Of a DNA stretch of 64,000 nt, positions 1 to 64,000 are shown piece by piece; the stretch's first letter is position 1; every line of letters starts with the position of its first letter. The stretch lies in contig CAWCXJ010000006.1 in the NCBI GenBank assembly GCA_963799485.1, forward strand, positions 192,001 to 256,000, in the 5' to 3' direction. Source of the DNA: an uncultured Trueperaceae bacterium (GTDB taxonomy: Bacteria > Deinococcota > Deinococci > Deinococcales > Trueperaceae). The notes beneath the pieces are model-generated. The model was not told the origin of the DNA and made no database searches. It saw nothing but the letters and a program-made list of their open reading frames with translations. The translations under genes and the position numbers were made by a program.

Positions 1-742
1 TTACGGCGGCTATTTCGACAACGGCCTGAGCGACACCACCGACTGGGACGTCTTTCACAGCGCGATCAGCTTGCAGTTTTACAACACCCCGAACGCGGTC
101 GTCGAAAACCTCACCATCTATCAGGCCGGCGACGGTATCACCTTTAAGAACAACAACCCCAACTGGGTCTTCCGCGACTCGTATGTCCGTCATGCAGGCG
201 ACGACGGGGTAGAAAACGACCGCTTCAGCGAAGGGTTGGTCGACGACGTGCTGATCGACTGGGCGTACACCGGGTTGTCGTGCCGTAAAGAACAAGCCAC
301 TGCCGCCGACGTCGATTACGACTTTACCGTCCGCGACAGCCTGATTGCCCTTAAACCGCAACGCGGGACCTACCTGAACCGCAATTCGCCGAGCCACGGT
401 CAACTCTTAAAGGTCACGCAAGGGGTCACGCAAGGTTGCAAGCTCGTCCTTCAAAACAATGTTTTTTTAATTACCGGGTACGCCGGCTACATCGACCCCT
501 CCGACGATCCGAAAGTCAACTACGACGTACTCGACCGCGCCGCGTGTCAAGGGAACAAAAACACCGTCGTCTACCTCGGCGGTAACGCGAGCTACCTCAA
601 ACAGCTGCGTGAAGCTGCGCCCGAGTGCTTCGACGTCACCACCGACGTCGGCGTCTGGAAAACGGCGCGGGCCAAATGGTTTGACCGGCATCCGGGCTTT
701 TCCGAATACCGTAACGCCGAACCTGCGGGGGCGGTCAACTAA
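1..742 (+). CDS. Beta-helix (pectin lyase-like) protein, 5'-truncated by the window edge
   Basis: Frame is open from the window start; repeated beta-helix-like motifs (VVENLTIYQAGDGITF, FRDSYVRHAGDDGVEND). Confidence 0.55.
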   Translation, partial: YGGYFDNGLSDTTDWDVFHSAISLQFYNTPNAVVENLTIYQAGDGITFKNNNPNWVFRDSYVRHAGDDGVENDRFSEGLVDDVLIDWAYTGLSCRKEQATAADVDYDFTVRDSLIALKPQRGTYLNRNSPSHGQLLKVTQGVTQGCKLVLQNNVFLITGYAGYIDPSDDPKVNYDVLDRAACQGNKNTVVYLGGNASYLKQLREAAPECFDVTTDVGVWKTARAKWFDRHPGFSEYRNAEPAGAVN

Positions 743-761
743 CGCCCACCAAAATCAGCGA

Positions 762-791
762 GGACGCCGGAATGCTCCGGCGTCCCTTTTT
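762..791 (+). terminator. Rho-independent terminator
   Basis: GGACGCCGG-aatgct-CCGGCGTCC followed by a T-run. Confidence 0.8.
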
Positions 792-947
792 GTGTTTATC
801 GTCTTTACTCGTCCTTTGCATTCGCTCTCAGTATTTATCTACAGAACTCGAGAAACCGTTTTTTGATCCTGGCTGACGATAATCGGGCAGTCCCGTCGTT
901 TATTACCGTAAAAGGGTACCCGGTTCCGGAAACCACTGTTCAGCGCA

Positions 948-1232
948 CTAAGAGCTTAGGCCGTCTTTAAGCCCTTTGCCCGCTTTGAACGCAGGATACT
1001 TGCTGGCGGCGATCTCGATCTTTTCGCTCGTGCCCGGTTTGACGCCTGTGCGGGCGCTGCGTTCACGCACCTCGAAGGTGCCGAACCCGGTCAGTTGCAC
1101 CTTGTCGCCGGACCTAAGGTGGGTGGCGACGCTCGCAAGCATCCCGTCGACAAGCGTCTTCACATCTTTTTGACCCATACCGGTCGTTTCGGAGAGTTCT
1201 TTGATCAGGTCGGCTTTGGAAACATTTGCCAT
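948..1232 (-). CDS. hup: DNA-binding protein HU
   Basis: VQLTGFGTFEVRERSARTG...PAFKAGK signature; AAGGAGG SD. Confidence 0.95.
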   Translation of the reverse strand: MANVSKADLIKELSETTGMGQKDVKTLVDGMLASVATHLRSGDKVQLTGFGTFEVRERSARTGVKPGTSEKIEIAASKYPAFKAGKGLKDGLSS

Positions 1233-1375
1233 AGTTTGGCCTCCTTAAGTTTGAGCTACCATAACAGACTTTGAACACGCACGTGTAGGACGGGACTATG
1301 TTTGCAGCTGTGGTACCTCGGTAATCTAGTTGCGCAGCTGAACAGCACTTCACGCGGCTGTTTGCACGCGCGTCG

Positions 1376-3505
1376 CTACCGTTCAGCCGCTTGCTGCGCT
1401 TGAATGGCGGTGAGGGCGACCGTATACACGATATCTTCGACCAGTGCACCCCGCGAGAGGTCGTTTACCGGCTTCTTGAGCCCCTGCAGCATCGGGCCGA
1501 TGCTGATGACCTCGGCGCTGCGCTGCACCGCCTTGTAGGTCGTGTTGCCGGTGTTGAGGTCGGGAAAGATGAAGACCGTTGCGCGTCCGGCAACCTGAGA
1601 GTCCGGCGCTTTGCTTTTGGCGACTTCGGCAATCGCGGCGGCGTCGTACTGGAGCGGCCCGTCGATGAGCAGATCGGGGCGGCGCGCTTGCGCGAGCTTT
1701 GTCGCCTCACGCACCTTGTCGACGTCGCTACCGCTGCCCGAAACGCCCGTGCTGTAAGAGAGCATTGCCACGCGCGCCGGGATGCCGAACGCTACGGCGG
1801 ATTCGGCGCTCTGCACGGCGATATCGGCGAGTTCTTCGGGGGTCGGGTCGGGGTTGATGGCGCAGTCGCCGTAAACGAGCACCTGTTCGGGTAAACACAT
1901 AAAAAAGACCGACGAGACGACCCGGACGCCCGGCACCGTTTTGATGATCTGCAGCGCCGGACGAATCGTGTTGGCGGTGGTGTGAACGGCTCCCGACACG
2001 AGCCCGTCGACCTCGCCTTGTTGCAGCATCATCGTCCCTAACATCACGTTGTCTTGCAGCGCCTCTTCCGCCATCGGCACGTTGAGTCCCTTGTGTTTGC
2101 GGAGTTCGACCAGCGGTTGGGTAAAACGCTCGACTTGCCCGGCAGGGGAGAGCAGCTCGAGCCCCGCCGGTAGCGTCAACCCGGCCCGCGCCGCCGCACG
2201 CTCAATCTCGCCCGGGTCGCCAAGCAAGACGCAGCGGGCGATACCGCGCTCTACGCAGATACACGCGGCCTGAATCGTGCGCGGTTCAACGCCTTCGGGC
2301 AGGACGATGCGTTTGTCGGCGGCGCGGGCACGTTCGACGAGCAGATGACGAAAGGCGGGCGGGCTCAGGCGGCGGTTTTCGGTCGAGGCGCGGCTCAGCG
2401 CTTCGAGCGCTTCGACGGCGACGCTTTCAGCGACCCGCGCAATCAGCAGTTCGATGCGTTCGGTATCGTCTAAAGGAACCTCGAGGTTCATCTCGCGGAC
2501 TCTAAGAGCGGCCTGAAACGAATCGTCGGGAACGAGCAGCAGCGTCAGGCCGGTGGCGAGTCCGGGTTCGCAGAGTTCAAGCATCGGCGCGCCCGGTCTG
2601 CGCCCGTTCGTCAGCAAGAGCGCGGCGATAGGTCGCCCGCTAAGGGCCGCCATCGACGCGGCGAGGACTAAATCCTCGCGGTCGCCCGAGGTGATAAAAA
2701 GGGTGCCGGGCAACAGGCGCTGCGCGGCGTTCGAGACCGTACTCGCGCCGAGTGCGACGTCGGTGACGCGGCGCTCGGTGTCGCCTGGGCGCAGGATTTC
2801 GGCCCCCAAAAACTTGGCGATATCCCCGACGCGCGGCGCGAGCAGGTCGCGTTCCCAGGGGATGGTGCCGAGCAGCCGAATATCGCCCCGCCGTAAAACG
2901 GGTGTAGCCGCACGGTAGTCGAGGGCTGCTTCACCTATTTGCGCTTCGTCCAGGCGCATAAAACTCCGCGCGCCTGCGGGCGCACCCACCTGATTGAGAA
3001 TGCAGCCCAACACGCGGCCCCCGGACGCGCCGCCGAAGTTTTGCGCGGCCAGCTCGAGCGCGTCCGAAAGCCCTTCCGGAAGACCGTTCGGAGCCGAGAC
3101 CAAGATGACCTCGGCGTCTAAACTGCTTGCTAACCCGGCGTTGAGCGCCGACGTATAGGATTGCTCAGACGACGGCACCAGCCCTTCGACGATAACGACG
3201 TCGGCGCGGCTCCCCGCCGCTTCAACCCGCGCGACGACCTCTTCAAAAAGCCGCCCGCGCTGCGCGTGTGCGTACAGGTCGGCGGCTTTGTCCGCCGGCA
3301 GGGGCGGCGGCGGCGAAAACCCGGCGATAAGTTCGACAAGGCGGCTCGAGCGTTCCGGCCCGGTATCCCCCTCGTGCGGTTGCGCGATGGGTTTGCAAAA
3401 CCCGACCCTGACCCCCCGCCGGTCGAGCGCGTGAACGAGGCCGACCGCGACCGTCGTCAGACCGACGCGCGGCCCGGTCGGGACGACTAAAATAGCTTGA
3501 GCCAC
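1376..3505 (-). CDS. pta: Phosphate acetyltransferase (long form with DRTGG domain)
   Basis: IVLPEGVEPRT, DGPLQYDAA, FPDLNTGNTTYKAVQR, KPVNDLSRG. Confidence 0.95.
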   Translation of the reverse strand: MAQAILVVPTGPRVGLTTVAVGLVHALDRRGVRVGFCKPIAQPHEGDTGPERSSRLVELIAGFSPPPPLPADKAADLYAHAQRGRLFEEVVARVEAAGSRADVVIVEGLVPSSEQSYTSALNAGLASSLDAEVILVSAPNGLPEGLSDALELAAQNFGGASGGRVLGCILNQVGAPAGARSFMRLDEAQIGEAALDYRAATPVLRRGDIRLLGTIPWERDLLAPRVGDIAKFLGAEILRPGDTERRVTDVALGASTVSNAAQRLLPGTLFITSGDREDLVLAASMAALSGRPIAALLLTNGRRPGAPMLELCEPGLATGLTLLLVPDDSFQAALRVREMNLEVPLDDTERIELLIARVAESVAVEALEALSRASTENRRLSPPAFRHLLVERARAADKRIVLPEGVEPRTIQAACICVERGIARCVLLGDPGEIERAAARAGLTLPAGLELLSPAGQVERFTQPLVELRKHKGLNVPMAEEALQDNVMLGTMMLQQGEVDGLVSGAVHTTANTIRPALQIIKTVPGVRVVSSVFFMCLPEQVLVYGDCAINPDPTPEELADIAVQSAESAVAFGIPARVAMLSYSTGVSGSGSDVDKVREATKLAQARRPDLLIDGPLQYDAAAIAEVAKSKAPDSQVAGRATVFIFPDLNTGNTTYKAVQRSAEVISIGPMLQGLKKPVNDLSRGALVEDIVYTVALTAIQAQQAAER

Positions 3506-3542
3506 AGGAAACCTTTCAAACCGGTACCTTTCACGTTATCCG

Positions 3543-4745
3543 TCAAGAGGACGCCCCCAAAAAGCTCCAGCAGCTCTGCGCGATGGCCCAGTTCTCCTGT
3601 GCGTGAACGACCAACACCCGAACAGAAGCGTCTGTTGCAGCGACGTCCGTATCAACCGGCGAGGCTTCATTTTTGCCCTCATCGAGCCGAATACCTAAAA
3701 ACCCGAACGCCGCACAGACCTCCCGGCGAATAAAGGCGCTGTGCTCACCTACGCCGCCCGTAAAAACCAGCGCGTCGAAACCGCCGAGGCTCGCTAACAT
3801 CGCGCCGAGATAAAACCTTATCCGGTGAACGTAAACGGTAAGCGCCAGCACTGCCCGTGAATCTCCCGCTGCTGCCGCCGTGCTCACATCCCTTAAATCG
3901 CCCGACACGCCGGAAAGTCCTTTAAGTCCCGATTCGCTGTTTAAGACCCGGTTCAGTTCGTCGGCAGTGTAACCCTTTTCACGCAGCAGATAGAGCAGCA
4001 AACCGGGGTCGAGCGTCCCCGAGCGTGTGCCCATCATCAGGCCCTCCAAGGGCGTAAAGCCCATCGTCGTATCGACACTTTTGCCCTCACGCACGGCTGC
4101 CAGCGAGCAGCCGTTGCCAAGGTGACAGGTGATGAGTTTAAGGGACGTAAGCGGTCTTCCCAACAGCTGAGCGGCGCGTCCGGCAGCGTAGGCGTGACTG
4201 ATACCGTGAAAGCCGTAACGCCGAATACCCTCATCAATCCAGCGGTGGGGGCCGGGATAAACCGCCGCCGCATCCGGCAAGGTGGCGTGAAAGGCGGTAT
4301 CGAAAACGGCGATTTGCGGGGTCTCACCGAACAAGTCTTTGGCAACCCCGATACCGACTAAGGCGGCGGGATTGTGCGCCGGAGCCAAAGGAGAAAGTTC
4401 GTCAATGGCCCTTTCAACTTCGGGCGTAAGCAGCGTACTTTCCTGATACGTCCGGCCCCCGTGAACGACGCGGTGCCCGATAATAGCTACCTCGTCCGGG
4501 CTCGAGATTACCTGCGTCGGGCCTCCCCAGAGCGCTTCTAAAAGCTGCGGCAACGCCTCGGCGGGCGACGCCGACGGGAGAAGCGTCTCAAAAATTGCCC
4601 CCGCCGCCGTCCAGACCTTGAGCCTGGGGCCGTCGGCGTGCGCTTCCCAGACGGGTGCGGGCGGCGTGTCCGGGATACCGTCAAGGGCGTAAAGACAGCA
4701 CTTTTGGCTGCTCGAGCCTGAATTCAAAACCAAGATTTTATTCAG
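3543..4745 (-). CDS. ackA: Acetate kinase (start uncertain, possibly CTG)
   Basis: KILVLNSGSSS, GHRVVHGG, RRYGFHGISH, TMGFTPLEGLMMGTRSG. Confidence 0.95.
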   Translation of the reverse strand: MNKILVLNSGSSSQKCCLYALDGIPDTPPAPVWEAHADGPRLKVWTAAGAIFETLLPSASPAEALPQLLEALWGGPTQVISSPDEVAIIGHRVVHGGRTYQESTLLTPEVERAIDELSPLAPAHNPAALVGIGVAKDLFGETPQIAVFDTAFHATLPDAAAVYPGPHRWIDEGIRRYGFHGISHAYAAGRAAQLLGRPLTSLKLITCHLGNGCSLAAVREGKSVDTTMGFTPLEGLMMGTRSGTLDPGLLLYLLREKGYTADELNRVLNSESGLKGLSGVSGDLRDVSTAAAAGDSRAVLALTVYVHRIRFYLGAMLASLGGFDALVFTGGVGEHSAFIRREVCAAFGFLGIRLDEGKNEASPVDTDVAATDASVRVLVVHAQENWAIAQSCWSFLGASS

Positions 4746-4790
4746 CGTGACGCCTCTTTCTTGCTCGCGTGAGGTTTACGGTGATGAGCG

Positions 4791-5159
4791 CTACGCCTCG
4801 CCGTTGCCGAGTTGCCCCAACCAGTCCGTCGCCTCCGCCACGTTTTCAAAATACGCGACTTCGGCGCTCGTAAACGGGTTGCCGAGCCGGGTAAACGCCT
4901 CTTGCCAGCCCGCGTTCCCGACGATAGCAACACGCTTAAAATCGCTCAGGTGCTGCGCGTCGAACTTGAGGTCTCTCCACGCGGCAGCTGGTTCGATGTT
5001 CTTGACCTTTGCCATGTCAAAAAGCAGGTTGAGCTTGCCGTACTCGTTAATAAACTCTACTAATTCCGGTGTGATTTTCCCGTAATCCTCGGCGGTGAGG
5101 TCGCCCTCGGCGGTCATCGTCACGAGATTGCGTGACGGGTCAACGGCTGTTTGAATCAT
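4791..5159 (-). CDS. SpoIIAA-like (STAS/SEC14) protein
   Basis: GDLTAEDY...LLFDM...AAWRDLKF...FKRVAIVG; GAGGAG SD before ATG 5159. Confidence 0.8.
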   Translation of the reverse strand: MIQTAVDPSRNLVTMTAEGDLTAEDYGKITPELVEFINEYGKLNLLFDMAKVKNIEPAAAWRDLKFDAQHLSDFKRVAIVGNAGWQEAFTRLGNPFTSAEVAYFENVAEATDWLGQLGNGEA

Positions 5160-5313
5160 CGCGTCTCCTCTTAGACCCAAGCTACCGCAAGTCAGGCAGC
5201 GAGTTTTGGGGTGCGCCTACGGCTTGCAAAAAGCAGGAAGCAAAAACTGAAGACCGTTGCCTGAGTGCGCCTCGAGCCGAGTTCTTTTCCAGACATCGGG
5301 TAGAGTAGTCGGC

Positions 5314-6396
5314 GTGGACGTTGCCACCCTACTAGAACGCGCCGCCGCCATCCCCAGCGTTTCGGGTGCAGAGGGCGAGCTTGCCGACTTTTTGACCTCA
5401 CAGCTGGCGACTTTTTGCGGTGAAGCGTTTGTCGACGCTGCCGGAAACGCCGTCGGACGTGTTGGTTCAGGGCCGCTCGAGGTGACTTTTCTGGGTCACA
5501 TCGACACCGTGCCCGGCGTGGTTCCGGTACGCGTCCAAGACGGCAAACTCTACGGGCGCGGCACCGTCGACGCCAAAGGCCCGTTTTGTACGGCAGTCGC
5601 GGCTGCCGCGAGGTTGCCGCAAAACGTAAAAGACGCCCTGACGCTGACGCTTATCGGCGCAGTCGAAGAAGAGGTGCCCTCGAGTAAAGGTGCCCGCTTT
5701 GCCGTAAACGCCTACGCCAAACCCGACCTGCTCATCATCGGGGAGCCCTCGAGCTGGGACGCGCTGACGCTCGGTTACAAGGGGCGGCTGGTGGGGCGGC
5801 TCGAGCTTGTCAAACCTGCGTTTCACAGCGCCGGCGAGGGGACGACCGCTGCCGAAGACCTCGTAACTTGCTGGCAAAAGGTTCAAACGTGGGCCGAGGG
5901 GACGCCGACCGCCTCCGCCGGCCCGTTCGACCGGGTTCAGGTCGCGTTGCAAGGTTTTAACACCCACGCCGACGGCCTCAGTCAAAAGGCTGAAGCCGTT
6001 ATCGGTCTGCGGTTGCCGCCGAGTTGTCCTCCGGCTGAAGCTGAACGGGGGTTACGGCGGGCACTCCGAGCTAGTGAGGGACTCGAGCTCACCTTCAGCG
6101 GACACGAAACCGCCTACCGTGGCCCGAAAGATACCCCGCTTACCCGCGCCTTCCGGGTTGCCATTCGCGCCGAGGGGGGCACGCCGCGGTTCAAGGTCAA
6201 AACCGGCACGTCGGATATGAACGTTGTCGCGCCCTTGTGGGACGTGCCGATGCTCGCTTACGGCCCCGGCGATTCGGCGCTCGACCATACGCCGAACGAA
6301 CACACCGAACTCGCGGAGCTGGCGCGCGCCGTAAAAGTTCTTGGTGGCGCTTTGGAGCATCTTGCCAAGGGGAGCCGAAACGCAAAAACGCCTTGA
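5314..6396 (+). CDS. lysK: [LysW]-lysine/ornithine hydrolase (M20 family)
   Basis: [49 protein letters not shown] -10 is 7 nt before the GTG. Confidence 0.9.
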
Positions 6397-6461
6397 CGCC
6401 GAAATGCACCCCGAAACTCCGTCCGCCGGTGCACCTGCACGGTGGTAGCTTGGTAAGGTGA

Positions 6462-6950
6462 TAGCACTTCCAGCACTTAATGCTCCACCCTGTAGCCACA
6501 ATGCTTGAAGGTATTGAGGACGTTTTCAGGCGTAACGGTTTTGACCGCATCACAAAAAGCATAAATGAGGGCGTAAGGTTTCGGGACGAAGCGCTTTGAT
6601 AAAGGCTTTGAGCTTGGCAAAGTGATGTTCACAGGCATTTAGGTCGGGTGAGTAGGTGGGCAGGTATAAGCGTTCACAACCGAAACGTTCGACTGCCAGG
6701 TACGCGGTTCGCGCTTGTTCATCTCGCTCTCGAGCGCTGAAGCTCTTTTTTTGTGGGTGATGCCCAGCTAACGTCCCTGCCGCAGCGCACATAGCGCGCG
6801 ACGCGCCAGCGACTGACCCCGAAGCGTCTGGCTACGGCACTTTTACTCTGCCCTTCCTCAACGTGTGCTTTAACGATGCGTTCTCGTAAGTCCAGTGAAT
6901 AGCTGCCCACAGCTTGGTTTAGGCTGCTGCGGTAAAGGTTGGCAGTGCTA
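6462..6950 (-). mobile_element. Internally deleted IS630-family element
   Basis: N-terminal YSLDLRERIV...SAVARRFGVS and C-terminal LYLPTYSPDLNACEHHFAKLK fragments; imperfect inverted ends TAGCACTTCCA / TGGCAGTGCTA with terminal TA. Confidence 0.8.
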
Positions 6951-7197
6951 ACGCTATCACTGCCGGCGCACGCGTTCCTGGGCGTCGTTTGTAGTCGTGA
7001 GGCTAAAAAGGAGCATTCCAAACGACGACTTGATCGCGCTGAGTGTGCCGGAGGTGCGGCATTTGCCGTGTTTGCTGTTCTGGCATAGCAGGCTGGACTC
7101 GCAGTTTGTTCTGGCTCGGTCGTGGCGGCGGCATCGGGCCCGGGCGAGACACGCTCGTTTCGGGCGGCAAAAGCGCCATCTGCAACTGCAAGACTAG
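6951..7197 (+). pseudogene. IS701-family transposase C-terminal remnant
   Basis: TLSLPAHAFL and LIALSVPEVRHL...VLARSWRRHRARARH resemble the IS701 transposase C-terminus; frameshifted. Confidence 0.65.
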
Positions 7198-7198
7198 T

Positions 7199-8284
7199 CT
7201 AGGCCTCACCGTTTTCGCTGTCAGAGAGCGGCTCATCGACTTCGACCTTCATGACTTCACGCAGTACACTTGTCGCAAACGAACCTTTTTGCAAGGTAAA
7301 GGCGAGCGTGTAACCGTCACTTTCAGGCGTCAGCATTACGTCTTCTAAAAAGATACGGCTCGGGCGGCGCGAGCCTTTACGGGCGGTAAAGTCGCTCCAG
7401 CGGAGGCCGAAGTGCTCGAGCGTCCCCCCTTCCAGCACGCCCGCGTCAGCCCCGCTTACCTTGACCTTTTTGCCGTACAGCGGCAGCGTCGCGGAAATTT
7501 CACCGTGCGCGGCCCTTGCCCCTTCAACGTCAGCATCTTCCACGACGAACACGCCGCCCGTGTCGCGTTTTTTCGCCCAGTCGCCCTGCACGACCGCGCC
7601 GTATAACCCGCGCCCCAGCCGCACGCTCAACATATGGTTAAACAGCAAAGACTGCAGCGCCGACAGAAAAAAGCGCTTGAGCCGGTGGCCCCCCGGTACG
7701 TGTTCACCCCGGATGAGTTTCAGCCCATCGACCGCGTTGGTACCGAAACGTCCAAAACGCTGCGGGCCAAAGTAATTTGGGACACCTTGCGTTTCGAGAA
7801 CCTCCAGCACCGCTGCCGCTGCCACCGCGTTACCCCCCCGAACCCGGATGCTAAAACGGTTGCCGCGTAGGTGCCCGGTACCGAGTTTATTGCGGTGCCT
7901 CGAGGTTTCCAACACCTCTGCGCCGTCAAGCTTCTCGAGCGCCGTAAAAGCCGCCGCGTGACGGTTGGGAACACTCAGCCACTGCCTCGTCACGGCGTAC
8001 TTGTCTTTAAGTCCGGCAACGCCGATTTCTTTTTCCTTGAGACCCTGCCGCAAAAGCGCTAAAACCAGGTCACGGGTGGTCAACCCGCGTTTTTCGACGA
8101 ACGCGTAGGCGTGCGAACCCGAGCCCTCCGGCAAGTAAAGCGGAATTTCTTCGACGGTAAAGTCCTCCGGGTGGCTGCGGATGTGCCCGCCACTACCGGG
8201 GAGCTGCGCGGTCAGGGGCGGCAGATCGCGCCAGCGAAAACGAAAGTCCGGCAAGGTCGTAGGGTTCTCAGGGTTCGGGGTCAC
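7199..8284 (-). CDS. truD: tRNA pseudouridine(13) synthase
   Basis: AGLKDKYAVTRQWLS, GHLRGNRF, VPNYFGPQRFG, KGSFATSVLRE. Confidence 0.95.
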   Translation of the reverse strand: MTPNPENPTTLPDFRFRWRDLPPLTAQLPGSGGHIRSHPEDFTVEEIPLYLPEGSGSHAYAFVEKRGLTTRDLVLALLRQGLKEKEIGVAGLKDKYAVTRQWLSVPNRHAAAFTALEKLDGAEVLETSRHRNKLGTGHLRGNRFSIRVRGGNAVAAAAVLEVLETQGVPNYFGPQRFGRFGTNAVDGLKLIRGEHVPGGHRLKRFFLSALQSLLFNHMLSVRLGRGLYGAVVQGDWAKKRDTGGVFVVEDADVEGARAAHGEISATLPLYGKKVKVSGADAGVLEGGTLEHFGLRWSDFTARKGSRRPSRIFLEDVMLTPESDGYTLAFTLQKGSFATSVLREVMKVEVDEPLSDSENGEA

Positions 8285-8943
8285 GACTCGGTGTGTAAGC
8301 TGGCGGTCGTACTGCTCCGGAGCTGGTCTCGCATCCGGCGCTGCGCTGCCCCGAAACGCTCAACCAAGGAGGGGGCCTCGAGCAGCGCCTGCCGCTCACT
8401 TGCCGGAAGTCTCAGGTTGGCGCAGATAAATGACGCCTGAAAGAGCAGGTCGTCGGGTAGCGCCTCTTCAAGTTGCGCCTGCGCGCTCTCGGCGAAAAAG
8501 GTCTGGGCGTACTCGCGAAAAATCTCTACCGCGTCCCACGCTGCGAGCCGTTCGCTGTTCGGGTCGCTGCGTGATAGCGGGTAGGGCAAGTCCTCGGTGT
8601 AGTGAAGCTGACTGGTGCTGCCGTCCGGAGCGGTGACGTCTTCACTGTGCCCCGGCCTGATATAGCAGCGTTCTTGCCCGTGCGTCAAGACGTTAAAGGT
8701 ACCGTCGGCATTTTCCATCACCGACAAGATATCGACGAACGACCCTACCTTGGCAATCCCCCGCAACTCGGGTACGTCGCTGATCTGCGCCTCCGGCCCC
8801 GCCAACACGAGCGCGACGCGGCGCTGGTTTTCCGCTACGCAGTCCCGGATCATTTTACGGTAGCGCTCTTCGAAAATAAATAGCGGCAGCGTCATCCCCG
8901 GGAACACGACGAGTTCGGGAAGCGGAAAGAGCGGGATAACCAT
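8281..8943 (-). CDS. LON peptidase substrate-binding domain protein
   Basis: IPLFPLPELVVFPGMTLPLFIFEERYRKMI. Confidence 0.85.
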   Translation of the reverse strand: MVIPLFPLPELVVFPGMTLPLFIFEERYRKMIRDCVAENQRRVALVLAGPEAQISDVPELRGIAKVGSFVDILSVMENADGTFNVLTHGQERCYIRPGHSEDVTAPDGSTSQLHYTEDLPYPLSRSDPNSERLAAWDAVEIFREYAQTFFAESAQAQLEEALPDDLLFQASFICANLRLPASERQALLEAPSLVERFGAAQRRMRDQLRSSTTASLHTES

Positions 8944-9019
8944 ACGCTACGGTAACAGGAGAAGCGCCGGGAGAGTAGGAGTTATGACCGCTTTTGAAAG
9001 GAGAAATATCCGAGACCTT

Positions 9020-9043
9020 AAAAAACCGGGCGTAAACCCGGTT
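9020..9043 (-). terminator. Terminator downstream of tRNA-Asp
   Basis: AACCGGG-tttacg-CCCGGTTTTTT on the minus strand. Confidence 0.8.
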
Positions 9044-9045
9044 CT

Positions 9046-9121
9046 TGGCGGAGCCGACGGGATTTGAACCCGCGACCTTCTGCGTGACAGGCAGATATGC
9101 TAACCCCTACACTACGGCTCC
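9046..9121 (-). tRNA. tRNA-Asp(GTC)
   Basis: GGAGCCG acceptor stem, anticodon arm TCTGC-CTGTCAC-GCAGA, GGTTCAAATCC T-arm, encoded CCA. Confidence 0.97.
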
Positions 9122-9134
9122 ACGCCCGGGTTTG

Positions 9135-9163
9135 AGGATACCTATTTGCTTATGGGGTGTCAA
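9135..9163 (-). promoter_or_regulatory. Sigma70 promoter of tRNA-Asp
   Basis: TTGACA-17 nt-TATCCT. Confidence 0.8.
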
Positions 9164-9268
9164 GGGAAAAGCAACCGGGCAAAAGCCGAATACAAAAGCT
9201 GCCAAGAAGAATTCGGACGTTTTTATCCTCGCTGTCTACTCTTCTACCTCAATCAGCGCCAGGAAGCT

Positions 9269-11149
9269 TTAGTCCGACGCCTCGAGCAGCGCCTCTTGCA
9301 CCAATCCCAACCGCGCCAGCGTTTTCCGGATACCTTGTGGCCCGAACCCATACGCTTCGTGCTGCGCTACCGGGTCGCCGTGTGGCACGTGTTCGTCGGG
9401 GATACCGAGACGCACGAGGGACACACTCAGGCTTTTGTCCTGCAGCACTTCGGCGACAGCGGAGCCCAGGCCGCCCGTTATCACATGGTCTTCTACGGTG
9501 ATAAGCACCTCGGCTGCGCGTGCGAGACGCGTCAGCAGCTTTTCATCGAGCGGTTTGATAAAGCGGGCGTTGACGACGCCCACGTCGTCCAGACCTTGCG
9601 CGGCCTCGAGCGCGTATATGAGCGTCGGCCCCAAACCCAGGATGTAGGCGCGTTTGCCGGGTTTAATCATTTCCCAGCTGCCCCACTCGAGTTCAGGCCA
9701 GGTTTCTGCGCCGCCAGGAGGAGCCTCGAGGGTTTTGCCCCGGGGCCAGCGGAGCGCTTTGGGGCCACCTAAACGGAGCGCCGTTTTAAGCATTGCCTGC
9801 ATTTCGGCGGCGTCTTTGGGCATCGCCACCGACATGTTCGGCAAGGCCCGCAAGTAGGCGAGGTCGTACACGCCCTGGTGCGTTGCCCCGTCGCCACCCA
9901 CGAGACCGGCCCGGTCGACGGCAAAAATCACGTCCAAGTTTTCGATACACACGTCGTGAATCACCTGGTCGTAGCCACGCTGCAAAAAGGTGCTGTAGAT
10001 CGCCACCACAGGTTTTTCGCCGCGCAGGGCGAGGCCCGCCGCCGTCGTTACGGCGACGTCTTCGGCGATGCCTACGTCGAGATAGCGCGCCGGATGGACT
10101 TTGGAGTACTCGACCAAGCCGCTTCCTTCACGCATTGCCGGGGTGATAACCCAAACGCGGTCGTCAAAATCGGTCAGCTTGGTCGCGGCGTTGCCGAACG
10201 CGCTCGCCCAGGTATAGCCTTTGCCCGCGACGATGGGGTTGTCCGGGTCGAACTTCGACGCACCGTGCCAGTTGATCGGGTCGGATTCGGCAATTTTATA
10301 GCCTTTGCCCTTTTTGGTCACGATATGGAGCATCGTGGGGCCGTCGAGCTGTTGGACGTGCTCGAGGTAATAGAGCAGTTGGTCGATATCGTGACCGTCT
10401 ATCGGGCCGACGTAACGCACCCCCATCGCATGAAAAGGGTTGCTCGAGGCCGGGTCGAAAAACCGCCGGAGCGCCTTTTTGCTGCGGCTACCGAATTCGA
10501 CGAGCGGCTCCCAGATACGGGCGAGTGTCTCCTTACTCGTCGCTTCGGCCTTGTGCAGCCACGGCTTGACTTGCAGCGTCCGCATAAAGGCGTTGAGCCC
10601 ACCGACGTTTTCGCTGATCGACATCTCGTTGTCGTTTAGGATGATCGTCATCCTCGGTTTGACGTGACCGATTTGGTTGAGCGCGGCGAGCGCCATCCCG
10701 CCCGTCAGGGAGCCGTCGCCGATCACTGCCACGACGCTGTAAGGGTCGCTGCGAGCGTCACGGGCCAAGGCCATGCCGAACGCTGCGGCCAAGCTCGTAC
10801 TGGCGTGACCTACCGTGAGGGCGTCGTGGGGCGACTCCGAGGTCGTGGCGAACCCTGCCAGCCCGCCCGGTTGCCGAATCGTATCGATGCGGCCCTTGCG
10901 CCCGGTGATGATCTTGTGCCCGTAGGTCTGGTGGCCTACGTCCCAGACGATGCGGTCAGAAGCGGTGTTGTAAAGATAGTGCAGCGCCACGGTGAGTTCA
11001 ACTGCGCCGAGGCTCGAGGCCAAATGCCCGCCGCCGAGCGAACACACCCGGATGATTTCGCTCCGAAGCTCGTCGGCCAGCTCGTGAAGTTCGGGTTTTG
11101 AAAGCGCCGAAACGTCGTCGGTCGAGTTGACGCGTTCAAGTAGCGCCAT
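9269..11149 (-). CDS. dxs: 1-deoxy-D-xylulose-5-phosphate synthase
   Basis: GGHLASSLG, WDVGHQ, GDGSLTGGMA, LNDNEMSIS, DRAGLVGGDGATHQG; GAGGAGG SD before ATG 11149. Confidence 0.97.
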   Translation of the reverse strand: MALLERVNSTDDVSALSKPELHELADELRSEIIRVCSLGGGHLASSLGAVELTVALHYLYNTASDRIVWDVGHQTYGHKIITGRKGRIDTIRQPGGLAGFATTSESPHDALTVGHASTSLAAAFGMALARDARSDPYSVVAVIGDGSLTGGMALAALNQIGHVKPRMTIILNDNEMSISENVGGLNAFMRTLQVKPWLHKAEATSKETLARIWEPLVEFGSRSKKALRRFFDPASSNPFHAMGVRYVGPIDGHDIDQLLYYLEHVQQLDGPTMLHIVTKKGKGYKIAESDPINWHGASKFDPDNPIVAGKGYTWASAFGNAATKLTDFDDRVWVITPAMREGSGLVEYSKVHPARYLDVGIAEDVAVTTAAGLALRGEKPVVAIYSTFLQRGYDQVIHDVCIENLDVIFAVDRAGLVGGDGATHQGVYDLAYLRALPNMSVAMPKDAAEMQAMLKTALRLGGPKALRWPRGKTLEAPPGGAETWPELEWGSWEMIKPGKRAYILGLGPTLIYALEAAQGLDDVGVVNARFIKPLDEKLLTRLARAAEVLITVEDHVITGGLGSAVAEVLQDKSLSVSLVRLGIPDEHVPHGDPVAQHEAYGFGPQGIRKTLARLGLVQEALLEASD

Positions 11150-11595
11150 CTCGAGCACCTCCTCGCTGCACAAGGACAAAGCAGACAAAAGCGCAGGCCG
11201 AACAGACGTGAGACGGGCTTGACATGAGCTAGTCTACCAAGCTACCCGGAACTGCTTTGTATGACGGCTGTCGGTTAAGTGCGCGCCACCACCCGTAAAA
11301 ACCACTCCCGGTGGTACCCAAAACACGGTTGATCGGGCGGCCCTTTTCGTCGACGTAATACGGCCTCCGGTAAATCCAGGTGTTTACGGAGTGTGACGGG
11401 GTAAGTTATTTGGACTCACCCCCGAAGGCGACACTACGGGACAGCTACTTTGAGGTAGCGCCCGCACGACAGCGGCAGTTCGTAGGACGCTCCAGTGTAG
11501 TCAAGAAAGCCTGCGCGAACTGTCGGAACGCCGCGGGCCAAATCCAAAGACGGTGGCGACCCGGGATGTATTACTGCCGTGGTGATGTGGTCGGC

Positions 11596-13956
11596 TCAGT
11601 GACCACCGAAACGCCGCACCGCCAGTTCCGCGACAAACACGCCCAACCCGGCAAGCGCAAACCACATCCATACGGCGCTCCGCTCTCTGGGTAACTCGGG
11701 CGCATACGTCCCCGCATCTTCGATAACCCGACCGCCGGTGCGCGCGGCAATCTCACGCAAGAGCGTCTGCCCCCCGGCGGTATCGAACTCGTTGTCGGGG
11801 GCGCTTACCTGCGTTCGGGCGACTACCGTGTCGCCCCTGGAAACGCTCAAGCTCCCGCCGGCCTGGACGCTCGGCAATTCCCCTTCGTAACGTCCGGGCG
11901 CGACCTGCTCGAGCCCTACCGCTTCACCCCCGTAACGAGCGGTAAGGGTTTCGCCGTTGATAAATTCACCGCCTGCAACCGCGTCGAGGACGACGCGAAG
12001 ATTGTCGCCGCCCGGCGTCGCGGTGACCTCGTAGGTTTCGGGCCGAACCTGCAACCAGCGCGTTATCGTCCCGAGAATGCCGGGGAGCGCGGCCCAACCG
12101 CCGAAATCGCCGGCAAAGGCGTTGAGGTCGGTGGTCAGGGCGGCGCTGCGGCCCAAACCCTGACGGCTGACCGCCAACACGGGTTCGTTGTCTTCGCCCT
12201 CGAAGATAAGGTCGCTGCCGTTTTTTAGGGTCGTGGCGATGTAGGCTCCGACCCGAGGCGGGGTAAGACCCGCCGGGGTCAACGGGTTGGCCTGCACGCG
12301 CACGGGCAGGGGGCCGTTCCGTAAAAGCGAACGGGTCGCGGTCAGCGCCTCGCTGGTAAAGATGCGCGGCAAGGTGCTGACGTCCAGCGCTTCGTAGTAG
12401 CGCCCGCCCCCGGCCCTGGCAATGTCTGCCAGTCTTGCGGTGTCGGCCTCTGCGCCGATAGCGATGCTCGAGGTGGTAATCTTGTCGCGCTGACCCGCGC
12501 GTGCGAGCGCCCTGAAATCGAAGTCGTTGCCGCTAAAGGGGCCGCCCCCGTCCGAGAGGCGTCCGTCGGTCAAGAGGATAATATGTTTAATCGACGCGCG
12601 GCTCTGCCGCAAACTCTCTAGTCCGGCGCGGTAGGCGGGCTCGAGTAGCGTACCGCCGCCCGCCTGCACGTCCAGGATGGCCTGCAACATCTCACGTTTG
12701 CCTTGGGCAGTTGCAGTGCGGAGCTTAAAGACCCATTCGTCGGAGTCGCTAAAGGTTAAAAAACCAAGCTGGTCGCGTTCATACGCGAGGTCGACGACCT
12801 CGATGGCCCCTTCTTTGGCGAGCTCGAGCTTCGTCGGGTTGCCCGTAGACATCGACTGCGAACGGTCCATGATGATGACGAGCGCGACGAGCGGCAGTTC
12901 GACGTTACTCCGCACATCGGTCGCGACCGGCAGGACCGTTTCGACGGGTGTGCGGTACCAGCCGCCGAGCCCGAAACTCGCCGGGCCGCCCGCCATCATC
13001 AGGCCGCCGCCCTCTTCGACGTAGCTCCGCAGCAGCTCGAGCTGCCCGGTCGAAAACGCCGCGGCCCCTTCGCGCAACACGATAGCGCTGTAGGCGAGCG
13101 GCGCGCGGATACGTTCCGGCCCACCCCGGACGACGCGGAACCCTTGGGTCTCCAAAAGGTTGGCCAAGGCCGGGTCGCCCAACACGAGCACGGGTTCGTC
13201 TTGCGTCACGTCGATTTCGGCGCGGGCCGAGTCGTCTTGGAGGGGTTGGCTAAAGGGCAGCTCGAGCGACGCCTCGACGTCGAGCACGCCGCCGTCCGTC
13301 CCGGCTGCCGACACGGTAAAACGCAGCGGCGTTTGGCCCGCCGAGACCTGCCGGGTGATGGGCTCGAGCTCGGCGCCGCCGACCCGGGGGCGCAGCGTCA
13401 GGGTGGTGTCACGGTCGCTTTCGACGACGGCGACGACCTCGGCGCGGGCACCCGGCGCGAGCCGCGCGGGGGCTAGGAGTTCACGCAGCCGCACGTTGCC
13501 GAGGCTGGGGGCGTAGAGGACGTCAACGGGAACCTCGGGAAGTGAGGCGAGCGCGTCACCCTGCGACTCGGCTCCGTCACTGACAAGGAGCAAGCGCCCT
13601 GCGCCCGAAGCGGCGGCGACCTGAAGCGCCCGCCCGATGTCGGTGCGTTCTGGTTCTAGCTGGGGCGTGTTTTCAGGTCGTCCCCCTACTGCAGCTGTGT
13701 CCCCAGCAAACTCAAGGGTCGTTTCGCCGGCGAGAGGTGCAGCCGCGTCCTTGGCGGCGTCGCCGACGCTCTCCGACACATCGACCAGCACGCCCAGCGT
13801 CGCAGTTTTAGCCGGCAGCGAGGGTTGAGCGAGCGCAATAAGTAGCAGCGCAAGTGCAACGAGCCGCAGCAGCCACGGGCCGAACCGGGTACGACCGGGT
13901 AAAAAGGGCAGCAGCAGCAGGCCCAAAAGCACCCACGGCGCAGCGAAGATGTTCAT
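11596..13956 (-). CDS. Membrane-anchored VWA-domain protein with GATase-like domain
   Basis: DVSES and DRSQSM MIDAS motifs, LLTDG, GGGLMMAGGPASFGLGG; terminal TM segments. Confidence 0.85.
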   Translation of the reverse strand: MNIFAAPWVLLGLLLLPFLPGRTRFGPWLLRLVALALLLIALAQPSLPAKTATLGVLVDVSESVGDAAKDAAAPLAGETTLEFAGDTAAVGGRPENTPQLEPERTDIGRALQVAAASGAGRLLLVSDGAESQGDALASLPEVPVDVLYAPSLGNVRLRELLAPARLAPGARAEVVAVVESDRDTTLTLRPRVGGAELEPITRQVSAGQTPLRFTVSAAGTDGGVLDVEASLELPFSQPLQDDSARAEIDVTQDEPVLVLGDPALANLLETQGFRVVRGGPERIRAPLAYSAIVLREGAAAFSTGQLELLRSYVEEGGGLMMAGGPASFGLGGWYRTPVETVLPVATDVRSNVELPLVALVIIMDRSQSMSTGNPTKLELAKEGAIEVVDLAYERDQLGFLTFSDSDEWVFKLRTATAQGKREMLQAILDVQAGGGTLLEPAYRAGLESLRQSRASIKHIILLTDGRLSDGGGPFSGNDFDFRALARAGQRDKITTSSIAIGAEADTARLADIARAGGGRYYEALDVSTLPRIFTSEALTATRSLLRNGPLPVRVQANPLTPAGLTPPRVGAYIATTLKNGSDLIFEGEDNEPVLAVSRQGLGRSAALTTDLNAFAGDFGGWAALPGILGTITRWLQVRPETYEVTATPGGDNLRVVLDAVAGGEFINGETLTARYGGEAVGLEQVAPGRYEGELPSVQAGGSLSVSRGDTVVARTQVSAPDNEFDTAGGQTLLREIAARTGGRVIEDAGTYAPELPRERSAVWMWFALAGLGVFVAELAVRRFGGH

Positions 13957-14103
13957 TCCCTATCATACTGCGGGTTTGCACAGGCGGTTTGTCGTCAGCC
14001 GTCTCGAAGCGCCCTCGAGGTTACGCTCGGGTATTTTGCAACCAGTGCCTCGCGGCGCGACGTTTGCAGGTTCGTTGCTGAAAGCGAAACCTGAACGTGC
14101 GCG

Positions 14104-15072
14104 CTAATGGCGTTCCTCACTCCGGTCGGTGGCGACTGCGACTGCCGGAGAGAGCGCCGTAATCTCCGCGCGCATTTCCGGCGTCACCACAAAAGTTGCC
14201 GCTGCCAGTGAAGGCTTAAGCTGCTCGACGTTTCTTGCGCCGATGATGGGCGCAGTTACCGCCGGATGCGACCCGGCCCACGCGACCGCCAGCGTCGCCG
14301 GGTGAATATCATGCTCACGGGCGTACTGCACAAACCGCGCCGCCGTCTCCTGGTGCTGGGGTTCGCCGTAACGCGCGGTGTACATCTTGTTGTCGATCAG
14401 GCGGCCCTGCGTCGGCTGGCTTTCCGTGTACTTGCCCGTCAGCAACCCGCCCCCGAGCGGGCTGTAGGGGATGACGCCGAGTTTTTCGGACATGGCCAGC
14501 GGCAAGATTTCAACTTCGGCCTGGCGTTTGGTGAGGTTGTACATCGGCTGAATCAGCTCGAAACGCGCGAGGTGTTCGGCGGCAGCGGTGCCGAGCGCTT
14601 TCATAATCTGCCACGCCGCCCAGTTGCTCACCGCCGGGTAGAGGATAAGGCCGCGCTGGACGAGGCTGTCCAGGGTGCGGAGTGTCTCCTCGATGGGCGT
14701 GTCGGGGTCGAACTGGTGAACGAAGTAGAACTCGAGCCTGTCCGTCCCCAGCCGTTTCAAAGAGGCTTCGACGGCGCGGGTCAGGTGACGGCGTGAGAGC
14801 CCCCCGTCGTTGACGCCGTCACCCGTCTTGCCGAAACCCTTGCTCGTGATGATGAGGTCATCGCGCTCGTCCCGGATGAGCCGCCCTAAAATCTCTTCGG
14901 AGCGGCCCCCTGCATAGACGTTGGCGCAGTCGAAAAAGTTGATGCCGGCTTCTCTGGTTGTTTTGTACAACTTTGCCGATTCGTTTTCGTCGGCAGTGTC
15001 GCCAAACGACATCGTGCCGAAGCAGAGTGGGGCGACCTTGACGCCGGTTTTCCCTACGGTGCGGTAGTTCAT
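14104..15072 (-). CDS. Aldo/keto reductase
   Basis: LCFGTMSFG, GINFFDCANVY, IPYSPLGGGLLTGKY. Confidence 0.9.
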   Translation of the reverse strand: MNYRTVGKTGVKVAPLCFGTMSFGDTADENESAKLYKTTREAGINFFDCANVYAGGRSEEILGRLIRDERDDLIITSKGFGKTGDGVNDGGLSRRHLTRAVEASLKRLGTDRLEFYFVHQFDPDTPIEETLRTLDSLVQRGLILYPAVSNWAAWQIMKALGTAAAEHLARFELIQPMYNLTKRQAEVEILPLAMSEKLGVIPYSPLGGGLLTGKYTESQPTQGRLIDNKMYTARYGEPQHQETAARFVQYAREHDIHPATLAVAWAGSHPAVTAPIIGARNVEQLKPSLAAATFVVTPEMRAEITALSPAVAVATDRSEERH

Positions 15073-15081
15073 CTCAACTCC

Positions 15082-16599
15082 TTAGTGTTCGATAAGTGAG
15101 GTCCGGGTCATCTCCGGCGGCGCTTTGACGCCGAGCAGTTCCAAAACGGTCGGCGCAACATCGCCTAAAATGCCGCCCGAACGCAGTTTCACGTCTCCCG
15201 CTCCGATCACGAGGCACGGTACCGGATTGGTCGTGTGCGCGGTGTGCGGCCCGCCGTCAGGAGCGATCATCACCTCGGCGTTGCCGTGGTCGGCAATGAC
15301 GATCAGTGCGCCGCCCTTTTCTTGTACCGCTGCCGAAAGCTTACCGAGTGCTTCGTCGGCAACCTCACACGCTTTGACGGCCGCCTCTAAAACACCCGTA
15401 TGCCCGACCATATCGGGATTGGCAAAATTGATCAGGATAAAGTCGTCGTTGTGCTCACGCAACCGTTCGAGCGTCGCTGCAGTCAACTCCGGCGCGCTCA
15501 TTTCGGGCTGGAGGTCGTAGGTGGCAACTTTGGGTGACGGGACGATTTCTCGGTCTTCGCCCGCAAACGGCGTTTCTATCTTGGCGTCGAAAAAGTACGT
15601 CACGTGCGGATACTTTTCGGTTTCGGCGGTGTGGTACTGCGTTTTACCGGCGTTGCTAAGCACTTCGGCAAGCGGGTGTTTAATTTCAGGCAGGGCCATG
15701 GCAAAAGGCACGTGCAACTTGGCGTCGTACTCCATCAGTGAGGCGTAGTGAATTTTGGGAACGTTGCAACGTTCAAACTGCGACCACGACGCGTCACCTA
15801 AAAGCGCGTAAGTGAGCTGCCGGGCACGGTCGGCGCGAAAGTTAAAGAACACTACCGCGTCGCCGTTACGCACCGGAGCGCCGCCGCCGATAACCGTAGG
15901 CGCGATAAACTCGTCGGTTTCGCCTCGGTCATAGGCAGCTTTTACGGCGGCAGTCGCTGTGTCCGCGTGTTGCTCGGACTTCGCGCAGACGATAGCGTCA
16001 TACGCGCGTTGCACCCGTTCCCAGCGGTTGTCGCGGTCCATCGCAAAGTAGCGGCCCGACACCGTAGCAATACGAACGTCATGGTCTAACGCACCGATTT
16101 TTGCCTGAAGCTGCTCGAGAAAGCCCAGCCCGCTGTCCGGCGCGGTGTCGCGTCCATCGGTAAAGACGTGAACGTAAACAGGTGCGGTGCCTTTACGTTT
16201 GGCGAGGTCTAAGAGCCCGAACAGATGCCGGATATCGCTGTGAACGCCGCCGTCGCTTACCAGACCCATGAGATGCAGTGCGCCGCCGGAGGCTGCGTCA
16301 TACGTTTCGTTCAAGACCGGGTTGTTAAAAAATGTGCCGTCGTCGATGGCGTCTTGAATAAAACTCAGGCTCTGTTTGACGATACGCCCCGCGCCCAGAT
16401 TGAGGTGCCCGACTTCGGAGTTCCCCATCTGCCCGTCCGGAAGCCCGACGGCGCGGCCCGAAGCCTGTAACTCGGTATGGGGCGCGGTCTGCCAGAGGTA
16501 GTCGAAGTTTGGCGTGTTAGCAAGGGCGACGGCGTTGCCGGGGCCGTCAGGGGCGAGGCCGAAACCGTCTAGAATCATAAGCATCACGGGGGTAGGCAT
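15082..16599 (-). CDS. gpmI: 2,3-bisphosphoglycerate-independent phosphoglycerate mutase
   Basis: GQMGNSEVGH, DGGVHS, AETEKYPHVTYF, NPDMVGHTG, ADHGNAE. Confidence 0.97.
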   Translation of the reverse strand: MPTPVMLMILDGFGLAPDGPGNAVALANTPNFDYLWQTAPHTELQASGRAVGLPDGQMGNSEVGHLNLGAGRIVKQSLSFIQDAIDDGTFFNNPVLNETYDAASGGALHLMGLVSDGGVHSDIRHLFGLLDLAKRKGTAPVYVHVFTDGRDTAPDSGLGFLEQLQAKIGALDHDVRIATVSGRYFAMDRDNRWERVQRAYDAIVCAKSEQHADTATAAVKAAYDRGETDEFIAPTVIGGGAPVRNGDAVVFFNFRADRARQLTYALLGDASWSQFERCNVPKIHYASLMEYDAKLHVPFAMALPEIKHPLAEVLSNAGKTQYHTAETEKYPHVTYFFDAKIETPFAGEDREIVPSPKVATYDLQPEMSAPELTAATLERLREHNDDFILINFANPDMVGHTGVLEAAVKACEVADEALGKLSAAVQEKGGALIVIADHGNAEVMIAPDGGPHTAHTTNPVPCLVIGAGDVKLRSGGILGDVAPTVLELLGVKAPPEMTRTSLIEH

Positions 16600-16616
16600 G
16601 GGGACTCCTCGAGTCG

Positions 16617-17066
16617 TTAGCGGGTACGAAAATTTTGCAGGGTAGCGAGTACGACAACTTCACCTTCGTGAAGGTAAAACTCGTCCAGCCTGAACCCTGA
16701 GACCTGTTCCTCGACAAGTTTTTGTATGTCCACGACGAGGCGCGGGGTGCTTTCGCCCTTTTCGATGCGGACACCCTCAGGGAGCGAAATGGCGTCGGTT
16801 AAAAAGTTGAGCAAGCGGTGGACGGGTAAGGACAAGACGTTGGTCACGAGATTGAAAGTGGCGACGCCCGCCGTAAACGTGAGAAAGTGAAGCTCGAGCC
16901 TCACCTTGGGCGCAGCGGCGCGTAAAAACCGGGGCAACACCGACTCGGACGTGATCTGCACGAAAACCGTGCTGCCCACGCAACTTACCTGCTCGATAGG
17001 CGCGGGTAAGGGTTTCTCGGCGGTAGCTAGCTCTAAGGCTTCGGGAAAAGGCAAAATCAGCTGCAC
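16617..17066 (-). CDS. Hypothetical protein
   Basis: ORF fills the gap; TAAACT -10 is 7 nt before GTG 17066. Confidence 0.6.
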   Translation of the reverse strand: MQLILPFPEALELATAEKPLPAPIEQVSCVGSTVFVQITSESVLPRFLRAAAPKVRLELHFLTFTAGVATFNLVTNVLSLPVHRLLNFLTDAISLPEGVRIEKGESTPRLVVDIQKLVEEQVSGFRLDEFYLHEGEVVVLATLQNFRTR

Positions 17067-17103
17067 AGTCTGCAGTTTACAACCTATAGTCGATAACCTA
17101 TAT

Positions 17104-17952
17104 CTAGTGCCAGCGGCCCAGTGCGCGGGCAATGCGGGCGTCTAGGTAGCTGAAATCGTCTTCGTTTACTTCGTTTAAGCGCTTGTCTAGAACGTGCGCC
17201 AGATAACAGCGGGCAGCGAACTCGAGGTGTGGTCTATACGCGGGGTCGGCTAAAACTTGTGGCAACAGCTCTTGCACTTTTTCGCTCAAGTACGCTTTGG
17301 CTTGAAATACGGCGACCGCCCGCTCTTCTTCGCTTAGAAGCGGCGTCGCTTGACCGGGGGCAACTGCCAGGATGCGGCGCGCCGTCCTGACTTTAGGAGA
17401 TTCGGCGTAACGCGCGCAGGTCACGCAGAGCCCGCGTGTCGGGGTCAGCCCGGCGCAAACGTCGCACGCCCACCAGCCTTCGGCCTCACGCGCGGCCCGC
17501 CATGAGAGCATCGCCTTGGCTGCGCCCATCGCACGCCGGGTCAGTTCGTCGGACAGTTCGGCCTGAGAGACGGCCCTAGACAGCTCGGCGAGCGCTTTGG
17601 GGTCGGGAGGTGCAGCCTTTTTCGGGGGGGGTGTTTCTTCCAGCAGCGGTCTCCGGCCCAACCGAAACCGCACGTCTTTTACGTCTCTCACGCCAAACTT
17701 AGCCGTGTAGACGTTGACGAATTTCTGCCGCTGAAACCCTAGATGCATCGCCGTTTCGGAGTCCTGCACCTCGACGACGAGCACACCGTCTTGCAGGGTT
17801 TTGGCCTCGGTAAACCCGGCGACCTTGGCCCCGACGACCTGCGGCCACAAGAGCACCGCTTCGGCGCGCTTCACGCCGCGTTTAAGGCCGCCCTTTTTGA
17901 ACACTTCGGCGAGCAGGTCGGAGACGTTCTGTGAGTGGTTACGGTTCCGCAC
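17104..17952 (-). CDS. DUF721 / DciA-family protein with Cys motifs
   Basis: WPQVVGAKVAGFT...DGVLVVEV; two CxxC motifs; overlaps the recF stop. Confidence 0.8.
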   Translation of the reverse strand: MRNRNHSQNVSDLLAEVFKKGGLKRGVKRAEAVLLWPQVVGAKVAGFTEAKTLQDGVLVVEVQDSETAMHLGFQRQKFVNVYTAKFGVRDVKDVRFRLGRRPLLEETPPPKKAAPPDPKALAELSRAVSQAELSDELTRRAMGAAKAMLSWRAAREAEGWWACDVCAGLTPTRGLCVTCARYAESPKVRTARRILAVAPGQATPLLSEEERAVAVFQAKAYLSEKVQELLPQVLADPAYRPHLEFAARCYLAHVLDKRLNEVNEDDFSYLDARIARALGRWH

Positions 17953-19021
17953 GAGCTTGTCCTGCAGCTTGGCTTTGTGTGATAGCTTGGCTTTGTGTGA
18001 CCTGACCTCCGGAGATAAGAAACTGCGCGGCGGCGTGCGGCGGCGCTTCGGTTCCGCTCACAACAGCCTGCGGCGCTCTCGAGGCCAGCCGCAACAAAAA
18101 CTCACGCCGTCCGGCGTCGAGTTCGGCGGTAAAGTCGTCGAGCAGTAATACAGGTGCTTCGCGGTGCTTTTCGCTTAAAAGCCGATACTCGGCGACGCGT
18201 AAAGACAAGGCGGCGGTGCGGGCTTCCCCCCTCGAGCCGTAGGCCTGAACACTGTGCCCGCCCAAAGTCAGGAGCATATCACCCCGGTGCGGCCCCACGA
18301 CGGTCACGCCACGGGCGCGTTCCTCGAGTTCGGCTTCAGCGAGCGCGTCTCCCAGATTTTCGTGTGCGCCGGTCAATGCGACCCCCAGGGGTTTATCGTC
18401 GCCGGAAATCTCCGCGTAGGTCTCGGCGGCAATCGTCGCGATTTTGACCAAAGCCCTTGCCCGTAACGCACCTACTGCATTGCCGAGTTCGACAAACCGC
18501 TCCGTCCAGACGCTCAGGGTGGGGTCGCCGCGCTTTAGGGCGGCGTTACGTTGCTCCACGACTCGAGTATACTCGCGGTGCAAAAGTGCGTAGCGAACTG
18601 AAAGCTTGCTCAAAAGGCTGTCCAGGTAACCGCGCCGGAGCGCCGGAGCGCCGTGGATGAGGTCGGCGTCTTCAGGTGTAATCAAGACTGCTGCCGACAC
18701 TTTGGCGAGTTCAAAGGCGCGCACGGTCTGCCCGTCCAGCCGGACGACTTTTTTGCCCGGAGCCAGCCCAATCTGCGTGCTCACCACACCGTCGTCTCGT
18801 TCGACACTTACGCTCACATACCCTTCGGTCTCGCCCAAACGGACGGTTTCGGAGATTTTGCCGTAAGGGAGTTCGCCGCTGCAGCCCAGATAAACAGCTT
18901 CTAAAAGGTTCGATTTACCCGCCGCGTTACGCCCGACGACCGCCGTAACGCCGGGGCCGAAACTCAACCGGGGCGTGTTTAGGTTGCGGAAGTTGAGCTG
19001 TGATAACGCCCGTAAAAGCAC
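17939..19021 (-). CDS. recF: DNA replication/repair protein RecF
   Basis: NFRNL, GRNAAGKSNLLEA, GPHRGD, SRGEART, LLLDDFTAELD; TAAGCT -10 is 7 nt before the GTG. Confidence 0.95.
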   Translation of the reverse strand: MLLRALSQLNFRNLNTPRLSFGPGVTAVVGRNAAGKSNLLEAVYLGCSGELPYGKISETVRLGETEGYVSVSVERDDGVVSTQIGLAPGKKVVRLDGQTVRAFELAKVSAAVLITPEDADLIHGAPALRRGYLDSLLSKLSVRYALLHREYTRVVEQRNAALKRGDPTLSVWTERFVELGNAVGALRARALVKIATIAAETYAEISGDDKPLGVALTGAHENLGDALAEAELEERARGVTVVGPHRGDMLLTLGGHSVQAYGSRGEARTAALSLRVAEYRLLSEKHREAPVLLLDDFTAELDAGRREFLLRLASRAPQAVVSGTEAPPHAAAQFLISGGQVTQSQAITQSQAAGQARAEP

Positions 19022-19378
19022 GTTTTCAAGCTTAACCCGTCTTCTAGCCGAGGTTTTAGGAGCAGCGGGTAGTTTTTTAGGCGTTGTTGCGTGAACAGGC
19101 AAAAGAGGCCTTGGCCGAAACGACTATGATTGAAACGACTGTGTTTTGTCTCAAAGCAACCTTCTAAGCCCAAGCCTTTGCCGGGCGCTTTGACAACCAA
19201 GCGACTGAACTCGAGCGCAAGTATAAAGCCCTCACTATTCGCGCCCATTGCCGTAAAATTGCGGCTCACAACTTCGCCGGCCCCGTTATTCCCTAGCAGT
19301 CGAGGTGAAATGTCGTTTATTTGCGAGTAGTTACCACGCTTCGCCGGCAAGAGAGTTGGTTTGGCTGCGCAACTAGAG

Positions 19379-20668
19379 CTAAGGCTGCAACCGGCTCCCG
19401 TCTCTCGGAAACGCCCGCGCAAACCGCACATTGGGAATATTGAGGAGCAGCGCCGTAAGCCGCTCCGCCCCGAGCGCGAACCCGCCGTGCGGCGGCATCC
19501 CGTACTTGAAGACCTCCAAGTAGCCCTTAAACGCCGCCGGGTCCATTTTGCGTTTTTGCAGTTCTTCGACGAGCACCGCGTAAGTGTGGATACGCTGCCC
19601 GCCGGAGCTGATTTCCAGTCCCCGGAAAATCAGGTCGAAACCCAGCGTCAGCCCGTCACCGGTCGGGTAAGTGTAAAAAGGCCGCGCGGCTTGCGGGTAG
19701 TTCGTGACAAAGACAAAATCCGAACCGTGTTCCTCTTTGGCCCAGCGCCCGATCAAGCGTTCGGCTTCGGGGTCTAGGTCTTTGCCGCCGGTTTGGTGCC
19801 CGTAACGCTCTGCCACCAGCTCTCTCGCCTCTAAAAGCGTAATCCGTGGGAACGCGGTCTTTACGTCCGGGGCAGCGGCCTCGAGCAGCGCCAACTCAGG
19901 CGAGCACGTCTCGGCGGCGTGCATCATCATCGTTTTGAGCAGGGTTTCCTCGAGCCCCATCACCTCGTCCACCGACTCGATAAAACCCATTTCAACATCA
20001 AGTGACAAGTATTCGGACAGGTGACGGCTGGTGTGCGACAACTCGGCGCGGTAGACCGGCGCGGTTTCAAACACCCGCTCGTACACGCCGACCATGATCT
20101 GTTTGTAAAGCTGCGGCGACTGCGCCAGATACGCGCGTTTGCCGTAATAATCGACTTCAAACAGGGCCGCGCCGCCCTCGGCACCCGCCGCCACGAGTTT
20201 AGGCGTAAAGATTTCGGTAAAGTCTTGGGCAATCAGGGTATCCCGGAATGAACGCACCAGTTCGGCCTGCACTTTGAGTGCGGCCCTGGCTTTAGGACTC
20301 CGCAGCGAGACGTGACGGTATTCCAGCAAGGTATCCGGGTTGACGTTCCACTCCTCTTTCGGGATTTCAATCGGCGCCGGTTCGGTCGCTTCGGCAATCA
20401 CTTCCAGCTTTTCGGCCTGAAGCTCCAACCCACCCGGTGCTTTTTTACTCTCGACGACCCGGCCCGACACGCGCACCGACGATTCGGCTAGCGGCAGGTC
20501 AACTTTGCCGAAAACGCACTGCACTACCCCCGTGCGGTCGCGCAGGAGCAGAAAACGGATGCCGCCTAAGTCGCGGCGCGAATGTACCCAGCCTTGCAAG
20601 CCGACGTGTTCGCCCAAGTGCTTAGGCAAGTTGGCAACGAGGGTGCGCGGTTCAGCGGTAATGCTCAC
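19379..20668 (-). CDS. aspS: Non-discriminating (archaeal-type) aspartyl-tRNA(Asp/Asn) synthetase, AspRS2
   Basis: GWVHSRRDLGGI, KAPGG, YLAQSPQLYKQ, EISSGGQRIH, YGMPPHGGF; AAGGGAG SD before GTG 20668. Confidence 0.92.
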   Translation of the reverse strand: MSITAEPRTLVANLPKHLGEHVGLQGWVHSRRDLGGIRFLLLRDRTGVVQCVFGKVDLPLAESSVRVSGRVVESKKAPGGLELQAEKLEVIAEATEPAPIEIPKEEWNVNPDTLLEYRHVSLRSPKARAALKVQAELVRSFRDTLIAQDFTEIFTPKLVAAGAEGGAALFEVDYYGKRAYLAQSPQLYKQIMVGVYERVFETAPVYRAELSHTSRHLSEYLSLDVEMGFIESVDEVMGLEETLLKTMMMHAAETCSPELALLEAAAPDVKTAFPRITLLEARELVAERYGHQTGGKDLDPEAERLIGRWAKEEHGSDFVFVTNYPQAARPFYTYPTGDGLTLGFDLIFRGLEISSGGQRIHTYAVLVEELQKRKMDPAAFKGYLEVFKYGMPPHGGFALGAERLTALLLNIPNVRFARAFPRDGSRLQP

Positions 20669-20684
20669 AAAAACTCCCTTAAGC

Positions 20685-20710
20685 AAAAAACCTCGAGGCT
20701 TGCTCGAGGT
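20685..20710 (-). terminator. Attenuator terminator in the aspS leader
   Basis: CCTCGAG-caagc-CTCGAGG-TTTTTT, 16 nt upstream of the aspS GTG. Confidence 0.8.
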
Positions 20711-20731
20711 CACAGGCTCACTTTTATGCGC

Positions 20732-20779
20732 CTACGCCCCGTACCACCAATTATCGTCGTCAAAGCGTCGGGGATTCAT
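20732..20779 (-). CDS. Putative aspS leader peptide MNPRRFDDDNWWYGA
   Basis: Extended -10 TGcTACAGT 7 nt before the ATG; GAC GAC GAT AAT run; antiterminator/terminator follow. Confidence 0.7.
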   Translation of the reverse strand: MNPRRFDDDNWWYGA

Positions 20780-20795
20780 AGGCTGAACTGTAGCA
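20775..20795. repeat. 21-bp direct repeat, copy 1
   Basis: TTCATAGGCTGAACTGTAGCA, identical at 25606-25626. Confidence 0.9.
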
Positions 20796-21033
20796 TTCAC
20801 GCCCACGCTAGGCAACTGCACCTTGATGTTTGCTGAACATACAGGTCGTTGCGGGCAGCCCGGACAAGCGGTACTCGAGCTTTATTTTACGGCGAATTTG
20901 GCATAGACGAGTTGGTTTTTTTGCGCCGTTGCGGCGCACCCTCCGGTACGGATGGACGCTTTTCAACCGCTCGCACATTTTTGACTACACCCAGCGAAAC
21001 TCGTCCCGGTTGTTGTCGTGGCTACGACGTAAA

Positions 21034-22017
21034 CTACGGTGCAAAAGTCGGCGTGCGCTCCGCACTTTCCGCAGCAGCTTCTTGAAGCCGTTCCACGTCG
21101 CGCCGTGGCGGTAGGCCGAAGTGCCTTTTGTACTCTCGACTAAAGTGCGAGGCGTCCTCGTAACCTACGCGGAAGGCGGCGCTCGCTGCGTCCAACTGCT
21201 CACCGAGCATCAGCCGCCGGGCTTCTTGCAGCCGCAGCCGCTTCTGGAACTGCAAGGGACTCATCGCGGTCACGGCCTTGAAGGTGTGGTGAAACCCCGA
21301 CACGCTCATATTGAGGTCTTGCGCGATGCTCTCTACCCGTAGCGGCTGGTCGAAGTCTTTACGGAGCCGCTCGATGGCCTTGGTAACGCGGTGTGTTTGG
21401 CCTCCCAAGCCAGCAATGTGACCGAGCCTACCGCCCTGCGCGCCCAGCAGCAGCCGGTAGACGATTTCGCGCATAACGAGTGGGGCGAGAAAAGCGGCGT
21501 CTTTGGGAGCGTCTACAAGCCTGACGAGCCGCAGCAAGGCGTCCAGCAGACCGGCGTCCAGCGCGCTGACGCCGATGGCCCGCAGGTCGGCCCGGGTTTT
21601 CGGTGCCAGGTAGTCGGCCTCGAGCATCACTGAACCGACGAGGGTGGGCTCGAGCTTCAGGCGCAAGCTGAGGTAGGGCTTTTCTTTCGACGCAGCCAGA
21701 ACGTGCGTTACCGTAGGCAGCTCACCTGTGACCAGCAGGTAATGGGCGGGGTCGTACTGATAGCGCTCGCCCCCGAGAAGAACTTCTTTGCTGCCCTGGG
21801 CAATCACGCAAAAAGCAGGCTCGGACACGCTGTGAAGCGGCTCTTTAGGCGAGGAGAGGCGGTGGAGGTAGAGACCTCTCAGCGGTTCAGCGCTCCCGTC
21901 TTCACGAACGACCCCGGCGACGCGCTCGACCAGCTCACCGATGCTGTCCTGCACCCTGGGCAATTCGCGGTTTGGCTGCCGAAAACTTACCGAGTTTATA
22001 GGAGCTCCATCAGACAT
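21034..22017 (-). CDS. AraC-family regulator (YqhC-like)
   Basis: EPAFCVIAQGSK, REIVYRLL, MSPLQFQKRLRLQEARRLM, VGYEDASHFSREYKR. Confidence 0.9.
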   Translation of the reverse strand: MSDGAPINSVSFRQPNRELPRVQDSIGELVERVAGVVREDGSAEPLRGLYLHRLSSPKEPLHSVSEPAFCVIAQGSKEVLLGGERYQYDPAHYLLVTGELPTVTHVLAASKEKPYLSLRLKLEPTLVGSVMLEADYLAPKTRADLRAIGVSALDAGLLDALLRLVRLVDAPKDAAFLAPLVMREIVYRLLLGAQGGRLGHIAGLGGQTHRVTKAIERLRKDFDQPLRVESIAQDLNMSVSGFHHTFKAVTAMSPLQFQKRLRLQEARRLMLGEQLDAASAAFRVGYEDASHFSREYKRHFGLPPRRDVERLQEAAAESAERTPTFAP

Positions 22018-22041
22018 TTCCCGCCGCCTTTTTGAAATTGC

Positions 22042-22072
22042 AGAATCGTTCAATTATCCTCGAGAATCATTC
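22042..22072 (+). promoter_or_regulatory. Putative AraC-family operator (direct repeat)
   Basis: AGAATCGTTC and AGAATCATTC at 21-bp spacing between the divergent AraC and AKR genes. Confidence 0.5.
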
Positions 22073-22513
22073 TACCAGTCTGCGCCACGGTGAGGCTAAA
22101 GTAACCATCAGGCGAAGGAACGACGCTCGAGCCCCAACCAACGCGTTGGAGTTTCGTTAAAGAGAACAGGAGCTTTACAGTGGATTCAATCACCCAGTTG
22201 ATGTTAAGAGCTGAACGCGACGCGGAGGCGGAGCGCCGCGCATACGTGGTGTACAAAGCCGACTTTATAGACGAAAACCCGGTGCGCTCACCCGAAGAGG
22301 ATACCTTTCGCGGACGCTTCAAGCTGTTTCGCCGTCAACGCCACCAGCGACCGTGTAAATGTGCCTGATTGAAGGAAAAACCCATGCAGACGCACAAACT
22401 CGGCGACCGTAATGGAGACGAGCAGATAATCTCACCGTTTCGACACAGCAGAGTACAAGCCATTCGCAAACCGGTGTTAGCTACAGGTAGTAACGCGGTA
22501 CTTAAGCCAGTAA

Positions 22514-23386
<873 letters not shown>

Positions 23387-23497
23387 GCCCATTTCAGCGT
23401 TACGGGAGAGCACCCCGAGGTTCCGAGACTGGCTCGAGCCGGTCGGCGACGAACAGTACCAAGGTTAAAATACCAAGGTAAGTAAAAGGGGTAAAAG

Positions 23498-24484
23498 ATG
23501 GACTACACGAAACTTGGCAACACCGGCGTTGACGTTTCCCGGATTTGTCTCGGCTGCATGAGTTTCGGCTCTGCCGAGAGCTGGGTTCACAACGAGTGGG
23601 CGCTTAGCGAAGAGGAAAGCCGCACCATCATCAAACGGGCGCTTGATTTGGGGGTCAATTTTTTTGATACCGCCAACGTTTACGCCTTCGGAAGCAGCGA
23701 AGAAATTCTCGGTCGGGCGTTAAAGGATTATGCCAACCGCGATGAAATCGTGCTTGCCACCAAGCTGCACGGCAAAATGCGCGACGGCCCGAACGGTTCC
23801 GGTTTGTCCCGTAAAGCCGTCATGAGCGAAATCGACAAGAGCTTGGAGCGTTTAGGGACGGATTACGTCGACCTCTACATCATCCACCGCTGGGACTACC
23901 ACACCCCTATCGAAGAAACGATGGAAGCGCTGCACGACGTGGTAAAAGCCGGTAAAGCCCGCTATATCGGCGCGTCGGCGATGTTCGCGTGGCAATTCCA
24001 GAGGGCGTTACATGTAGCTGAAAAGCACAACTGGACGCGCTTTGTGTCGATGCAAAACCACCTGAATCTCTTGTACCGTGAAGAAGAGCGCGAGATGCTG
24101 CCGCTCTGCCGTGCTGAAGGTATCGGGGTGACGCCGTACAGCCCACTCGCCTCGGGAAGATTGACGCGTGATTGGTCAGCAGAAAGCTCGGTTCGTGCGG
24201 AAACGGACAAAATCGCCAAGAGCAAATACGACGCTACTGCTGATACCGACAAGCAGGTTGTCGAGCGGGTTGCAGAGCTTGCAGAAAAGCAAGGGGTTCC
24301 GCGCGTCCACATCGCGCTTGCCTGGTTGTTACAAAAAGAGCCGGTCACAGCGCCCATCATCGGAGCTACCAAAATCTCACACCTCGAGGATGCCGTCGGG
24401 GCGCTGTCCGTTACGCTGACCCCGGACGAGGTCGGCTATTTAGAAGCGCCGTATGTGCCGCACGCCATCGTCGGGCATCAGTAG
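23498..24484 (+). CDS. Aldo/keto reductase (YajO-like)
   Basis: SRICLGCMSFG, NFFDTANVY, HRWDYHTPIEETMEALHDVVKAGKARYIG. Confidence 0.92.
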   Translation: MDYTKLGNTGVDVSRICLGCMSFGSAESWVHNEWALSEEESRTIIKRALDLGVNFFDTANVYAFGSSEEILGRALKDYANRDEIVLATKLHGKMRDGPNGSGLSRKAVMSEIDKSLERLGTDYVDLYIIHRWDYHTPIEETMEALHDVVKAGKARYIGASAMFAWQFQRALHVAEKHNWTRFVSMQNHLNLLYREEEREMLPLCRAEGIGVTPYSPLASGRLTRDWSAESSVRAETDKIAKSKYDATADTDKQVVERVAELAEKQGVPRVHIALAWLLQKEPVTAPIIGATKISHLEDAVGALSVTLTPDEVGYLEAPYVPHAIVGHQ

Positions 24485-24602
24485 CTGAACGGCTGGGACC
24501 TGTCAACCAAGGGCAAGCTCGAGCCTAATGAACGGCTGAGGTAGCTCGCAAAGAGCAAAAGGAGCTGACTGCCGGGGCGCTTAACGACCTCGGTAACAAT
24601 TT

Positions 24603-25541
24603 ATGACAACCACCGACAACCTACGCGGGGTCAGCTTTCTGGGGCTGGGGATGCTGATCTTCTCGCTTCAGGATGTCGCCGTCAAGTGGATTGGCGGCGA
24701 CTATCCCATTCTGGAAATCGTCGTTTTTCGCAGCTTGACCGCCTTGCCCCTCACGCTGCTGCTGTTTCGCCTCGAGGGGGGACGGGGGTTGCCCAAGACC
24801 CGGCAGCTCAGGCTCGAGGCTGTTCGCGGTCTCTTTTACTTTCTCTCGTACACCACATATTTCATGGGTTTAGCGTCGTTGCCGCTCGCCGAAATTGCCG
24901 CGATCAAGTTCTCCGGCCCCTTGATGATTACCTTTTTATCGGTCGTGATGCTGGGCGAAACGGTCGGGCCACGCCGCTGGCTGGCACTGCTCGTCGGCTT
25001 TGTGGGCGTTCTGCTGATTGTCAGACCCGGTATGGCAACCTTTAATATCGGCTCTATTTTTGTCTTGCTGTCTGTACTCTTCTACGCGCTGGCGGCGATA
25101 CTTACGCGCAGACTGCAAACCACCGACAGCAGCGCAACGATGGCCTACTTTAGCTCGCTCGTCTATCTGCTGGTCACACTCGTCTTGGTTCCCCCCATTC
25201 TTTTCGTCGGCGACTTTCCCAATGCTCACCCGAGCATCGCTTTTCTTTTTCGTACCTGGGCTACTCCGACTTTGCTGGATGGGGTCATCATGACCGGATT
25301 GGGGCTGATTTGGGCCGGGGGGATGTACTTTTTGGCTCGAGCCTACAGCGTCGCGCTGGCCTCGGTCGTAGCTCCGTTTGAGTATGTCGCGCTGCCGATT
25401 AACGTGCTGTGGGGCTTTATCCTCTGGCGAGAGCTGCCGGGGTGGACGACCTGGGCGGGGGCGTCATTGGCACTGCTTAGCGGATGGTACGTCTTGTACC
25501 GGGAACAGAGAGAACGGCGCGCTCAGACAGAGACAGCGTAG
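24603..25541 (+). CDS. DMT/EamA transporter
   Basis: About 10 hydrophobic segments; LGETVGPRRW, GVLLIVRPG, VAPFEY. Confidence 0.9.
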   Translation: MTTTDNLRGVSFLGLGMLIFSLQDVAVKWIGGDYPILEIVVFRSLTALPLTLLLFRLEGGRGLPKTRQLRLEAVRGLFYFLSYTTYFMGLASLPLAEIAAIKFSGPLMITFLSVVMLGETVGPRRWLALLVGFVGVLLIVRPGMATFNIGSIFVLLSVLFYALAAILTRRLQTTDSSATMAYFSSLVYLLVTLVLVPPILFVGDFPNAHPSIAFLFRTWATPTLLDGVIMTGLGLIWAGGMYFLARAYSVALASVVAPFEYVALPINVLWGFILWRELPGWTTWAGASLALLSGWYVLYREQRERRAQTETA

Positions 25542-25605
25542 CGGGCTCGCCTCTAAGGGCATTACGCCCTATATCACCGATTTTTAGGCTGTAAGGTGCA
25601 GAAGC

Positions 25606-25626
25606 TTCATAGGCTGAACTGTAGCA
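25606..25626. repeat. 21-bp direct repeat, copy 2
   Basis: Identical to 20775-20795. Confidence 0.9.
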
Positions 25627-26040
25627 CCCGTCTACTTCGGGGGCAGCTGCTAGGTTCCAAACTTCAAGTGATAGCGCCCCGCTCTGTTCCACGTTGGCTT
25701 ATTTCGTAGCTTCGTTACATGCCGTTTTTAAGCAAGCTTGTAGCAACTGTTCATGTTTTTTATGTCAGTCTTACTCAAGGCGGATTCGGTACCTTCCCCA
25801 GCGTGTATCGTAGTCCATCAGTACCAAACCTGAATCGTCCAGTTTCGTTTGGATTTTGTCGGAGTGCTCGAGTCTTTTCCTGAACTTGCGCCGCAAGTGC
25901 TTGTTGAGTTTGCCCAAAGCCCTGCTCCTCAATATTCCGAAGGTGTGCGGTTTGCAAGGGCGTTTCCGAGAGATGGGAGTCGGTTACAGCCGTAAAGATT
26001 TATCAACTCCGTAGCTGACAGATTTGCGCCGCGCCTCTAG

Positions 26041-26889
26041 CTAAGTAGTGGTCGAATCTATATCTATAAAAATCGCTATAGGTATGACCTTCATATGCTC
26101 ATCGTCAAATGTTTCAAGTTTGCCTACGTTATCCTGATCTGTCTGCTGAAAAAATAGTGCTAATGCTGGAAGGTTTCCGCTATTATCTTCTGATACACGG
26201 ATTGAGATGGGTGATCCTGTCATATCAAGAGCTAGCAGTGTGGTGGACGCTCGGATCGGTATACCGTATGCAACTTCGATCACTTCTGAATCTATCAATA
26301 GAAAATCGCGTTGTAATGCCCCAGCAATCTTCTCATCATAGAAGTAAACATCCACCCGCGGGCCCAACTTTTCCATTGCGGAATATACAACCTTTGTTTG
26401 GAATTTTTCTTCATCAGTTTGCTGTATAACGGGACTCTCCGTTATGAATTTCGTACTTTTTACGATTTTGCTGTAGTCAATAATAAAAGGATTCCCGATA
26501 ATTTTCAGAAAAGGTTTTCCGCTTCCGGGTTCGCCTAATATGCTGCGTTGCGCTAAAACGTCTTCAAAGGCTCCAAGAGCCGCATGGTGCAGAATTTGTC
26601 TTTGAACAGTCGTAAAAGTGTCAATGTTTTCAGTGCTGCCGCGAGAAAACTTGACACCGATTGGGAGGGCACCGCCACCTATTTGCGCTTCAGCTGTTGG
26701 ATTCTTTTTGTTTACGTTACTCGCGTCGACACGTTCAAAATACTCGGTCAAGCCGTTATGGAGCTGCGATAAATATGAAGTTATACGGTTAAAATCCAAA
26801 TAGAGGATTTCCCGGAGCGGCCTCTCGTGACTACTTTCGATGTTTCGTCTTTCTGAACTGTTCATCATAATATTTTCTAGTCTTCCCAT
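26041..26889 (-). CDS. Low-GC hypothetical protein, DUF6414-like
   Basis: N-terminal EILYLDFNRITSYLSQLHNGL resembles DUF6414 (from memory); AT-rich codons. Confidence 0.6.
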   Translation of the reverse strand: MGRLENIMMNSSERRNIESSHERPLREILYLDFNRITSYLSQLHNGLTEYFERVDASNVNKKNPTAEAQIGGGALPIGVKFSRGSTENIDTFTTVQRQILHHAALGAFEDVLAQRSILGEPGSGKPFLKIIGNPFIIDYSKIVKSTKFITESPVIQQTDEEKFQTKVVYSAMEKLGPRVDVYFYDEKIAGALQRDFLLIDSEVIEVAYGIPIRASTTLLALDMTGSPISIRVSEDNSGNLPALALFFQQTDQDNVGKLETFDDEHMKVIPIAIFIDIDSTTT

Positions 26890-26928
26890 TCTAGTTCTAG
26901 TTGTTTGTCAACGTTACCGCGAGTGAAC

Positions 26929-27555
26929 TCAAGTCTCTCCATTAAACAGCGGTGTCGCCCGCTCTTTACGCACCACCACATGACATTCGCGGCAGCGCGG
27001 CTCGTAACTCTCGGCGGCCCCGACCAAAATCACCGGGTCGTCGAAATGGGCCGGATGCCCGCCGATGAGCCTTTGGGTTCTTGTGGCAGCGGCCCCGCAG
27101 CGCACGCAGACAGCGGTGAGTTTCGTGACCGACTCGGCGCGGGCCAAAAGTTCAGGAATCGGGCCGAACGGTTCGCCGCGAAAGTCGAGGTCGAGACCGG
27201 CGACAATCACGCGCACGCCCGACTCGGCGAGGTCGGCGGCGCAGGTTACGAGGTCATGGGTCAAGAACTGGCCTTCGTCGATGGCAACGACTTGGACGCC
27301 CGGCTCGAGCCCTTGTTGCAACGCCTTCACCCCCGAAACTGAGCGCGCGTCAAGCGTCCGCCCGTTGTGCGAGGCGACCGCAACGCCTTCATGCAGGTCG
27401 TCGTAACGGTTGTCTAGCGCAGGCTTAAAAACTTGTACGTGTTGTTTGGCGATAAAGGCCCTGGTCGTGCGGCGAATCAACTCTTCGGATTTGCCCGAAA
27501 ACATCGGGCCGACGATGACCTCTAAAAAGCCTCCGCGAAAAGGGTAAAACGGCAT
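26929..27555 (-). CDS. tdk: Thymidine kinase
   Basis: [30 protein letters not shown], CxxC...YEPRCRECH. Confidence 0.95.
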
Positions 27556-27636
27556 AAGCGCCACTCTAACCCGAATGTCGGCCCCGAACGCCGGAAGCAG
27601 AGCCTAGCGCCAGTAGACACGCGGTATGCTCAACCG

Positions 27637-28059
27637 ATGACCCTTATATTCCGGCGCAACGTGTTCTTGGTAGTTTTTCTGCTGATCGCCTCGGTTGACG
27701 CGCAAACGGCGCAACTAGCAGCGAGTTTGACAGTCGAGATCACGGCGTATAACTCTACCGTTGCCCAAACCGACGGTGACCCCACCATCACGGCGAGTGG
27801 CGCGGTTGCCGGCCCCGGTACGGTCGCGGTCAGCCGTGACCTGCTAGAACGTTTCCCTTATGGTTCAAAACTCGAGATTCTCTCGGTTTCCGGCAGTGGT
27901 TGCGGCGGCTGGGTGCCGGAAACGCCCCTGACGGTTGCCGACACCATGAACGCCCGTATCCAAAACCACCTCGACGTGTGGTTGGAAACCCTCGAGCAGG
28001 CCCGCAACTGGGGCCGCTGTCAGGCGGAGATAAGGCCTGTAGAAGCTGCTACGGAATAG
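27637..28059 (+). CDS. Secreted 3D-domain protein
   Basis: Signal peptide; TAYNS...QTDGDPTITASG, VAVSRDLL, VADTM, LDVW. Confidence 0.85.
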   Translation: MTLIFRRNVFLVVFLLIASVDAQTAQLAASLTVEITAYNSTVAQTDGDPTITASGAVAGPGTVAVSRDLLERFPYGSKLEILSVSGSGCGGWVPETPLTVADTMNARIQNHLDVWLETLEQARNWGRCQAEIRPVEAATE

Positions 28060-28311
28060 CCTAAAAAACACTCGAAGTCCTCCGGCAAGTTTTAGCGGCG
28101 TGACCTGCAGGCGCGTTCATGCTTTTCTGCGCTGTGCTCCCGGCTTCTGTCCCCTAAATCCCTCACCTCAAACCGCTTCAGGCCGTCACCAGGCTGTCAC
28201 AACCTGAACCCGAGATGTGAAAATCCTTAAGTGTACCGCTCAACGGCAACTTCAAACCCACGTGCTAGACTGGAACGTTAATTTAGGTTCTCTTGCTCTG
28301 AAGGAGACGGC

Positions 28312-31278
28312 ATGTTTGGTTTTATCCAGAAAATGTTCGACAACAACGAAAGAGATGTTCGCCGCATCGAAAAAGATATCGTCGCAGCGGTCAATGCGCT
28401 CGAGCCCAAACTTAAAGACGTACACGACTTGGCTGCCGAGTACACCAAACTCAGAGAGCGTTACAAGGGTGGTGAAGGTGAAACCCTTACCGAGCTGATG
28501 CCCGAAGCGTTCGCCCTAGTCCGCGAGTCGGCGGTGCGTAACCTGGGCATCCGCCACTACGACGTACAGCTTATCGGCGGCGTGTCCTTGCACCAAGGCA
28601 AAATGGCCGAGATGAAAACGGGGGAGGGCAAAACGCTCGTCGCCACGCTCGCCTTGGCCTTAAACGCCATTCCCGGTCACGGCGCGCACTTAGTCACTGC
28701 CAACGACTACCTGGCGAGTACCGGGGCCGAGTGGATGGGGCCGGTCTACCGGGGTTTGGGTCTCACCGTCGGCGTGATTTCACACGACCTCAAACCCGAC
28801 CAGCGCCGCGCCGCGTATGGCTGCGACGTGACCTACATGACGAACTCGGAGCTCGGTTTCGACTACCTGCGCGACAATATGGCGTTTCGCCCCGAACAGC
28901 TTGTACTGCGCGAGGACGTCCCGCTGCACTACGCCATCATCGACGAGGTGGATTCGATTCTCATCGACGAGGCGCGCACCCCGCTGATTATCTCCGGCCC
29001 TGCCGAACTCGCCACCGATAAATACTACGTGATGGCGAAGATTGCCGGGACGATGGAACGCGGCGAACCCGCCGAAGGCGATAAACCTGCCACCGGCGAC
29101 TTTAGCGCCGACGAAAAGACCAAAGACATCCACCTGACTGAAAACGGCATCACCAAGGCCGAGAAAGCCTTGGGTGTCGACGACCTTTTCAGCGCCAAGA
29201 ATATGGAACTCGGGCACATGGTGCGGCAAGCGCTCCGCGCCCGGATGCACTACCACTTAGACAAACAGTATGTAAAGGACGAGGCTGGTCAGATCGTAAT
29301 TGTAGACGAGTTTACCGGGCGCTTGATGCCCGGTCGCCGCTTCGGTGAAGGGCTTCACCAGGCGATCGAGGCCAAAGAAGGCGTCAAGATCGAACGTGAG
29401 AACCAGACGCTCGCGACGATCACCTACCAGAACTTTTTCAAGCTTTACGGCAAAATTGCGGGGATGACCGGGACGGCGAAAACCGAAGAGAAAGAGTTTC
29501 AGGAAATTTACGCCACCGACGTCTTGACCATCCCTACGAACAAACCCGTTATCCGTAAAGACGCCGAAGATATCGTCTACCGCACCGAAGCGGGCAAATA
29601 CGGTGCGGTCGTCGCGGAGATCGAAGAGCTGCACAAGACCGGGCAGCCGATCCTGGTCGGCACTGTCACTATCGAAGCGTCCGAGCGGCTCTCGACGATG
29701 CTCAAGCGCAAAGGCATCAAGCACCAGGTCTTGAACGCCAAATATCACGAGCGTGAAGCGGAAATCGTCTCGCAGGCGGGGCGAAGCAGCGCCGTTACGA
29801 TTTCGACGAACATGGCCGGTCGCGGGACCGACATCGTCCTCGGGGGGAACCCCGAAGCGTTGGCCGGACAGCTTTTGGAGCGCCAGGGCACGAGCCGTTA
29901 CGACGAAAACGTCGAGTTGTTTATCAAGCTAGTCATGCGCGGCAAAACCGACGAAGCTCGAGAGATTGCCCGCGAAGTCGAAAGCTTACCCGAAGACATC
30001 ATCCCGACGTTGGAAAAACTGCGCGATGAGGCCAAAACCGACCATGAAAAGGTCGTCGGTTTAGGTGGGCTCCACATCATCGGCACGGAGCGTCACGAAT
30101 CGCGGCGTATCGATAATCAGCTGCGCGGGCGTTCGGGGCGGCAGGGTGACCCCGGCAGCAGCCGCTTTTACGTCTCGTTCGAAGACGACCTGATGCGGCT
30201 TTTTGCCAACGAGCGCGTGTTGGGCATGATGGACAGGCTCGGAATGGACGACGCGCAGCCCATCGAGGCGAAGATGGTCACAGGGGCCATCGAGCGGGCA
30301 CAAAAACGCGTCGAAGACCGCAACTTCGGCATTCGTAAACAGCTCTTGGAATTCGACAATGTGATGAGCAAGCAGCGTGAGGTGATCTACAAGCAGCGCC
30401 GCGACATTTTGCTCGGTACAGACATTTCCGACGACGTGCAAGACATGATCGCCGAATATGTGGACGCGCAGGTGCAGAACTACCTGAATAAAGAGCTCGA
30501 GGCCGAAGAGCAGGACATCGCCGCGCTGAGAACCGCCGTTATCGACGCCGTACCCGCGCTCGAGAACTTCGACTTTGAAACCCTTCGCGGCGTCGAACCC
30601 GACGAAGCGACCGATACGCTGGTACCTGAACTCGAGCACGCCTACAAAGCCCGTGAAGCCGAACTCGGCGCGCCGCTGATGCGCGAGTTGGAGCGCTACA
30701 TCGTCTTGCAAGTGGTCGATAACGACTGGAAAGAACAGCTGCACGCGATGGACGTGCTCCGTCAAGGTATCGGTCTGCGCGGCTACGGTCAGCGCAACCC
30801 GCTGCAAGAGTACGCGTTTGAAGCGTTTAACCTGTTTGAAGAGATGAAGGGCAACATCCGCCTGCAGGTTGCCAAACTGCTCTTCCGTGTGCAGGTGCAG
30901 CAGCAGGCTCCGGTGCCGCAGCAGCGTGCGCCGCAACCTGTCCGCTACGAAGCGCCCGCCGCCGCGGACGGCGACAGCAGCGTCAGCACGACCTACGCGG
31001 GGGCGTCCGGTGGGGCGGTGTCCGCGAGCCTCAGTGGCGGTACAACAGGCGGTACAAATGCTCGGCCCCGAGCCCAGGCTCGCCCTACCTCCCTGCCCGC
31101 AAGTCCCGGCAATCCCTTCGGGCCGCAGCGCGGGTCTCAACCGCAAGGCACCGCGCAAAAGACGTTGCCGCTTCAGGCCGACGTAAAAGTCGGTCGTAAC
31201 GACCCTTGTCCGTGCGGCAGCGGCAAAAAGTTCAAGCATTGTCACGGGCGCGAGGTCGGCGTCGGTGCGGCTGACTAG
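28312..31278 (+). CDS. secA: Preprotein translocase SecA
   Basis: EMKTGEGKT, DEVDSILIDEARTPLIISG, TNMAGRGTDI, C-terminal GRNDPCPCGSGKKFKHCHG. Confidence 0.98.
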   Translation: MFGFIQKMFDNNERDVRRIEKDIVAAVNALEPKLKDVHDLAAEYTKLRERYKGGEGETLTELMPEAFALVRESAVRNLGIRHYDVQLIGGVSLHQGKMAEMKTGEGKTLVATLALALNAIPGHGAHLVTANDYLASTGAEWMGPVYRGLGLTVGVISHDLKPDQRRAAYGCDVTYMTNSELGFDYLRDNMAFRPEQLVLREDVPLHYAIIDEVDSILIDEARTPLIISGPAELATDKYYVMAKIAGTMERGEPAEGDKPATGDFSADEKTKDIHLTENGITKAEKALGVDDLFSAKNMELGHMVRQALRARMHYHLDKQYVKDEAGQIVIVDEFTGRLMPGRRFGEGLHQAIEAKEGVKIERENQTLATITYQNFFKLYGKIAGMTGTAKTEEKEFQEIYATDVLTIPTNKPVIRKDAEDIVYRTEAGKYGAVVAEIEELHKTGQPILVGTVTIEASERLSTMLKRKGIKHQVLNAKYHEREAEIVSQAGRSSAVTISTNMAGRGTDIVLGGNPEALAGQLLERQGTSRYDENVELFIKLVMRGKTDEAREIAREVESLPEDIIPTLEKLRDEAKTDHEKVVGLGGLHIIGTERHESRRIDNQLRGRSGRQGDPGSSRFYVSFEDDLMRLFANERVLGMMDRLGMDDAQPIEAKMVTGAIERAQKRVEDRNFGIRKQLLEFDNVMSKQREVIYKQRRDILLGTDISDDVQDMIAEYVDAQVQNYLNKELEAEEQDIAALRTAVIDAVPALENFDFETLRGVEPDEATDTLVPELEHAYKAREAELGAPLMRELERYIVLQVVDNDWKEQLHAMDVLRQGIGLRGYGQRNPLQEYAFEAFNLFEEMKGNIRLQVAKLLFRVQVQQQAPVPQQRAPQPVRYEAPAAADGDSSVSTTYAGASGGAVSASLSGGTTGGTNARPRAQARPTSLPASPGNPFGPQRGSQPQGTAQKTLPLQADVKVGRNDPCPCGSGKKFKHCHGREVGVGAAD

Positions 31279-31304
31279 CCGCGTAAGCCAAACGAATCCT
31301 GCCC

Positions 31305-31329
31305 GGGCCGAGTTTACTCGGTCCTTTTT
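31305..31329 (+). terminator. secA terminator
   Basis: GGGCCGAGT-tt-ACTCGGTCC-TTTTT. Confidence 0.75.
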
Positions 31330-31369
31330 GCTACCTGTAGCAATCCCATGTTTTACTGCTCCGGCCCAT

Positions 31370-31520
31370 AGCTACAATGCCGGCTCATAGCCACAGTGAT
31401 TGAGAACTTGTTCGCAGGTAACGGCTTGGACCGCTTCACAGAAGGCTTGGGTAAGAGCATCCAGCGTTTCAGGGCGAAGCGCTTTGATAAAGCTTTGATT
31501 AAGGCGTGCTCGAGCGCCTT
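31370..31520 (-). pseudogene. Second IS630-family transposase remnant (3' end)
   Basis: Similar to 6490-6610 (shared CGAAGCGCTTTGATAAAG, TAGCCACA); reads IKALRPETLDALTQAFCEAV...NHCGY. Confidence 0.7.
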
Positions 31521-31572
31521 GTCCGCGTCGTCTTCCCACGCCAGTGCTTTGGCTTTACGCGCCAGCAATAAT

Positions 31573-32556
31573 CTAAAACCGAAACGCGTAAGAGCCTCTT
31601 GCCAACAGGGGCGGTACGCCGAAGTCGTTGGCGGGTGCCGCGCCCAGCTCGAGCCCCACCGCACCCGGCCCGAGCGCCGTTCCGAGGGCGAGGTTGGCGC
31701 GGTAGGGCGGTGCAGTTTTACGGTAGGGCTCGGCGGCGACTTCGGCGCGGTAAGAAAATCTCCCGGTTTCACCCGAGACGCTGCCCCGAAAACCGGGCCG
31801 GACACCTTCACCACTCGAGCCCAGCAGCAGCGCGCCGGTCAGGGGCGGCAAACCCCGGCGGTTGAGCTGATATTCGGCTCCCAGCGCAGTAAAGGCACGC
31901 CCGTCACCCGGCCCGGTATGGGCCTCCAAGAGCACTACCGCGTTGTCACGTTCTATCAGGCGGCGCAGCTGTAGCCGCGTGTCGAGGCCGATTCCGAGCC
32001 CCGACCCCGACTGATAACTGAGCGCAGGGGTCGCCGTAAGCAGTAGCGTTCGGCCGAGGCGCTGAGTTGCGCCAACTGCAAGGTACGCGCCGACACCGGT
32101 AGCGCCAGCTGTAGCAGAAAAGAAGGGGCGGCTGCCGAGCGCGTAGGCGGTCGTCGGCGCAAACGCACCGGGGTTGCGGTTGAAGACAGCCAGTGAAGCG
32201 TCCAAGCCGGTTGCGGCGAGCGCCCCCGAAGCATCGACGCCCAGCTCGAACGCGCCGACTGTACTGGCGTCGGCGCGGCCCAAAGCGCTTACCGTTCCGA
32301 GAGGGCCAAACGAGTTGCGAAAGCGCAGCGCCGCACCCAGCTCGAGCGGGCCCGTAAGGGCGTCGGCAACGCGTAAGTCGAGCGTTGCCCGGCCCAGGTC
32401 GAGTTCGCGGAGCTGGACTTCGGGCTCGAGCGTACCGCCGTAAGAAAGGGCCACGCCGAACGTCTGCGCCGAGCTGCTGCCGAGTACGAGCAACCCGAAC
32501 GCCGTAAGCGAGACCGACAGCTGTTTGACGAAGGTTCTGCGTCTAAAATAGGTCAT
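31573..32556 (-). CDS. Exported hypothetical protein, possible outer-membrane beta-barrel
   Basis: Signal peptide; amphipathic strands; C-terminal YAFRF. Confidence 0.6.
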   Translation of the reverse strand: MTYFRRRTFVKQLSVSLTAFGLLVLGSSSAQTFGVALSYGGTLEPEVQLRELDLGRATLDLRVADALTGPLELGAALRFRNSFGPLGTVSALGRADASTVGAFELGVDASGALAATGLDASLAVFNRNPGAFAPTTAYALGSRPFFSATAGATGVGAYLAVGATQRLGRTLLLTATPALSYQSGSGLGIGLDTRLQLRRLIERDNAVVLLEAHTGPGDGRAFTALGAEYQLNRRGLPPLTGALLLGSSGEGVRPGFRGSVSGETGRFSYRAEVAAEPYRKTAPPYRANLALGTALGPGAVGLELGAAPANDFGVPPLLARGSYAFRF

Positions 32557-32849
32557 ACGCAACTATAGCGGCTCGAGGTCTTTGCTTAGCCGATCAACCT
32601 CTGTAACGGGTGAGAAACGGTACAAAAGCGGTGAACAGCAGCGCGGAAGATGGTACATTTTAGGCGGGTGTGCCTGTGTCAATACCCGGTCGTTTTGCCT
32701 GTTGGTACAGACTTTCGCCGGTAACTTTCCGCCTACAGTCAGGTTCGACCCGTCGCGGCTGCACAAAACAGCAAAAAGCGGTGTAGCAGCAGGGCCGTAA
32801 AAAGCACTGAGCCGTAAAGCACGAGCCGCGCAAAACAGAGAAGAGGAAC

Positions 32850-35393
32850 ATGAACATTCTTGGACACATGACCGTCCTGCCCGACGTACCCAAACGCATC
32901 GCGCGTCTGGGCGACCTCTCGAACAACCTTTACTGGACGTGGCGTCCCGACGCGCGCCGGCTTTTTCGCCGCCTCGACCCGGAGCTGTGGGAGCAGGTCG
33001 GTCACAGCCCCATCGAGATGTTGCGCGACATCGCCCAGGACAGGCTCGAGGCTGCCGCCCAAAATCCCGAATACCTGGCACTCTACGATGAGGTCGTCGG
33101 GGCCTTCGACGCGTATGTACACCGGGCCAAAAGCTGGTTCAGCGAGTACTCGAGCGGTAAACCGGGCGACGTGTACGCGTACTTTTGCATGGAATACGGC
33201 TGGCACGAGGCCGTCGCGCTCTACTCGGGTGGTCTGGGCGTTTTAGCAGGCGACCACACGAAAGCTGCCTCGGATTTGGGCGTCCCGCTCGTCGCGGTCG
33301 GGCCGTGGTTTCCCGAAGGCTACTTCCACCAGCGCGTCGCACTCTCCGGCGAGCAAGAGGCGTTTTACGAACGCCTGAGTCCAAGTGAGATGCCTTTTAC
33401 GCCGGTTCTCAAGGACGGCGAGGAAGTGCGCGTCGGCGTAACCATGCAGGGCCGCGAGGTGCAGCTCAGGGCGTGGCATTTAGCGGTCGGCACGGTTTCC
33501 GTGTATTTGCTCGACACCGACGTACCGGAAAACTCACCTGAAGACAGAGGGCTCCTCTCACGACTTTACGGCGGCGACCAGCGTACCCGGATTGCCCAGG
33601 AGATTCTCCTGGGTATCGGCGGCGTCCGGTTGCTGCGGGCGCTCGGTATCGCCCCGACCTCGTGGCACATGAACGAAGGCCACAGCGCCTTTATGCCTTT
33701 GGAGCGCTGCCGCGAACTCGTCGAGGCGGGGCTGCCGTTTTCCGTAGCGCGAGAGGTTATCGCGGCCGGTACGGTTTTTACGGTTCACACGCCGGTCGCC
33801 GCCGGCAACGACACCTTCCCGTTCGACCTCATCAATCAGTTTTTCAGTGGCTTTTGGGGCAGCCTGGGTCTGAGTCAGAGCGAGTTTCACGACCTGGGCC
33901 GTCACGACCACGGGTGGGGGCCGGTCTTCAGTATGCCCGCGCTGGCGCTGCGTTTTTCTACCGGGCGTAACGGCGTCGCCAAGCTGCACGGCGAAACCTC
34001 ACGCGAAATCTGGCGCGACCTCTGGCCCGAAGTGCCGACCGACGAGGTGCCGATTACGCACATCACCAACGGCGTTCACGACAAAACCTGGGTGGCCCCT
34101 GAAGTTCATGAACTGGTCGATACCGTGTTACCCCCCGACTGGCGCGAGCGTTTCGACGACGCGGCGATGTGGGCCGGGGTCAAGAAACTCGACAACGCCA
34201 AACTCTGGGCGGCGCGGCAAGAGCTGAACCAGCAGAGCATCGAGTTTTTCCGACAGCGGCTGGCGCGGCAGCGCACCCGCTACGGTGCGAGCCCGACGGC
34301 GGTACGCGAGAGCGAAACGTTATTCAACAAAAATACCTTGACGATTGGGTTCGCGCGCCGGTTTGCGACCTATAAACGTGCGACGCTTATCTTCCGCGAC
34401 TTAGACCGGTTGGCGCGCATCCTGGGCGACCCCGACAAACCTGTGCAGCTCGTCTTTGCAGGCAAAGCGCACCCCGCCGACAAACCGGGGCAGGCGCTGA
34501 TTTCGACGATTCAGGCGTTGTCGCAAGAACCGCGTTTTGCGGGCAAGATTCTGTTTATCGAAGACTACGACATGGCCATCGGCCGGGCGATGACACGCGG
34601 CGTCGATGTCTGGCTCAACAACCCGCGCAGGCCGCTCGAGGCGTCCGGAACCAGCGGGCAAAAAGCCGCGATGAACGGCATTTTGAACTTGTCCATCTTG
34701 GACGGCTGGTGGCCTGAAGGTTTCGACGGAGACAACGGCTGGGCGATCGGCTCGGGCGTCAATATGTCCGTTTCGGACGCTGCCGACGCTGCCGACGCCG
34801 ACGCGCTTTACGACCTTTTGGAGCACGAAGTCGTGCCGCTCTACTACGAACGCGACGCCGACGGCGTGCCGCAACGCTGGATGGAGCGCTCGAAAGATTC
34901 GATTGCTACCATCAGCCCGGCGTTTAACGCCCGCCGCATGGTCAAAGATTACGTCGAGCGGTTTTACGCCCCCGCCGCCGAACGTGCGCGGCAGCTCTCG
35001 GCTGACAAGTATGCACACGCAGAGGCGTTGGCCGAGTGGCGGCAAAAGGTTCAAAGTAGCTGGCACGGCGTTTATATCAGCGCTAAACCCTTGCAAACGG
35101 CGTCGGCGCGCATCGGCGAGACGCTGCAGATCGAAGCGGTTGTCAACCCGCGCGACTTCGAGCAGGAGGAGCTGTGTGTGGAACTCGTCTACAGCCCCGA
35201 AACGGACGCGCTAGAGCACAACCTGCACACGGTGACGCTGAGGTGCGCCGAACAGTATGAGGACGGCGGCTGCTTGTACCGCGCGACGTTTACGCCAGCT
35301 GTCAGTGGACAACTCGCCTACGGCGTCCGGGTTTATCCGCTGAACAAAGCGCTCGTAAGTCCTTTCGACGCGCACGCCATCCGCTGGGCCTGA
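32850..35393 (+). CDS. glgP: Alpha-glucan (glycogen) phosphorylase
   Basis: YSGGLGVLAGDH, HMNEGH, ARRFATYKR, EASGTSGQKAAMNG. Confidence 0.95.
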   Translation: MNILGHMTVLPDVPKRIARLGDLSNNLYWTWRPDARRLFRRLDPELWEQVGHSPIEMLRDIAQDRLEAAAQNPEYLALYDEVVGAFDAYVHRAKSWFSEYSSGKPGDVYAYFCMEYGWHEAVALYSGGLGVLAGDHTKAASDLGVPLVAVGPWFPEGYFHQRVALSGEQEAFYERLSPSEMPFTPVLKDGEEVRVGVTMQGREVQLRAWHLAVGTVSVYLLDTDVPENSPEDRGLLSRLYGGDQRTRIAQEILLGIGGVRLLRALGIAPTSWHMNEGHSAFMPLERCRELVEAGLPFSVAREVIAAGTVFTVHTPVAAGNDTFPFDLINQFFSGFWGSLGLSQSEFHDLGRHDHGWGPVFSMPALALRFSTGRNGVAKLHGETSREIWRDLWPEVPTDEVPITHITNGVHDKTWVAPEVHELVDTVLPPDWRERFDDAAMWAGVKKLDNAKLWAARQELNQQSIEFFRQRLARQRTRYGASPTAVRESETLFNKNTLTIGFARRFATYKRATLIFRDLDRLARILGDPDKPVQLVFAGKAHPADKPGQALISTIQALSQEPRFAGKILFIEDYDMAIGRAMTRGVDVWLNNPRRPLEASGTSGQKAAMNGILNLSILDGWWPEGFDGDNGWAIGSGVNMSVSDAADAADADALYDLLEHEVVPLYYERDADGVPQRWMERSKDSIATISPAFNARRMVKDYVERFYAPAAERARQLSADKYAHAEALAEWRQKVQSSWHGVYISAKPLQTASARIGETLQIEAVVNPRDFEQEELCVELVYSPETDALEHNLHTVTLRCAEQYEDGGCLYRATFTPAVSGQLAYGVRVYPLNKALVSPFDAHAIRWA

Positions 35394-35426
35394 GCAGTTC
35401 GTTTTCGGTTTTTAGAAGAGATTTGG

Positions 35427-35451
35427 AAGAGCAGGTTCGCCTGCTCTTTTT
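35427..35451 (+). terminator. glgP terminator
   Basis: AAGAGCAGG-ttcg-CCTGCTCTT-TTT. Confidence 0.85.
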
Positions 35452-35574
35452 CTCCGCTATTTTTGCGGTTTACGGGGAGGACTTTTCCAAGTGTTTCTCT
35501 ACAAATTGCTTACCGGCGGTGTTTGTCCCAACAGCTTTCTTACGGGTCTGCTGACTTAGCAAAAGGTTAAAAGC

Positions 35575-35919
35575 TTAAAGGCAAGCGCTCTGCCGCTTGA
35601 ACGACAAGATGTAATCAAGGGCTCTTCCCAGCGGATACGTTAAAACAGGTTCACCGCCCGGCGCGGCGTCGAGCCAAAGTTTTACGGCCCCTTGAGCCAG
35701 AGCCGCTCTAAACAGCTCCTCTTTGGCGCGGTGGTCAGCTGCATACTGCACGGTCGCAACTTCGGTTTCAGGGAATCTTGCGAGGTGGGCCCTCGCCTCC
35801 GCTGCCCCCGTAAAAACGAGCGCGACACGCTCCCCCTCGGCTCGCAGCAGCGCAGGGTCCAAAACGCCGGGACGCGAACGCCCCAGAAAATAAAGCGGGC
35901 GGTCTAAAAATTCGCTCAT
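35575..35919 (-). CDS. Hypothetical protein
   Basis: 114-aa ORF with host-like composition. Confidence 0.6.
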   Translation of the reverse strand: MSEFLDRPLYFLGRSRPGVLDPALLRAEGERVALVFTGAAEARAHLARFPETEVATVQYAADHRAKEELFRAALAQGAVKLWLDAAPGGEPVLTYPLGRALDYILSFKRQSACL

Positions 35920-35949
35920 CGCCTCGGCTACGGTTGTCGAACGCCGTTT

Positions 35950-36237
35950 TTAGCGGTTACTCGCCGGATTCCAGTTCGTCCCGATATCGAACAGGCTCAG
36001 TGGCGGCTTCTCTTTGAACTGGTGCGGAACCCTCGCTTTCGCCGCCGCTACTGCCACGGTGTTAGCCCCGCCGCTCGCCGCGTTCTGGTCGATAATCACG
36101 CCGGAAATCTGGATATTCTGCTCACCGTCTAAAACGGTGCTTTCGCCCTCTTGCGTGTTGGGGCTGAGATTACAAGCCGCCAGAACCGCAGCAAGACTTA
36201 TACCTAAAAGCGTTGATAAAACGGCCCTATTCACCAT
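35950..36237 (-). CDS. Short lipoprotein, possibly truncated
   Basis: GGAGG SD; lipobox LAAC after a hydrophobic stretch. Confidence 0.55.
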   Translation of the reverse strand: MVNRAVLSTLLGISLAAVLAACNLSPNTQEGESTVLDGEQNIQISGVIIDQNAASGGANTVAVAAAKARVPHQFKEKPPLSLFDIGTNWNPASNR

Positions 36238-36373
36238 GTCATGCCTCCGGAACACTTCAGTCCGTCTAGTTTAACAGGACACAGCGCAGGTGTAGGGCGA
36301 AATGTCCCGTTACCCTTCCCGGTGGTCGGCGGTAGGTGCTACCGGCGCAGGTAACGCGCTAGAATAGCCTTTA

Positions 36374-38845
36374 ATGGATATCGACCGCGAAGTGCTCTAC
36401 ACATTCTTTCAGCAGCATCCTGAAAAACCCTGGCACCTTCAGGACGTGCAAAGACAACTCAAACTCAGCGACCGCGAAGACCTGCGCCGCGAACTCGCCA
36501 ACCTCGTCGAGGAGGGACGGCTGATCCGCACGCGCCGCCGCACCTACGGCTTGCCGCAAGAGATGAACCTCCGGCCCGGACGGTTGCAGGTCACGTCGGG
36601 CGGGTACGGTTTTGTGATTTTAGACGGCGACGCCGGCGAAAAAGACCTGTTTATTCCGGCGGAAAGTCTTAACGGTGCGTGGGACGGCGACCGGGTGTTG
36701 GCAAGGCCCGACCGGGGCGGCGGCGAAAAACCTTCGGGTGAGATCGTCCGCGTCTTGGAGCGTAAACACGACCGCGTGGTCGGAACTTTGGAGTATTCCC
36801 GTGGTTACGCCATCTTGCGTCCCGATTCGCCGCGTCTGCGCGAACGCATCTTGCTCTTGCCCGATTCGGTCGGCAAGCTTACGGCTGGCTCCCGTATCGT
36901 CGTCAAAATCATCTGGCCGGAAGACTCGGGTGAAAAAGACCCGTTCGGGGAACTCGAGGAGTCTCTGGGGGGCGGCGACTCCCCTGAAATCGAAACCAGG
37001 GCGGTCATCGTCAAGTTCGACCTCAAAGACGCCTTCGACGCCAAAACGCTCGCCGAAGCCGAAGCGGTGCCCGCTACGGTCTCGCCGGAAATGATGAGCG
37101 GTCGCACCGATATGCGCGGCGTCAACACCTTTACTATCGACGGGGCCGACGCCAAAGATTTCGACGACGCGATCTCGCTAGAGCGTTTAGGTAAGGGCAA
37201 AACGGCCCTGCTGCGCGTTGGGGTTCACATCGCCGACGTGTCGTACTACGTCGCTGAAGGTACCAGCTTAGACCGTGAGGCCAAGGAGCGCGCGACCAGC
37301 GTGTATTTGCCCGGTCAGGTGTTGCCGATGCTGCCCGAAGCGCTCTCGAACGGCATCTGTTCACTCGTCGAAGGGGAGCCGCGCCTGACGCTTTCGGTCT
37401 TTGCCGACCTGACCAAAGACGGCGAGGTCAAGCATATGGAGGTCAAGGAGACGGTCATCACCTCCGACGCCCGCCTGACTTACGAAGAGGTGCAGGCGTT
37501 TGCCGAGGGGGAAAAACTGCCGAAGGGCAAAGGCAAACTGGGCCGCGACATCACGCAGCTCTTGAAACTCACGCAAACGCTGCGCGAAGCGAGGCTCGAG
37601 AAGGGCGCACTCAACTTCGAGTTTACCGAAGCCAAAGTTGACGTGACCGACGAGGGCGAACTCAGCGTGACGCCGATCCGCCCGAATCAGGCGCGTCAAC
37701 TTATCGAAGAGCTGATGCTCCTAGCCAACCGGCTCGTCGCGCAAGACTTGTCCGCCAAAGACATCCCGGCGCTCTACCGCGTTCACGAAGACCCGAGTGA
37801 GGCTAAAGTGCAGGCGCTCGTCGGCAGTCTGGGGCGGCTCGGCTACAAGCTCGATATGACGCAAGCGGGCGCGGAAGACCTGCAGCGCATCATTCAAGAG
37901 GCCGCCGGAAAACCCGAAGCGCAGCTTGTGAATACGCTGCTGCTGCGCTCGCTTAAACAAGCTCGCTACAGCGCCGAAAACATGGGTCACTTTGGTTTGG
38001 CGTTCGAGCACTACCTGCACTTCACCTCACCGATTCGCCGTTACCCCGACCTCGTGGTTCACCGGGTTTTACGGGCGTCGCTGCAAAACCGCCTTTCGCC
38101 AACCTTAAAAGAACGGCTCAAAAGCGACTTTCCGGGCTTGGCTGAACACGTCAGTGAACGCGAACGTCTAGCCGAGGACGCCGAACGCGATCTGACGCGT
38201 TACTACCATGCGCGCTGGGCCAAAGAGCACCGCGGCGAGGTCTTTAACGGCCTGATTACCGGCGTGACGAACTTCGGTATCTTCGTGGCGCTGCCCAACG
38301 GCGTCGAGGGTTTGGTGCATGTGTCGCAGCTCGAGGACGACTACTACATGTACATCGAAGAGCAGATGATGATGCTCGGCAAATCGAGTAAAAAGAAGTT
38401 CCGGCTCGGCGGGCGGATGGAGGTGCGTATTCTGAACGCGAACCCGACCATCCGGCAGATCGACCTCGGCCCGAGCAGCGCCGAAGTGCCCGACGAACCT
38501 GAAGAAGAACGTCCGCAGCAGCACGCGCCGCGTCACCTCAAAACGCCGCTGAGCGCGGCGGCTGGTGCACCTAACGGCGTGGCTAAAGACCGTAGCCCGG
38601 AGCGTCATGCGGGCGCGCTCAATACCGACTCTGACGACGCTGAGGCCGGAGTGTCACGCGACGACGAGGTGCGTGAACTCGAGCGCCGTGAAGTCAGGCC
38701 CACGCGCGGTTCCGGTCGCGGTCGCGGCAAGCAGCGGAGCACTCAAACCGAAGCCAAAACTCAGGTCGCAGCCACACCGGAGACGCCGACCAAACCTGCG
38801 CGTAAACGCCGCGTGCTGGTCTTCGGCGAGCATCACAAAAAGTAA
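36374..38845 (+). CDS. rnr: Ribonuclease R
   Basis: TIDGADAKDFDDA, VHIADVS, HFTSPIRRYPDL, S1 domain, basic tail. Confidence 0.96.
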   Translation: MDIDREVLYTFFQQHPEKPWHLQDVQRQLKLSDREDLRRELANLVEEGRLIRTRRRTYGLPQEMNLRPGRLQVTSGGYGFVILDGDAGEKDLFIPAESLNGAWDGDRVLARPDRGGGEKPSGEIVRVLERKHDRVVGTLEYSRGYAILRPDSPRLRERILLLPDSVGKLTAGSRIVVKIIWPEDSGEKDPFGELEESLGGGDSPEIETRAVIVKFDLKDAFDAKTLAEAEAVPATVSPEMMSGRTDMRGVNTFTIDGADAKDFDDAISLERLGKGKTALLRVGVHIADVSYYVAEGTSLDREAKERATSVYLPGQVLPMLPEALSNGICSLVEGEPRLTLSVFADLTKDGEVKHMEVKETVITSDARLTYEEVQAFAEGEKLPKGKGKLGRDITQLLKLTQTLREARLEKGALNFEFTEAKVDVTDEGELSVTPIRPNQARQLIEELMLLANRLVAQDLSAKDIPALYRVHEDPSEAKVQALVGSLGRLGYKLDMTQAGAEDLQRIIQEAAGKPEAQLVNTLLLRSLKQARYSAENMGHFGLAFEHYLHFTSPIRRYPDLVVHRVLRASLQNRLSPTLKERLKSDFPGLAEHVSERERLAEDAERDLTRYYHARWAKEHRGEVFNGLITGVTNFGIFVALPNGVEGLVHVSQLEDDYYMYIEEQMMMLGKSSKKKFRLGGRMEVRILNANPTIRQIDLGPSSAEVPDEPEEERPQQHAPRHLKTPLSAAAGAPNGVAKDRSPERHAGALNTDSDDAEAGVSRDDEVRELERREVRPTRGSGRGRGKQRSTQTEAKTQVAATPETPTKPARKRRVLVFGEHHKK

Positions 38846-38859
38846 AGGCGTGACAAAGA

Positions 38860-38994
38860 ATGACTGAGCGTTCTCCTCTCATCGAACTTCTGGGTCTGGC
38901 ACCCCCGGCGCAAAACCACGGCACCGAACCGACGTTGGTTTCGTGTGTCGTCTCCCCGGCTTTTCACCCGGATGAATTTCGACTGGCATTTTAG
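38860..38994 (+). pseudogene. Internally deleted DUF985 (cupin_5)-like gene
   Basis: LIELLGLAP (family N-terminus) joined to TLVSCVVSPAFHPDEFRL (family C-terminus) in 44 aa. Confidence 0.55.
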
Positions 38995-39311
38995 CCCCTG
39001 TCTTTATCTCAAACAGCCGGTAAAGTAAAGAAAAAGTCAAGTGGAACGCGTCTAAATTTGCGAAGACGAAGAAAGAAGATGAAGAAACAGGTGGGGTCGG
39101 CTGCTTTAGCGTGAGTTCAAAGTTGCTCGAGTCGTCACTTTATAAGCGTCGTACCCATAACTTTGGAACTGAATCCGGTAGCCCTGACCAATAGGGCGTC
39201 GTCACTACGGACCGGCAGGTCTGATAAACTCGGGGCATAACCCTGTATGACCCGGCGCTTTAGAGCAGGCGCTTAAGACCTGAGCAAACCCAATTTAGCG
39301 ACGCTGAAAAG

Positions 39312-40643
39312 GTGGAGACGATGCCCGACACCCATACCTACCACATCACCCGTAACTGCCTGAAAAGCGGTTGTATGTTCCTTTCACCCTCGGCAACAGC
39401 CCTGTTTCCACGTGCGGGAGACGTTCAGGCTAAAGATACGGCGAGTGGTGAAGTGCTTGTGTTGACCCTTCTAAATGCCCGCACCGTAACCGGATTGGGG
39501 CCCCTTTACCAAAGGCATGGACTCGAGCCCAACGACCTGATAATCATCGCCAGAGACGGCGAAAGCTATACTTTGACGCCGAGCGCGCGACCTCGCCTGA
39601 CCGACTATACCCATCCCGAGGTGCAGCGCCGGATGGTCGACCGGGTCGTCGAGCAAGCACCGTTGTCCGAACGGGAAATTCGGGAACTCTTTCCCGACCT
39701 GCCGAGTGGGTTCGAACTGGCTCCGGTTTTAGCGCACGACGGTCGTTTGCACAAGTACGAAGGGCGCTGGCAGTTCGTCCCGGCAGACACCGCAGCTGAA
39801 ACGGAGCCCAATCAGGCGACGGTCAAACCCTACCGCACCTTGTCGAAAGACGATCCCCTCTTTTCCTCAGCTACCGGCGACGTGTCGCTCCACACGCGCG
39901 CTCGGGAGGCGCTGACGAGTTTCGGGTTTCGCCTCGAGCCGCGCAGTTCGGTTCAGCTTTTGGCTCACGCCGACCTGGGCCGCCGTCCGTACAGCGTGCT
40001 GGTACAACTGCTCGCCGAGGGTTCACGGCTCGACTGGACGAAGCTCTTGGCCCGCCGCCGCGACCTCAAGGTTACGTACCTGGCTGTTTTTGGCCCCCAC
40101 GAAGCGCTGTTGCGGCTTCAGTCGCCTGCGCTCGAGGCGCGCGCCACACTCTGGTCATGGCAGGCACTGGCGCGCGCCGTCGACCTCGTGGCGGCGCTGC
40201 CGGTCAGCCCCTTCGACCTCGAGCCCTACTTTGCCCAGAGTGGCCTTTTCGAGGAGGGTTTACGGCGTTTTGAACGGATGATCGAACGGCGCGTCGACAG
40301 TCGCGGGAACTTTTCTGCGGTGTTGCAGCGCCTCGCCGCGCTGCGTGCCCCCGCCGTGTTTTTGCTCGAGGACATCATGGTCGATACCAACCTTACCCGC
40401 GACCAGGTGATGAGCACGCTCAACCTCCTCAGCGAGGCACCGTTTCAGCTCGTCAGCCGGGTCGATAACGGTGAGTTTTGCTTGCGTCAAGGCGTTTATG
40501 AAAACCTGACCCAGCTTTCGCACTACGCGCTCTCGCTGACTGAGCGCCTGCCCGCGCGCCGCACCGAATACGTGCGTGGCAACGCCGCTGTCGTCGGGCT
40601 AGAAGCCGCAGTAGAGACGGCTAAAGACAGCGCCAAGTCTTAG
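39312..40643 (+). CDS. Hypothetical multidomain protein
   Basis: 443-aa ORF with host-like codon usage; no family recognised with certainty. Confidence 0.7.
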   Translation: METMPDTHTYHITRNCLKSGCMFLSPSATALFPRAGDVQAKDTASGEVLVLTLLNARTVTGLGPLYQRHGLEPNDLIIIARDGESYTLTPSARPRLTDYTHPEVQRRMVDRVVEQAPLSEREIRELFPDLPSGFELAPVLAHDGRLHKYEGRWQFVPADTAAETEPNQATVKPYRTLSKDDPLFSSATGDVSLHTRAREALTSFGFRLEPRSSVQLLAHADLGRRPYSVLVQLLAEGSRLDWTKLLARRRDLKVTYLAVFGPHEALLRLQSPALEARATLWSWQALARAVDLVAALPVSPFDLEPYFAQSGLFEEGLRRFERMIERRVDSRGNFSAVLQRLAALRAPAVFLLEDIMVDTNLTRDQVMSTLNLLSEAPFQLVSRVDNGEFCLRQGVYENLTQLSHYALSLTERLPARRTEYVRGNAAVVGLEAAVETAKDSAKS

Positions 40644-40670
40644 GTGGTAGCGTCTTGGGTCGGTAACCAG

Positions 40671-40697
40671 AAAAAGCCCCTCGAGCAAGGGGCTTTT
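40671..40697. terminator. Bidirectional terminator between convergent genes
   Basis: AAAAAGCCCCT-cgagca-AGGGGCTTTT. Confidence 0.8.
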
Positions 40698-40714
40698 CGA
40701 TCACGTAAGTGAAC

Positions 40715-41848
40715 TTAGGGGCGGAAGTTGAAACCGGCCGCCACTGTTGGATAGATGTCTTGGGCGTAACCGGTTACGTTGACCCCGTTGAAGTAGTAGT
40801 CTGCTGTACCTTCGACAAAGAAAGTAAGCGGGCCGTTGCCGAATTCAGCGCCGAGCAGCGCACCTGCGAAGGGGCCTTCAGTTGCGCCGGAATCGAAAAT
40901 CAGGTCGGCAAACTGGTAGCCGCCACCGACGCCGAGATAAGCGCTAACGGCGGAGGAGCCGAGCGTATAGGTGAGGTGACCCGCTAAAGCCATCGAGCCG
41001 GAGTCGATCAGCGACTGGCGACCGTGGTCGGCGGCGGCGCGAATCCCGAAACCTGAAACGATGTCGTCGACCCCGATCTTGATGCGGGGGCGGAAGCGGA
41101 GGTCGTCAACGGCGTTGATTTCGTAAAGCGCGCCGAGGCCAAGATAAAACTTGCCGCGTTCACCGCCGAGCGTAACCGTTTCGGGCGCTGCGACAGGTGC
41201 TAAATCAACAGCAGGTTCTTCCGGGGCAGGCTGCTCTGCGGTAGGCGTGCTTGCCGTGCCGAGTTGATCCCGGAGGTTATTGACCTGCCGGTTGAGGGCC
41301 GTAACCTGCTCTTGGAGCGCCGTAATGTCGGGGCCGGGGGCGGGGGGCGTCGGAGCCTGCTCGAGCGCAGCGACGCGGCCTTCAAGCGCCGTAAACGAAT
41401 CGGCAAGGTTGCCTGAAGGTGCGGCGGCCTCGAGTGAAGCAACCCGGTCTTGCAGGGCGCTCAGCGCTTCGCCGTTGCCTGAAGGGGCACTCTCGAGCGC
41501 GGCAATCCGGTCGGTCAGCGACCCGAGCTGGTTTTGTAGTTCGGCAACGGCGTTATTGACTGTCGCCAAATCTTCTTCGCTGAGCGCGCCCGCTGCGGCG
41601 TTGTTCTCGTCGATGACGCTCAGCAGGCGGCTGACGACGAGCGCAGCCTGGTAACGAGTAAAGGCTTCGTTACCGCGAAAGGTACCGTCGGGGAACCCGT
41701 TGACGATGCCTAGTTCGACGAGTTGCGACACCGCGTCGGCGGCGTAGGAGTCGGCAGGTACGTCGGGAAAGCTGCTTTGCGCCAGCGCTCCCCCCATAAC
41801 CCCGCCGAACGTTAGAGCTGTTACCGATGTGAGTAAAGCTTTTTTCAT
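40715..41848 (-). CDS. SLH-domain envelope protein with coiled coil and small C-terminal beta-barrel
   Basis: FPDVPADSYAADAV...GIVNGFPDGTFRG...TRYQAA; heptad region; terminal barrel strands. Confidence 0.85.
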   Translation of the reverse strand: MKKALLTSVTALTFGGVMGGALAQSSFPDVPADSYAADAVSQLVELGIVNGFPDGTFRGNEAFTRYQAALVVSRLLSVIDENNAAAGALSEEDLATVNNAVAELQNQLGSLTDRIAALESAPSGNGEALSALQDRVASLEAAAPSGNLADSFTALEGRVAALEQAPTPPAPGPDITALQEQVTALNRQVNNLRDQLGTASTPTAEQPAPEEPAVDLAPVAAPETVTLGGERGKFYLGLGALYEINAVDDLRFRPRIKIGVDDIVSGFGIRAAADHGRQSLIDSGSMALAGHLTYTLGSSAVSAYLGVGGGYQFADLIFDSGATEGPFAGALLGAEFGNGPLTFFVEGTADYYFNGVNVTGYAQDIYPTVAAGFNFRP

Positions 41849-42014
41849 TTCAACCTCTTTTCCAGTGCCGAGTTTGACAGCTTCGGCTGCGCTGATGGGC
41901 GCTTCGTAGCAGCGAACTCTAAGGAGTACGCTAGCAACAGGTGTACCCGCGTCACATTAACCTGTCTTACAAAGGTGTTGATGAGGAGGCCATGACGAAT
42001 CCTAGTCGGAAACC

Positions 42015-42347
42015 TCAACCCGCTCGAGCCTCGCTTTCTTGAACCGAGATGTAAACACGGTCGCCGCGAAGTTCGACGCCGTAAAGCCGAAGCTTTTTGA
42101 TCGCCGGAATCGTCCCCTTACCCGTTTTTAGGTCGAACTTCGCGCCGTGCCACTCGCACTTGACTGCGCCGTCTAGCAGCTCGCCGGTATGAAGCGGGTA
42201 CTCGCGGTGCGTGCAGCGGTCGGCGAGAGCGTAAAACTGCCCGTTTTGGTGAATCAACAAGACGGCTTCACCGGCGACCTCGAGTGCGTGCATCGTATCT
42301 TCGGGGAAATTAGAAACAGCGCCGACATCGACAAAGGTTTCAGTCAT
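42015..42347 (-). CDS. Rieske [2Fe-2S] ferredoxin (suf-associated)
   Basis: CTH...CEWHGAKFDLKTG. Confidence 0.9.
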   Translation of the reverse strand: MTETFVDVGAVSNFPEDTMHALEVAGEAVLLIHQNGQFYALADRCTHREYPLHTGELLDGAVKCEWHGAKFDLKTGKGTIPAIKKLRLYGVELRGDRVYISVQESEARAG

Positions 42348-42350
42348 GAT

Positions 42351-42420
42351 AGCAATGAGTGCTGGGCAATGAGCCGCGAGTAGCAGTCTTCCCCTCGTTG
42401 CCCACTGCTCGTTGCTCGTT
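42351..42420. repeat. Heptamer-built palindromic element A
   Basis: AGCAATG-AGTGCTG-GGCAATG-AGCCGCG arm with inverted CTCGTTG-CCCACTG-CTCGTTG arm. Confidence 0.7.
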
Positions 42421-42425
42421 CCTCC

Positions 42426-43739
42426 TTAAAGCTTTTCATCGACACCCGGAACGCCGAGTTTGGCCTGAACGATGCGTTCGACGTATTCGGCCACCTTGGG
42501 CAGCGTCACGCGGCTCGTAACCTCGTGCAAAAACCCGGTCACGAGGACGTGTTCGGCGACTTCCGGGGCGAGACCCCTCGAGGTCAGGTAAAAGCGCTGA
42601 TCTTCGGGAACCGGTGAGGTCGTCGAACCGTGCGAGCATCTTACGTCGTTCGCGCCGATTTCCAGCTGTGGAATACTTACGGCGTCCGAATCCGAATCGA
42701 GAAGCAAGTTACGGTTTGTCTGGTAGGCGTCGGTCTTTTGTGCGCCCTCATCGACCCGGATGAGGCCCGAATAGACTGCCCTCGAGCCGTCACGCAGCGC
42801 GCCCTTAAAGAGCAGGTCACTGTGGGCGTGGTCGGCGGCGTGGTGCTGCAAGGTGTACTGGTTATAGTGCTGCTTTTTGTCGGCGAAGTAAAGACCCAGC
42901 ATTTCGGACTCCGCGCCGGGGCCGGCCAGCTCGCACTCGACCTCGGCGCGGGCAGCGTCGGCACCTAAAGAGACGGTGAGGGACTCGAGCCGGCTGCTAC
43001 GCTCGAGTCTCGCTTTAATCCGGTTGATCTGCGCGACCGTCCGGCTCCAGTTTTGCAGCGACACGTAGCGCAAGTTGGCCCCGTCGCCCAGGATGATTTC
43101 AACCGAACCTGTGCTGAAAAGACGCTCTCCGAACTCTTCCGAGGAATACTCGTCGATAAAGGTCGCTTTGGCGTTGGCCTCGAGCACAATCAGCGTGCGC
43201 GGCGCACTGAGGCCGCCCGCATCCGCCGAATAAAACGCGCCCAAGGGCAGCTCGACCTCGGTGTTCTTAGGAACGTACAAAAATGTCCCGTTTTGCCACA
43301 AGGCCGCGTTGAGCGCCGTGTATTTGGACTGCGTAGCGTTGACGACGCTGTAGAGATGCTTTCTGACAAGCGCTTCGTGCTCTGCCAGCGCGGTGCGGAG
43401 GTCGGTGAAAACGACGCCCGTCTCGCTGATTTTCGAGTCGCGGTAGACGACCTCGCCACCCTTGTAGACCAAGACGCCCTCGGCGTCGGAGTCTGCGATG
43501 CGGGTTTCGATGCGTGTGGAAACGCTCTTGTCGGTCGGCGCAGAAACGAGTTCCAAACCGTTCAGTGCAAACCGTTTTAGGTCGGTATAACGCCAGTTTT
43601 CGTCGCGGTTAGTCGGAAAAGGCGTCGCTTCAAAGCTTCTCAGAGCGGCGCGGCGTTCGTCGGCGAGCCATACGGGTTCGTTGTAGCGTTCGCTGATTCC
43701 CTCGACGATTTGGGGGGAGATGGTTTCGGTCAGGCTCAT
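42426..43739 (-). CDS. sufD: Fe-S cluster assembly protein SufD
   Basis: ENWRYTDL, SDLLFKGAL, AQKTDAYQTNRNLLL, PQLEIGANDVRCSHG. Confidence 0.93.
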   Translation of the reverse strand: MSLTETISPQIVEGISERYNEPVWLADERRAALRSFEATPFPTNRDENWRYTDLKRFALNGLELVSAPTDKSVSTRIETRIADSDAEGVLVYKGGEVVYRDSKISETGVVFTDLRTALAEHEALVRKHLYSVVNATQSKYTALNAALWQNGTFLYVPKNTEVELPLGAFYSADAGGLSAPRTLIVLEANAKATFIDEYSSEEFGERLFSTGSVEIILGDGANLRYVSLQNWSRTVAQINRIKARLERSSRLESLTVSLGADAARAEVECELAGPGAESEMLGLYFADKKQHYNQYTLQHHAADHAHSDLLFKGALRDGSRAVYSGLIRVDEGAQKTDAYQTNRNLLLDSDSDAVSIPQLEIGANDVRCSHGSTTSPVPEDQRFYLTSRGLAPEVAEHVLVTGFLHEVTSRVTLPKVAEYVERIVQAKLGVPGVDEKL

Positions 43740-43762
43740 AAAATCCTTTCTTACCGGGTTTC

Positions 43763-44204
43763 TTATAGTAGAGCTTGGAGGCGGGTGGCGAGGTTGTTGC
43801 GGGTTTCTAAAGGAACAATCTTAGTTTCGGGAACGCCTAGATAGTCGAAAATTCGTCTACCCCTTTTTGTCTTTCGGCAGGTCAACCATTCTCGGGACGA
43901 CGTGAAAATGTAGGTGAGGGTGTTCGGGATGTTCGGCAAACAAAACTATGTATGTTTTAACTGCTCCCGTAATCTCTTGCAGCGCCTTGGAAGTCCGGTG
44001 TAACAGCGGCCCGATGCTTGCAGCTTCGGTCTCCATCAGTTCGGCAAAACTTGCGACATGCCTCATTGAAGCAATGACCAACCAGCCTGGTAGTGAGGTA
44101 TTAAACGCGTGAGCTACGCGCCAGTATTCGTCTTCGTAAATACGTTCACAAAGCGGCCCTTGCTGTCGGATGGCGGTGAGGTGGCAGGTCATGCAAGCTT
44201 CCAT
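43763..44204 (-). pseudogene. HIT-family protein with a +1 frameshift near the 3' end
   Basis: CxxC, AHAFNTSLPGW, HPHLHFHVVPR; removing one G at 43860-43863 extends the frame to TAA at 43763. Confidence 0.7.
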
Positions 44205-44212
44205 AAAGATGT

Positions 44213-44467
44213 TTACCTGTAGGCTTCCCGGCGGTGCGCGACCCGAAAAATCGTGATGACGTTCTCTGTCTTATCAACCTCGAAGACGATGCGGTAGTTG
44301 CCCACTCGTACGCGTCTAGCCGTTTCTCCTTTAAGCTGAACCGAACCATGCCTAAAAGGGTCGGTTTGCAAAGCTTCGACAGCCGTGAGAATACGAGGCT
44401 GAACGGTTGTGTCGAGGGCAGAAAGCTCTTTCGCCGCTTTCGGATGAAAGCGCAGCTTGTAATTCAC
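44213..44467 (-). CDS. RelE/ParE-family toxin
   Basis: YKLRFHPKAAKEL...LKG...RVRVGNYRIVFEV...IFRVAHRREAYR. Confidence 0.9.
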   Translation of the reverse strand: MNYKLRFHPKAAKELSALDTTVQPRILTAVEALQTDPFRHGSVQLKGETARRVRVGNYRIVFEVDKTENVITIFRVAHRREAYR

Positions 44468-44673
44468 AGGCCAAGGCGCGCTTTCATCTCCTCGAGCGAC
44501 ACATACTCTTCCGGCTCTTTGCGCCGTTGCCGAACCAGTTCAGCGTCTTGGAGGTCGAGAAGCTGGTCAACAAGTTCTTCGTACTCTTCAACGGTTAAAA
44601 GCACATGGGTGCGCTTCCCATCAGCATCGATAAGGTACTGATGGGTGTCGGGAGTCTCAAGCGTATCTGCCAC
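44464..44673 (-). CDS. Cognate antitoxin (small acidic protein)
   Basis: QYLIDADGKRTHVLLTVEEYEELV...YVSLEEMKARLGL; GTGA overlap with the toxin. Confidence 0.8.
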   Translation of the reverse strand: MADTLETPDTHQYLIDADGKRTHVLLTVEEYEELVDQLLDLQDAELVRQRRKEPEEYVSLEEMKARLGL

Positions 44674-44686
44674 AAGCGTAAGCCGG

Positions 44687-46105
44687 TTAGCCGACCGAGC
44701 CTTCCATCTCGAGTTCAATCAGACGGTTGAGTTCGACGGCGTACTCCAAGGGCAGCTCCTTCGCCACCGGCTCCAAAAAGCCGCGAACGATTAAGGCAGC
44801 GGCTTCGGCTGCTTCCAGTCCACGCGACTGCAGATAAAAAATCTGCTCGTCGTTGAGTTTCGACACCGACGCCTCGTGACCGACGTGTGCGGTTTTTTCG
44901 TTGATCTGGATGTACGGGTAGGTGTCGGTCTTGGCGGTGTCGTCTAGCAGCAGCGCGTCACACTCGACGTTGCTGCGGGCACCCGTCGCCCCCTCGTAGA
45001 TTTCAACCAGACCCCGGTACGAACTGCGTCCGCCGTCTTTGGAAATCGACTTCGACACGACGCTGCTGCTCGTGCGCGGCGCGGCGTGAACCATCTTCGC
45101 GCCCGCATCTTGGTGCTGCCCTTTGCCGGCAAAGGCGATGGATAAGACCTCACCACGTGCGCCCTCTTCCATCAGGTAGCAAGAAGGGTACTTCATCGTG
45201 ACTTTCGAGCCGAGGTTGCCGTCCAACCAGCCCATCGAGGCGTTTTTGTAGACCAGTGCCCGCTGCGTGACGAGGTTGTAGACGTTGTGCGACCAGTTCT
45301 GAATCGTCGAGTAGCGCACCTGCGAACGCTCCTTGCAGATAATTTCAATCACGCCCGAATGAAACGAGTCCGAGTTGTAGGTCGGGGCGGTGCAGCCCTC
45401 GATGTAGTGAAACTTCGAGCCCTCTTCACCGATAATCAGGGTGCGCTCGAACTGCCCCATGCTCTGCGCGTTGATTAAAAAGTACGCTTGCAGCGGCACC
45501 TCGACCTCGACGCCCGCTGGCACGTAAACGAATGACCCGCCCGACCACGCGGCAGAGTTTACGGCGGCGAAGTAGTTGTCTTCGGGCGGCACGACGGTGG
45601 CAAAGTGTTCCTTAAAGAGTTCCGGGTACTTTTGCACCGCCGAGTCCGTATCGGCGAAGATGACGCCTTTTTTCTCCCACTCTTCTTTAAGCGAGTGGTA
45701 GACCATCTCGGATTCGTACTGTGCGCCGACGCCCGCCAAGGCTTTTTGCTCCGCTTCGGGGATGCCGAGCCGACGGTAGGTTTCGCGCACCTCTTCGGGT
45801 ACGTCGTCCCACGAGTTGGTGCCGGCTTTATCCTGCGGGCGGATATAGAAATAGATGTCGTCGAAGTTCAGGTGGCTCAAGTCCGGCCCCCACTTGGGGC
45901 GGCCTTTTTTCTCGGCAATCTCGAGCGCTTTTAATCTAAACTCGAGCATCCATTCGGGTTCGTTCTTGTGATAAGAAATCTGCTCGATGACGCGGCGGTT
46001 CAAGCCTTTTTCAGAGCGGAAAAAGTACTCTTCGGGCAGGCTGAACTCGTACTGCCGTTCGTGCTGCATTCCTTGCAAGTTGGTTCCGGGAATAATCTCA
46101 GACAT
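44687..46105 (-). CDS. sufB: Fe-S cluster assembly protein SufB
   Basis: [39 protein letters not shown]. Confidence 0.97.
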
Positions 46106-46181
46106 GGTGTCTCCCTCTGTGCTCTTAGTGCTTCGCTTCGGGTACTGCTTTCAGGTACTGCCAACTAGGTAAACAGGCGGT

Positions 46182-46943
46182 TTATGCGCCGACGGTTTCC
46201 TGCTCTTGCCGGAGCCAGTCGTAACCGCGCTGATCGAGTTCCATCGCCAGCTCTTTCGGGCCTTCCTTGATGATTTGACCCTTGTACATCACGTGAACCT
46301 TGTCGGGAACGATGTAGTTCAGAAGCCTTTGATAGTGCGTGATGACGAGTGCGCCGAACTCGGGGCCACGCGCGGCGTTGACGCCTTTGGAGACGACCTT
46401 GAGCGCGTCTACGTCCAAACCCGAATCGGTTTCGTCCAACATGGCGTATTTGGGCTCGAGTACCAGCAGCTGCAACACTTCGCTGCGCTTTTTCTCGCCG
46501 CCCGAAAAGCCTTCGTTTAAGTAGCGCTCCAAGATGTTTTCGTCCCAGTTGAGTTCTTTTACGGCTTTTTGTACCTTGTTGTAAAAGTCCATCACGCCGA
46601 TTTCGTCGTCTTCGCCCCGGCGGGCGTTAAGGGCCAGACGCAAAAAGTTCGCCATCGACACGCCCGGTACCTCGACCGGATACTGAAATGCCAGGTAGAG
46701 CCCCGCGCGGGCACGTTCGTCGGGTTCCAGCGCGAGGACGCTCTCGCCGTCGACCAAGACGTCGCCTGCGGTGACTTCGTAGACCGGGTCGCCGGCAATG
46801 ACTTTCGAGAGGGTGGATTTGCCTGAGCCGTTCGGCCCCATGAGCGCGTGAACCTCGCCTTTGGGGACGACTAAATCGACGCCGCGCAAGATAGGGTCGC
46901 CGTTGATGGTGGCGTGAAGATTACGAATTTCCAGTTGGTTCAT
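46182..46943 (-). CDS. sufC: Fe-S cluster assembly ATPase SufC
   Basis: MGPNGSGKST, AFQYPVEVPGV, GFSGGEKKR, LDETDSGLDVDAL. Confidence 0.97.
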   Translation of the reverse strand: MNQLEIRNLHATINGDPILRGVDLVVPKGEVHALMGPNGSGKSTLSKVIAGDPVYEVTAGDVLVDGESVLALEPDERARAGLYLAFQYPVEVPGVSMANFLRLALNARRGEDDEIGVMDFYNKVQKAVKELNWDENILERYLNEGFSGGEKKRSEVLQLLVLEPKYAMLDETDSGLDVDALKVVSKGVNAARGPEFGALVITHYQRLLNYIVPDKVHVMYKGQIIKEGPKELAMELDQRGYDWLRQEQETVGA

Positions 46944-47093
46944 CTTGACCTCGCTTCGTTTGACGGGATAAGGGACGGATTAGGATGCTCGAGCCCATTT
47001 TTAGGACTCATTCCGAATTAAGTATACACCGCCCGCCCATACGTGCCTAGTGTGCGGTTCGACAATCTATAGTAGCGCAGTAGGGATTAGGAA

Positions 47094-47175
47094 GAGCAGC
47101 CGTGAGCCGCGAGTACCGAGCAATGAGCAAAAGCTCAACCACCCATGGCTCATCACTTTTTACTTGTGGCAGCTC
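47094..47175. repeat. Heptamer-built palindromic element B
   Basis: GCCGCGAGTA...TACTTGTGGC and ATGAGC...GCTCAT arms; shares TGAGCCGCGAGTA with element A. Confidence 0.65.
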
Positions 47176-48098
47176 TAGTTCAGCTCTGCGAGCCTTTGCG
47201 CCAAGCGCATCCGCCGGCGCGCCAGCTCGTTGGGGAGGATTGTAAGCGCCTCTGCGTAGGCCAGCAGGTCGTGGTGCAGGCGGTAAAACGCCAGCCGCTG
47301 TTTCTCCCAGGAAGAGAGTGCGCCGTAACCCGCCATAAACTCACTTTGGCAACCGTAAGCCTCGAGGCTCCCCGTCAGGGCGGCGAGGTCGGTCATCGGG
47401 TCGCTGCGGCGGGCGTCGCCGAAGTCGAGCGCCGCCACGACGCCTGCACGCGCCGGGTCGTAAAGAAATGCATTTAAGCCGGGACGACCGTGCGTGAGGG
47501 CAATGGGCGCGTCTTGGAGGAGCGTTCGGCCGCGCCGAAGCGCTGCAATGAGTTTGGGCATATCGAGCATGTGGTCTTTGGCGGCGAGTCGCAGCGGTGT
47601 CCGCCAGAGCGCCGCAAAATCTTCCTCCAGACGCACGCCTGCGGCCTCCGGATAGGCGAGGTCGCCGGCTAACTCGAACCGGGTACGGTGCAAAAAGCGC
47701 ACGGCAGCGCCCCAGGCTACGGCTGTGTGCTCTTTGGCAAACCCGTCTTGAAGCCAGACATCGCCCAGCGTCGGGACGCTTAGGTATTCGGTCACGAGGT
47801 AAGGGTACTCGAGCCTCGTCAAGCTCACATCGGCGCGTACCAGCGGCGTGCTAAAGCCGCCTAGGAGCTCTATCGCCGCGGCGCAGCGGGCGACTCTGGG
47901 TTCGTCCGGCGCACGCTGGTTGATCCATAAAACCTGTTCTGCGTCACCCCCGAGCTGCACGTAGTAGGCGGCGTCGAGCGGTTCGGCGGCGAGGCGGCGC
48001 CACGAACGTACCGGCGCGCCAAAAACACGCCTAAGCCGTTCCGGTACGCCGGCTGAGGATGTCACATTTCGGCTGTTATGCGTTGCCAGCTGTGTCAT
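47175..48098 (-). CDS. APH/choline kinase-like phosphotransferase
   Basis: YLVTEYL, LTHGRPGLNAFL (degenerate HGD motif), ALDFGDARRSDPMTDLA. Confidence 0.75.
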   Translation of the reverse strand: MTQLATHNSRNVTSSAGVPERLRRVFGAPVRSWRRLAAEPLDAAYYVQLGGDAEQVLWINQRAPDEPRVARCAAAIELLGGFSTPLVRADVSLTRLEYPYLVTEYLSVPTLGDVWLQDGFAKEHTAVAWGAAVRFLHRTRFELAGDLAYPEAAGVRLEEDFAALWRTPLRLAAKDHMLDMPKLIAALRRGRTLLQDAPIALTHGRPGLNAFLYDPARAGVVAALDFGDARRSDPMTDLAALTGSLEAYGCQSEFMAGYGALSSWEKQRLAFYRLHHDLLAYAEALTILPNELARRRMRLAQRLAELN

Positions 48099-48424
48099 TC
48101 GTCACGCCGCCCTTTCTTTACGCAGAGATAGCATACCTTATAAGCTTAATCTTCCGTTAATCTTGACGTCCGTCCGGAATGCAATGTGTAGTCGCTTACA
48201 AACCGGTCAATTGGCTAGGTCGATCAGCCGGTTGGCTTTACTCGGGTGCTGTCCGGCTCCTTTTGCCCTGTTCTGCTAACGACAGCCTTCTCCCAAAAGC
48301 TTACTTTGGTCACACGCTCAGCGGGTGTAATTTCAGTGAGTGACTGCTTTTTGCTCCCATTTTCGCTTCAACGCCCACGACATAATCCTGGATGCGTCGG
48401 GCCGGATACGTTAGGCTCGAGGGT

Positions 48425-49672
48425 ATGAACATCTTTCAAGGCACTGCGCTTTTGCTGAGTTTGACGGCGCTTTTTTCGTACCTCAACGCGCGTTTTCTCA
48501 AACTCAATCCGGCGGTCGGTAGCTTGCTGGTCGCGCTCGTGTTGTCGCTCGGGTTGATCGTATTCGGAAATGCAGGGTTTATCGGTAACGCCGAAGGGTT
48601 TTTAGACAGTCTCAACTTCGACGACCTGGTGCTTCAGGGGCTCCTGAGTTTTTTGCTCTTCGCAGGTGCGCTTGGCGTCGATTTAGACCGGCTGAACCGC
48701 CTCAAGTGGCCTGTGCTGACACTTGCTACCGTCGGGGTGGCGGTTTCGACGCTGGTGGTCGGTAGTGCGATGTTCTTTGCGCTCGAGCTGCTGGGTTTTT
48801 CCGTGTCGTACCCCTACGCGCTCCTTTTCGGCGCACTTATCTCACCGACCGACCCGATTGCGGTGATCTCGATCTTAAAGCGGGCGGGCGTGCCGGAAAC
48901 GACGGAAACGCTGATCACCGGCGAATCGCTCTTTAACGACGGTGTAGGCGTGGTCGTTTTTAGCGTGCTGCTGGGCAGCGTCGCTGCGGGTGAACATGGC
49001 GGCGGCGGGCTGAGCGGCGGACTTATCCTTTTCGTTCAGGAAGCGGTCGGGGGCGTAGTCTTTGGAGGCGTGCTGGGGATTATCGCCTTTCGTCTCCTCA
49101 AAAGCATCGACGACTACGCCGCTGAGGTTTTGATTACCCTGGCCGTCGTAACGGGCGGCTACGCGCTGGCGCAAGCGCTGCGCACCTCCGGCCCGCTGGC
49201 GGTCGTGGTTGCAGGTCTCTTGATCGGCAACCGGGGCCGGTTACTTGCGATGTCGGACACGACGCGCACACACCTCGATACCTTTTGGGCCGTGATCGAC
49301 GAGATTTTGAACGCGGTGTTGTTTGTGCTGATCGGGCTCGAGCTACTCGTGCTGGACTTTACCCCGCGCTACCTCTGGGCGATTCTGGTTGCCATCCCGG
49401 TCGTACTCGGCGCACGCTTGTTAAGCGTCAGCGTCCCTATCAACCTGTTTCGGCTGCGCCGGACATTTCAGCCCTATACGGTGCGGCTGATGGTCTGGGG
49501 CGGTCTCCGGGGCGGAATCTCGGTGGCGCTGGCGCTCTCGCTCCCGGCGAGTTCTGAGCGCGACCTGCTGATCGCGCTGACCTACGGGGTCGTGGTCTTT
49601 GCGGTGTTGGTGCAGGGGCTTACGGTAGGCCGGATTGCAGGGCGGGCCACCAGCGTCGTCGAGTCTAAGTGA
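48425..49672 (+). CDS. CPA1 Na+/H+ antiporter (NhaP-like)
   Basis: FGALISPTDPIAV, GESLFNDGVG, WGGLRGGISVALAL. Confidence 0.92.
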   Translation: MNIFQGTALLLSLTALFSYLNARFLKLNPAVGSLLVALVLSLGLIVFGNAGFIGNAEGFLDSLNFDDLVLQGLLSFLLFAGALGVDLDRLNRLKWPVLTLATVGVAVSTLVVGSAMFFALELLGFSVSYPYALLFGALISPTDPIAVISILKRAGVPETTETLITGESLFNDGVGVVVFSVLLGSVAAGEHGGGGLSGGLILFVQEAVGGVVFGGVLGIIAFRLLKSIDDYAAEVLITLAVVTGGYALAQALRTSGPLAVVVAGLLIGNRGRLLAMSDTTRTHLDTFWAVIDEILNAVLFVLIGLELLVLDFTPRYLWAILVAIPVVLGARLLSVSVPINLFRLRRTFQPYTVRLMVWGGLRGGISVALALSLPASSERDLLIALTYGVVVFAVLVQGLTVGRIAGRATSVVESK

Positions 49673-49718
49673 GGCTGACTTATAGTTATACGTAAGCTTT
49701 GGCTGCTAACTTATAACA

Positions 49719-50162
49719 TTACGAATCAGCTTTTTCCAGGCGCGCCGCTAAAAACCTGATGGCTGCGCCGTAGCCGGCGAAGCCGAGCCCGGTAATGGTT
49801 CCGACGCAGACCGCTGAGAGGTAAGAATGATGCCGAAAGCTTTCGCGAGCGTAAACGTTTGAAATATGCACTTCGACTGCCGGGAGCGCCACGCCTGCAA
49901 CCGCGTCGCGTAAAGCGACCGAGGTATGGGTAAACGCGCCGAGGTTCAGCACCAGCCCGGCCACACCTTCAGTAGCGGCTCCGTGCAACCAGTCGAGCAG
50001 GACGCCTTCGTGGTTGCTCTGACGACAAATAACCTGTACTTCGGCCTCTTCGCCCCAACTTTTGCACCGAGCCTCGAGGTCGGCGAGCGTGGCGCGCCCG
50101 TAAACATCGGGTTCCCGCTTTCCCAGCAAGTTCAGGTTGGGGCCGTTCAAAACTAAAATCAT
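49719..50162 (-). CDS. aroQ: Type II 3-dehydroquinate dehydratase
   Basis: [39 protein letters not shown]. Confidence 0.93.
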
Positions 50163-51227
50163 ACGGAGTCTTTTACAGCGGCTTGCAGATACGCCCAGGC
50201 GTCTTGCAGTTCGCTTTCCTGTACGTCGTCGGCAATGAACGGGCTCACCGATGCGTTTTAGCAGCACCCAGCGCTGTTTTACGCCGTGTTTTTTGTCCCT
50301 GGCGATAAAGGGTAGCAAGGGCTCGAGTGTAATTTCAGGCAGGGGAGACGGCTTAACCCAGTCTACAAACGCCCGTACCCGTTCGGTCTCGTCGGCGTAG
50401 CCCCTGGCTGCCGCGAGTTTTACGGCGAACATCAGGCCGTACGTTACGGCGTCACCGTGAGAGAGCCGGTGGTGGGTGTGAGCCTCGAGCGCGTGCGCCA
50501 ACGTATGCCCCAGATTGAGATACGCCCTTGGGCCGCCTTCACGTTCATCTTGGGCTACAATGTCAGCCTTGACTTTTACGGAACGCGCAACCGTCGCCGC
50601 TAAAAAGTCAGGTGGCCCGTCCCGGCGAAAGCGGGCGTCGGCTACGTCGTCCAAAAGCTGCGGGTCAGCCAGCAACCCGTGCTTGAACAGCTCGACCGCG
50701 CCGCCGCGAAACTCGCGTTCGGGCAGCGTTGCGAGGGTTGAAACGTCCATCAAAACGGTTTTGGGTTGCCAAAATGCCCCGACCAGATTTTTACCTTCGG
50801 GTAAGTTGACGCCGGTTTTACCGCCGACAGCGGCGTCAACCATCCCTAGTAGCGTCGTAGACAGGGTGTAAAAAGCGATTCCGCGCATGTACGACGCGGC
50901 GACGAATCCGGCTAGGTCGCTCACGACCCCGCCGCCTAAAGCAACCACTGCGCCCTGCCGGGTAAAGCCGTCCGCTGCAAGTCGCCGTAAAAGTGTCTCT
51001 AAAGCCGTGAGTGATTTGCTGTCCTCGCTGGCGGGAACCGTGTAGCGAAAAACTTGACTGCCCGTAGCCGCGAGACTCCCCTGCACCGTGTCTGCGTAAA
51101 GTGGCGCAACCTCTTCGTCGCTGATAAGGGCAACTTTCGGGGCGCGGACGAACTCGCCGGTGCGGGCCAAAAGGCCGGCTTCGGCCCATACGTCGTACGG
51201 CGGCGTCAGGGCGACCGTAAGCTTCAT
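50159..51227 (-). CDS. aroB: 3-dehydroquinate synthase (+1 frameshift at ~50242 in this sequence)
   Basis: [39 protein letters not shown]; natural C-terminus lies in the adjacent frame. Confidence 0.9.
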
Positions 51228-51787
51228 GCTCTCACCTCTTCGTTGTCTTCACGCCACGCCCACAGGCGTTCGACAATCTCTTCGACCACCTGGGCCGACT
51301 GCCGCCCGTCGGTCGAAACCTTGAGGCTCGCCGCCGCGTCGTAGGCCGGGGCGCGCGCTTCGGTAAGTTCGCGGATACGTTCGACCGGGTTGCCGATCTC
51401 AAGGAGGGGCCGCTTGTGTCGCCGCGTGCGTTTGTAGATTGTTTCGGGGCTGGCGACGAGGACGATAACCGGCCCCCGGCTGAGGAGCAGTTTACGGTTT
51501 TCAGAACGCATGACGGTGCCGCCGCCGGTGGAGATGACCACGTCCTCGAGCCGCAAAGACCGCCTTACGACTTCGCTCTCGTACTCCCGAAACACCGCCT
51601 CGCCGTAAAGTTCAAACAGGTCGGGAATCCGCAGGCACGACACGCGTTCGATCACCCGGTCGGTGTCGATAAAGTTGAGCCCGAGCCGCCGCGAAAGTTC
51701 CCAGCCGATGCGGCTTTTGCCGGTACCCATAAACCCGGCTAACGCAACCCAGGTGACGGGACGCTCGAGCCGGTAACGTCGGTTCAC
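51224..51787 (-). CDS. aroK: Shikimate kinase
   Basis: [32 protein letters not shown]. Confidence 0.95.
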
Positions 51788-51798
51788 CGCCCACGCCC

Positions 51799-52953
51799 CT
51801 AAAATGCGGCGGCGTAACGGCGGTGTGCTTCGGCGCGTTCTTTGATCTCGCGCACGGTATCGGCTCCGAACTTTTCCATCACCGCGTCGGCTAACACCAG
51901 GGCGCTCATCGCCAGTACGACAATCGACGCGGCGGGCACGGCGGTGGTGTCGCTCCGTTCGCGGGCAGCGTCGGCGGCTTCATGTGTGGTTACGTCAACC
52001 GTCGGCAGCGGCGTCATCAGCGTGGCAATCGGCTTCATCGCAGCTCGCACCACGAGGTCTTCGCCGGTGGTCATGCCCGCTTCCAAGCCACCCGCCCGGT
52101 TCGTCTCGCGGTAGTAGCCCCGTTCACCGTGATAAATCGCGTCGTGAACCTGACTGCCGGGGCTCATCGCGGCGCTCCAGCCGTCGCCGATTTCAACACC
52201 TTTGATGGCCTGAATGCTCATCGCCGCCTGCGCCAAACGCCCGTCGAGCTTACGGTCCCACTGCGTATGGCTGCCGAGGCCCATCGGAAGTCCCCGAAAC
52301 CGCGCCTCGACAACCCCACCGAGCGTATCGCCATCTCGTTTGGCTTCGTCGATGCGGGCAATGATGCGCGCTTCGGCGTCTTTATCGAAGGTGCGCAGCG
52401 GGCTTTCGTCGAGCGCGTCCAGATTGTTCCAGTCCAGCTCGCCGTCACACGGAATGCCGCCCAGCGAGACCATCCGGGCGCACACTTTGACGCCGATACT
52501 TTCCAAAATCTGCACCGCGACTGCGCCCGCCGCGACGCGGCTCGCGGTTTCACGGGCCGAGGCGCGCTCTAAAACGTCCCGCAGGTCTTTATGGTCGTAT
52601 TTGACGCCGCCGGTCAGGTCGGCGTGACCGGGGCGGGCGGCGGTCAAGGCTTTTTTACGGGGTTCACCGCCGGGTAAGGGCGACATGATCTCTGTCCAGT
52701 TACGCCAGTCGCGGTTTTCAATCTGGAGGCTGAGGGGTGCGCCCGTGGTGCGTCCGGCGCGGACGCCCGAGAGAATGGTGGCGGCGTCGGTTTCGATGAC
52801 CATCCGGCGGCCTCGTCCGTAACCCCCTTGACGGCGGCGGAGCCAGGGGTCGATGTGGTCGCCGGCAACGAGCGCCAGCCCTGCCGGAACGCCGTCTAAC
52901 ATAACGGTCAAAGCGGGGCCGTGCGACTCACCGGCGGAGAGAAATCTAAGCAT
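51799..52953 (-). CDS. aroC: Chorismate synthase
   Basis: AGESHG, RRQGGYGRGRRM, RPGHAD, ERASARET, MKPIATL. Confidence 0.97.
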   Translation of the reverse strand: MLRFLSAGESHGPALTVMLDGVPAGLALVAGDHIDPWLRRRQGGYGRGRRMVIETDAATILSGVRAGRTTGAPLSLQIENRDWRNWTEIMSPLPGGEPRKKALTAARPGHADLTGGVKYDHKDLRDVLERASARETASRVAAGAVAVQILESIGVKVCARMVSLGGIPCDGELDWNNLDALDESPLRTFDKDAEARIIARIDEAKRDGDTLGGVVEARFRGLPMGLGSHTQWDRKLDGRLAQAAMSIQAIKGVEIGDGWSAAMSPGSQVHDAIYHGERGYYRETNRAGGLEAGMTTGEDLVVRAAMKPIATLMTPLPTVDVTTHEAADAARERSDTTAVPAASIVVLAMSALVLADAVMEKFGADTVREIKERAEAHRRYAAAF

Positions 52954-52996
52954 ACTACGAGCTTAGCACGCCCCCTCGAGGCGGATTTTTTGGGGG

Positions 52997-54706
52997 TTAC
53001 TCGAGGACGTTCGCGGTGACGATAACGAGCAGTTCGGTTTTGGTTTCTTGCTTGTTACTGGACGAAAACAGGTTTCCGACGATAGGTACGTCGCCGAGTC
53101 CGGGAACTTTACGGCTGGCGTCGGTAAGTTCGTTTTGTAATAAGCCGCCGAGTACCACGGTTTGTCCGGGTTTTAAGGAGACTCGAGAGGTGAGGTTTCT
53201 GGTTGATAACTCCAAAAAGTTTGGATTGTCCGTTTCGGAGATAACTGCGTCAACCCTGCCAGTTACATCCAAAATAATCTCATCATTATTGGTGATTTGC
53301 GGAGTGAGATCAATCTGAACACCGTAGGGTATAGTGCGCTCAATATTTGCATCTGCACCGGGAATACTGATATAGATTGTTCCACCAGCTTGTAGAGTCG
53401 CCTCGCCGTTGTTTAGTACAGTGATGTTGCTGTCGTCTACTCGGCGCGATAGCCCCTGCCGTTCAAAAGCATCCAAGACAGCGCCCAAGTTGAACCCCGA
53501 GACTGCCTTTTGTGCGTCGAAGATGAAGCTTAAGCCGCTCGTATCATCCCCTGAAAAAAGGCTGGTCGTGAAATTGCCGATTGCTGAGATCAAATCGATG
53601 CCGAGCCTCTCAGTTACGTCGCTTGTAACCTCTTGGATGCGAACTTGTACGTTGACCTGCCTCTCTGGTTGGTCGAGTTCCCCGATAAGCCTTGCGATTT
53701 CTGCTTGAACCCTTTCCGAACCGAAGACAAGGATGCGGTTTGTTCTAGGGTCTGGCGTTACTACTAACTCACCTTCTGCAAAGCTCGCAGCTACTGCGGC
53801 TTGTCCAGATGTGCTAGGTGTGGAAACGTTGGTTGTTGCACCGTTGCCTGTTGCACCGTTGCCTGTTGTCGTTGCTGCATTTTCTGGGTTGGTTGCTACG
53901 TTACCACCTGAAAGAGTCGTCGTTGTAGCTGGCGCCGCAGGTACAGCAGGTTGAGACGCTTGGAAAATAGTTGCAATATCCTCAGCCCTAGCATAAGAAA
54001 GTGCATAAACGCGACGTACTTTTGTCTCATTTACAGCGTTGAAAGGTCTGAGCAGCTTTGCTATGCGGGCTTGTTGACTGATAGAGGCGCGGACTGATAA
54101 CGCACCTAGCTGCTCGAAAGGAATTACGGTTATGTTGCTACCTCTTGGGAACTGACTCGTTAGATAAGATGCTAATTGACTAAGGGCGCTGTCATCTCCA
54201 GAAGCGCCAGCACTGCCGCCTGCACTAGGGACTTTGTAAGTTCTCAAGACCGTTGGTTGCTGTATATCGTTCCGCTGGGGTTGCAAGCTGGCTAAAACGT
54301 CAGGTGGCCCGACGACCACGATGTCGTCGCCCCGTAAAACGTACTCGAGGCCGTTTAACGTCAAGACGATATCCCACACTTCACGAAACGGCTTGGGTTC
54401 GCTCAGGTTATAGCGGCCCACCGCGTCAGCCGGGATGCCCTGGGTAATCGCACTCAGGCCCACCGAGCGGGCGAGCGCCTGAACCAGCGCGTCTAAAGAT
54501 TCTCCGGCAGGGCGAGTACGCAGGTCGACATTCTGGTTGAACTGCGCGGTGTCGGGCAAAGGCGCGAGCTGGACTTGTGCGGGCGCTGCTAAAGCGGACG
54601 CGGCAGCCGCGGGCGTCGCGTTTTGTGCAGCGGCGCTCACGGCGCACGCAAGCACAACGAGGGCAAGCAAGGTCGGGCGGGGGGAGATAGGGGGGTGTCT
54701 TCTCAT
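52997..54706 (-). CDS. pilQ: Type IV pilus/competence secretin
   Basis: YALSYARAE, DPRTNRILV, QVNVQVRIQEV, VVLGGLLQ, KVPGLGDVPIVGNLF. Confidence 0.9.
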   Translation of the reverse strand: MRRHPPISPRPTLLALVVLACAVSAAAQNATPAAAASALAAPAQVQLAPLPDTAQFNQNVDLRTRPAGESLDALVQALARSVGLSAITQGIPADAVGRYNLSEPKPFREVWDIVLTLNGLEYVLRGDDIVVVGPPDVLASLQPQRNDIQQPTVLRTYKVPSAGGSAGASGDDSALSQLASYLTSQFPRGSNITVIPFEQLGALSVRASISQQARIAKLLRPFNAVNETKVRRVYALSYARAEDIATIFQASQPAVPAAPATTTTLSGGNVATNPENAATTTGNGATGNGATTNVSTPSTSGQAAVAASFAEGELVVTPDPRTNRILVFGSERVQAEIARLIGELDQPERQVNVQVRIQEVTSDVTERLGIDLISAIGNFTTSLFSGDDTSGLSFIFDAQKAVSGFNLGAVLDAFERQGLSRRVDDSNITVLNNGEATLQAGGTIYISIPGADANIERTIPYGVQIDLTPQITNNDEIILDVTGRVDAVISETDNPNFLELSTRNLTSRVSLKPGQTVVLGGLLQNELTDASRKVPGLGDVPIVGNLFSSSNKQETKTELLVIVTANVLE

Positions 54707-54723
54707 CGCCCCCTAAGGGTAAG

Positions 54724-55866
54724 TCAGGGGGTCAAAAACAGCGTGTGACGAACGTTGTCTTCGGTGAACTGAGCGCCCCGACTCGTGAGGTTGGTGAGAA
54801 CGAGCTCAGTTCCCGGTAGCGCTTCACCGGGTGCCAGCAACAAGGGCGTCGCGTCGTCTCCTACACGGAAAATCGCGGTGCCCGTAGTCATCGCCGTAAA
54901 GTGAACCTGCAGCGCACTGAGGGCGCGGCTGACCCGGTTGCCACCTAAAGATGTGAAATTTCCGTCACCTGCGCTGCCACCAAGACCTAGCGTGCTGAGG
55001 CCGGAACCGAGGGCGACTTGCTGCGCGCCACTCGGGATACGAGCCGCTGCCGCGTTCGGGGCGGGCGCAGTGCCTAAAGGCGTGAGGCTAGGGGGAGTAC
55101 GTACGGCGGCGAGTTCGCTGGCGGGGCCGAGGGCGTTCGCGGAGCCGTTTGGCATATCCAACGCGCGGTCTAGCGGGTTGGCGCTCAGGTCGGCTGTGAG
55201 GGGTACGGTCGTCCGCAGGTTCGCTGCAAGACTCCGCGGCAGGGCCGGTCTACCCACGCGCGCTTGCGGCAAGGGAACCTCTACTGTGGGGGCTGGTGCG
55301 GCTACTGTGGGGGCTGGTGCGGCGGCGGCAGGCGCGGGCGCTGTCTCCTGAACGGGCGGCGCGGCAACGGCGGGTGGTGCTGCAGGTTGCGCTGCTGCCG
55401 GCGGCGCGGGTGCGGCTTGCCGGGGCGGTTGGGGGAGCAGCAGCGGTGAAAACGGGTTGAGCAGGCTATCGTTTCCACCTGTTACGGGTACGGGTATCTC
55501 TACGTCACTTTCTGCTGCCGGAGGCTCGGTCACGAGCAGCGGCAGTTCTTCGACCGCGACGCCACGGGCGACTGCCGGGGTTGCGGGTTCCGGGAGCAGC
55601 GGCAAGACGCCGCCACTGACCTCGGTATCGGGATTTTGAGCCGGCAGGAGGGGCAGCACGCCGCCACTGACCTCCGGGCTTTCAGCTGGGTTTGAAGCTG
55701 TACCGGAAGCTTCAGGCGGTGCGGCAGAGCTGTCATCAGGTATTTCTACGGGTATCGTCCCTGCCGGAGTCTGGACAGGTGAGGTCGCAAGAGCTGCGCT
55801 GCCTAGCGGCGCGGCCCCTACCACGGTCAAAAGAGCGCTCAGGAGTACGGTGCGAGTGAAAAGCAT
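54724..55866 (-). CDS. Pro/Ala-rich pilus assembly protein (position of PilW/PilP)
   Basis: Lies between pilO and pilQ; signal peptide; NPFSPL motif; EVSGGVLPLLP repeated twice. Confidence 0.65.
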   Translation of the reverse strand: MLFTRTVLLSALLTVVGAAPLGSAALATSPVQTPAGTIPVEIPDDSSAAPPEASGTASNPAESPEVSGGVLPLLPAQNPDTEVSGGVLPLLPEPATPAVARGVAVEELPLLVTEPPAAESDVEIPVPVTGGNDSLLNPFSPLLLPQPPRQAAPAPPAAAQPAAPPAVAAPPVQETAPAPAAAAPAPTVAAPAPTVEVPLPQARVGRPALPRSLAANLRTTVPLTADLSANPLDRALDMPNGSANALGPASELAAVRTPPSLTPLGTAPAPNAAAARIPSGAQQVALGSGLSTLGLGGSAGDGNFTSLGGNRVSRALSALQVHFTAMTTGTAIFRVGDDATPLLLAPGEALPGTELVLTNLTSRGAQFTEDNVRHTLFLTP

Positions 55867-56531
55867 TATTGCACCTCCTCCAAAGTGGCTGCCGGGGCTG
55901 CGTTGGGATCGAGAGGCACGCCGTCTGTGCCGCTGCCCGTATAAACGTAGACCGTAAAGTCGTAGGTGGCCCCCAAGGTCGGGTCGGCGCTTTCGTCGGT
56001 GGCGACGTTTAGCCCGACGCGCTGCACCCTGGTAAAGCGGGGAAGCGCCTCGAGCGAACGTAAAAACGCAATCGTGCGGGCGTAGTTGCCTTCGGTGGCG
56101 AGCGTAAAGTTGAGCAACCGGACGCCGGGGACGATTTCATTGCCCGGCCCGCCGTTTTGTAGTCCGACAAAGCCGACATTCGCGTCACGGGCGGCGCTGC
56201 GGAGTTGATCGAGCAGCTCGGCGACCTCGTTTGCTTCAGGGAGCTGGGCCAAAAACACGTCACGTTCTTCTTTGAGCCGGGTAACTTCGGCGCGCAGCGC
56301 GGGTAAGTTGGCGCGCGCCGCGCGGCCCAAGGCGATGTCGGCCTCGAGCGCCCCGTTTTCGCTGCTGAGCTGTTCGATCTGAGCCTGGGTCGGGGTATAG
56401 AGGTAAAAGTACCAGAGCAGCCCGAGGAGCACGGAAACGCTAAGCGCAACGAGCGCCAGTTCGCGCCCGCGGAGTTTGAAACCACCCGCACTGCCGCCCG
56501 CACTGGCGCCGAATCTGAGTTTGGCGAGCAT
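55866..56531 (-). CDS. pilO: Type IV pilus assembly protein PilO
   Basis: TM plus coiled coil; QLPEANEVAELL, GNYARTIAFLRSLEALPRF. Confidence 0.85.
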   Translation of the reverse strand: MLAKLRFGASAGGSAGGFKLRGRELALVALSVSVLLGLLWYFYLYTPTQAQIEQLSSENGALEADIALGRAARANLPALRAEVTRLKEERDVFLAQLPEANEVAELLDQLRSAARDANVGFVGLQNGGPGNEIVPGVRLLNFTLATEGNYARTIAFLRSLEALPRFTRVQRVGLNVATDESADPTLGATYDFTVYVYTGSGTDGVPLDPNAAPAATLEEVQ

Positions 56532-56532
56532 C

Positions 56533-57213
56533 TTATTCCTCTCCTGCACTATCGTTTTGCGGGCTACCGGTCTGGGCCGTTTGCTCGGTCTTGGGCCCGT
56601 CTAGCTGCGCCGCGCCAATCGTCAGGTTGAAGTTATAAAACTTCGTCTCCGGGTCTTGGGACAAGTCGCCCAAAGAGACGGCGAAGTTAGGCGCGCTCTG
56701 CAGTTCGCGGATATAGTCGGCGACGACCTCTGAACTGCCGGCAATGCCGGAGACGTTCATTTCAGCTACCGCCTCGAGCCCTTCATAAGTGTCCGTACTG
56801 ACAAGCTGGGCGCTCGTCGCCTCATCGAGGGCGCGCATCTCGAGCGCCGTAAACGCCATTCGTGACCCGACGTTGGGGCCGGGTGAGGGGCGCGTCTCGA
56901 GCATCGCGTAAAGCTGCCGCGACCAGAAGATACGGCCCGTCCTGACCGATTCGGCGACGCTTTCGATGCCGGCGAGGCTGCTGCGTTCGGCCTCGAGCGC
57001 GGCCTGTTCATCGACGAAGGGTTGCAAGACGGCTTTTTCATTTCTGAGTTGCACGCCTTGCTCGGTAAGGCGGCCTTTTTCGCTTACGACCTGCAGCTGT
57101 AAAAAGCCGCACGTGACCAAAACGACGACCGGCACGGCGACGGCGACGCCTTTCCACGGATCGACGTGCTTGCGGCGGCGCAGGGTTTTGGGGAGGAGGT
57201 TGACGTTAATCAA
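56533..57213 (-). CDS. pilN: Type IV pilus assembly protein PilN
   Basis: INVNLLP motif, TM, coiled coil. Confidence 0.88.
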   Translation of the reverse strand: MINVNLLPKTLRRRKHVDPWKGVAVAVPVVVLVTCGFLQLQVVSEKGRLTEQGVQLRNEKAVLQPFVDEQAALEAERSSLAGIESVAESVRTGRIFWSRQLYAMLETRPSPGPNVGSRMAFTALEMRALDEATSAQLVSTDTYEGLEAVAEMNVSGIAGSSEVVADYIRELQSAPNFAVSLGDLSQDPETKFYNFNLTIGAAQLDGPKTEQTAQTGSPQNDSAGEE

Positions 57214-58384
57214 GGCCGATGGCTCCTCTCAGGGCGAGTCCCAACGGCACACCGAACTCGGGGGCGATACTCTCCAGATACGACGCTTCGTAACGGTCAC
57301 CTTGAACGATGCTCAGCCAGGGGTCGCCGAATTCGACCTTAAAGCCGAGCGAGCGACCGATGGCCTCGTCCAACCTGCGCAGTTTGGAGCCGCCGCCTGA
57401 GAGGTACATCTGGGTGATGCTCGCGTCGCCGGACTGAACCCGAAAAAACTCCAAGCTCCGGCGAATTTCGGTGGTGAGGTCGCTCAAAGTCGGGCGGAGC
57501 GCTTCATAAACGCGCACGGGTGAAAAGCGCTCGTTTCGCACTTCGGTCGAGAGCGACGCTTCGGCTTCGTTAGGCATCACCGCGCTGCCGTATATCACCT
57601 TGACCTCTTCGGCGGTATCGAAATCCAAACCGAACGCCCGCTGCAGGGCGCTGGTAAAATCGTCGCCCGCAACACCTAAATTGCGGTTCATCACGACCCG
57701 TTCGCCGCGCACGAGCGTGACGGTGCTGCTCGAGGCCCCAATCTCTAAAATCGCGCCGATCTCACCCTCTGCGGTGTATTTATCGTCAAAAATCGTGGTG
57801 CGGTTAAAGCGTTCCCCTTGCAGCGAGCCTTTAAGTGAGCGCAAGAGCGCAAAGGGTTTGATGTCGATGACGGTGGGCTCGAGTCCCGCTTTTTTGAGCC
57901 CTTCGGTCAGCTGCGCCACCATATCGAGGCGCGCGGCGGCGATCACGACTTCGACGTCGCTGCCGTCCGGCACGTCGCTCGGGTTGTCCAGAATATAGTG
58001 ATCCATCGCTACTTCGTCGAGCGGGAAGGGAATGTAGCGCTCGGCTTCCCAGGGAACGGCCTTCTCGAGGTCTTTCAAGGGCATCTTCGGCACGTGAATG
58101 TTGCGGGTTATTGCCAGGCGGTTACTCACCGCTGTTACCACAAAGCGGCGGCTGATGCCGGCGTCCTTAAAGAGCGCGCCGAGTTCGGCGGCGAGGGCTT
58201 CGGCGTCGATGATCTGGTCGTCTTGTACCAAACCGGGGGGTAGGGGCCGCATGGCGAGCGCCGCGAGCTGCGGCGGGGTGCCGCCCCGAAGCTCGATCAC
58301 CTTGAGGCTACTCGTACCGATCTCGAGCCCGACCGCGACGGTTCGTGGGTTAAAAAGATTTGTCAGCCTAGACCAGTTCACCAA
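57206..58384 (-). CDS. pilM: Type IV pilus assembly protein PilM
   Basis: GLEIGTSSLK, EAERYIPFPLDE, EIRRSLEFF, LSGGGSKL, GLALRG. Confidence 0.93.
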   Translation of the reverse strand: MVNWSRLTNLFNPRTVAVGLEIGTSSLKVIELRGGTPPQLAALAMRPLPPGLVQDDQIIDAEALAAELGALFKDAGISRRFVVTAVSNRLAITRNIHVPKMPLKDLEKAVPWEAERYIPFPLDEVAMDHYILDNPSDVPDGSDVEVVIAAARLDMVAQLTEGLKKAGLEPTVIDIKPFALLRSLKGSLQGERFNRTTIFDDKYTAEGEIGAILEIGASSSTVTLVRGERVVMNRNLGVAGDDFTSALQRAFGLDFDTAEEVKVIYGSAVMPNEAEASLSTEVRNERFSPVRVYEALRPTLSDLTTEIRRSLEFFRVQSGDASITQMYLSGGGSKLRRLDEAIGRSLGFKVEFGDPWLSIVQGDRYEASYLESIAPEFGVPLGLALRGAIGLD

Positions 58385-58513
58385 GTCCCCTCCAGAACAC
58401 CGTTACGCTAGCAGTTGCCTAGGGCCGGAGAGATAAAGTTTTTCGCGTTTTGAGATTTAACTTCGGAGTGTAGCACGCTTCACAAGCCGGCTCGGGTCAA
58501 AGCGCACGAAAAA

Positions 58514-58583
58514 CAGCAACGAGTACCGAGCAGTGAGGGTTAAAGCTTTCAACTCGTTACTCATGGCTGTTTGTTCGTTGCTG
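58514..58583. repeat. Heptamer-built palindromic element C
   Basis: CAGCAACGAGTA...TGTTCGTTGCTG arms; GAGTACCGAGCAGTGAG matches element B at 16/17. Confidence 0.65.
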
Positions 58584-58676
58584 CGTTACTGCCGACACGC
58601 GCTTTAGGCCCCAAAGAGGCGTATGATGGGCCCACAAGCGCCGCTTGGCGCGGCTGTAGAGAGTTGTGGAGGCCAT

Positions 58677-59597
58677 ATGGAAAGCCAAATCGGAACATTA
58701 CGGGTAAAAACAGGCTTCGCCGAGATGTTTAAGGGCGGCGTCATCATGGACGTCGTAAATGCGGAGCAGGCGCGCATCGCTGAAGATGCGGGCGCAACTG
58801 CGGTGATGGCTTTGGAGCGCGTCCCCGCCGATATTCGCGCCCAGGGCGGCGTCGCCCGCATGAGCGATCCGAGCATGATCGAAGAAATTATCGCGGCGGT
58901 GTCGATTCCGGTGATGGCGAAGGTGCGGATCGGTCACTTCGTCGAGGCGCAGATTTTGCAGGCTTTAGGCGTCGACTTTATCGACGAGTCCGAAGTCTTG
59001 ACCCCCGCCGACGAAAACTTTCACGTCGATAAGCACGCCTTTACCGTACCTTTCGTCTGCGGGGCCAAAGATTTGGGCGAGGCGCTCCGGCGTATCGGCG
59101 AAGGCGCCACGATGATCCGCACGAAGGGCGAAGCCGGAACCGGCAACGTCGTCGAGGCGGTGCGGCACGCGCGCACCATCATGGGCGAAATCCGCCGTAT
59201 CAAGACCCTGCCCCGCGACGAGCTGATGAGCACCGCGCGCGACCTGCGCGCGCCTTATGAGCTGGTCCTATACATCCATGAACACGGCAAACTGCCGGTC
59301 GTGAACTTCGCGGCGGGCGGCGTCGCCACCCCCGCCGACGCTGCGCTGATGATGCAGCTCGGGATGGACGGCGTATTCGTCGGCTCGGGTATCTTCAAGG
59401 CCGGCGCGACCTTGACGAGCGCCGAGGAGCGCAACCACGCCCACGCGAGCCGCGCCCGCGCGATTGTCGAGGCCGTCACGCACTTTCAAGACCCCGATAT
59501 CCTGGCAAAAGTTTCGCGCAACCTGGGTGAACCGATGGTCGGGATCAACATCGACACCCTCGAGGAAAAAGAGCTGATGGCGGCAAGAGGCTGGTAG
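58677..59597 (+). CDS. pdxS: Pyridoxal 5'-phosphate synthase lyase subunit
   Basis: [46 protein letters not shown]. Confidence 0.97.
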
Positions 59598-59619
59598 GCC
59601 ACTCAGGTCAGCGCCGTAA

Positions 59620-59647
59620 AAGGCCGGGTTACGACTCGGCCTTCTTT
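59620..59647 (+). terminator. pdxS terminator
   Basis: AAGGCCGGGT-tacg-ACTCGGCCTT-CTTT. Confidence 0.75.
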
Positions 59648-59840
59648 GATTGGTCGGTTTTCGAATCGTAGCGGCGAAGGGGTTGCAACCCCTTGTTTTA
59701 GACCAACACATTACTTTAGGTACGGCCCGCCGCAGTACAAACGCCGTAATCTACCCTGTACGTCTCTGCTAAGCTTGATTTAACCGTCTGCTCACGCTTT
59801 ATGCTCGAGTAGATTTATACAGTAACCAGGGAGGCGTTTA

Positions 59841-60335
59841 ATGACGCAACATTTTTTGCAAAGGCAGTTCAGGTGGGTACGACTCGGTATCTTGGTCGGT
59901 GTCCTGGTCGGTTCCTGGAGCACCGGGTTCGCGCAGGACAACCCGGTGTCGGTACGTATCGAAGCGTACATCGTGTCGCAGGTGACAGCTGACGACGGCA
60001 GCGTAACCGAGCGTTTTAGCGAGTCGACGACGGCGCGGCCCGGTCAGGTAGTCGAATACCGCGTATTTGCCACGAACAACGATGTAACGACCCTACCTGC
60101 AGAGTCAGTTAGTGTTCTCGGGCCGGTTCCGGAGAGCTCGACTTACGTGCCTGATTCGGCAACCTCGACCTCGGAACGCGTCCGCACCGAGTTTTCACTC
60201 GACGGTGAAACTTTTAGTGCAGCGCCGGAAACGACCGAAGGCCCGACCGCGTACAGAGCCATCAAGTGGACGCTGCTAGTACCGCTCGAGCCCGGACAAG
60301 AAGAGCGTTTCGTCTACCGCGTCACCATCAACTAG
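59841..60335 (+). CDS. Secreted DUF11-like Ig-fold protein
   Basis: Signal peptide; ARPGQVVEYR...GPVPESSTYVPDSA...FSLDGETF...IKW...FVYRVTI. Confidence 0.7.
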   Translation: MTQHFLQRQFRWVRLGILVGVLVGSWSTGFAQDNPVSVRIEAYIVSQVTADDGSVTERFSESTTARPGQVVEYRVFATNNDVTTLPAESVSVLGPVPESSTYVPDSATSTSERVRTEFSLDGETFSAAPETTEGPTAYRAIKWTLLVPLEPGQEERFVYRVTIN

Positions 60336-60437
60336 CCGACCGAAAATTACCGTAAAGCGTTTGAGGTAAACCCTTACCGTAAAACCTTGTGCAGCGCAGG
60401 CCGGGGAAACCCGGCTTTTTCGTGCTACCTTAGCAGG

Positions 60438-60662
60438 GTGAAGCCAACCGCGTTGTCCTCGGCCCAACAGCTCTACGCCGCGCTGATGAGCGCGCTCGCC
60501 GCCGCGCTTTTGGTGCTCTTTTTAATCTGCGAAATCGAGGGCGTCATTACGCTTTTTCTCTACGAAGACCTCGCCGGACTCGGACGGATGGTTATCGGTT
60601 TGCTACTCTACTTCGGCGGCCAGCTGGCGCTCACCGAGCGTGAAGCGGTGCTTACGCGCTAG
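60438..60662 (+). CDS. Small two-TM membrane protein
   Basis: TACCTT -10 is 6 nt before the GTG; two hydrophobic segments. Confidence 0.5.
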   Translation: MKPTALSSAQQLYAALMSALAAALLVLFLICEIEGVITLFLYEDLAGLGRMVIGLLLYFGGQLALTEREAVLTR

Positions 60663-61446
60663 GCGATGTTTTGGGCGTGCGGGCGTGTTGCACGAGCCTG
60701 ACGGTTAGGTAAACAGCGGCGGCAACAGCTCCTAAAACGAGGAGCGCCTCATTGCCCCACTGCCGCACCGCAATCCCGAAAAAAGCCCAGACGAGAACGA
60801 GGACGAAGGCCACGTCGCCGCGTCTGCGCAGCACCAGCAGGCCGATAGCGGTTGCAGCGAGAACAGCGACAAACGCCCAGAAGGGCGCGCCCCAGCCGCT
60901 CCGGACGCCGAACCCGAGCAGCGTCACCGTGACGTTGGCCACGGTCGCTACCGTAATCCAGCCGAGGTAAACGCTAAAGGGGAGCCGCACTGCAAGGGTT
61001 TCGCCGCGCGTCACCTCGTTTTTACCGATCTCCAAGCGTTCGTAAAGCAAAATCAAAGTCCCCAAAAGCCCGAGCATTAAGAGCAGCGACAGTGGAATCA
61101 GGAGAAAGTGCCACGCAAAAAGCCACGCGATGTTAAAGGCGCAGCTCAGCACGAAGAGATAACCGAGCTGCTCGAGCCTAGGGTTGTCCCGCTGTCCCGG
61201 CAGCGCCTGATACACGACAAAAACGCCGAGCAGCAGGTAGATCAGTATCCAGATGGCAAAAACGTAACCGGCGGGGGTAAAAAGACTTGGAAACGAATCC
61301 GAAATCGCGCCGGTCGTCAGGCCGTTTAAGGGCAAGGTGTTGGCCAACGCGTTGACCAAAACGACCAACACGAACGCTGCAATGTTAAGAACAGGGCGCA
61401 AACCCAGACTGCGTTTAGCGGCGGGTGTGACGGTTACGGTAGACAT
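60652..61446 (-). CDS. Tryptophan-rich sensory (TspO-like) membrane protein
   Basis: NALANTLPLNG.TTG.ISD, FTPAGYVFAIW, PFSVYLGWITVATVAN. Confidence 0.8.
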   Translation of the reverse strand: MSTVTVTPAAKRSLGLRPVLNIAAFVLVVLVNALANTLPLNGLTTGAISDSFPSLFTPAGYVFAIWILIYLLLGVFVVYQALPGQRDNPRLEQLGYLFVLSCAFNIAWLFAWHFLLIPLSLLLMLGLLGTLILLYERLEIGKNEVTRGETLAVRLPFSVYLGWITVATVANVTVTLLGFGVRSGWGAPFWAFVAVLAATAIGLLVLRRRGDVAFVLVLVWAFFGIAVRQWGNEALLVLGAVAAAVYLTVRLVQHARTPKTSPSA

Positions 61447-61614
61447 AAGCCCTCCAGTGGCGTGCGTAGTGTTGGCACAGCATACCGCTCGAGCCGCCGG
61501 TGTTCAGAGTCCGTGTCTACACAGTACGCCTCAAACCGTAGGCGCTATATCGTTTGTCCAGTCGCCGCCAGCAAAAGCTCTCCGAAGGGAGCCCAAAGTA
61601 AACGTAGCAAACGC

Positions 61615-64000
61615 CTAGGCTTGACCTTTGCCCAGTGCCGGCGAACGGGTCGAGGGGCGCGGGGCGCGTTCGCCGGCACTGGCCCCGTCTTCCAGCCTGT
61701 CTTCTTCGGCTTGCGCGGCTTCACGTTCGTAGCGTTTATGTTCAAACTGAAAAAATGCCGCCGGCACGACGTAAAAGGTCAACAGCGCCGAGGTCAACAC
61801 GCCGCCCAAAATGACCAGTCCAAGTGGATAGCGAAACTCGCTGCCTTCGCCGAGGCCCAAGAGCAGCGGCAAGCTGATGACGACCACGGTCGAGGTCGTC
61901 ATCAGGATAGGGCGAAAACGCACCTTGGCCGCAGTAAGCAGCGCGTCCCGGAGCGCGGCCCCGTTTTTCGTTTCGGCGAGCGTCACGTCGAGCAGCAAAA
62001 TCGCGTTTTTCGTCACCAGGCCGATGAGCATCACCACGCCCAAAATACTGATGATGTCGAGCGACGTGCCCGTAAAGTAGAAGAGCCAGACGGCCCCGAC
62101 GAGTGCGAGCGGTACCGTCAGCAGGAGGTATAAGGGATATTTGAACGAGTTGAACTGACTACCGATAGCGAGGTAGTTGAGCAGTAGCGCAAGGGCGAAC
62201 GCGATGGGCCCGTAAAAGAGCAGGTCGCCCAAGAGGTCGAAGTTGACCCCTTGAATCTTCGTCACGCGGTTGTCCAGCACGCCGGCGCTTTGCAAACGGG
62301 CGTCGACCGCTTCTGTCACCTGCGAGAGACTACTCCCCGGCGTCAACTCGGCGCTCAAGGTAGCACTATAGGTCTGGTCGGCGCGGCTGATACTCGCGGG
62401 TGTAGCGTTCGTTTGAAAACTGCCCAAGACCGCGAGCGGCAAGCTGCTGCCGAGTGCCGGGGCCTGGATAGGCAGACCCAGAAGACTCTGTTCATCGCGG
62501 ATAAGGCGCGGGTTGGCGCGTACCCGAATCGGCGTTTCGTCACCGCCTTGCCGCAAGCGGCCCGCCTCGCTGCCGACGTTGTAGGCCGACAGCGTATTAA
62601 AGACGTCGCTGTTTGTTAAGCCGGTGCCGTCGAGCTGTGCGGGGTCGACGACGAAAACGCGTTCGTCGGTGGTGTTCGATAAGTCTGATGTTACGTTACG
62701 CAGACCCGGCGTATTTTCCAGCACCGTCTGCGCCGTCTCGCTCCGCTGCCGCAACAAATCCAGGTCGGTCGATCCGAGCGACAAGGTGTAGCCGCTGCTG
62801 CCGGGCGGCCCGGAGCCCTCGTTGCTGAGGTTGAGTTCGGCTTCGGGGTAGGGCTCGAGGACAGTATTAAGTTCTTTTTCGAGCGCCACAATCGAGGCGG
62901 TAGTATCGAGTTCGCGTTCGTCCTTGGGGACGAGCTGTACGCTGAGGCTCGCCTGTTCGGACGATGAACCGCCCAGCTCATTGCCGGAGCCTACCGTGAC
63001 CTGCACCGTTTCGACTTCAGGGTCGTTTAAGAGGCGGGTCTCGAGCGTTCCGGCAACCCGGTTCGTCTGCTCGAGGCTGGTGCCGGGGGGCAACGTCAAG
63101 GTTCCGCCGATTAGCCCCGAGTCGTCCGGTGGCTGAAAGTTAAAACCGATCTTGGGGAAGACCCAGAAGAGGCTGCCGAAGAGCAGCACCGAAAGACCCA
63201 GCACCACCCACGCGTGCGCCAACACGAAACGGAGCGAACGCACATAACCGCTTCTGGCGCCGTTGACCAGAAAGTCGCCGGCACGGTAAAACCCGAGTGC
63301 CAGCACGCCGAGGACGTAAAGGACAAGCCGCCCGAGGTAGCGCAGCAAGAAGAGCGCCGGGGGTATCACCAAAAGCCACAAAAGCATGAGCGGTTGTTGT
63401 GGCGCAATCCGGAAGTAAAGCGCCGCACCTGCGCCGAGCACAAGCAGCCAAAACCACACCCGGCGAAAACTGCGGACACCCCAGCGCGCGTCGGTTCCGA
63501 GTTTGCGGGCCGCGCCGCCGAGTTCGCGGGGGCCGGGCGGGAGCGGGTCGGGGGAGAGGGCCAAGCGGACGGTTAAAAAGAACATCGCCTCGAGGTACGA
63601 AAATGTTATGGCCGCTGCCATGGTGACGCCGAACTGCTGGAAAAACTGTCCGATCACACCCGGCAGAAGCGAAATCGGGATAAACACCGCAAGCAGCGAA
63701 AGCGTCGCGGCGAGCACCGCCGTACTGACCTCACCCGCGCCTTTAATTACCGAGTCGCGCCGCGACATCCCCTGTTCGCGGTAACGGTCGATATTTTCGG
63801 CGACGACGATCGCGTCGTCGACGACCAGCCCGATAGCGACGGTGATCGCCAGCAGGGTGATGATATTAAAGGTAAAGCCGAAGAAGTTGATGATAATGAG
63901 CGCACCGGCAATCGACACCGGAATCGCCAGCACGACCGCCAAAACCGAACCCAACCGCCCGGTAAAGAGCAGCACGATAAACGACACGGCAAAGGCCGCC
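61615..64000 (-). CDS. RND (AcrB-family) efflux permease, 5' part outside the window
   Basis: AIGLVVDDAIVVAENI, IGLVTKNAILL, RFRPILMT, LGGVLTS. Confidence 0.92.
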   Translation of the reverse strand, partial: AAFAVSFIVLLFTGRLGSVLAVVLAIPVSIAGALIIINFFGFTFNIITLLAITVAIGLVVDDAIVVAENIDRYREQGMSRRDSVIKGAGEVSTAVLAATLSLLAVFIPISLLPGVIGQFFQQFGVTMAAAITFSYLEAMFFLTVRLALSPDPLPPGPRELGGAARKLGTDARWGVRSFRRVWFWLLVLGAGAALYFRIAPQQPLMLLWLLVIPPALFLLRYLGRLVLYVLGVLALGFYRAGDFLVNGARSGYVRSLRFVLAHAWVVLGLSVLLFGSLFWVFPKIGFNFQPPDDSGLIGGTLTLPPGTSLEQTNRVAGTLETRLLNDPEVETVQVTVGSGNELGGSSSEQASLSVQLVPKDERELDTTASIVALEKELNTVLEPYPEAELNLSNEGSGPPGSSGYTLSLGSTDLDLLRQRSETAQTVLENTPGLRNVTSDLSNTTDERVFVVDPAQLDGTGLTNSDVFNTLSAYNVGSEAGRLRQGGDETPIRVRANPRLIRDEQSLLGLPIQAPALGSSLPLAVLGSFQTNATPASISRADQTYSATLSAELTPGSSLSQVTEAVDARLQSAGVLDNRVTKIQGVNFDLLGDLLFYGPIAFALALLLNYLAIGSQFNSFKYPLYLLLTVPLALVGAVWLFYFTGTSLDIISILGVVMLIGLVTKNAILLLDVTLAETKNGAALRDALLTAAKVRFRPILMTTSTVVVISLPLLLGLGEGSEFRYPLGLVILGGVLTSALLTFYVVPAAFFQFEHKRYEREAAQAEEDRLEDGASAGERAPRPSTRSPALGKGQA

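Follow-up and report, generated by a model that had tools for sequence, protein, structure and literature searches.

Classical leader-peptide attenuators are known from enteric bacteria, namely trpL, hisL, pheL, thrL and leuL, together with pheM of pheST, and it is also common for aminoacyl-tRNA synthetase genes to be under T-box (Rfam RF00230) or autogenous control. In mycobacteria, leaderless polycysteine short ORFs have been described as cysteine-responsive attenuators (bioRxiv 10.1101/834739). As to the non-discriminating aspartyl-tRNA synthetase (AspRS) of Deinococcus deserti, de Groot et al. 2014 (Genome Biol Evol 6:932, PMC4007540) give Deide_10019, MFAALANNNDNDPH, as its putative leader peptide in Table S9, place the transcription start site (TSS) at the A of its ATG by dRNA-seq (Tables S9, S10 and S4), and propose for it a role in transcription attenuation. 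The same paper reports 14 leaderless leader peptides, all but one having their TSS at the A of the ATG and the remaining one at -1.

The locus described here lies in a stretch of 64,000 nucleotides (the window) from a Truepera-like bacterium, where, just as in Deide_10019, an Asn/Asp-rich (D/N-rich) mini-ORF directly precedes the gene of an orthologous 429-aa AspRS2. Deide_10019 is near-identical to the peptides of our Deinococcus-like loci (family f2), which carry MFAAHNNVNDDPC and MSAAQANLNNDPH, whereas the window peptide is of the Trueperaceae type (..DDDNWWYGA) and has the antiterminator arm inside its last codons. The part of the 2014 paper drawn on here gives the peptide and the TSS of Deide_10019, with no structure model, conservation analysis or functional test seen there, and in the openly accessible literature that we searched, no experimental study of aspS2 attenuation was found, the paper of 2014 being the only relevant one. 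The original prediction for this DNA knew of no described Asp/Asn leader-peptide attenuator for aspS and considered a leaderless one doubly unusual; the first statement has to be corrected by the D. deserti counterpart predicted in 2014, and the second by the 14 leaderless leader peptides of that same paper, which make such leaders not unusual in the phylum. Its central reading is supported by the conservation of the D/N-rich upstream ORF (uORF) and the covariation in both helices, and also by the stop codon adjoining the antiterminator arm and the dependence of the genome on tRNA-bound Asn synthesis. We predict that aspS2 is very probably controlled by a ribosome-mediated (leader-peptide) transcription attenuator.

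Anatomy of the leader and its gene

All of the elements claimed in the original prediction, from the -10 element, the 7 nt and the ATG through the uORF, the hairpin and the terminator to the Shine-Dalgarno (SD) and the GTG, match the sequence base for base (Table 1). The TTGCCT hexamer in front of them has 8/12 promoter matches and went unlisted in the promoter scan because the threshold was 9; relatives have TTGACA at the same spacing. The uORF contains three Asp codons and one Asn codon. The antiterminator, over its whole span at 20741-20705, has a folding energy of -17.3 kcal/mol when folded alone, and the last 5-7 bases of its 3' arm are segment 3, which is at the same time the 5' arm of the terminator. 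The terminator core, CCUCGAG-CAAGC-CUCGAGG plus the U6 tract at 20709-20685, gives -12.7 kcal/mol, also folded alone, and the terminator scan extended its stem to 9 pairs at 20711-20689, 5/9 of them G-C; this intrinsic terminator is placed between the uORF and aspS2. The 141-nt stretch is more stable than its shuffles (z = -2.25, with 3/200 shuffles equally stable), and the argument that the leader goes beyond chance rests mainly on its recurrence in relatives.

Table 1. Elements of the aspS2 leader region, with their positions in the window
Feature	Position	Strand	Remarks
-35-like hexamer TTGCCT	20810..20815	minus	17 nt upstream of TACAGT; read from sequence
Promoter P1, TG-extended -10 element TGcTACAGT	20787..20795	minus	read from sequence
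7-nt spacer between -10 and uORF ATG	20786-20780	minus	
uORF MNPRRFDDDNWWYGA with TAG stop, leaderless-type	20732..20779	minus	15 codons; ATG at 20779
Tentative segment 1, ACGCUUUGAC	20759..20768	minus	pairs with segment 2 in the MFE of the ribosome-free leader
Control codons GAC GAC GAT AAT (D7 D8 D9 N10)	20750..20761	minus	
-10-like GATAAT	20750..20755	minus	made by the D9-N10 codons
Segment 2, antiterminator 5' arm, CGGGGCGUAGGCGCAU	20726..20741	minus	overlaps the last uORF codons and the stop
Antiterminator 3' arm, GUGAGCCUGUGACCUCG	20705..20721	minus	includes segment 3
Intrinsic terminator GACCUCGAG-CAAGC-CUCGAGGUU plus U6	20685..20711	minus	U6 at 20690-20685; terminator scan
Shine-Dalgarno AAGGGAG of aspS2	20674..20680	minus	5 nt before GTG 20668
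aspS2, archaeal-type non-discriminating AspRS	19379..20668	minus	429 aa; GTG start at 20668

The downstream gene was claimed to encode a non-discriminating AspRS, which its product confirms by matching NCBIfam NF003483 (aspartate--tRNA(Asn) ligase) with 559 bits against a cut-off of 353, and the alignments of its orthologues begin at residue 1-8. The genome of the window also has GatB (514 bits) and AsnRS (552 bits), with no AsnB match at or above the cut-off and zero matches for AsnA. Therefore, with GatB and AsnRS present and both AsnA and AsnB absent, aspS2 is in effect an asparagine-biosynthesis gene, and, judging from this gene content, AspRS2 catalyses the opening step of the single asparagine route that is visible in this genome.

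A covariance model of the leader finds it as a single copy genome-wide, at aspS2, with 66 bits; the next match, with 23 bits, falls within a ddl-like coding region, another of 20 bits is an ordinary terminator, and both were rejected. So was a CRISPR-DR56 Rfam match inside the aspS2 CDS, which was sub-threshold (25.4 bits vs 35) and was taken as chance.

The 64-kb window was scanned as well for further units made of a -10 element, an ATG, a short ORF and a terminator, with two candidates found besides the aspS2 leader. The one at 48134-48024 (minus) was rejected because a 307-aa ORF contains it; the second candidate, at 12077-12220 (plus), has a 28-codon Ala/Pro/Lys-rich ORF.

Recurrence and covariation among relatives

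The search pattern required an ATG uORF, 7-45 codons long, whose last 14 codons include a D/N run of 2 or more and whose stop is placed -5 to 45 nt ahead of a hairpin that folds with -9 kcal/mol or better and is followed by a T-tract. An alignment of the aspS2 upstream regions had been proposed originally as the way to look for a conserved D/N-rich uORF, and this uORF is indeed conserved: upstream of the orthologues, in 5 families of the order, the pattern is present in 40/50 regions (f1 23/30, f2 6/6, f3 4/4, f4 3/6 and f5 4/4) against 0/50 reverse-complement controls, and in a second sample in 57/73 loci having at least 150 nt upstream, one of which (L083) looks false, against 0/73 controls, where the two samples share species and the relatives are not independent. 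A D/N run of at least 3 is found in 31/50 of the orthologue regions. The peptides of the Trueperaceae are D/N-rich with the form ..DDNSxxRxLGA, and those of the other four families are D/N-rich too but different, as in MFAAHNNVNDDPC, MRGLLNNDR, MLRADDNL and MKHIFNNRTDDDF; the frame, start and stop of the uORF are kept while its sequence drifts. The promoter side recurs in the same way, with TANNNT placed 7 or 8 nt before the uORF ATG in 53/78 distinct leaders, 43 of these 53 having also TG at the extended position, and an SD-like tetramer before that ATG in only 5/78.

The full pattern is missing in 10/50 orthologue regions: four have no leader (L017, L018, L026 and L030), three have a uORF without a D/N run (L024, L031 and L044), two have hairpins without a T-tract (L038 and L053), and one (L007) is cut by the end of its contig. 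No such leader was found at three AspRS2 loci of Anaerolineales (48% identity).

Covarying alternative hairpins were the other sign to be looked for, and both of the mutually exclusive helices covary. The base helix of the antiterminator, over 23 Trueperaceae leaders, has 93.7% of its cells paired and 5/7 pairs changed on both sides, and the terminator helix has 94.7% paired and 7/9 pairs changed on both sides, with 0/500 shuffles as high in either case. The alignment also contains three-way changes of segments 2, 3 and 4, for instance in L021, L029 and L032.

Ribosome position and the predicted switch

The promoter spacing of the window fits a transcript start at the uORF ATG, and the RNA probably begins with the A of ATG 20779 or a base beside it, so that a 70S ribosome could load on the 5' end without an SD. 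We propose that, with both Asp-tRNA(Asp) and Asn-tRNA(Asn) plentiful, the ribosome would reach the UAG and cover segment 2 (CGGGGCG..., the last codons of the uORF), so that segment 3 would pair with segment 4, the terminator would form, and the RNA polymerase would stop at the U6 tract before aspS2. When either charged tRNA(Asp) or tRNA(Asn) runs short, the ribosome would instead stall on GAC-GAC-GAU-AAU, 8-17 nt upstream of segment 2, thus leaving segment 2 free to pair with segment 3 once this is made, and aspS2 would be transcribed since the terminator would not form. Given that AspRS2 comes first in the only visible Asn route, such a switch would most likely work as a feedback control of the supply of Asn and of Asp-tRNA.

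Folding with ribosome masks follows this scheme in the window, where a ribosome whose A site is at D7, D8 or D9 lets the full-length leader fold into the antiterminator, whereas the terminator is obtained when the stop codon is occupied and in the ribosome-free RNA. The footprint matters for the fourth control codon: with a boundary of +12 past the first A-site base, the antiterminator arm is set free only by the three Asp stalls, while a ribosome stalled on the Asn codon covers the first two bases of the arm and gives the terminator, whereas with a boundary of +10 the Asn stall frees the arm too. Thus, the claim that a ribosome stalled on the D-D-D(-N) codons leaves the antiterminator arm free stands for the Asp codons, and for the Asn codon it holds at +10 and fails at +12.

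Among the relatives, full-length leaders at equilibrium give the terminator at almost every ribosome position, with only 10/119 D/N-run codons breaking it at A+10, and also in the free RNA of 38/39 leaders. Therefore, given that full-length leaders show no equilibrium switch, the switch would have to be kinetic, beyond what folding can show. A second model, in which the leaders are cut before segment 4 and the boundary is set at A+10, took over from the equilibrium full-length one. In it, the terminator arm is sequestered in 31/39 leaders when the ribosome stalls on the D/N run and freed in 33/39 when it stands on the stop, which, together with the mask folding of the window, fits the companion claim that a ribosome at the stop covers the antiterminator arm and the terminator forms. 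Taken by codon, the arm is sequestered at 84/119 run codons vs 71/196 post-run codons, and also at 251/320 codons before the run, and the ribosome-free RNA has it sequestered in 23/39 leaders and free in only 16/39. In the free RNA of the window, nt 12-21 pair with segment 2. Because the stalls before the run (251/320) and the free RNA (23/39) sequester the arm as well, neither a conserved segment 1 or pause hairpin, in contrast to the enteric leaders, nor a default "off" state is established. In 5/6 of the f2 leaders, the cut model gives no sequestration at any ribosome position.

Other readings and comparison with known systems

The control codons themselves have a peculiarity in their base sequence. 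In 63 distinct Trueperaceae leaders, the last two codons of the run are GATAAT in 35 and GACAAT in 17, the final base of the run is T in 61/63, and the hexamer at its end matches TATAAT at 5/6 positions in 39/63; only 9/61 D/N dicodons of the aspS2 CDS, on the other side, end in T, and AAT makes up 57/60 of the Asn codons of the leaders vs 21% of those of the CDS. The use of rare codons in attenuators is known from the CUA of the leu leader. GATAAT may be a second promoter, a pause element, or the mere reflection of rare wobble codons, and the bias toward codons ending in U could reflect a DNA-level signal. For D. deserti, de Groot et al. took this very hexamer as the -10 motif of a second, TEX-enriched TSS located at -93 (PMC4007540). 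We tentatively consider it possible, while leaning against it, that the Asp-Asn codons are dual-coded, being hungry codons and at the same time a sigma-A -10-like GATAAT within the leader, used as a bypass promoter or as a pause. As a promoter, it would give a uORF-less RNA starting from the antiterminator arm that would escape the attenuation and maintain a basal AspRS2; as a pause, it would hold the RNA polymerase in a sigma-dependent manner until it is reached by the ribosome that had entered at the 5' AUG, and would take the place of the trp-type pause hairpin. In either option, the control codons of a leaderless attenuator would themselves contain its device for timing or bypass.

The same observations (the T-ending runs, the resemblance to TATAAT, the excess of AAT and the coincidence with the D. 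deserti -10 motif) could be taken one step further, to a core that is only the DNA signal GATAAT/GACAAT, a -10-like hexamer serving a second promoter P2 or sigma-dependent pausing, in which the D-N codons would be a by-product and the choice between terminator and antiterminator would not depend on ribosome stalling. We judge this improbable, given that the D/N runs exceed the length of the hexamer and vary by family (AAC AAC AAC GTG AAT GAT GAT; AAC AAT .. GAC GAC GAT; AAT AAC GAC), that a third D/E/N codon usually precedes the hexamer, and that the runs are always in frame with an ATG located 7-8 nt past the P1 -10 element and with a stop adjoining segment 2, besides the codon role and the DNA-signal role being compatible with each other.

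A trans factor binding the leader RNA, either uncharged tRNA as in the T-box or AspRS2 itself as in thrS-type autoregulation, would make the uORF incidental, and the UGGUGGUAC of the window resembles the T-box core; this motif is nevertheless present in only 2/23 aligned leaders, no T-box or other relevant Rfam family gives a covariance-model match at E up to 1 in 20300-21400, the leader, with its ~100 nt, is too short for a typical T-box, and the uORF keeps its frame, start and stop despite the sequence drift, all of which renders this explanation very unlikely. A chance small ORF beside the ordinary terminator of the upstream AraC-family gene is hardly credible and is already contradicted by the comparative data, considering that, even if intergenic DNA rich in G+C often contains short ORFs and hairpins and the terminator scan expects 1.6 chance matches in the stretch, the end of the AraC-like gene, at 21034, lies 255 nt upstream of the uORF, the leader comes with a promoter-like site of its own, and the pattern recurs far above its controls with covarying helices.

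In summary, the reading that we prefer, a leader-peptide attenuator of aspS2, leaves the known kinds of regulation unchanged and would link a mischarging tRNA synthetase to amino-acid sensing, with the leader reading the codons of both AspRS2 products from an RNA predicted to start at its AUG. In bacteria making Asn only on tRNA, the control of the first enzyme of the route appears to follow the plan of a classical biosynthetic operon. Its conservation in five families of the Deinococcales, together with the clear covariation, makes this leader a good candidate model for the timing of attenuation without an SD-led start.

The predicted switch resembles the T-box riboswitches in serving an aminoacyl-tRNA synthetase gene through a terminator/antiterminator choice that responds to tRNA charging, although its sensor would be a translating ribosome and not the direct binding of tRNA. 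With the polycysteine ORFs reported in mycobacteria (bioRxiv 10.1101/834739) it would share a leaderless short ORF rich in one amino acid and controlling what lies downstream, differing from them in the phylum and in the amino acid. The general plan is that of the enteric attenuators, in which the regulated amino acid has its codons in tandem in a short uORF, the antiterminator and terminator hairpins exclude each other, and, as predicted here, the position of the ribosome decides between them; pheM of pheST applies this same logic to a tRNA synthetase gene. Unlike these enteric leaders, the uORF of the window has no SD and is predicted to begin at the very 5' end of the RNA, it would read two amino acids, Asp and Asn, and the gene that it would regulate is a mischarging synthetase feeding the tRNA-bound synthesis of Asn.

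The aspS2 leader and its relatives

The 429-aa product of aspS2 is, as supposed, a non-discriminating AspRS (NF003483, 559 bits; cut-off 353), and every coordinate originally given for the leader upstream of it was found correct on re-reading the minus-strand sequence. A terminator scan recovered the 9-pair terminator, and the promoter is absent from the promoter scan because it matches at 8 of 12 positions, the scan threshold being 9. We regard the leader as confirmed, and its reading as an Asp/Asn leader-peptide attenuator as very probably right, given the support from the D/N uORFs of relatives and from covarying helices.

Features of the window leader and leader peptides of the five Deinococcales families (f1-f5)
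Feature	Sequence	Position	Strand	Remark
-35-like element	TTGCCT	20815-20810	minus	17 nt before TACAGT; sequence reading
-10 element	TACAGT, TGc directly before	20795-20787	minus	7 nt before ATG
uORF start	ATG	20779	minus	sequence reading
uORF	ATG AAT CCC CGA CGC TTT GAC GAC GAT AAT TGG TGG TAC GGG GCG TAG	20779-20732	minus	
-10-like hexamer	GATAAT	20755-20750	minus	D9-N10 codons; strongly conserved at nucleotide level
Antiterminator hairpin	CGGGGCGUAGGCGCAU-AAAA-GUGAGCCUGUGACCUCG	20741-20705	minus	
Terminator	CCUCGAG-CAAGC-CUCGAGG-U6	20709-20685	minus	
aspS2 start	AAGGGAG, then GTG	20668 (GTG)	minus	
f1 (Trueperaceae) peptide	..[RTV]DDNSxxRxLGA*			
f2 (Deinococcus-like) peptide	MFAAHNNVNDDPC*			
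f3 peptide	MRGLLNNDR*			
f4 peptide	MLRADDNL*			
f5 peptide	MKHIFNNRTDDDF*			

An AraC-family regulator gene (21034-22053) lies upstream and ends 255 nt before the uORF, and between it and the leader promoter there is a perfect hairpin, GCGCCG-CAA-CGGCGC then A7 (20921-20945, minus), which is no canonical terminator because a T-tract follows on neither strand. The string UGGUGGUAC (20742-20750, minus; W-W-Y codons) resembles a T-box core, a coincidence in our reading, with the string in just 2 of 23 aligned leaders, and a sub-threshold Rfam match to CRISPR-DR56 within the aspS2 CDS (20345-20381, minus) was likewise taken as chance at 25.4 bits, below the gathering score of 35.

An aspS2 orthologue was present in 59 of 61 genomes (the window's own and 60 relatives, in five families of one order), and upstream DNA was analysed for 50 orthologues, 30 loci coming from this search and 20 fetched separately. 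The pattern sought was an ATG ORF of 7-45 codons with a D/N run of at least 2 within its last 14 codons. A hairpin of at most -9 kcal/mol had to lie -5 to 45 nt beyond the stop, with a T-tract (4 or more T in 8) behind it. The conserved D/N uORF that had been predicted upstream of aspS2 was borne out in 40/50 regions versus 0/50 of their reverse complements (f1 23/30, f2 6/6, f3 4/4, f4 3/6, f5 4/4, one counted f4 match, L043, having a doubtful hairpin), and in 57/73 versus 0/73 in a second sample of 80 loci from named records, of which 73 had at least 150 nt upstream and one match, L083, looks false; these counts measure breadth, not probability, because the relatives are not independent, and the two samples overlap in species. 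The run reached at least 3 in 31 of the 50 regions, and the D/N theme is kept although the peptides vary between families. None of the three Anaerolineales loci of the second sample had the pattern.

Among the misses in the 50 regions, L007 is cut by a contig end, yet D-D-N, L-G-A-stop and a terminator are visible; L024, L031 and L044 have a uORF and no D/N run; and no leader was found at L017, L018, L026 and L030. In the last two, both Trueperaceae, aspS2 directly follows another gene, and the attenuator is lost or bypassed. Two further misses, L038 and L053, carry the uORFs MGPLIGNNAG and MRLPQGNDA and G+C-rich hairpins lacking a T-tract. Together with L043 (all f4, with genomes of 2.1-2.2 Mb) they show such short uORFs followed by alternative G-run/C-run hairpins, the final one extending without a T-tract up to the SD, and control there may be translational or use a U-less terminator. 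One f5 genome (L047:320-661) could have a two-stage leader: between the N/D leader with its terminator and aspS2 lie a 20-codon ORF, preceded by a good SD (GGAGG), and another hairpin with a T-tract.

Alternative helices and ribosome position

The alternative hairpins were expected to covary, and in 23 aligned Trueperaceae leaders both do. Of the cells in the 7-bp antiterminator base (CUCGGGG opposite CCCCGAG), 93.7% are paired, with two-sided changes in 5/7 pairs; for the 9-bp terminator the values are 94.7% and 7/9. In either case 0/500 shuffles scored as high, and shifting the terminator partners lowers pairing to at most 60%. Segments 2, 3 and 4 (antiterminator 5' arm, terminator 5' arm and terminator 3' arm) change jointly in several leaders (L021, UUGGGG/CCCCAAGG/CCUUGGGG; L029; L032), as predicted from two alternative helices with one common arm. 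Segment 2 always lies within the final uORF codons and adjoins the stop. Of 78 distinct leaders, 64 use TAG as this stop and 14 use TAA.

It had been proposed that a ribosome stalled on D-D-D(-N) frees the antiterminator arm. We folded the full leader of the window while masking A-15 to A+12 as the ribosome footprint. For an A site on D7, D8 or D9 the MFE contained the long 2:3 hairpin but lacked the terminator, as proposed; on N10, at this footprint, the terminator formed, as it did on the stop and without a ribosome. In the free RNA, segment 2 paired with nt 12-21. Across 39 full-length leaders (the 40 pattern matches minus L043) the MFE contained the terminator nearly always, at any ribosome position, and the switch is therefore not explained by equilibrium, which is likewise the case in classical attenuators. 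We also modelled the moment of choice with RNA ended before segment 4, taking A+10 as the boundary. In 31/39 leaders the terminator arm was then sequestered by a stall at one or more D/N-run codons, and a ribosome on the stop freed it in 33/39. Sequestering positions were 84/119 within the run versus 71/196 after it. Counting against the full four-segment model, stalls upstream of the run also sequester the arm (251/320), free RNA does so in 23/39 leaders, and 5/6 f2 leaders show no sequestration at any position. Sequestration before and in the run, and less after it, would thus place the run, on this modelling, at the last positions where a stalled ribosome still allows read-through; a conserved segment 1, the possible anti-antiterminator partner of segment 2, is tentative.

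Probable leaderless start and the GATAAT hexamer

TANNNT stands 7 or 8 nt upstream of the uORF ATG in 53/78 distinct leaders, with TG at the extended position in 43, and an SD-like tetramer precedes the ATG in just 5/78. De Groot et al. (PMC4007540) proposed a role in transcription attenuation for 14 putative leader peptides, among them Deide_10019, MFAALANNNDNDPH, for the 'Aspartyl-tRNA synthetase, non-discriminating' of D. deserti, whose TSS coincides with the A of its ATG (Table S9). A prediction of the element therefore exists for one Deinococcus species, where originally no described aspS attenuator of this kind was known, and leaderless leader peptides, held to be doubly unusual, are according to the same source usual in this phylum. 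The available parts of PMC4007540 contained no structure model, conservation analysis or functional test of Deide_10019, and no further paper on the element was found in the literature searched. Judging by the -10 spacing and the D. deserti start site, the window's leader transcript probably starts at the uORF ATG.

The D. deserti gene has two TEX-enriched start sites (PMC4007540, Tables S3, S5, S8), at -133, the leader ATG (1191 reads), and at -93 (348 reads), the authors' -10 motif for the latter being a GATAAT within the N-D-N-D codons. In the leaders of 56 loci, 57/60 Asn codons of the run are AAT, a share that drops to 21% in the aspS2 CDS downstream; for GAT the shares are 39% and 18%. 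Among 63 distinct Trueperaceae leaders the final two run codons are GATAAT in 35 and GACAAT in 17, and the run ends in T in 61, versus 9/61 D/N dicodons in the CDS. The hexamer may be part of a bypass promoter. In the window 7 nt separate it from segment 2, and a transcript begun there would carry no uORF and would form the antiterminator. It may instead be a sigma-dependent pause synchronising ribosome with polymerase, or the bias may merely reflect rare wobble codons sharpening the response.

The probable asparagine route of the host

AspRS2 is 93-94% identical in Truepera sp. loci, and the remaining loci are mostly Trueperaceae, which points to a Truepera-like member of the Deinococcales as host. 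Its genome, 99.99% complete, encodes AsnRS (NF003037, 552 bits), a second, bacterial-type AspRS and GatB (514 bits); it gave no match to AsnA, and none at cut-off to asparagine synthetase B, with amidotransferase-domain matches only. D. radiodurans and T. thermophilus share this known gene set; there, AspRS2 with GatCAB is reportedly the sole asparagine route, in work credited to Becker and Kern in 1998 and Min et al. in 2002. By analogy with these two species, aspS2 would then count equally as a biosynthetic and a synthetase gene.
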